A DNA stretch of 64,000 bases. Source: SAR324 cluster bacterium (lineage in GTDB: Bacteria; SAR324; NAC60-12). The DNA is taken from contig JANQJU010000095.1 in assembly GCA_028281495.1 (NCBI GenBank), positions 25,206-89,205 of the forward strand, in the 5' to 3' direction. Position 1 is the stretch's first letter. The number at the start of each line of letters is the position of its first letter. Below are positions 1-64,000 of the stretch, piece after piece. The position numbers and the translations under genes were made by a program. The notes beneath the pieces were generated by a model. That model did not search any database. It worked only from the letters and a program-made list of their open reading frames with translations, and was not told the origin of the DNA.

Positions 1-20054: not shown

Positions 20055-21190
20055 TCGACTTCACGCTGATGAGTACGAACCTCATTATCAATTCTATACT
20101 TTCCTTTTGGATGGCTGCTTTGATCATTTCCATTAGCCTGAAAATCGTACCTTTGGGAATCAATCGAGGGAAACTCACCATCCTTCTGTTGCCGCTGGTG
20201 GTCCTAGTTTGGGATTGTTTGCAAGGGATCCCATCGAATTCCATTCTGTCGTTAGGATATGAAAAAGCTCAATGGATTTTTGCACATAAGATGGATCCTG
20301 GAATCAATCTGGGTGGAGCTATCGCAACATGGTTAGGGCCAACATTTGCGGTCAATTTTATCCTTTATCTGGAAACGCCAGCCGGTAATTATTCGATGAG
20401 TTATGTTGATTTTATTTTGCTATTCATGGATCGACGAGAAATTTTCATACTATTGTTGGTCGGGAGTCTTTTCATCATCTGTATTTCTTGTGTTCGAATT
20501 TTGCGACGGGCCTTCCATTATTATAGATTTAGCCAGCAGACTGGCTCCTTGCCAAATCCGACTCACGTTGTGCTGACACAAAAAATAGGCCCACCAAGAA
20601 AAATCCCCATTTTTCAGTCCAATGATCAATCGATGATTCCGTTTGCCGGAGGAATCATAAAACCCTTCATTCATATTCCGAAGTGGCTCGATTCAGTCCT
20701 CACCTCTCAAGAACAAAATGCTGTTCTTCAACATGAATTGGCCCATATTAAGCACCGAGACTTGATCCTCTTTTATGCTCTACAGTTTTTAACGGATCTC
20801 TTTTGGTTCATTCCAGGCATCTCACGTTGGAATAAAAAAATTTTATGCTTCATTGAACAACTAGCCGACCAAACCGCCATTCGTTCTGGAGTTGAACCTA
20901 CAGATTTGGCGTCTGCCATGATCAAATTGAAGCAGCACCACCTGAACTCAAACCAAGTATTTGGGATGTCTGTCAGTCCAAACACCATGTTTCAACAAAG
21001 AATCAATCTCTTATTACAACCCCCTCAGCTTTCCAGTTGGTTTGCTTCTACGTGTTGGGGTAAAATCGGAATCGGTTTCTTTTGGTTTTGGACATGTCTT
21101 GGTCTACAAGCAAACTTCCTGGGGAACCATGATTTAACCCCCCCCTTTCAGATGCCGGTGATGACTCTAATTTATCAATTATTTATTTAA
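20051..21190 (+). CDS. BlaR1-family M56 membrane metalloprotease/signal transducer. It lacks the C-terminal penicillin-binding sensor domain.
   Basis: N-terminal TM helices and the HELAHIKHRD zinc motif (HExxH) of peptidase M56. Length is 379 aa versus about 585 aa for full BlaR1/MecR1. Confidence 0.6.
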   Translation: MIDFTLMSTNLIINSILSFWMAALIISISLKIVPLGINRGKLTILLLPLVVLVWDCLQGIPSNSILSLGYEKAQWIFAHKMDPGINLGGAIATWLGPTFAVNFILYLETPAGNYSMSYVDFILLFMDRREIFILLLVGSLFIICISCVRILRRAFHYYRFSQQTGSLPNPTHVVLTQKIGPPRKIPIFQSNDQSMIPFAGGIIKPFIHIPKWLDSVLTSQEQNAVLQHELAHIKHRDLILFYALQFLTDLFWFIPGISRWNKKILCFIEQLADQTAIRSGVEPTDLASAMIKLKQHHLNSNQVFGMSVSPNTMFQQRINLLLQPPQLSSWFASTCWGKIGIGFFWFWTCLGLQANFLGNHDLTPPFQMPVMTLIYQLFI

Positions 21191-21230
21191 TCACCTACAA
21201 AACAGGAGGGTTAATAAATTTTTGTAACTT

Positions 21231-21254
21231 AAAATACTACACTTGTAGTATTTT
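21231..21254. promoter_or_regulatory. Second BlaI-type operator, AAAATACTACA-ct-TGTAGTATTTT, upstream of the beta-lactamase-family lipoprotein gene.
   Basis: Shares the TACTACA/TGTAGTA core with the palindrome at 19581-19602. Lies about 70 bp upstream of the 21322 start. Confidence 0.5.
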
Positions 21255-21321
21255 AATAATTAAAACAAGGATTGCAGGGGGCTATTTCTCTTCAATCATT
21301 ACGTTACAAAGGAGAGTAATC

Positions 21322-22584
21322 ATGAATCGACATATGCCAACCGCCATTTCATTGATATTAGGAATGGCTTTAGTTTTCATAGCTTCTTGTTCAACCACTA
21401 GCCCGTATCTTGATGTATCAGACCAGGAAAAACGGATAGAAATTTTAAGCAAGTGGTTAGAGTCGGAGCGAATTAAAAGCCATATCGCAGGAATGTCCAT
21501 TGTGATTGTACAAAATAACCGGGTACTGCTGAAACAAGGTTTTGGGTGGTCAAATGTTGAGGAGAAAATACCTGTAACCCCCAAGACGCTCTTTCCTATG
21601 GGTTGTTTAACAAAAACATTCACAGCAACACTCATTGCCAAGTTGGTTGATGAAGGTAAATTAGATTGGGATGATCCTGTGGCTAAGTATATTCCTGGTT
21701 TTAATCTGACGATAAAGAGTGACCATGAGAATGATACTGTAACCATTCGAGATTTACTCACCCATCGGGTAGGGATCGGTCTAACATCTAACAAAGGCTG
21801 GAATAATATGACGAGCCTAGAAGAAGTGCTGACAGCATTATCTGAAGAAAAACCAGCCGCTAGATTCAGAACAAGTTATCTCGATAATATTGCCCTGGAT
21901 ATGGCTGCAGGAGTTTCAGCAGGTAAGGCATCAAATTTGAGTTGGGCCGATTCCTTAAAGACTTTTTTACTAGGGCCGCTTGAAATGAGAAATTCTCAGG
22001 ATTTGGTCCTGCTAAAAAAGAAAAAACTCCGTCAATTTACGAGTTATGATTGGATAGAAAAAGAAGAAAAGTTTAAGAGCATTCCTTGGAAAAACGCTTT
22101 TGTGGATAACAATCCAGCAGCAGGGTTGGTTTCTAATGCAGAGGATATGGGCAAATGGCTAAAGTTTCTATTGAATCAAGGCAAATTTAATCGCCAACAG
22201 GTTGTGAGTGCAGAACAATTACAAGAAACTTGGACCCCTCAGATTGATTTGCCATGGCAGTGGGCCGTTGACCTCAAATTTTCAAAGGGAATATTGGGTG
22301 GAGATGCCGCAGAATATTACGGAATGGGATGGGTGATTGGAGAGAAAAAGGGACAAAAAGTCATCGCGACGAGAGGGCGTTATTCAAAGTTCCGTTCTCG
22401 AATGGTTTTGCTTCCTGATACAAACGTTGGTTTTGTTGTAATGGGAAACTCCCCCGGACACAATTCGGATTTATATTCAAAGTTGATAGATAATATCTTT
22501 GAAGCTGTGTTAGGCAGCCGAAGCCACGACCCAAATGCGACACACGACCCACAACCACACATACCACTTCACCAAACCCGCTAA
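21322..22584 (+). CDS. Beta-lactamase/transpeptidase-fold lipoprotein (class C beta-lactamase family) with Cys in place of the catalytic Ser (C-L-T-K instead of S-x-x-K).
   Basis: Lipobox signal (LVFIASC). FPMGCLTKTFTATLIAKLVDEGKLDWDDP aligns with the class C/AmpC-family motif ...GSVSKTFTATL.... The Cys codon TGT is at 21604-21606. Confidence 0.55.
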   Translation: MNRHMPTAISLILGMALVFIASCSTTSPYLDVSDQEKRIEILSKWLESERIKSHIAGMSIVIVQNNRVLLKQGFGWSNVEEKIPVTPKTLFPMGCLTKTFTATLIAKLVDEGKLDWDDPVAKYIPGFNLTIKSDHENDTVTIRDLLTHRVGIGLTSNKGWNNMTSLEEVLTALSEEKPAARFRTSYLDNIALDMAAGVSAGKASNLSWADSLKTFLLGPLEMRNSQDLVLLKKKKLRQFTSYDWIEKEEKFKSIPWKNAFVDNNPAAGLVSNAEDMGKWLKFLLNQGKFNRQQVVSAEQLQETWTPQIDLPWQWAVDLKFSKGILGGDAAEYYGMGWVIGEKKGQKVIATRGRYSKFRSRMVLLPDTNVGFVVMGNSPGHNSDLYSKLIDNIFEAVLGSRSHDPNATHDPQPHIPLHQTR

Positions 22585-22835
22585 TAAGCGAAGATCTTCG
22601 GCCTGAAGTGCTTTCGATCCGACGTACCAGATCGTCTTTCTCATCCAAATTGAAGTCGATTCGTTGATCGGTCACTTCGCTTTCCAAGTCACGTTGCTCC
22701 CGAAGCCGTTTGCCTTTACCCATTGATTCCTTTTAGTCATGAAAAACTTTCCATAACCAAAATTAACACCAATTCGCAAATGATTTGTGGATGGAGTCAT
22801 TTGTGGAGAAATCGTTTGAAAACCACAAAATTTCA

Positions 22836-23819
22836 TCAAAATCTTAATTGAAAAGTAAATCTTGGAGCCAAAGTTCTTGAAGATTCTGGATCATCAAAGT
22901 TACTGGCATCTTCTCCCGGCTTTGCCTTCATATCTTTGGCTCTTTGAAGGCGTCGACCATCCGTGATGGTATTTGCCCCAAAATGGATTGCTATGGCCAA
23001 ATCCAAATCAAAATTAGGATTTGCCCCGTGATACACCCAACCGGTATACATAGAATCTACAAAGAGAATAAGATCAAATTCTCCGTGGAGAAGGGTGAAG
23101 ATCACGCTAGAAACAAAATTGCTGCTCCAGCGAGCCATACTGTGAGAAAGTGAATCTTTAAAAAGATGATAGAACCAGTTCTGGATGATTCCTCGGCTGA
23201 GCAGTTCCTCTCCGATACTGGTTAAGTAGGCGTTAACTAAGGTCCAGTTTTGAAGGTCCTCTTTTGTATAGCCATCTGTGTGGTAAACAAACTTTGGAGT
23301 TTCCTGGGTTTCAGTTTGTAGGGCCACTCCAGGATAAAAGGTCGGTTCCAGAAGATAATCCCAAAACTTCAAAGGAGATAAAAAATAGCCATAAGTTTCA
23401 TTATTATACTCACAGGTTTTATCATACAGATCCTGGCTCGTAATTTGCCAAAAGGCAAAGTAGATTCTCCAATAGTTTGCTGCCATAAAATTTTCATATG
23501 GCATAAAAACATCGACCTGGTCTTCATGCCGATAAGGACCTCCATGCTCATCACTGGTGTCCCGGTAGATTTTTTCATCATCGGGTTCAAAATCTTTATG
23601 ATTACGAAAATAGATCGTGCGTTCCAGAGAAAGCCATCGAGTTATACCGAAGGTCAAGGCTTTATCATATTGTCCCAGCCTAGAGTACCCTACTCCTGGT
23701 AAAAGCGTTTCTATCGCCCAAGTGCCCCAGCATTTTGAGATAGAAGTGGCATTGATCGAAGTCGTTAGTACAAAATAGATGGCCACTGAAAGCGCGATAT
23801 CCAAATTTTTTTTAACCAT
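22836..23819 (-). CDS. CPBP-family (CAAX protease/Abi-like) intramembrane protease-like protein.
   Basis: EELLSRG (EExxxR), FYHLF and LLHGEFD (HxxxD/N) motifs in a hydrophobic C-terminal region. Confidence 0.4.
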   Translation of the reverse strand: MVKKNLDIALSVAIYFVLTTSINATSISKCWGTWAIETLLPGVGYSRLGQYDKALTFGITRWLSLERTIYFRNHKDFEPDDEKIYRDTSDEHGGPYRHEDQVDVFMPYENFMAANYWRIYFAFWQITSQDLYDKTCEYNNETYGYFLSPLKFWDYLLEPTFYPGVALQTETQETPKFVYHTDGYTKEDLQNWTLVNAYLTSIGEELLSRGIIQNWFYHLFKDSLSHSMARWSSNFVSSVIFTLLHGEFDLILFVDSMYTGWVYHGANPNFDLDLAIAIHFGANTITDGRRLQRAKDMKAKPGEDASNFDDPESSRTLAPRFTFQLRF

Positions 23820-24039
23820 GATCCACTTTCTATTTTAAATATATAAGTTCTACCCAAACCAACTTCCGCCTTGAAGCTTGAAAAAACAATACTTGTTGGA
23901 TCCATGTTTGATATCAAACCCATTGATTTTCAAAGTTTTTTTCATGAACGGTTGGTATTCAGCACTGAACGGTAGAAAAAGTGAATATGGGTTATTCTGC
24001 TAACATTTAGATATCGCGAAAATTCTCAAATTTTATCAT

Positions 24040-25023
24040 ATGCTCAAAAAGATTATAAAAAGGCTTCAACAGCTCGTTCAATTTCCTCTGCCTTATCCAG
24101 ATAGATTTTCAGGCAGAATACAGATTTATAGTTTATACGCCACCTTAGGAGGAGGTTTTGCTTTTGCCATTGATTATTTTTCGTACCCTGAAACAAATTG
24201 GGACGATTTTTCTTTGAGCTTGATTTATCTATTGCGAGCAGGAGTGGCGTATTTTTTTGCTTGTTTGATTATTGATGAATACTTAATGCCTCTGCTGCCT
24301 AAGGGGTGGGGGAAGCATTCAAATCGTACGGTAGGTAAAAATTGGATTGTTCAACTGGGAATAGCGAGTTTGTTTTTTCTCTGTATTGAGGTTTCTGATC
24401 TCTTCCTCATCCCTCTGCTCCAAGGTCTTGGATTTCCGTCAAATGTTGATCACTTTGCCTTTTGGGAAGAGTATTTCAGGATCTTACCTTATCTGGCTGT
24501 GATTATGTTTATAGTCATGACATTTCAAAAAAAAATGAATTATTTTTATCAATTACAAGATGCCAAAAAGATCAATCAACTTTTGATAGGAAAACATGAA
24601 CTTTTCGATCCTCCCAATAATTCGAATGTTTTATCTACAGAATCGAATCAGAGTAAGCCCTCCTTTTCTCCTGAAAAACTGATTCTACATACAGCTCAGG
24701 GGCAAGAGTTGGTCGAATTGAATTCAATCATTTATATAAAGGTCAAAGAACATTCCACTCAACTGTTTATTGACAAACTAGGGGGAATGAAAACCATTTA
24801 TGTTTCAACCTCTTTAAAAGAACTTAAGGAAAAACTGCCTGAATCGTCTTTTATTCAGACACATCGGTCATATATTGGAAATTTAAAATTTGCCAATCGA
24901 GTCGTAAATTATGGTGGAAAATATTTGCTTTATCTCAAAGAAGATCAATACTCTATTCCGATTAGTCGAAGACGGTTCTCTGAAACTTCAAAAAAGATAA
25001 AAGAGTGCTATAAAAACGATTAG
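24040..25023 (+). CDS. Membrane-anchored LytTR-domain DNA-binding regulator.
   Basis: Five to six N-terminal TM helices followed by a LytTR-like C-terminal domain (...IYIKVKEHSTQLFIDKLGGMKTIYVSTSLKELKEKLPESSFIQTHRSYIGNL...). Confidence 0.5.
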   Translation: MLKKIIKRLQQLVQFPLPYPDRFSGRIQIYSLYATLGGGFAFAIDYFSYPETNWDDFSLSLIYLLRAGVAYFFACLIIDEYLMPLLPKGWGKHSNRTVGKNWIVQLGIASLFFLCIEVSDLFLIPLLQGLGFPSNVDHFAFWEEYFRILPYLAVIMFIVMTFQKKMNYFYQLQDAKKINQLLIGKHELFDPPNNSNVLSTESNQSKPSFSPEKLILHTAQGQELVELNSIIYIKVKEHSTQLFIDKLGGMKTIYVSTSLKELKEKLPESSFIQTHRSYIGNLKFANRVVNYGGKYLLYLKEDQYSIPISRRRFSETSKKIKECYKND

Positions 25024-25467
25024 AGAAGAGGCTCTACTTTTCTACAATGCCAATCCTCCAAACCATTCCGGTGTAACAAAGATTCCGCCCCTGAAAGAAC
25101 ACTCATCTCGGCCAGGAACACCGAAGTCCCACGATAACGGTTAGTTTCCGACTCATACGATTTTTCATTATCAATCATTTCTATAAACTGAATCTTTTAT
25201 TTCCCTCAGTATCAATGAAAAAGAGCTGTGTTAGCCGTCAATTCACAGCCTGCTCCAACATGACTTGGCTGAAATCCTTCGCTACCGATCTATTTGGGGT
25301 TCCGGCGAGGTACGCAGGCTCGTCGAGCTTATCTGACATCGCTGGAAGCGATCCGTATACCCCATGTTTCGCTCAACCTACGCTTCAATCAGGGAGATAT
25401 CGAAACAATGTTGAAACGTCTGACCGATGACATACTGGCACATTTCATTGAATGAGGGAGAGAGACT

Positions 25468-26261
25468 ATGCAAAAAATCATTCTTGTTACCGGTTCAACT
25501 GACGGCATCGGGCTAGCTACGGCCAAGATGCTGGTCTCGCAGGGCCACCACGTCCTGCTACACGGCCGCAATCCAGCAAAATTGGAGGAGGCAGAAAAAA
25601 CCCTTTCCAGGCTATCAGGGGGAGGAAGTATTGAAAGCTATGTGGCGGATCTATCGGTTATAAACGATGTGATGGCACTCACGAACACCGTGGCGGAACG
25701 GACCCCTAAACTCGATGTGCTGATCAACAACGCGGGTGTCTATCGGACGGCCAATCTCGTCACGCAGGACGGATTGGATGTGCGGTTTGTTGTCAACACG
25801 ATTGCCTTTATCTGCTGACTCAACGGCTTATGCCGCTGCTTGGAGTTTCCGGACGAGTAATCAATCTTTCTTCTGCTGCTCAGTCTCCTGTTGATCCCAA
25901 GGCGATGGTGGGACAGGTCCAGCTATCTGACTTTGAAGCTTATGCGCAAAGTAAATTGGCGCTGACTATATGGTCCCGTAGTATGGCGCTTTCGCTCCAG
26001 GATAACGGCCCGGCAATCATCGCGGTTAACCCTGGATCGATGCTCGGCAGCAAGATGGTGAAAGAAGCCTTTGGAGTCGCTGGCGGCGATATCCGTATAG
26101 GCGCAGAAATTCTCAGCCGCGCAATACTGATCCAGTGCCCACTGCCCACATTGAAAACGAGTGCAGTCATGAGAGGTATTCAACAGGACGGGCCGACCCA
26201 ATTTCTGGTCATTCATCAAACACTCCCGGTTCCGTCATCAAGGTCTGAAGCGCGGGAATGA
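25468..26261 (+). pseudogene. Short-chain dehydrogenase/reductase (SDR) gene split by a frameshift near nt 25818-25830.
   Basis: The N-terminal half has TGSTDGIGLATA (the SDR cofactor motif). The C-terminal half (25830..) has the YAQSK (YxxxK) active site. The two halves lie in different frames, and the 3' extension runs into the antitoxin gene on the opposite strand. Confidence 0.5.
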
Positions 26262-26499
26262 CTTGAGGGGGACGGTCCAGAGCCTTACAGAAGGCTTCCC
26301 ATTGCTCGTCCGAAAGTTTGAACTGATTTTGTTCGGCTAAAATAGCTTTGGCGGCCTCATAGGCGTTTTCAAGAATAAAATCACTGACGGTTTTCTGACG
26401 AAGTTGTGCCGCTCGGGTGATCAATTCTTTTTGAGAATGGCTTGCTCGTATATTGAGCCGTGTACTTTTTTTGACCCTTTCAGGGGATCGCTCTGGCAT
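26209..26499 (-). CDS. Orphan DUF1778 (TacA-like) antitoxin with no cognate GNAT toxin gene downstream.
   Basis: ...STRLNIRASHSQKELITRAAQLRQKTVSDFILENAYEAAKAILAEQNQFKLSDEQWEAFCKALD... is closely similar to TacA-type antitoxins. The region where the toxin should be (below nt 26209) is occupied by the SDR 3' end. Confidence 0.6.
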   Translation of the reverse strand: MPERSPERVKKSTRLNIRASHSQKELITRAAQLRQKTVSDFILENAYEAAKAILAEQNQFKLSDEQWEAFCKALDRPPQVIPALQTLMTEPGVFDE

Positions 26500-26811
26500 G
26501 ATGATACTCCGCTTGAGAGTTGGGGGTCTAAATGGAATACTTATTTTAACAGCGTGTACTCACATTGTACATCAAGCTTTCATAATTCCAACCCATGGGA
26601 TGTCTATAAATTTACAGATAGCATTAAGGATTTTCGTGCTGCTTATGGTAGATAAAATCAACGATAGACAGGTTGAAAAAATCCAAACATTCTTATTGGG
26701 ATTGCTTTAGGAAGTGTGATAATTAGCTTGGTAGTTTATTTCGAAATCCAACAATTCCTTGCAGGTGGGGAGAGATCTTTTTGTTAATCAATTCTGTATT
26801 GAGGAAAGTTT

Positions 26812-28620
26812 ATGGATGCTCCTTCTTTGGCATTTAGGTGTTCAGACGAAGAAACAGCAAAAACGATACAATTGCTAGCCGATTTGATTCAAACGTTGCG
26901 AACCGCTCACACCTTTGACGACAGTGCCGATGCATTTCTCAAAAAGAGTCAACGATTGGTGGAAGATGGCTTATGGGATGGGGATTATGTAGGACAAGGC
27001 ATGGTATTGCGAAGCATGGTCCATTTACGTCCTTTTGGCGAATATCAAAGTCTTCATGTGCTGCATCGAGAAGAACGGCTAGCAGCGACTTTGTCAAAAG
27101 AAAGCTGGCTCCCTTCTATGACGGCTTGGGAATGGATCGATCGTTATCAAATTCCCTTAGAAATCGATTTAGTGGCTAAAACAATCCGCTTTCATTCCCT
27201 CTTTCGGGTGGAGGCGATTCATCAAGAGACAGTCTTGCCACACCCGTCGTCTCAAACCGCATTCACTGGAAATGTGACAGCGAAACGCCTCGTCGCACGA
27301 AATGTGACTCACCTTTTGGTGGTGCCCTTGTTTGGGCCAACCCAAGAAACGCTGGGGATGGTTTCTATTGAAGTCAATTGCCAACCGGCGATTGGAAAGG
27401 CGTTATTGCCCACAATTTATTTTCAATATTTGTCGTTGCTTTCTGAAGTCGCTGGTCCTTTTTTTATCATCCATCCACAGGCACCTCTGAGCCAAGAAAT
27501 GGCAGGGGATGAGTTATTGCCAATCATTGGGCAAAAAATGAAATCCATCCTTTCCTTCTTAAAAGTATTTGCCACGCATGAGGAAACCTTATTGATTTCT
27601 GGCGAGACTGGTGTGGGAAAATCCAGACTGGCCTTATGGTGCCACGCTCATTCTGCCCATCAGGATCACAACTTTGAAATCTTGGATTTGTCGACCATTC
27701 CCGAAGATATGCAATTGCCCGAATTGTTCGGTTGGAAAAAAGGAGCGTTTACCGGAGCGATTCAAGATTATAAAGGTGCTTTGGTTCGAGCCGAAAATGG
27801 CACGTTATTCATTGATGAAATTGACAAACTGTCCTTAAAAGCCCAAGCGGGTTTGTTGCAAGTCTTAGAGAGCCGACAATACCGTCCGTTGGGGAACAAC
27901 CGTGAATCTCTCAAAGCCAATGTCCGTTTCATTGTGGGGACCAATGCGAATTTGAAAGAGTCGGTACAACAAGGACGCTTCCGAGAAGATTTATATTATC
28001 GTATCAACGTGATTCCGGTGCACCTACCCACTTTACGAGAACGTCGTGATGAAATCCCCCACTGGGCCACCTATATGGTGCAACGAAAACATCGAGAGTT
28101 GGAGAAATTGGGAACCGTTTTTTTTGATGCGGAGGCTTTAGTGTGTTTGGAAAAACAGACTTGGCCAGGGAATCTTCGGCAGTTGGACAACACGGTACGT
28201 CGTGCCTACCTCATAGCACTGAGCGACGTTCGGGCCAAATCCCCGGACTTGGTATTAAAGCGATCTCACTTGGAACAAGCTTTGGCCTTGGACTTTCCCC
28301 ATGCTCAATCGTCGAGCTCTTCTCTGGGAGAATCGTTGAAACAGGCGGCTTCCGCCTTTGTCGAACAAGCCTTGGATCGCTTTGAGAACGCAGACCCCCT
28401 GGACCTCAACAGTACCGATTGTTTCCGAGGCTTGGTGCTTCTCCAAGCAATGGAGCGATTGCAGGATAAGAAACAAGTCTACCAAATGTTTGGCAAAGAC
28501 AAATCGATCAAAAACCGAAACTATCACCGAGAACTCAAACAAGAGCTTCAAAAGGCCAATCACTTGTTCCAGTCTTTAGGCATTTCCGAAGTCGAACTGC
28601 CTAAAGACTGGAACCTGTAA
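26812..28620 (+). CDS. Sigma-54-dependent transcriptional activator (bacterial enhancer-binding protein) with an uncharacterised N-terminal sensory domain.
   Basis: AAA+ Walker A GETGVGKS, the diagnostic sigma54-contact motif GAFTGA (KGAFTGAIQ), and the arginine-finger region ESRQYRPLG. Confidence 0.7.
   Translation: MDAPSLAFRCSDEETAKTIQLLADLIQTLRTAHTFDDSADAFLKKSQRLVEDGLWDGDYVGQGMVLRSMVHLRPFGEYQSLHVLHREERLAATLSKESWLPSMTAWEWIDRYQIPLEIDLVAKTIRFHSLFRVEAIHQETVLPHPSSQTAFTGNVTAKRLVARNVTHLLVVPLFGPTQETLGMVSIEVNCQPAIGKALLPTIYFQYLSLLSEVAGPFFIIHPQAPLSQEMAGDELLPIIGQKMKSILSFLKVFATHEETLLISGETGVGKSRLALWCHAHSAHQDHNFEILDLSTIPEDMQLPELFGWKKGAFTGAIQDYKGALVRAENGTLFIDEIDKLSLKAQAGLLQVLESRQYRPLGNNRESLKANVRFIVGTNANLKESVQQGRFREDLYYRINVIPVHLPTLRERRDEIPHWATYMVQRKHRELEKLGTVFFDAEALVCLEKQTWPGNLRQLDNTVRRAYLIALSDVRAKSPDLVLKRSHLEQALALDFPHAQSSSSSLGESLKQAASAFVEQALDRFENADPLDLNSTDCFRGLVLLQAMERLQDKKQVYQMFGKDKSIKNRNYHRELKQELQKANHLFQSLGISEVELPKDWNL
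28567..28613. repeat. Perfect 16-bp inverted repeat (TTCCAGTCTTTAGGCA ... TGCCTAAAGACTGGAA) with a 15-nt spacer, inside the last codons of the sigma54 activator gene.
   Basis: Read directly from the sequence. It makes both strands encode ...SLG..PKDWN.. peptides, which produces the artefactual ORF 28560..28745(-). Confidence 0.6.
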
Positions 28621-28665
28621 TCTTTGAGAGAATCGATTCCTTCAAAGACCTCCTTTTGTCCATCA
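28621..28665 (+). terminator. Possible intrinsic terminator after the sigma54 activator gene: hairpin TCTTTGAG-agaatcgattcc-TTCAAAGA followed by CCTCCTTTTGT.
   Basis: Inverted repeat plus a T-rich tract, immediately 3' of the stop codon at 28618-28620. Confidence 0.35.
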
Positions 28666-28741
28666 GAATAAACAACGGTATATTTTTTGTCTTTGAGCGA
28701 AGCTGGATCACAGGACGCATCTCGAATAAACGCATAGAGAA

Positions 28742-39600: not shown

Positions 39601-40337
39601 GGGGCTAAGGGGGGAGGAGGGAGGCTTAAATGATCTCGGAGCTGGGAATGGGAATTGGGGAAAGGGAGTCTTCCTGTTAGGAGTTCGTAGAAGATACAGC
39701 CAAGAGCATAAAGATCCGTTCTGGCATCCAAAGCAATACAGCGAATTTGTTCTGGCGCTGTATAGCCGGGACTGCCTCCTATGCTGAAGTCTGCTTCCAA
39801 AGCCATCTTATTTGGAGTGCTGTAAAATCGGCAAGTTTGTTCAAAATCAATAATGATGGCTTTTCCAGAAGGTGTGATGAGGATATTTTCTGGTTTGAGA
39901 TCCGCATGCACTAAGCCATATTGGTGCAATTGAGATAATGGATAGCATATCTGACAAATTAGAGTGCAGGCTTCTTGAAAGATGGTGGATTCGAGTTGGT
40001 TTGAGGGTTTGAGGGTTTGCCAAATTTGTTGTTGGTGTTCGCGTAGCGTTTTTCCCTCAACCCAAGAACGGGCAACCCATTGAATGCTTTGAAACATCCC
40101 TTTTTCCACAATGAACAGCTCTTCCGAGACCCTCTCTGATTCTAGAATTTGGATTTCTCGTTGCAGCCCAAGAAACTTTTGAGGATGCGCTTCTTGAGCC
40201 GTCTTTACAATCACTCGTTGTTCTGACGATTTGCAATACCCTCGATAAGTGCTTCCACTGGGGGCTTGGATCAAAGGTTCACTGAGCTCAATAGAACCCA
40301 GGTGGAGCGGAAAATCATGATGAGGAGAAACTGACAT
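36603..40337 (-). CDS. Ser/Thr protein kinase fused to a STAND/AAA ATPase and C-terminal TPR repeats.
   Basis: HADLKPENILI, DFE (DFG-like) and GSPGYTAPE kinase motifs. Walker A LIRGESGMGKT. Long helical-repeat C-terminus. 1244 aa. Confidence 0.65.
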   Translation of the reverse strand: MSVSPHHDFPLHLGSIELSEPLIQAPSGSTYRGYCKSSEQRVIVKTAQEAHPQKFLGLQREIQILESERVSEELFIVEKGMFQSIQWVARSWVEGKTLREHQQQIWQTLKPSNQLESTIFQEACTLICQICYPLSQLHQYGLVHADLKPENILITPSGKAIIIDFEQTCRFYSTPNKMALEADFSIGGSPGYTAPEQIRCIALDARTDLYALGCIFYELLTGRLPFPNSHSQLRDHLSLPPPPLAPEVENLPQPINQLVQSLLAKSMTDRPGYASDVVQQLLPHTSRQFQKEFREMAPAASNYLYRPTFTGRRDLIRALRPFLDPESTQGGAVLIRGESGMGKTFFANELARLFQGRFFHVVRGETVPTTEMMGHQSQFSTNTQPFQAFLKEVVEQCKLDGKEKTQQWLGDQYAVLSLYEPKVKELGKLLEAPDSIWGIDLPTEVLLQEVKHAFAEMLNHYARTTKLVLILDDLQWANELTLSILEWLLPEKLQAMNVLLIGFYRTEEVPSILQALNENKDVVSFQLERLTQNEVSQQLESMLALSQFPPPLVKLLYHESEGNPFYVAEYLRMAVAENWFARTHEGHWQFQPPPQASASSNFQLETPNSIQELLVRRIQALPEAGQIFLHVGSILGRVFEVNLVSVILSQDDVSQDEKDWPPVLEELFQAGILEESQPGRVSFTHDKLRECCTNMISPAQNEHYHQAAATVMESNFKESSDPSLLAPLAHHWLEGGKPETAMGYFGQAGFHARQSLVPKESITYFEKAIAIAQKRKLSHPNQMATWLAGVARSYEDLGDLQQSEHQAIRALAEYGEPIPSSRGEWATLILKQSWRQLNFRLFSSKASQTSNAAPPVTHWKDASLLVSFLSRRYYFSNNMLGMIGSAILAVNLLDRSRATDSGAAHSFLGLVLGSCTLRKLAQYYLDKAETYALTAEGPLGYNDQTFTFVAVGHYLTGVGQWQESQRVIDYLGRLINKDLDPKNYAQYQSTLGALKFFQGQLQETQTIFNEMIEVGQTWNNRQHLAWGLFMSGRSALLKGHPQRAKTYLIQAKTHLEEVQDYASMLICLGLLIQTHMTLEEWESAEEVANHTLELQNQSLPMALTVIDGCLGPLQFYLHRWQTAKLTGHSQELPQWQAKTKNAFGFVKKLALLFPILKPTCLIYQALVLRCSDKEQQAVRILKKSLHWSQHFQMPYPQAQAQTLLAQSSCVESQKCGEYAVQAEHLYQQMGCRPFSFFTHETSSS

Positions 40338-41358
40338 ACATCGTTTGAGGAAAGAACGGAAAAGTTAAGCTGCTCTTAACAAGTTGTCTCTTTTTAGTAG
40401 ACCACAACAGGAAAACGTAAAGGTTCCTCCATCGGGAAAAACAAAAACTCCCAAGCTACCAATAGAAGTCACAAGTCCCTTTTGGAGTGTCGTACCGAGA
40501 TTGTTAGTGGCTGGTCCAAGGTACTGTGACGCTAGTTCGGTGCCGGGGGGAACCATGGATAAATTGTAGCGCTCATGATGGATTCTCCTAAAAATATGTT
40601 CGCCCGAAAGTTAAACTATAAAATTAAGGTTTAAAGAAAAGATTTTACGGTCTGAATTAAGTCTATCTAGGTATGAAAATTGATCGGACTGCGAAGAAAA
40701 TTCAATTCATGGGCTGTAAAAAATGCCTCTCAATAACTATTTGGCTGAGTAGAGTCAGGAATCTCCATAATATATGTAAAAGGAGAATAGGGTGCAACCT
40801 TAATCCTAACAATTCAATAGCACTCAAAAAAATAACGAAAATCATAAAGACGGGTTGAAGTGATGAAAGGGGCTCAGGTGTACTTTTGTGTTAGGATCAG
40901 CATAATTCAACTGAACAACCCAGGAGAAATAGGATTACCGAAACCATTGCAACCCCATCCTCTTTAGGAGCGGGAAGGTGAGCTTCCAATGTTCACATGT
41001 TGAAATAGAATTGTCAGATTATGTACTTGCAATTTATTTGCATTTAACTGAAACTGCCTTCGAAGTATTTAAATTAACGATTTTATCAGCATCGTCGCTA
41101 TGTTGACACGGCAACAAAATGTGAATAGGTCCGTGGATATCGTTATTTCCTTTTTCCCCGCCCTTGTTAGTTCATCACCGTTGCCTGAATGTCCAAGGCC
41201 TTGGACTATCTGACATGAAACGATCCCCCATGAAAATAAACTAGCTTTGTTACCTAGCCTCGAGATGAGCTTAGGAAACCATTGCATGCTGTGATTGGCT
41301 TTACGGATTGCTGTTTAGTTTTCAAATACGCAAATTTATTGCATTTACTATTGTGAAA

Positions 41359-42738
41359 ATGAAAAAGAAAACAATGAAAAAGTATCTGATTGGGGTGACA
41401 GCACTCCTCTGTTTAGTGGTGATTTCCGTGCCTTTGAACGCCCAAGAAAAAAAGCTTTCTTTCAATCCAGAAATCTCAGTGGTGCTGGACCTTGTCTATG
41501 TGGGACGCACCATTGAGGAAGAGGAAGACAATGTGGATGACACCTACGAAGATATGGAACTCCCTGGATTTCAAGGCAGTAACCAAGGGGTGTTCAATCG
41601 AGAAAATGGTGTTTCACTCAATAACGTCGAGTTGGTCTTGTCCAGTCCCGTCGACCCGTATTTTGATATGTTCATCAATTTCCATCTGTTTGAATTCGAA
41701 TTTGAAGTCGAAGAAGCCTTTGTCACCACACGCCGCATTCCTTACGGGTTCCAATTTAAATTAGGAAAATTCAAAAGCGGCTGGGGCCGTATCAATTCTA
41801 TCCATCAACACGAGTGGCCATTTTCTGACACGCCATTGATCATCGCAGCCCTTTTCGGGGAAGAAGGCTTACAAGAGGTGGGTGCTCAAGTGACTTGGAT
41901 AGCTCCCACCGATGTCTTTTTGCAATTGGGCCTGGAAGCTCTAAGGGGAGAGAATTTGAATAGCTTTGGTACCAATGGCTTTACGGTAGGTGACGAGGAA
42001 GTGAACGATGCCACCCAACCCAATGCCTGGGTCGGATATGCCAAGACGTCCTTTGATGTGGGAGAGACTTCAATTCTACTCGGAAGCAGTGTCATGCAAG
42101 GAACCGCTCGTGGGACCGATGATTCGATTGGAGTGATTGAAGAAGAGGGAGAGCATGAACACGGCGTTGCGGTTGATGAGAACGAGTATGAAGCAGAGGA
42201 AAAGGTCGCCAGATATGAGAGTAGTGTCGCTCAGCATGTGCATGGAGGGGGAGACGAAGAGGAAGAGGACAGTGACGATCCGCGTTATGAGATGGACACA
42301 CAGATCTGGGCGGTGGATGTGACGCTTAAGCATTTTTTCGATTCTTACCGCAGTCTCACATGGGTCTCGGAATACATTCAGCGCACCATGAAAGGCGATT
42401 TGTTTCTCGTCGATGGAGACAAGTTGGATTTTGAAAAGACACAAGGGGGGCTGTATTCCCAAGTGGTGTGGCGCTTTGCTCCAGAATGGAGCAGCGGTTT
42501 GCGATATGACCTCATCACGACCAATGATGTTTCAGTGGATAACGAAGACTTAGATTTGGAAAATAACTTAAAGCGAACGTCATGGATGCTGGATTATAAG
42601 CCAACGGAATTTTCGGTGCTCCGCTTTCAGCTCAATCAGGAACATGCCAGGGAACTGGATGGAGAACAAAAACAAGTCAATGATGTGCTGCTTCAGTTCG
42701 ATATGAGCATTGGTGCTCACGGTGCCCATGATTTTTAA
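41359..42738 (+). CDS. Outer-membrane porin-like beta-barrel protein with His- and acidic-rich loops (EEEGEHEHGVAVDENEYEAEE..., HVHGGGDEEEEDSDD).
   Basis: Signal peptide (start chosen at the Met preceding KKKTMKKYLIGVTALLCLVVISVPLNAQ, with upstream in-frame extension discounted). Alternating beta-strand pattern and a C-terminal aromatic residue. Located directly upstream of znuA-like. Confidence 0.4.
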   Translation: MKKKTMKKYLIGVTALLCLVVISVPLNAQEKKLSFNPEISVVLDLVYVGRTIEEEEDNVDDTYEDMELPGFQGSNQGVFNRENGVSLNNVELVLSSPVDPYFDMFINFHLFEFEFEVEEAFVTTRRIPYGFQFKLGKFKSGWGRINSIHQHEWPFSDTPLIIAALFGEEGLQEVGAQVTWIAPTDVFLQLGLEALRGENLNSFGTNGFTVGDEEVNDATQPNAWVGYAKTSFDVGETSILLGSSVMQGTARGTDDSIGVIEEEGEHEHGVAVDENEYEAEEKVARYESSVAQHVHGGGDEEEEDSDDPRYEMDTQIWAVDVTLKHFFDSYRSLTWVSEYIQRTMKGDLFLVDGDKLDFEKTQGGLYSQVVWRFAPEWSSGLRYDLITTNDVSVDNEDLDLENNLKRTSWMLDYKPTEFSVLRFQLNQEHARELDGEQKQVNDVLLQFDMSIGAHGAHDF

Positions 42739-42756
42739 CACCGGACTGTCATCTAT

Positions 42757-43662
42757 TTGGAGAATCGTATGGTGAAATTTGTCATCAGCGCCATTTTGGT
42801 ATGGGGGGCTTTGGCCCAATCCGTTTGGGGCAATTTACAAGTGGTCACGTCCTATCCTTATATTGCTGATTTAGCCCAGCAGATTGGAAAAGATCAGATT
42901 TCAGTAACCGCGTTAGGCTCAGGAAGTTGGGATCCTCACTTTGTTCCTCCCAAGCCGTCATTTATTGCCAAAGTGCGGCGTGCTGATTTGCTGATCATCA
43001 ATGGAGCCGAGAACGAAATTGGTTGGATGCCACCCATTATCAAACGAGCCAATAATCCACAGGTCCAACCAGGCAGTCGTGGGTTTTTAGATTTGTCGGC
43101 TGTTGTGGAATTGATTGATGTCCCCAACAATTTATCAAGAGCGAATGGAGATGTTCACGCGGCGGGGAATCCTCACTTTTATCTCGACCCCCATAATATT
43201 CCAACATTGGTTCAAACGATTACGGAGCGGCTTTGCGAATTGAACCGTTCTGCTTGTCCCATTTACCAGAAAAACCAGCGTGTTTTTCAAGAAACATGGT
43301 CTCAACGATTGGAAGTGTGGGACGCACAAATGAGACCTTTAAAAGGCAGAAAAGTGATCCAATATCACAAAAATTACGATTACTTTTTTAAACGCTACGG
43401 CATTCATTCGATCAATACCTTAGAGCCGCTTCCTGGAATTCCACCGACCACAAAACACTTGGTGAACTTGATTGAACAAGCTCAACAAGAACCAGTGCAT
43501 TCCGTACTTCTGAGTGTGTATCAATCCAAAAAAGCAGCAAATTTTGTTGCTCAAAAATTAGGGACTCCCACCATTGTTTTGCCTCACGACGTGAACTCGT
43601 TAAAAGAGGTCCCCGATATTTTTTCCCTTTTTGACACGCTAGTGCAGAGGATCAGCCAGTGA
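42757..43662 (+). CDS. znuA: ZnuA/TroA-family metal ABC transporter substrate-binding protein.
   Basis: 301 aa with a signal peptide and cluster-9 SBP-like sequence. Followed, with a 4-nt overlap, by the permease gene. Confidence 0.55.
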   Translation: MENRMVKFVISAILVWGALAQSVWGNLQVVTSYPYIADLAQQIGKDQISVTALGSGSWDPHFVPPKPSFIAKVRRADLLIINGAENEIGWMPPIIKRANNPQVQPGSRGFLDLSAVVELIDVPNNLSRANGDVHAAGNPHFYLDPHNIPTLVQTITERLCELNRSACPIYQKNQRVFQETWSQRLEVWDAQMRPLKGRKVIQYHKNYDYFFKRYGIHSINTLEPLPGIPPTTKHLVNLIEQAQQEPVHSVLLSVYQSKKAANFVAQKLGTPTIVLPHDVNSLKEVPDIFSLFDTLVQRISQ

Positions 43663-44417
43663 CGGACATCCTCTTCTCGTCATTTTTATTGTCGGTGGTG
43701 CTAGTCGGAATCCATGCCTATTTTGGGCTGGAAATCATTGAGCGCGGCATCATTTTTACGGATTTGGCGGTTGGACAAATGTCGGCGTTTGGAGCGTCGG
43801 TATCCTTGATGTTTTTTCATGGGCACGGTTTGTACCCTTTTGCATTATCTTTTGCGTTGATTGCCGGCGGTTTGATCGCTTGGGTCTCTCGACGTCCCGC
43901 GATCCATTTGGAAGCCTTCATAGGTTTGCTTTATGCGTTTGGCGTTTCGGGTGTTTTCATGCTGCTGTCTCAATCGGCTCATGGCATGGAGGAATTTCAA
44001 GAACTGATGGCGGCCGACATCCTTTTCACCCCTTTGAACGAAGTCCTTAAGACGGCCGGAATCTACGCAATTTTGGGTATGTTCATTGTTTGGTTCCAAG
44101 CCCGGACCCAAGGATTTCTTAAAGATTTATTTTTTTTCATCACTTTCTCCATCACAGTCACGAGTTCAGTGGAAGTGGTGGGGGTCTTGGTGGTGTTTGC
44201 CCTTCTCATTGCACCGGCATTGCTCGCTAAGCAAATCAGTCGAGGCTACCCGGTGGTCAATGCTTGGCTCATCGGCATTGCCGTGAATCTTTTGGCGGTG
44301 AGCATTTCTTATGCTTGGGATTTTCCTACAGGCTACACCCTCGTTTTTTGCCATGCGTCGATCACGCTCAGCTTGCTTTTGCTAGGCAATTTGCTGCGGC
44401 GATCCAACGCTTTATGA
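43659..44417 (+). CDS. znuB: ABC-3 family metal transporter permease (ZnuB-like).
   Basis: 252 aa polytopic membrane protein with ZnuB-like size and hydropathy. No ATPase gene is adjacent. Confidence 0.5.
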   Translation: MTDILFSSFLLSVVLVGIHAYFGLEIIERGIIFTDLAVGQMSAFGASVSLMFFHGHGLYPFALSFALIAGGLIAWVSRRPAIHLEAFIGLLYAFGVSGVFMLLSQSAHGMEEFQELMAADILFTPLNEVLKTAGIYAILGMFIVWFQARTQGFLKDLFFFITFSITVTSSVEVVGVLVVFALLIAPALLAKQISRGYPVVNAWLIGIAVNLLAVSISYAWDFPTGYTLVFCHASITLSLLLLGNLLRRSNAL

Positions 44418-44467
44418 ATGGTGTTGTAGTCATCACAATTCAATCATTGTTTCAAAAGGAGAACGCT

Positions 44468-45043
44468 ATGAAAAAAATTGGATGGTTTTTGTTGGTCATC
44501 GGGATGTTTTCCCTTATTGCGATCAGTTGCGCCCCAAGAGGCGGTGATGACGATGACGATGACGATAATAATACAGGCATTGGAGTGACGGCTGAACAGT
44601 TGGCTCCTTTTACCGGCTTTTATCAATTTCGCCTCGATGCTGCTGAAAATGCGGAAGTTCTTGAAGAAGCGGGTGGCGATGCGGCCAGTGTCACAACCAT
44701 TTTTGACTTGGAAACCGATGGTGAAATCTTCTTATTTCAAGTCGGTACCGACCAAACCTGTAGCTTCGTTGAAGAGTCGGCCACTTTTTCCATTTCAGAA
44801 GATAACCAAGTCCTCAATATTACTGTGGGTGAAGCCTCGCTCCAAATGACTCTATCCGAAGATAACGCAACTATGACCTTGACTCCGACGAGTGAAGAAG
44901 GAGGGCATGAACATGAAGATGGGGGAGAAGGGGAGTCCATTTTATTAGACCCGTTTGGATTTGATGAAGCCTCGGTTTGGTCCAGACAAGACGACTTGCC
45001 TGAAGCCTGTGAAGCGGTCCATGACCACGATGAGGGCGAATGA
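44468..45043 (+). CDS. His/Asp/Glu-rich lipoprotein, putative periplasmic metal-binding/chaperone protein.
   Basis: Lipobox LIAISC, a GGDDDDDDDNN run, and EEGGHEHEDGGEGE and HDHDEGE at the C-terminus. Start moved to the internal Met with RBS AAAGGAGAA (the listed ORF 44264 begins upstream). Confidence 0.5.
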   Translation: MKKIGWFLLVIGMFSLIAISCAPRGGDDDDDDDNNTGIGVTAEQLAPFTGFYQFRLDAAENAEVLEEAGGDAASVTTIFDLETDGEIFLFQVGTDQTCSFVEESATFSISEDNQVLNITVGEASLQMTLSEDNATMTLTPTSEEGGHEHEDGGEGESILLDPFGFDEASVWSRQDDLPEACEAVHDHDEGE

Positions 45044-45046
45044 AAT

Positions 45047-47569
45047 ATGCTTGCGTCAATCAACGTTCCGCCGTCTGTTTCCAAAGGGCAGGTAGTCCTC
45101 ATTTCAATTCTATTTTGCGCATCTGGCTTCGTGGGCTTGGTGTACCAAGTGCTGTGGATGAAAGAGTTGGGACTGTTGTTTGGAAACTCTTCTCAAGCGG
45201 CAGCCACGACCTTGGTGGCGTTTTTCTTAGGGTTGGCGGTTGGAGGGTATGTTTGGGGCAAGCGTTCCAAAAACATTCGGCATCCACTTCGAACGTACGC
45301 ACTGTTAGAAGTTGGAGTCGTCTGTAGCGCGCTCCTTTATTATGTTTTGTTGGACACCTATTATCTTCTGTACAGTCCCTTGTTTCAAATCGTTGGCGAT
45401 TATCCAACGGTGTTTGTAACGCTCAAATTTGTACTGGCTGTCGTTATTCTCTTTTTGCCCGCCTTTTTTATGGGGGGGACCTTGCCTCTCATGAGTCAGC
45501 ATTTGGTCCGAAATGCCAACTCTTTGGGAAAAACCACTTCTTTGTTGTATGCCGTCAATACGCTTGGAGGCGCATTGGGGGCATACATGGCAGGATTTCA
45601 TTTGCCTCCGTTGATGGGGTTTGATCGAACCTATGTGGTCGCCTTAATCTTGACCGGGGGCGTTGCACTGCTTGCCTGGGTTTTGAGCTATTTTTCGGCA
45701 CCGCCTGCTATTCATCAATCCCCCTCACCTCCTGAAAAACCACCCACCTTGCCACTGATGTCATGGAACTCGATACGAGCTTTGGCGTTTCTTTCAGGTT
45801 TTGTGGCATTGAGCGTCGAAATTTTGTGGACTCGTATGTTTTCGCAAGTGCTTCAGAATTCGGTGTATACGTTCTCCACGGTACTTGTCATTTTTTTGGT
45901 ATCTCTTGCCTTGGGAGCTTGGCTGGCTAGTTTTTTAGCCCGATATGATTTCAACCCCTTGGCCACGATATCGATCCTCCTCCTTTTATCCGCATTGCTC
46001 ATCGGATTAACTCCCTTTTTATTTTCGTGGACAACCAATGGATTGCAGTATTTGGGAGGTAAAAAAGATTGGATCGACTACATGGTAGAAATCTTCCGAC
46101 ACGGCGGTACCGTCATGTTGGTGCCCGGGATTTGCCTGGGCAGCATTTTTCCGTATTTGCTCAAAATGAGCGAGGCTCACCATCAAGCCGCTGGTGAAAC
46201 GGTAGGCCATTTGATAGCAATCAATACCTTGGGAGCAATTGTCGGTTCGGTCAGTGCAGGATTCGTCTTCATGCCGTTGTGGGGTTTATGGAACAGCATT
46301 CGATTGATGGCTGTCATTTATCTGCTCGTGGTCCTTTTTCTTGTACCCCCTAAACCGAGTCGGACCAAACTGTTCCAATGGGCAGCTGCTTTCGGCTTGT
46401 TGCTTTTGATTACGGTTTTTGAGCCATCTTCCGTACCCCTGATTCGAGTGGATCCTGTCAAAAAGAAAGAAGTTCTTTATGAGTATTGGGAAGGGAGCAA
46501 CGGGACGGTCGCCGTCGTAAAACGGAAAAATTCTCTCAAGATCAAAGTCAATAACTATTACAGCTTAGGAGGAACCGGAGCAAAAAAATGGGAAGCCAAG
46601 CAGTCCCATCTGCCTCTCTTAATTCATCCGAATCCAAAATCCGTGTTCTATCTAGGTATGGGAACTGGAATCACCGCAGGGGCCGCATTGAGTCACCCTG
46701 TCGAACGAGTCGTCGTGAGTGAACTAATCCCTGAAGTGGTTGAGGCCGCCGAGAAATACTTTCAGCCTCATCTCAATGGCTTGTTTACCGATCAACGTGC
46801 TTCCATCGTTACCGAAGACGGCCGGAATTATCTATTGGGCACGTCCGAACAATTTGATGTGATCATCGCGGATTTGTTTATTCCGTGGAGAGCGGGTGTG
46901 GGGAGTTTGTATACACAGGAACACTTTGTCACGATCCACCAACATTTGAAAAAAGGGGGGCTGTTTGCCCAATGGTTGCCCTTGTATCAATTGACAGAAG
47001 CCGACTTTGGAGGAATTGCTCGTACCATGCTCGAAGCATTTCCTCAGGTGACGATGTGGCGGGGGGATTTTCTTTCCAGAAAGCCAATTGTAGTCTTGAT
47101 TGGTCATCAAAATGATCAACCCTTTCAACCTTATGATCTTTCACAACGCATGCAACAAGTGGGGGTGGAATTCAAACAAACCCCTGTGGGTCATTTTCCA
47201 TTTTTTTCGCATTATGCGGGGAACCTTTCTAGTGTCAAACATCTCTTTAATTCTTATCTTATCAATACTGATGATTTGCCATTGATTGAATATCAAGCTC
47301 CTATCAGCCATCGTCAGCAAAAAGCCCGTCAATCCCAATGGTTTGTCCAAGAAAAATGGACTCGCTTTGTCGAAACGGTATTGACCCATCATCCTCCTGC
47401 AAACGATCCTTATTTAAAAAACCTCCCGACACAACAATATCGGTTTCCTCACGCAGGACTCTTCCTTCACCAAGCTAAGGTGGCTCAATATCAAGGAAAT
47501 TCAAAGCAATTCACCACGTTGCTCTACCAGTACCACCAGCAGGTGAAGACGCATGAGACCTTGCCTTAA
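45047..47569 (+). CDS. Fused polytopic membrane domain / spermidine-synthase-like (polyamine aminopropyltransferase family) protein.
   Basis: About 430 aa of TM helices, then a spermidine-synthase-like Rossmann domain (VFYLGMGTGITAGAAL...DVIIADLF). 840 aa. Confidence 0.5.
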   Translation: MLASINVPPSVSKGQVVLISILFCASGFVGLVYQVLWMKELGLLFGNSSQAAATTLVAFFLGLAVGGYVWGKRSKNIRHPLRTYALLEVGVVCSALLYYVLLDTYYLLYSPLFQIVGDYPTVFVTLKFVLAVVILFLPAFFMGGTLPLMSQHLVRNANSLGKTTSLLYAVNTLGGALGAYMAGFHLPPLMGFDRTYVVALILTGGVALLAWVLSYFSAPPAIHQSPSPPEKPPTLPLMSWNSIRALAFLSGFVALSVEILWTRMFSQVLQNSVYTFSTVLVIFLVSLALGAWLASFLARYDFNPLATISILLLLSALLIGLTPFLFSWTTNGLQYLGGKKDWIDYMVEIFRHGGTVMLVPGICLGSIFPYLLKMSEAHHQAAGETVGHLIAINTLGAIVGSVSAGFVFMPLWGLWNSIRLMAVIYLLVVLFLVPPKPSRTKLFQWAAAFGLLLLITVFEPSSVPLIRVDPVKKKEVLYEYWEGSNGTVAVVKRKNSLKIKVNNYYSLGGTGAKKWEAKQSHLPLLIHPNPKSVFYLGMGTGITAGAALSHPVERVVVSELIPEVVEAAEKYFQPHLNGLFTDQRASIVTEDGRNYLLGTSEQFDVIIADLFIPWRAGVGSLYTQEHFVTIHQHLKKGGLFAQWLPLYQLTEADFGGIARTMLEAFPQVTMWRGDFLSRKPIVVLIGHQNDQPFQPYDLSQRMQQVGVEFKQTPVGHFPFFSHYAGNLSSVKHLFNSYLINTDDLPLIEYQAPISHRQQKARQSQWFVQEKWTRFVETVLTHHPPANDPYLKNLPTQQYRFPHAGLFLHQAKVAQYQGNSKQFTTLLYQYHQQVKTHETLP

Positions 47570-47712
47570 CAACTCAAGCATTTCTCAAAAGTTTGATCCC
47601 GTTGACGATGACTGTCATCATGGATCCCTTTATACGCGACTATAAAATGAAGATTTTTGTGGTTGCAGTAGGGGGTGTCTAGGAGAGACCAGACTCATGA
47701 TGTTTTAGGGGA

Positions 47713-48615
47713 ATGACGGCGTGGCTTATGCAGATTGACAACATCCATGATGCCATTGTGTTGATCGAAAATCACCTGACAGAACCACTGGTGCTGCAAG
47801 AGGTGGCAAGTCATGCTCGGATGTCGTTTCGGCATTTTCAACGACAATTCAAAGCAATGACGGGGGATTCGGTTAAAGAATATTTACGAGCACGACGGTT
47901 AAGCTCCGCAGCAACGGATCTGGCAACAAGCCAAAAACGTATTTTAGAGATCGCCCTCGATTATCAATTTGAATCCCAAGAAGCCTTCACACGCGCATTT
48001 TCTCAACGATTTTTTCAAACACCGGGAAAATTCCGAAACAGCAGTTTCAGGAATATCCAACTCAATAAAATTCCGTTGACTTATGAAGCGCTCGAACACT
48101 TTCAGCGAGGTCTGACACTATCCCCGACAATCACCACCCTACCTTCGATGAAAGTGGTGGGGTTGAGAGCAACATTACAATCGTTTGGATCACGAACGGA
48201 TCTATCCAATTTACAAAAAGTGGATCGCGTCTATCGAGAATTTGACATCCGAAAGTTTGAAATCCAGAAAGTGATCCTTCCCCAAGGAATGCCCTGGGAT
48301 TATTCGATCAATGCGGTGTGGTATTCCCCAAAGCAACCAAGCGATGAGATGATGTATTTGGTCTGCTTGCAGGTCGAAGACTTTCACAAAATTCCCCAGG
48401 GTATGGAGACCCTCATTCTCCCTCAAGCACGTTATGCTTACTTTCGTCACCACGGACATTTAGATCACAATCTGTACACCACCAATTATGCGATCACGTC
48501 TTGGTTTCCCAAATCGGTCTATCGCCTCGGAAATGCTCCCATCCTAATGTACCACTACCATTTTGCTTCGGGGACAAACGACATCTATTCTGAACATTAT
48601 TATCCTGTTCAGTAA
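47713..48615 (+). CDS. AraC-family transcriptional regulator with a GyrI-like effector-binding domain.
   Basis: N-terminal AraC HTH (...SHARMSFRHFQRQFKAMTGDSVKEYLRARRL...) and a GyrI-like C-terminal half. Confidence 0.55.
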   Translation: MTAWLMQIDNIHDAIVLIENHLTEPLVLQEVASHARMSFRHFQRQFKAMTGDSVKEYLRARRLSSAATDLATSQKRILEIALDYQFESQEAFTRAFSQRFFQTPGKFRNSSFRNIQLNKIPLTYEALEHFQRGLTLSPTITTLPSMKVVGLRATLQSFGSRTDLSNLQKVDRVYREFDIRKFEIQKVILPQGMPWDYSINAVWYSPKQPSDEMMYLVCLQVEDFHKIPQGMETLILPQARYAYFRHHGHLDHNLYTTNYAITSWFPKSVYRLGNAPILMYHYHFASGTNDIYSEHYYPVQ

Positions 48616-48731
48616 TCTCGAAAACCACTCCCACTCGCCTCGTCTTCATTTTGGCATAAAATATCAAAACATCTGATTCGTTCATTGATAGATTACGGCT
48701 ATCGACGCTCCGACTCGCGTGTTTCAGGGGA

Positions 48732-48769
48732 ATCCTGTGAGGATCATTTTATCCTGTGAGGATCATTTT
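48732..48769. promoter_or_regulatory. Two tandem copies of ATCCTGTGAGGATCATTTT, each containing the palindrome ATCCT-gtg-AGGAT. Putative operator upstream of the serine-hydrolase gene.
   Basis: Read directly from the sequence. Located about 100 bp upstream of the 48867 start and downstream of the AraC/GyrI regulator. Confidence 0.45.
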
Positions 48770-48866
48770 TTGTTGTACGAGGAGGCGGTTATTAAAGACC
48801 TGTGGAATGTGGGGTTCTGTTTGTGTGTTTCGTGAATCTTTTATCTATGGACTCGAAAGGGAGAAA

Positions 48867-50402
48867 ATGATGGCAATCCAATTGATCGATCGGTGCGCGT
48901 GCTGGCGTTTCCTAACCAAAGGGTTGATGTTGGTGAGTTTGTTACTGCCTGGAGTGGGGTGGGCGCAATCCTCGGACGCTTGTGTGGATGTTTCAGGCAT
49001 TTGGAACAGTGTGGAATATATGAAAGGGGAGTGTGAGCACGGAACCCAGTACCGTCGTTTGGAAATCCAACAAACCGGATGTGCCATCCAGTGGGTGGGA
49101 ACCGAGGTCACCGGTGAAGTGAACGGTTCTCAGATTACTTGGAATGACCCTTTGCCAGACCGTCATGGTCGAGGATGGTATACCTTGGAGGAGGGAACAC
49201 TCACCGTGTCCGGGTCACAAGTTGAAGGGACTTTGGTGTGGGAGTGGTCGGATGACATCAAGTACTGTATGGGCGAAACGCAGTTCCAAGCCACCCGTCA
49301 CGTTCCCGAGAGTAGAGCAATCTCGGCCTCGGAAACTGTCACAGGTCCCTGGGAGCGTGACTATTGGCCCACCGCAGGTTGGCGAACCAATACCTTGGAA
49401 GCCCAAGGGGTGGACCCCAAGCCTATTGCTAAAATCGTAGAGCAAATACCCACTCAATTACCGTTTTTGTCGAGTTTGCTGATTGTGCGTCAAGGAGAAT
49501 TAGTTTGGGAACAATATTTTCCAGGCAAGTATCAACCTGCACCTCAACCCGAACAGTTGCAGCATGTGTATTCGGTGACTAAAAGTGTGACCAGTGCGCT
49601 GGTGGGTCTCGCGATGCAGCGTCAACAACTCCACGATGTGGACCAAACCTTAGAAGACCTATTGCCTCAGGTTTACTTGGAGTCTGGACTGGAAGCGGAC
49701 AAACGGAAAATCCGCTTGCAAGACTTGTTGCAAATGACTTCTGGTTTCAAATGGATAGAAAACTTCACCGACCCCACCGGAGTCTCCACAAAATGGGCCT
49801 TTGCTAACGATTGGACCCAAGCAGCGTTAGCTCTACCTTTAGAGAACAACCCAGGGTCCCGCTTCAACTATAACTCGGCCAATTCCCATCTGCTGGGAGT
49901 GATTGTGAGCGAAGCGACGGGAATGCCGTTGGTGGCCTTTGCCAAAGAAGCGCTGTTTGCCCCGTTAGGCATCACAAATTATTATTGGTCACGAGAAGGG
50001 CAAACCTCATTTTTGACAGTTTCCAATAATAAAGGACAGTATGACCATGGCGGCGGTGGCCTGGAACTCACGGCCCGGGATTTGGCAAAGTTCGGTTATT
50101 TGTATCTGAATCAAGGCGTATGGGAGGGACGACAGCTTCTTGCCAAAGACTGGGTAGACGAGTCGTTCCACAACACGGTGAAGACCGGAGACCCCTCGAC
50201 CTATGGCTATCAATGGTGGACCTATGATGGTTGGAAATCTCCCTTTTATTATGGAGTGGGCTTGGGAGGACAATTGTTGTTTGTAGTACCAAAACAAGAT
50301 TTGGTGATCGTGATGACATCCCACCGTCCGGCGACTCCCAGTCCGGTGATAGACCTCACCTATTACTACAATTTTCAAGCGTTGATGGATGCTTTGCCGT
50401 GA
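48867..50402 (+). CDS. Beta-lactamase-family serine hydrolase with an N-terminal extra domain. Secreted.
   Basis: Canonical S-x-x-K (YSVTKSVTSALVGL). Signal peptide after Met at 48867 with RBS AAAGGGAGAAA. The listed ORF start at 48756 is probably an upstream in-frame extension. Confidence 0.55.
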   Translation: MMAIQLIDRCACWRFLTKGLMLVSLLLPGVGWAQSSDACVDVSGIWNSVEYMKGECEHGTQYRRLEIQQTGCAIQWVGTEVTGEVNGSQITWNDPLPDRHGRGWYTLEEGTLTVSGSQVEGTLVWEWSDDIKYCMGETQFQATRHVPESRAISASETVTGPWERDYWPTAGWRTNTLEAQGVDPKPIAKIVEQIPTQLPFLSSLLIVRQGELVWEQYFPGKYQPAPQPEQLQHVYSVTKSVTSALVGLAMQRQQLHDVDQTLEDLLPQVYLESGLEADKRKIRLQDLLQMTSGFKWIENFTDPTGVSTKWAFANDWTQAALALPLENNPGSRFNYNSANSHLLGVIVSEATGMPLVAFAKEALFAPLGITNYYWSREGQTSFLTVSNNKGQYDHGGGGLELTARDLAKFGYLYLNQGVWEGRQLLAKDWVDESFHNTVKTGDPSTYGYQWWTYDGWKSPFYYGVGLGGQLLFVVPKQDLVIVMTSHRPATPSPVIDLTYYYNFQALMDALP

Positions 50403-50633
50403 AGGAAGGAGGGTTGAATTGGGAAGAACTTCGACCGTTAATAGATAAACACCATGATAGACTGACACAGAACACGAAGATTCAAACGATTAAACCAAGT
50501 CGATTGCTCTGACGAAACCATCGATTTTCGATGCTTGCACTCAAAAGACTTAGGTTTATGAATATACGTGCTCGATAACTGTGTCAGTCATCAGTGGTTT
50601 GTGGCTAAGGATTTCCCACTAGAAACGGGAAAA

Positions 50634-51560
50634 CTAATTAATTGTACAATGGTTTGGAATCAAATTGCACATGTATTCGACTTCAGACTGACTTAAAACA
50701 CTGTTAAACAGATACACTTCATCGACTTCTCCTGTCAGCCAGTTATCCTCGTAAGCATCTCCGCCAATTTGGATTTGTTTGGCTATTGTCAAATTATCAG
50801 ACAGTACGACTTCTTTGACCAAATTAGCATTGATGTACATGCGGATTGTTTTGCTATTGTGGTCATAACTTCCCACCACATGTTGCCACACATTCTCTGT
50901 CAATTTACCAGAAGAATCAGAACTACAATGCCAGGAATCCGTAGTTCCATCATCGGCTCCTAGAGCGAGATGATAGTTGGTATCGCAGCCTGAGTTTTGG
51001 CTTGAGCTAGACCCTCGGAAGTAGAAATGTGATCGTGCGCTCGTGGAACCAACCCCCACAATTCCTTGCCTTAAGTGTTGATTGAGCGTGTTGTTTCCCG
51101 GCTTCACCCATACAGATACGGTGAGGGAACTATTGCCCCAATTGTTTGAAATGTTGCTACCTTGTAAATTGCTGTTCCCGGAAAACTGAGCTGCATTGCC
51201 TAGAGCTCCTTGTGGGGTGGTCGTTAAAGTCCCGATGTTCAAGTGGTTTCCGTTCGGTGATTGGTCATCCGTTGGGGATGGTCCATCAAAGGAATAGTGG
51301 GCAAACAAGCCTCCAGGCATTGTAGGTTGTGAGAGATCTAAAACTGGCAAATCTCGGCCATCCCAAAATTGGATTTTACCTCCATCCCGAGTTACTAAAT
51401 CCGTTACACCGTCGTTATTTAGATCATCAAACCGAAATCCATTGATGTTGGTACAATACTGATTGGTGAGACAATCCAGTATATCTATAGGTTCCGGTTC
51501 AGGAGTCGTGGCAGAAGCGAATGTGGGTGCCGCTAATAGAATCAATAACCATTTTTTCAT
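50634..51560 (-). CDS. Secreted LamG/concanavalin-A-like lectin domain protein.
   Basis: Signal peptide. The C-terminal ...GEVDEVYLFNSVLSQSEVEY matches the terminal strand of LamG-type jelly-roll domains. Confidence 0.35.
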   Translation of the reverse strand: MKKWLLILLAAPTFASATTPEPEPIDILDCLTNQYCTNINGFRFDDLNNDGVTDLVTRDGGKIQFWDGRDLPVLDLSQPTMPGGLFAHYSFDGPSPTDDQSPNGNHLNIGTLTTTPQGALGNAAQFSGNSNLQGSNISNNWGNSSLTVSVWVKPGNNTLNQHLRQGIVGVGSTSARSHFYFRGSSSSQNSGCDTNYHLALGADDGTTDSWHCSSDSSGKLTENVWQHVVGSYDHNSKTIRMYINANLVKEVVLSDNLTIAKQIQIGGDAYEDNWLTGEVDEVYLFNSVLSQSEVEYMCNLIPNHCTIN

Positions 51561-51762
51561 AGTTCCTCTATGTGATAGTATTGGAAAATAATTTAATGTT
51601 TAGTGGAATTTTCATTGTCCTTTATTGGACAACTGTAAAGACAACAACTTTTTTTGATAGGTTTAAAAAAAAAAGAGAAGTTATTCAATTTTATGGTTTT
51701 GTTAACGTTAGTATTGATGGATAACTTGTCGGAAGGGAGGGGCATGGATTCTCTAGAAGAGC

Positions 51763-52308
51763 TTACTGACTGCGGGGGCCAGCGCCGTATTCTTTTATTT
51801 TCAGATAAATTTTATACAAGGTGGTGTTAACAGCATAAATCGCAAAGCCCCAGCAAAGCCCTCCTAACACAATGAGAAGAGCAGTCCTCACAAATCCTGA
51901 AAAGGCAATCAGGGTCATTTGCCTATACAAAAAAATTGCCACAAATTGAATCATCTCGGTAGTTGAGTCAAATTCTACACTCCTATTGAGCACATTGTAC
52001 CGAGAGAACTGATCGTAAAGTTCTACGATGAGCCTTATCATCACAACACAGGTACTCGCTAGCATTCCAGTTAGGAGCATTTTTTCCCAAGATGGTTTTC
52101 CTTTCAAGCATCGATTCAATTGAACCGCACCCAGCCAACCGGTGATTAACGCGAATGGTACAATGCTCAGCAAATCATCAAGGTACATCGTGATGTAAGT
52201 CCAATCGAGCAAGAGAATCTCCATTTTGGGAATAAGCACATGAGGCACCCAAATGGATAGGATTATCAAGGCCTCGATCAATCCGACAAGTATTGGGGGT
52301 CTTTTCAT
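51763..52308 (-). CDS. Hypothetical polytopic membrane protein (181 aa).
   Basis: Four to five predicted TM helices. No recognised motif. Confidence 0.3.
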   Translation of the reverse strand: MKRPPILVGLIEALIILSIWVPHVLIPKMEILLLDWTYITMYLDDLLSIVPFALITGWLGAVQLNRCLKGKPSWEKMLLTGMLASTCVVMIRLIVELYDQFSRYNVLNRSVEFDSTTEMIQFVAIFLYRQMTLIAFSGFVRTALLIVLGGLCWGFAIYAVNTTLYKIYLKIKEYGAGPRSQ

Positions 52309-52362
52309 AGGGATTCGCTTTCAATTGAATTGGTAAAATTCAACTCTCATTTATGTGACCAA

Positions 52363-52400
52363 AATAGGAAGATTTTCTCGCAGAATAGGAAGATTTTCTC
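52363..52400. repeat. Direct repeat AATAGGAAGATTTTCTC x2 with a 21-bp period, in an AT-rich intergenic region.
   Basis: Read directly from the sequence. Confidence 0.5.
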
Positions 52401-52772
52401 TCAGATTAAGAGAGCCTTAGAAGATTGTAGTGAGCAGAGCCATTACCTAAAGACTGTTATCTAAATCAGGGGTAGGACAACCTGAAGTAGTTTTGCTGGT
52501 ATTGGAAACAATCATTGATAGATTTTTTTCTATTCCTGATAGATTAAATTCTATAAATAATGGATCTTTTAGCGAACACTGAAGCTATTTTGAAAAATAA
52601 CCTGTAGTCTGAATTTTATTTTTTTGTTTTAAAATTAGTTACTTATGCGTGGTTTTAATTACTTTTTAAAGAAAAGTGTTCATGTGGCACAAATCTAGTA
52701 GCTAGAAAGGCAACAAGGCACAAAACTTTGAATGCCTTGTCCGTATGAATCCCCTCAAACTTAGGATCGAAG

Positions 52773-53195
52773 ATGATCAATTTTATCGAAGTTAGCAAAG
52801 CAATATCCCATGCGTTACGCCACGAACCATGGCTTTATGAATTGGAATTGGATCAAGAAGGCTGGGTTCCTATGGAACAGATGTTATCTGCATTACACTC
52901 TGAAAAACCGGATTGGGAGTCCTTACAAGAGAGCGATCTTCATACAATGATGGCGCGATCGGAAAAGCAACGGTATGAGATCCAAGATGGCAAAATTCGG
53001 GCGCTTTATGGTCATTCAGTACCAGGGAAGGTCACCAAAACTTCCACAGCGCCCCCCTTGGATTTCGACTCCAGTATTGGGGGTTCGATGCCTCCCGCCC
53101 CTACCAATCTAAAAGGTTTAAATAGAATATCTAACGATAAATATGCAGCTATGGGAAAAGAATTCAAAAGGTTTGAGAAGCTACAGTCAATGTAA
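52773..53195 (+). pseudogene. kptA: Truncated RNA 2'-phosphotransferase gene. The N-terminal region is intact and the catalytic C-terminal half is lost.
   Basis: SKAISHALRHEPWLYELELDQEGW and KIRALYGHSV match the KptA/Tpt1 N-terminal motifs. The sequence after about residue 95 diverges from the family (no ...YHGT... region). Confidence 0.45.
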
Positions 53196-53354
53196 AAACT
53201 GATAATTTCTATAACCTTTTTAAAAGAATGAAGTCCATTAAACGAGTCTATGGGATGGATTCGATATGTCCACCCGGCGCATTGTTTCTGAAAATTGAAA
53301 TTCTGTGTATCGACCTGGACTTTAGCCAGTGCCTGTCAAGCGCTGGATTCACGC

Positions 53355-53505
53355 GGCCGCAGGTTCAATTCCTGCCACCTTTCGAGGTGTAGCTCAGTTG
53401 GTTAGAGCACGTGTCTATTGGGATAGCTCTGCGAGAGCAACGGACTGAAAATCCGTGAATGCAGGTGGGCCGCAACAGCGGACCATTCCTGCTCCACAAT
53501 GCAAA
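53355..53505 (+). other. tRNA-like fragments. These comprise a canonical T-arm GCAGG-TTCAATT-CCTGC (53361-53377), D-arm-like segments (TAGCTCAGTTGGTTAGAGC and ATAGCTCTGCGAGAGC), an anticodon-arm-like ACGGA-CTGAAAA-TCCGT (GAA, Phe-like), and a second degenerate T-arm/acceptor-like GCAGG...ATTCCTGCTCCAC. They are not in canonical order.
   Basis: Motifs read directly from the sequence. I could not fold them into a standard cloverleaf by eye. The arrangement fits a rearranged or duplicated tRNA gene that served as an integration site. Confidence 0.3.
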
Positions 53506-53776
53506 AAGGGAGAGCTGAATATTCGGTGGAGGTGTTTTGAAATAGAGACGAGTTTTGTTTCGAAACCATCATCCACACAGAGTTGATGCTTTGCTCGTAT
53601 GAGGATACCGCTGACTGAATGCTCGGTTAGAGACTGGGCTGGTTTCGATTTTTCCTAATTCTCGAAAAACGATTCCTGTCTAGTTTGCGATTCGTCCAAT
53701 CGGTAAGCTCAATCATTCGACCGCATTGATTGTGTTAAGAATATTCAGTGATCTTGACAGAAAGGAGGTTAAATTC

Positions 53777-54931
53777 ATGTTCAAAATTTTGTTTATATGG
53801 ATATGTCGACTGTTGATGTTTGAACGGATTCTTGTGCAAGAAAATCAACGTGTACTGGTGTTTCGAGATGGAACGTTCCTTAAAATTCTATCGCCAGGCA
53901 CCTATTGGTTTTTTAAGGCACTTCATGAATTGACCTTTGAAAATCACGATATCACGCAACCTCAATTTTGTAGTGAATGGACCGATGTATTGTTGAAAAA
54001 TCACAAAGATGAAGTAGCGGATTGTTTGACCTGGGTTGATATTCTGGATCATCAGGTCGCGCTCGTTTCATTGAACGGAAAGGCTTATGAACTGCTTCCT
54101 TTAGGAGCACGTCGGGCTTATTGGACTGTGATGCATGAGCTTGATTTTGAGGTGATTGACACGTCGCAGAATCTGCAGGTGCCTCCTGAAAAAGTACCTA
54201 CACTGATGCGACTGAGGTCCAATCATTTCAGCTGGCACATTGTTACTGAAAACAGTGTAGGGTTGCTGTTTGTCAATGGTCAACTGACTCAACAATTGGG
54301 GCCTGGAGGTTATGCGTTTTGGAAAACTGGGTTAGAGCTACGGTTCGAAATTCTAGATTTGCGGGTGCAGCAAGTTGAAGTGGTTGGACAAGAAATTTTG
54401 ACCAAAGATCGTGTCAGCTTACGAGTGAATTTGACCGCGCATTACCAAGTGATGGATCCGGTTAAAGCCAAAACTCAGGTGGTTGGTTATTCCGATATGC
54501 TTTACAAATACTTACAGTTCGGTTTGCGTGAAGCGATTGGTGGCCGAAATTTGGACGAACTCTTGTTGGATAAAAACCAACTCAACGAAGTCGTTTTCTC
54601 CACAGCTAAAAACCAAATTGAAGCGTGTGGCGTGGAGTTAAAAGCGGTAGGTATCAAGGACATCATTTTGCCTGGCGAAATCCGGGACATCATGAACCAA
54701 GTGGTTGAAGCACAAAAGCGTGCCGAAGCCAACTTGATCAAAAGGCGTGAAGAAACCGCTGCTACCCGATCCTTGCTCAACACAGCTAAGTTGATGCAGG
54801 ACAATCCCACGTTGCTGCGCCTCAAGGAGCTAGAAGCGCTAGAAAAGGTAACGGATAAAATCGACAACCTGCATGTCTATAATGGGGTCGAGGGATTGAT
54901 GAATAACTTGGTCCCTTTGGCTAAATCGTAA
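53777..54931 (+). CDS. SPFH/band-7 (stomatin/prohibitin-like, slipin-type) membrane protein.
   Basis: N-terminal TM helix then an SPFH domain and a coiled-coil tail (...IKDIILPGEIRDIMNQVVEAQKRAEANLIKRRE...). Start chosen at the Met preceded by RBS AAAGGAGG. Confidence 0.55.
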   Translation: MFKILFIWICRLLMFERILVQENQRVLVFRDGTFLKILSPGTYWFFKALHELTFENHDITQPQFCSEWTDVLLKNHKDEVADCLTWVDILDHQVALVSLNGKAYELLPLGARRAYWTVMHELDFEVIDTSQNLQVPPEKVPTLMRLRSNHFSWHIVTENSVGLLFVNGQLTQQLGPGGYAFWKTGLELRFEILDLRVQQVEVVGQEILTKDRVSLRVNLTAHYQVMDPVKAKTQVVGYSDMLYKYLQFGLREAIGGRNLDELLLDKNQLNEVVFSTAKNQIEACGVELKAVGIKDIILPGEIRDIMNQVVEAQKRAEANLIKRREETAATRSLLNTAKLMQDNPTLLRLKELEALEKVTDKIDNLHVYNGVEGLMNNLVPLAKS

Positions 54932-55094
54932 CTTAACAAGAGCGTGGGTTTTCACATCAATTTGTGAAAATCCATGTTCTTACCCTTGAAATCGACTTTA
55001 CCCTCGAAATGAAATGCGGTCGCCCTGGAAGACGTTATCAATTCACTTGCGGTAGTATGTGAAATTAGAAAGGAGTGGCAATTTTTGTTAAGCA

Positions 55095-56492
55095 TTATTT
55101 ATTCTTTACCCTTAGAGATTTAAGCAAACGCTCCTTTGCATTTTCGTACTGGCTATCATTTCTCCAATTTGAAAAATCTGCGACATGTTGCTGTTTAAAA
55201 AGCATCTTCACCCAGGCTAATTGCGATCTTAGCACCGAATCATCCAATCGAATCGGTAATATATTTGATTTTCCTTGAGCAGCCCAATGGTATTCCTTTG
55301 AGACCCATTCGCTTTTTATAGAATGCCTTGAAAGTATGACAAGAAACACCTTACTACGTTGAATCTCTGCCAGAATCGTTTCTTTTAGATAATCTCCTCC
55401 GTAAAGATCATTGTACCAACAGTTCACACCACCGAGAGTCAGGTCAGCATATAGCCTATTGGTAAACTCTCTATCTTCTGAAGTATGGCTCATAAAACAA
55501 AAATCCCTTTCATGTATCTGAGCTTCATCTAATAGGATTGCATCCCTTAAATTAGCCTCACCAAATTCTGTTCGACGGACTTTTACCTTGCGTAAATCTG
55601 TCTTTGTCAACCTCGCTCCTGAAAGATTCGCTTGTCTTAGATCTGCTCCCTGAAGATTCGCGTGTTCCAAAATTGCGTTCTCGAAATCTGCGTGTAGGAG
55701 ACTTGAATTTCTGAAGTCTCCACCGCTCAAATCGACTTCCTTCAAAACGACTCTGTTCATGGTCGAATTTTGACATCTGGGAGGCTCTTCAAAATCTGCT
55801 TTTAAAAAGTTTGCCTCACTTAGATTGGCTTCTTCGAAATCTGTATTCATCAGGCGAGCACTTTCAAAGTTGGCTTCACCCAGGTACGCATATCTGAAAT
55901 CTGTATTCATCAGGCGAGCACTTTTAAAGTTTGCTTCACTCAGGTCCGCATATCTGAAATCTGTATTCATCAGGCGAGCACTTTCAAAGTTGGCTTTTTG
56001 AAGTTTCGCCTCACGAAAGTCTGCTCTATTGAGATTTGCTTCATAAAACCTAGAATCGTCCAAAATCGCTTTGACAAGGTCGGCTTCTTGAAGCATCGCC
56101 CCACTGAGATTAGTATTATTCAAATCTGTTCTAAAGAGAGTTGCATTACTGAGATCCGTATTACTCAATTCCGCATGACTTAAATTAGCTCCCTCCAGTT
56201 CAACACCCTGCAAGTTAGCATCACTAATATTTGCTTCACTGAGATTAGAGTCTTTCAAATCGGCACCACGAAAGTCAGCCCCTTGAAGATTAGCACCGCT
56301 GAGATTTGCTTCGTTTAATTTCCAATTGCTAAAATCCTTGTTTCTTAAATCTACCTTCTTGAGGTCAGCTATTTCTCCTTCTTCGCCTTCTGACTCAACC
56401 CATTCTTCATGTTTTTCGAGAATGAGTTCCAACTCTTCTGCAGAAATTTTTCGTAAATCAGCCACTGAATCTCTCAACTTGAGTTTTTCCAA
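55095..56492 (-). CDS. Pentapeptide-repeat protein with a C-terminal TIR domain.
   Basis: About 280 aa of A(D/N)LxG/A(N/D)L pentapeptide repeats. C-terminal ...RDFCFMSHTSEDREFTNRLYADLTLGGVNCWYDDL...KVFLVILSRHSIKSEWVSKEY is a TIR-like fold (F-I/M-S-H/Y motif). Confidence 0.6.
   Translation of the reverse strand: MEKLKLRDSVADLRKISAEELELILEKHEEWVESEGEEGEIADLKKVDLRNKDFSNWKLNEANLSGANLQGADFRGADLKDSNLSEANISDANLQGVELEGANLSHAELSNTDLSNATLFRTDLNNTNLSGAMLQEADLVKAILDDSRFYEANLNRADFREAKLQKANFESARLMNTDFRYADLSEANFKSARLMNTDFRYAYLGEANFESARLMNTDFEEANLSEANFLKADFEEPPRCQNSTMNRVVLKEVDLSGGDFRNSSLLHADFENAILEHANLQGADLRQANLSGARLTKTDLRKVKVRRTEFGEANLRDAILLDEAQIHERDFCFMSHTSEDREFTNRLYADLTLGGVNCWYNDLYGGDYLKETILAEIQRSKVFLVILSRHSIKSEWVSKEYHWAAQGKSNILPIRLDDSVLRSQLAWVKMLFKQQHVADFSNWRNDSQYENAKERLLKSLRVKNK
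55836..55997. repeat. About 2.7 tandem copies of a 60-bp repeat (around 93% identical) inside the pentapeptide-TIR gene. They encode 20-aa repeats ARLMNTDFRYA(D/Y)L(S/G)EANF(K/E)S.
   Basis: Read directly from the sequence. The period is exactly 60 nt (55837/55897/55957). Confidence 0.7.
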
Positions 56493-56586
56493 ACTACTAA
56501 GTAATAACGTAAGAATTGGGGATAACTCAAGCCGATCCGTAAATATTCAGAGTAACTATGAGAATGTCATTACATTAGAGTGAGTT

Positions 56587-64000: not shown

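Follow-up and report, generated by a model that had tools for sequence, protein, structure and literature searches.

A diverged pentapeptide-repeat TIR protein encoded next to a type I-E cas operon belongs to a large family of candidate stand-alone sensor-effectors

The gene at positions 55095..56492 (minus strand) of the analysed window, a 64-kb stretch of a contig from a SAR324 cluster bacterium, encodes a pentapeptide-repeat beta-helix with a C-terminal TIR domain (PRP-TIR). It belongs, as a diverged member, to a large family that is already present in databases; its architecture is not new, and the gene is not Cas-associated. We infer that its product is a free-standing single-polypeptide sensor-effector NADase, a function to which we give an even chance.

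The open reading frame starts with TTG at 56492 and encodes 465 amino acids (ORF list, Pfam); an alternative GTG start at 56465, 27 nt inside at codon 10, gives a product of 456 amino acids (public gene call, identical short-read contigs). The first-pass annotation had described pentapeptide repeats and a TIR-like domain at this place and proposed a search with the two Pfam profiles, and both the ORF list and Pfam bore this out. PF00805 (Pentapeptide) matched in seven stretches with E = 2.4e-64, and PF13676 (TIR_2) matched residues 333–456 with E = 5.7e-19 and 69.2 bits (cut-off 28), covering profile positions 2–121 of 122. Neither match can be due to chance. Further repeat models related to PF00805 also matched the protein, and the C-terminal domain gave weaker matches to TIR (PF01582) and ThsB_TIR (1e-5), whereas nothing beyond pentapeptide-repeat families and TIR, and no CARF or SAVED domain, was found with Pfam. 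Matches to PADLOC models were partial and confined to the TIR domain (PDC-S66, 2e-12; ThsB, 7.5e-7); a full-length match to PDC-S66 was absent, with residues 317–414 corresponding to profile positions 137–240 of 282, the TIR part alone. On its downstream side, the gene is convergent with an SPFH/Band_7 gene and is therefore monocistronic. The gene is intact and encodes a pentapeptide beta-helix joined at its C-terminal end to a TIR domain.

The protein begins with an acidic cap (residues 1–41, 56370..56492, minus strand, net charge −8) that contains the helix ELELILEKHEEW, assigned by AF2 to residues 18–33; the cap motif was also found in the aligned homologues P0023 and P0031. Part 1 of the beta-helix follows (residues 42–236, 55785..56369, minus strand) with 39 pentapeptides in unbroken register, equivalent to approximately 10 coils of 20 residues, and a net charge of −13. 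A 12-residue break (PPRCQNSTMNR) separates it from part 2 (residues 251–321, 55530..55742, minus strand), which has approximately 15 repeats by register and directly abuts the TIR domain. Overall, approximately 54 pentapeptide repeats are in register, forming approximately 14 coils over residues 42–321, and the net charge of the whole part preceding the TIR domain is −22. The AF2 full-length model had pLDDT values >90 across residues 40–250, and Foldseek matched the fold of the repeat part to HetL, Np275/276, Qnr, MfpA, and AlbG. At residues 257–329, the model was of low confidence and uninformative because the alignment there carries the family linker and holds no information on part 2. The tandem A(D/N)LXX repeats and the quadrilateral beta-helix of pentapeptide-repeat proteins were recovered by the PF00805 match, the register, AF2, and Foldseek.

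Tandem Repeats Finder revealed a 60-bp tandem duplication in the repeat-coding region (55836..55996, minus strand) with 2.7 copies of 94% identity, the sole strong tandem repeat of the window. Each 60-bp unit encodes exactly one 20-residue coil (ANFxS ARLMN TDFRY AxLxE), and the helix has therefore been lengthened recently by whole coils. Public short-read assemblies and contigs end at this array.

The TIR domain (residues 331–465, 55098..55502, minus strand; Pfam, PDB, and AF2) includes a family-specific C-terminal helix tail (H..DF..W...Y....LL..L). The best sequence matches in the PDB were PdTIR (4.4e-8), AbTIR (1e-7), Cat1 (1.7e-5), and BtpA/TcpB. The AF2 model of the TIR domain alone (pLDDT 85, pTM 0.79) had as best structural neighbours exclusively enzymatic TIRs, with SPARTA TIR-APAZ as the top match (TM 0.72), alongside AbTIR (TMt 0.72), SARM1, Cat1, and BtpA (Foldseek). 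Pfam, PDB matches, and the AF2 fold all agree with the initial assignment of a C-terminal TIR domain, and the structure prediction suggested at that stage placed the catalytic glutamate where an enzymatic TIR has it. The predicted catalytic residue is Glu400 (codon at 55293..55295, minus strand; alignment and model) in the motif W396-x3-E400 (W396-V-S-K-E400); it lies within helix 78–89 of the TIR-only model (alphaC) and shares its column with the Glu of the AbTIR 'W-T-N-Y-E' and the Cat1 'W-C-W-D-E' motifs. In the alignment of the TIR domain with 41 relatives (42 sequences in all), E400, F333, S388, S394, and W396 were invariant. A near-complete profile match, the W-x3-E glutamate in alphaC, and a flavodoxin-like fold in the model place the domain in the TIR_2 class. 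Its BB loop is two residues shorter than the family consensus, and the alignment revealed several substitutions at nearly invariant family positions. The C-terminal tail motif (RHIGDF..W...Y..AF.RLL.DL) is present as QHVADFSNWRNDSQYENAKERLLKSL, with F440, W443, Y449, L456, and L460 conserved. Judged from alignment and model, the domain has an enzymatic-class fold with an intact W-x3-E motif and is apparently an active NADase. AbTIR, PdTIR, and TcpB (BtpA) share with it the catalytic Glu column and the fold, and are its best PDB matches (E from 4e-8 to 2e-4); they differ in having coiled-coil or other N-terminal regions and no beta-helix, at approximately 25–30% identity.

The TIR domain on its own returned no relatives in a word-indexed search, as there were no common 5-mers, and an exhaustive HMMER search was used instead. 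It yielded 10,439 TIR relatives at E ≤ 1e-3 and 1,435 at E ≤ 1e-10. Pentapeptide repeats were present in 55 of the 116 nearest TIR relatives; the other partners in this set comprised a second TIR, Response_reg, an Mrr-type REase, DUF4062, CHAT, Cas6, Band_7, and others. The full-length search retrieved dozens of Pentapeptide + TIR_2 clusters from Acidobacteriota, Chloroflexota, and others, with lengths of 360–570 amino acids and covering 85–98% of the query. Scanning a single representative genome for each GTDB species identified 337 genomic stretches encoding relatives, in Acidobacteriota, Chloroflexota, Planctomycetota, Chlorobiota, Proteobacteria, Verrucomicrobiota, Cyanobacteria, and more phyla. 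The 55 of 116 relatives, the dozens of clusters, and the 337 stretches show that this TIR subfamily is paired at its N terminus with pentapeptide repeats more often than with anything else. The first-pass annotation had considered them an unusual partner of a TIR domain and knew of no described architecture of this kind; neither view was upheld. Some of the homologues are already listed at NCBI as 'toll/interleukin-1 receptor domain-containing protein' or 'pentapeptide repeat-containing protein'. Full-text literature searches returned no paper describing or experimentally testing a pentapeptide-TIR protein. The distribution of PRP-TIR is patchy over many phyla, and just six relatives or loci were found among 2.9 million viral contigs.

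The window protein shares at most 37% identity with its relatives over the full length and at most approximately 44% in the TIR domain. In nearly all of the 37 aligned homologues, a conserved linker, 'GPSTIGIDTIYRS...FLRGCGVPD', lies between the repeats and the TIR domain; this family linker of approximately 50 residues ('HxGPSTIGIDTIYRSxGxIPExFLRGCGVPDxFI') is not present in the window protein, whose beta-helix part 2 stands where the main PRP-TIR family has the conserved linker module. PRP-linker-TIR proteins such as P0018 (Pyrinomonadaceae), P0033 (Ktedonobacteraceae), and P0109 (Blastocatellia) resemble the window protein in their cap helix, beta-helix, TIR_2 domain with W-x3-E, and tail motif. 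They are 27–37% identical to it, whereas the window protein has approximately 15 extra pentapeptides in place of the linker and the shorter BB loop. By its sequence, the window protein is a diverged, linker-less outlier of the PRP-TIR family. Since it has no linker and a BB loop shortened by two residues, its activity could differ from that of the family. No close orthologue locus of the window gene was found in the GTDB-species scan, the pattern of which did not fit the window's own diverged motif. In a P0023/P0054-like subgroup of the family, the catalytic Glu is absent, and the genes lie amid housekeeping genes (alignment, loci).

The genomic neighbourhoods of homologues were analysed in 80 loci of ±10 kb, in which 1,347 neighbour ORFs were clustered and 150 immediately adjacent genes were profiled. 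The sole recurrent family was PRP-TIR itself, with 116 members in 78 loci and 2–5 copies in 21 loci. The next clusters were generic (histidine kinase/receiver in 12 loci and XerC-type integrase in 5 loci of the 80); no neighbour family occurred in more than 12 of the 80 loci, and no Pfam family more than twice among the 150 adjacent genes. PRP-TIR genes have no conserved partner gene, and the window gene has no operon partner. Approximately 10 of the 150 adjacent genes were PADLOC-positive, a raw count in which several models are generic; the models matched were those of a type I MTase, a DRT reverse transcriptase, IetS, and TIR, and the candidates PDC-S15, PDC-S31, and PDC-M30A. One further adjacent gene had a VMAP-C domain (Pfam). 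The other adjacent genes were ordinary metabolic or informational ones, and the surroundings were mostly heterogeneous or housekeeping, as at locus L003, where a protein of the Glu-less subgroup is encoded amid housekeeping genes. Some loci are clear conflict islands: L001 contains a NACHT-SNaCT gene, a TIR gene, and a second pentapeptide protein, and L002 contains six tandem PRP-TIR paralogues together with a PNP-TIR gene, an NB-ARC/WD40 gene, and IS elements. The TIR domains of the L002 paralogues are 50–60% identical, whereas their repeat parts are 28–45% identical and 139–224 amino acids long. A predominance of non-defence contexts among homologues, named by the first-pass annotation as evidence against an immune role, was thus found in part: most neighbours are heterogeneous or housekeeping, but a minority of loci are clear conflict islands.

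These neighbourhoods also bear on a ThsB-like mode of action, in which the TIR domain would make a cyclic-ADPR-type messenger for an effector encoded elsewhere and would not itself deplete NAD+. TIRs of the AbTIR class make cADPR isomers, and the weak ThsB_TIR and ThsB matches in Pfam and PADLOC would fit such a signal generator. However, the ThsB scores are far under the generic TIR_2 score, and the proposed search for ThsA-like or other partners came up empty: no ThsA, SIR2, Macro, or SLOG-type gene was present among the ORFs of the 64-kb window, and none was recurrent in the 80 homologue loci. The ThsB of Thoeris is likewise a small bacterial TIR protein, linked to the window protein by weak profile matches only, but Thoeris needs an adjacent ThsA, which was found neither in the window nor at homologue loci. 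We consider a ThsB-like signal generator improbable.

A non-immune role is somewhat easier to reconcile with the data, though still rather unlikely in our judgement. Here, the beta-helix would mimic DNA or act as a protein scaffold and so regulate a DNA-binding enzyme of the cell or a developmental process, as Qnr/MfpA and HetL do, and the TIR domain would mediate interactions or serve metabolism in place of acting as a suicide effector. The closest folds to the repeat part (HetL, Qnr, MfpA, and AlbG), the strongly acidic part preceding the TIR domain, the mostly housekeeping or heterogeneous neighbourhoods, and the existence of the Glu-less subgroup are in line with it. Qnr, MfpA, AlbG, and HetL share with the window protein an acidic right-handed quadrilateral beta-helix, but Qnr, MfpA, and AlbG are stand-alone DNA mimics of approximately 200 amino acids and have no enzymatic domain. 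The non-immune role is opposed by the invariance of the catalytic Glu in most relatives, by the conflict-type domains among the other fusion partners of the TIR subfamily, and by the tandem paralogue arrays and the patchy phyletic distribution, features that characterise conflict genes as opposed to housekeeping regulators.

The same evidence was weighed for the stand-alone sensor-effector. In its favour, we counted the domain architecture, the conserved Glu400 with the enzymatic-type fold, the lack of any recurrent neighbour family, the conflict-type character of the subfamily's other fusion partners (CHAT, Mrr REase, Cas6, Band_7, a second TIR, and DUF4062), the combination of a constant effector with a variable repeat module in the L002 paralogues and in the coil duplication of the window gene, and the conflict-island homologues together with the patchy phyla and the rarity on viral contigs. 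Against it, we counted the mostly non-defence neighbourhoods, the Glu-less P0023/P0054-like subgroup, the outlier character of the window protein, and the partial, TIR-only PADLOC matches. Pentapeptide repeats have been listed with the repeats that form superstructures in bacterial conflict systems and NACHT proteins (PMC7159879, PMC8195603, bioRxiv 10.1101/2022.07.19.500537), and are treated there as sensor modules (PMC7159879, bioRxiv 10.1101/2022.07.19.500537); they are among the sensor repeats of bacterial NACHT proteins (bioRxiv 10.1101/2022.07.19.500537). In HalA of the Hailong system, a pentapeptide domain is reported to be fused to a defence effector, but this effector is an ion channel and not a TIR domain (PMC13586616). 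Counter-defence has been suggested as the role of a pentapeptide protein encoded by a phage (bioRxiv 10.1101/2024.07.02.601686).

What triggers PRP-TIR, how it oligomerises, and what it produces are inferred throughout. The rigid, acidic right-handed quadrilateral beta-helix would bind a trigger, or would scaffold self-assembly. TIR domains brought together in this way could form a composite active site, at which NAD+ would be cleaved, possibly yielding cyclic ADPR isomers, and growth arrest or abortive infection would be the outcome. Variation in repeat number and sequence, seen here as a coil duplication and elsewhere as paralogue arrays, may tune specificity. TIR-STAND/NLR-like proteins and SPARTA TIR-APAZ resemble the proposed PRP-TIR mechanism in that a TIR is joined to a sensor and assembly switches on the NADase; they differ in their NTPase switch or Argonaute/APAZ partner, both absent in PRP-TIR, where the repeats are fused directly to the TIR domain. 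The single-gene sensor or effector of the first-pass annotation is in keeping with the monocistronic gene and the enzymatic-type TIR domain, whereas its Cas-associated variant found no support in the following comparisons.

Upstream of the PRP-TIR gene and divergent from it, cas3 (Cas3_HD and helicase domains) starts at 56587 and is followed by cse1, cse2, cas7, cas5, and cas6e, a type I-E operon. The divergent intergenic region comprises 94 bp (56493..56586; sequence), in agreement with the head-to-head distance of about 95 bp noted at first, or 121 bp if the GTG start is used. PRP-TIR could in principle be a Cas-associated accessory that is coupled to the type I-E system, as a back-up suicide effector or an anti-CRISPR sensor, and co-regulated from the 94-bp region. 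Besides the head-to-head position, the existence of CRISPR-linked TIR effectors argues for it, since Cat1 is both a sequence and a structure match, as does one Cas6-TIR fusion (P0210) among the 116 nearest TIR relatives. Cat1, a CARF-TIR protein, shares with the window protein the TIR NADase class and a CRISPR-Cas neighbour, but it is activated by cA4 via CARF and belongs to type III, whereas the window has a type I-E system, an unconserved linkage, and no CARF or SAVED domain in PRP-TIR with which to read cyclic oligoadenylate. Type I-E systems are not known to produce a cyclic-oligoadenylate signal. In tblastn searches of the 80 homologue loci (±10 kb), in which the probes were the window's I-E-like Cas proteins only, none of the loci contained relatives of Cas3, Cse1, Cse2, Cas7, Cas5, or Cas6e, and no cas family was found by Pfam among the 150 genes adjacent to PRP-TIR homologues. 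The nearest Cas3 relatives are only 45–48% identical and point loosely to Gamma- and Betaproteobacteria; in the two whose contigs were usable, cas3 is preceded by a deacetylase-family gene or a WYL regulator, not by PRP-TIR. The adjacency to cas3 is thus not a conserved association, and PRP-TIR has no domain suited to reading a CRISPR-derived signal. A promoter and terminator scan near the PRP-TIR gene and of the 94-bp region gave one weak minus-strand match that was not above shuffled sequence. Coupling to the Cas system is largely refuted by the unconserved synteny and in our view very improbable, and the first-pass suggestion of a Cas-associated protein is not sustained. The position of PRP-TIR beside cas3 is best read as coincidence, at most as loose clustering of accessory and defence genes.

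In a more speculative version, the acidic beta-helix would act, like Qnr/MfpA, as a DNA-mimic bait that catches a DNA-binding protein of an invader (for instance a replication protein, a nuclease, or a factor directed against restriction or CRISPR), upon which TIR assembly and NAD+ depletion would follow; the coil duplication would then retune the bait. We regard this as a long shot. If it held, the very large PRP-TIR family would make up a class of immune sensors not known before, each a single protein using 'decoy DNA', and the place beside cas3 could reflect guarding of the CRISPR system.

The PRP-TIR family spans hundreds of species from soil and sediment phyla. If its members are NADases triggered by phages or mobile genetic elements, as the stand-alone sensor-effector function would have it, they would constitute a widespread single-gene system with a pentapeptide beta-helix as sensor, a new role for this fold when joined to a TIR domain. 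The locus also carries a caution: a gene next to a cas operon need not be taken to work with Cas on that ground, and fusions of this kind are by no means rare.

Two further neighbours of the gene were considered and rejected as functionally linked. Of the neighbouring KptA/Tpt1 gene, whose family uses NAD, only a truncated remnant is present, and homologues have no such gene nearby; the convergent Band_7 gene had no Band_7 counterpart in any of the 80 loci, though one Band_7-TIR fusion exists. Scans of the window for Rfam families and tRNAs gave no match. Elsewhere, the window is mostly ordinary chromosome, with a Zn ABC transporter, an AraC/GyrI regulator, beta-lactamase-like genes, LamG, and a sigma-54 activator.

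An SPFH/Band_7 gene (window 53726-54931, + strand) lies convergent with the gene encoding the pentapeptide-repeat-TIR (PRP-TIR) protein. Among the 116 nearest relatives of the window TIR domain, one was a Band_7-TIR fusion (P0216) and one a Cas6-TIR fusion (P0210). These two fusions, each a single case, mirror both neighbours of the window gene, Band_7 and cas; neither Band_7 nor cas genes were found near PRP-TIR homologues in the 80 homologue loci surveyed. At window 52773-53195 (+ strand) lies what is left of a gene for KptA/Tpt1, an RNA 2'-phosphotransferase that uses NAD+. The profile match covered the N-terminal lobe only (positions 4-88 of 177), and the C-terminal lobe is missing from all three frames.

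PRP-TIR paralogues were clustered at some loci, with two to five family members per locus in 21 of 78. Homologue locus L002 (3345-20080) carries a tandem array of six paralogues, together with IS elements and genes for PNP_UDP-TIR and NB-ARC/WD40 STAND proteins. In locus L001 (6162-15045), a PRP-TIR gene has two such neighbours, one encoding a NACHT-SNaCT13 protein and the other a further TIR protein. Alignment of the window protein with its PRP-TIR homologues (A1) revealed Ile or Val at the position of the catalytic Glu in P0023, P0032, P0035, P0039, P0054, and P0062. These Glu-less PRP-linker-TIR proteins may represent a non-enzymatic offshoot of the family; the gene for P0054, the sole such member whose context was examined, is surrounded by housekeeping genes.

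Two public short-read contigs from Logan (L087/L088, SRR20820735/34; position 1-499) with a cas operon identical to that of the window stop within the 60-bp tandem repeat of the PRP-TIR gene, and thus the full gene is absent from both assemblies. An exact look-up of the window PRP-TIR protein gave no entry in the protein collection.

Elsewhere in the window, two overlapping large ORFs of 1078 and 421 amino acids (14259-18741, - strand) gave zero Pfam matches. The GC content around them was 0.36-0.40 versus approximately 0.45-0.50 elsewhere, and the low-GC stretch at 13-25 kb may be a horizontally acquired island of unassigned function. A 1580-amino acid ORF (379-5121, + strand; GC 0.52, strong A-over-T skew of 0.2-0.39) looks like a polymorphic toxin, since a non-specific DNA/RNA endonuclease (residues 1078-1196) is the only domain that can be recognised in it. 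A STAND-like Ser/Thr kinase-AAA_16-TPR protein of 1244 amino acids (36603-40337, - strand) gave generic PADLOC kinase matches (PD-T4-6), and the gene at 30855-32852 (- strand) encodes a 665-amino acid protein of the bacterial MACPF (perforin-like) type.
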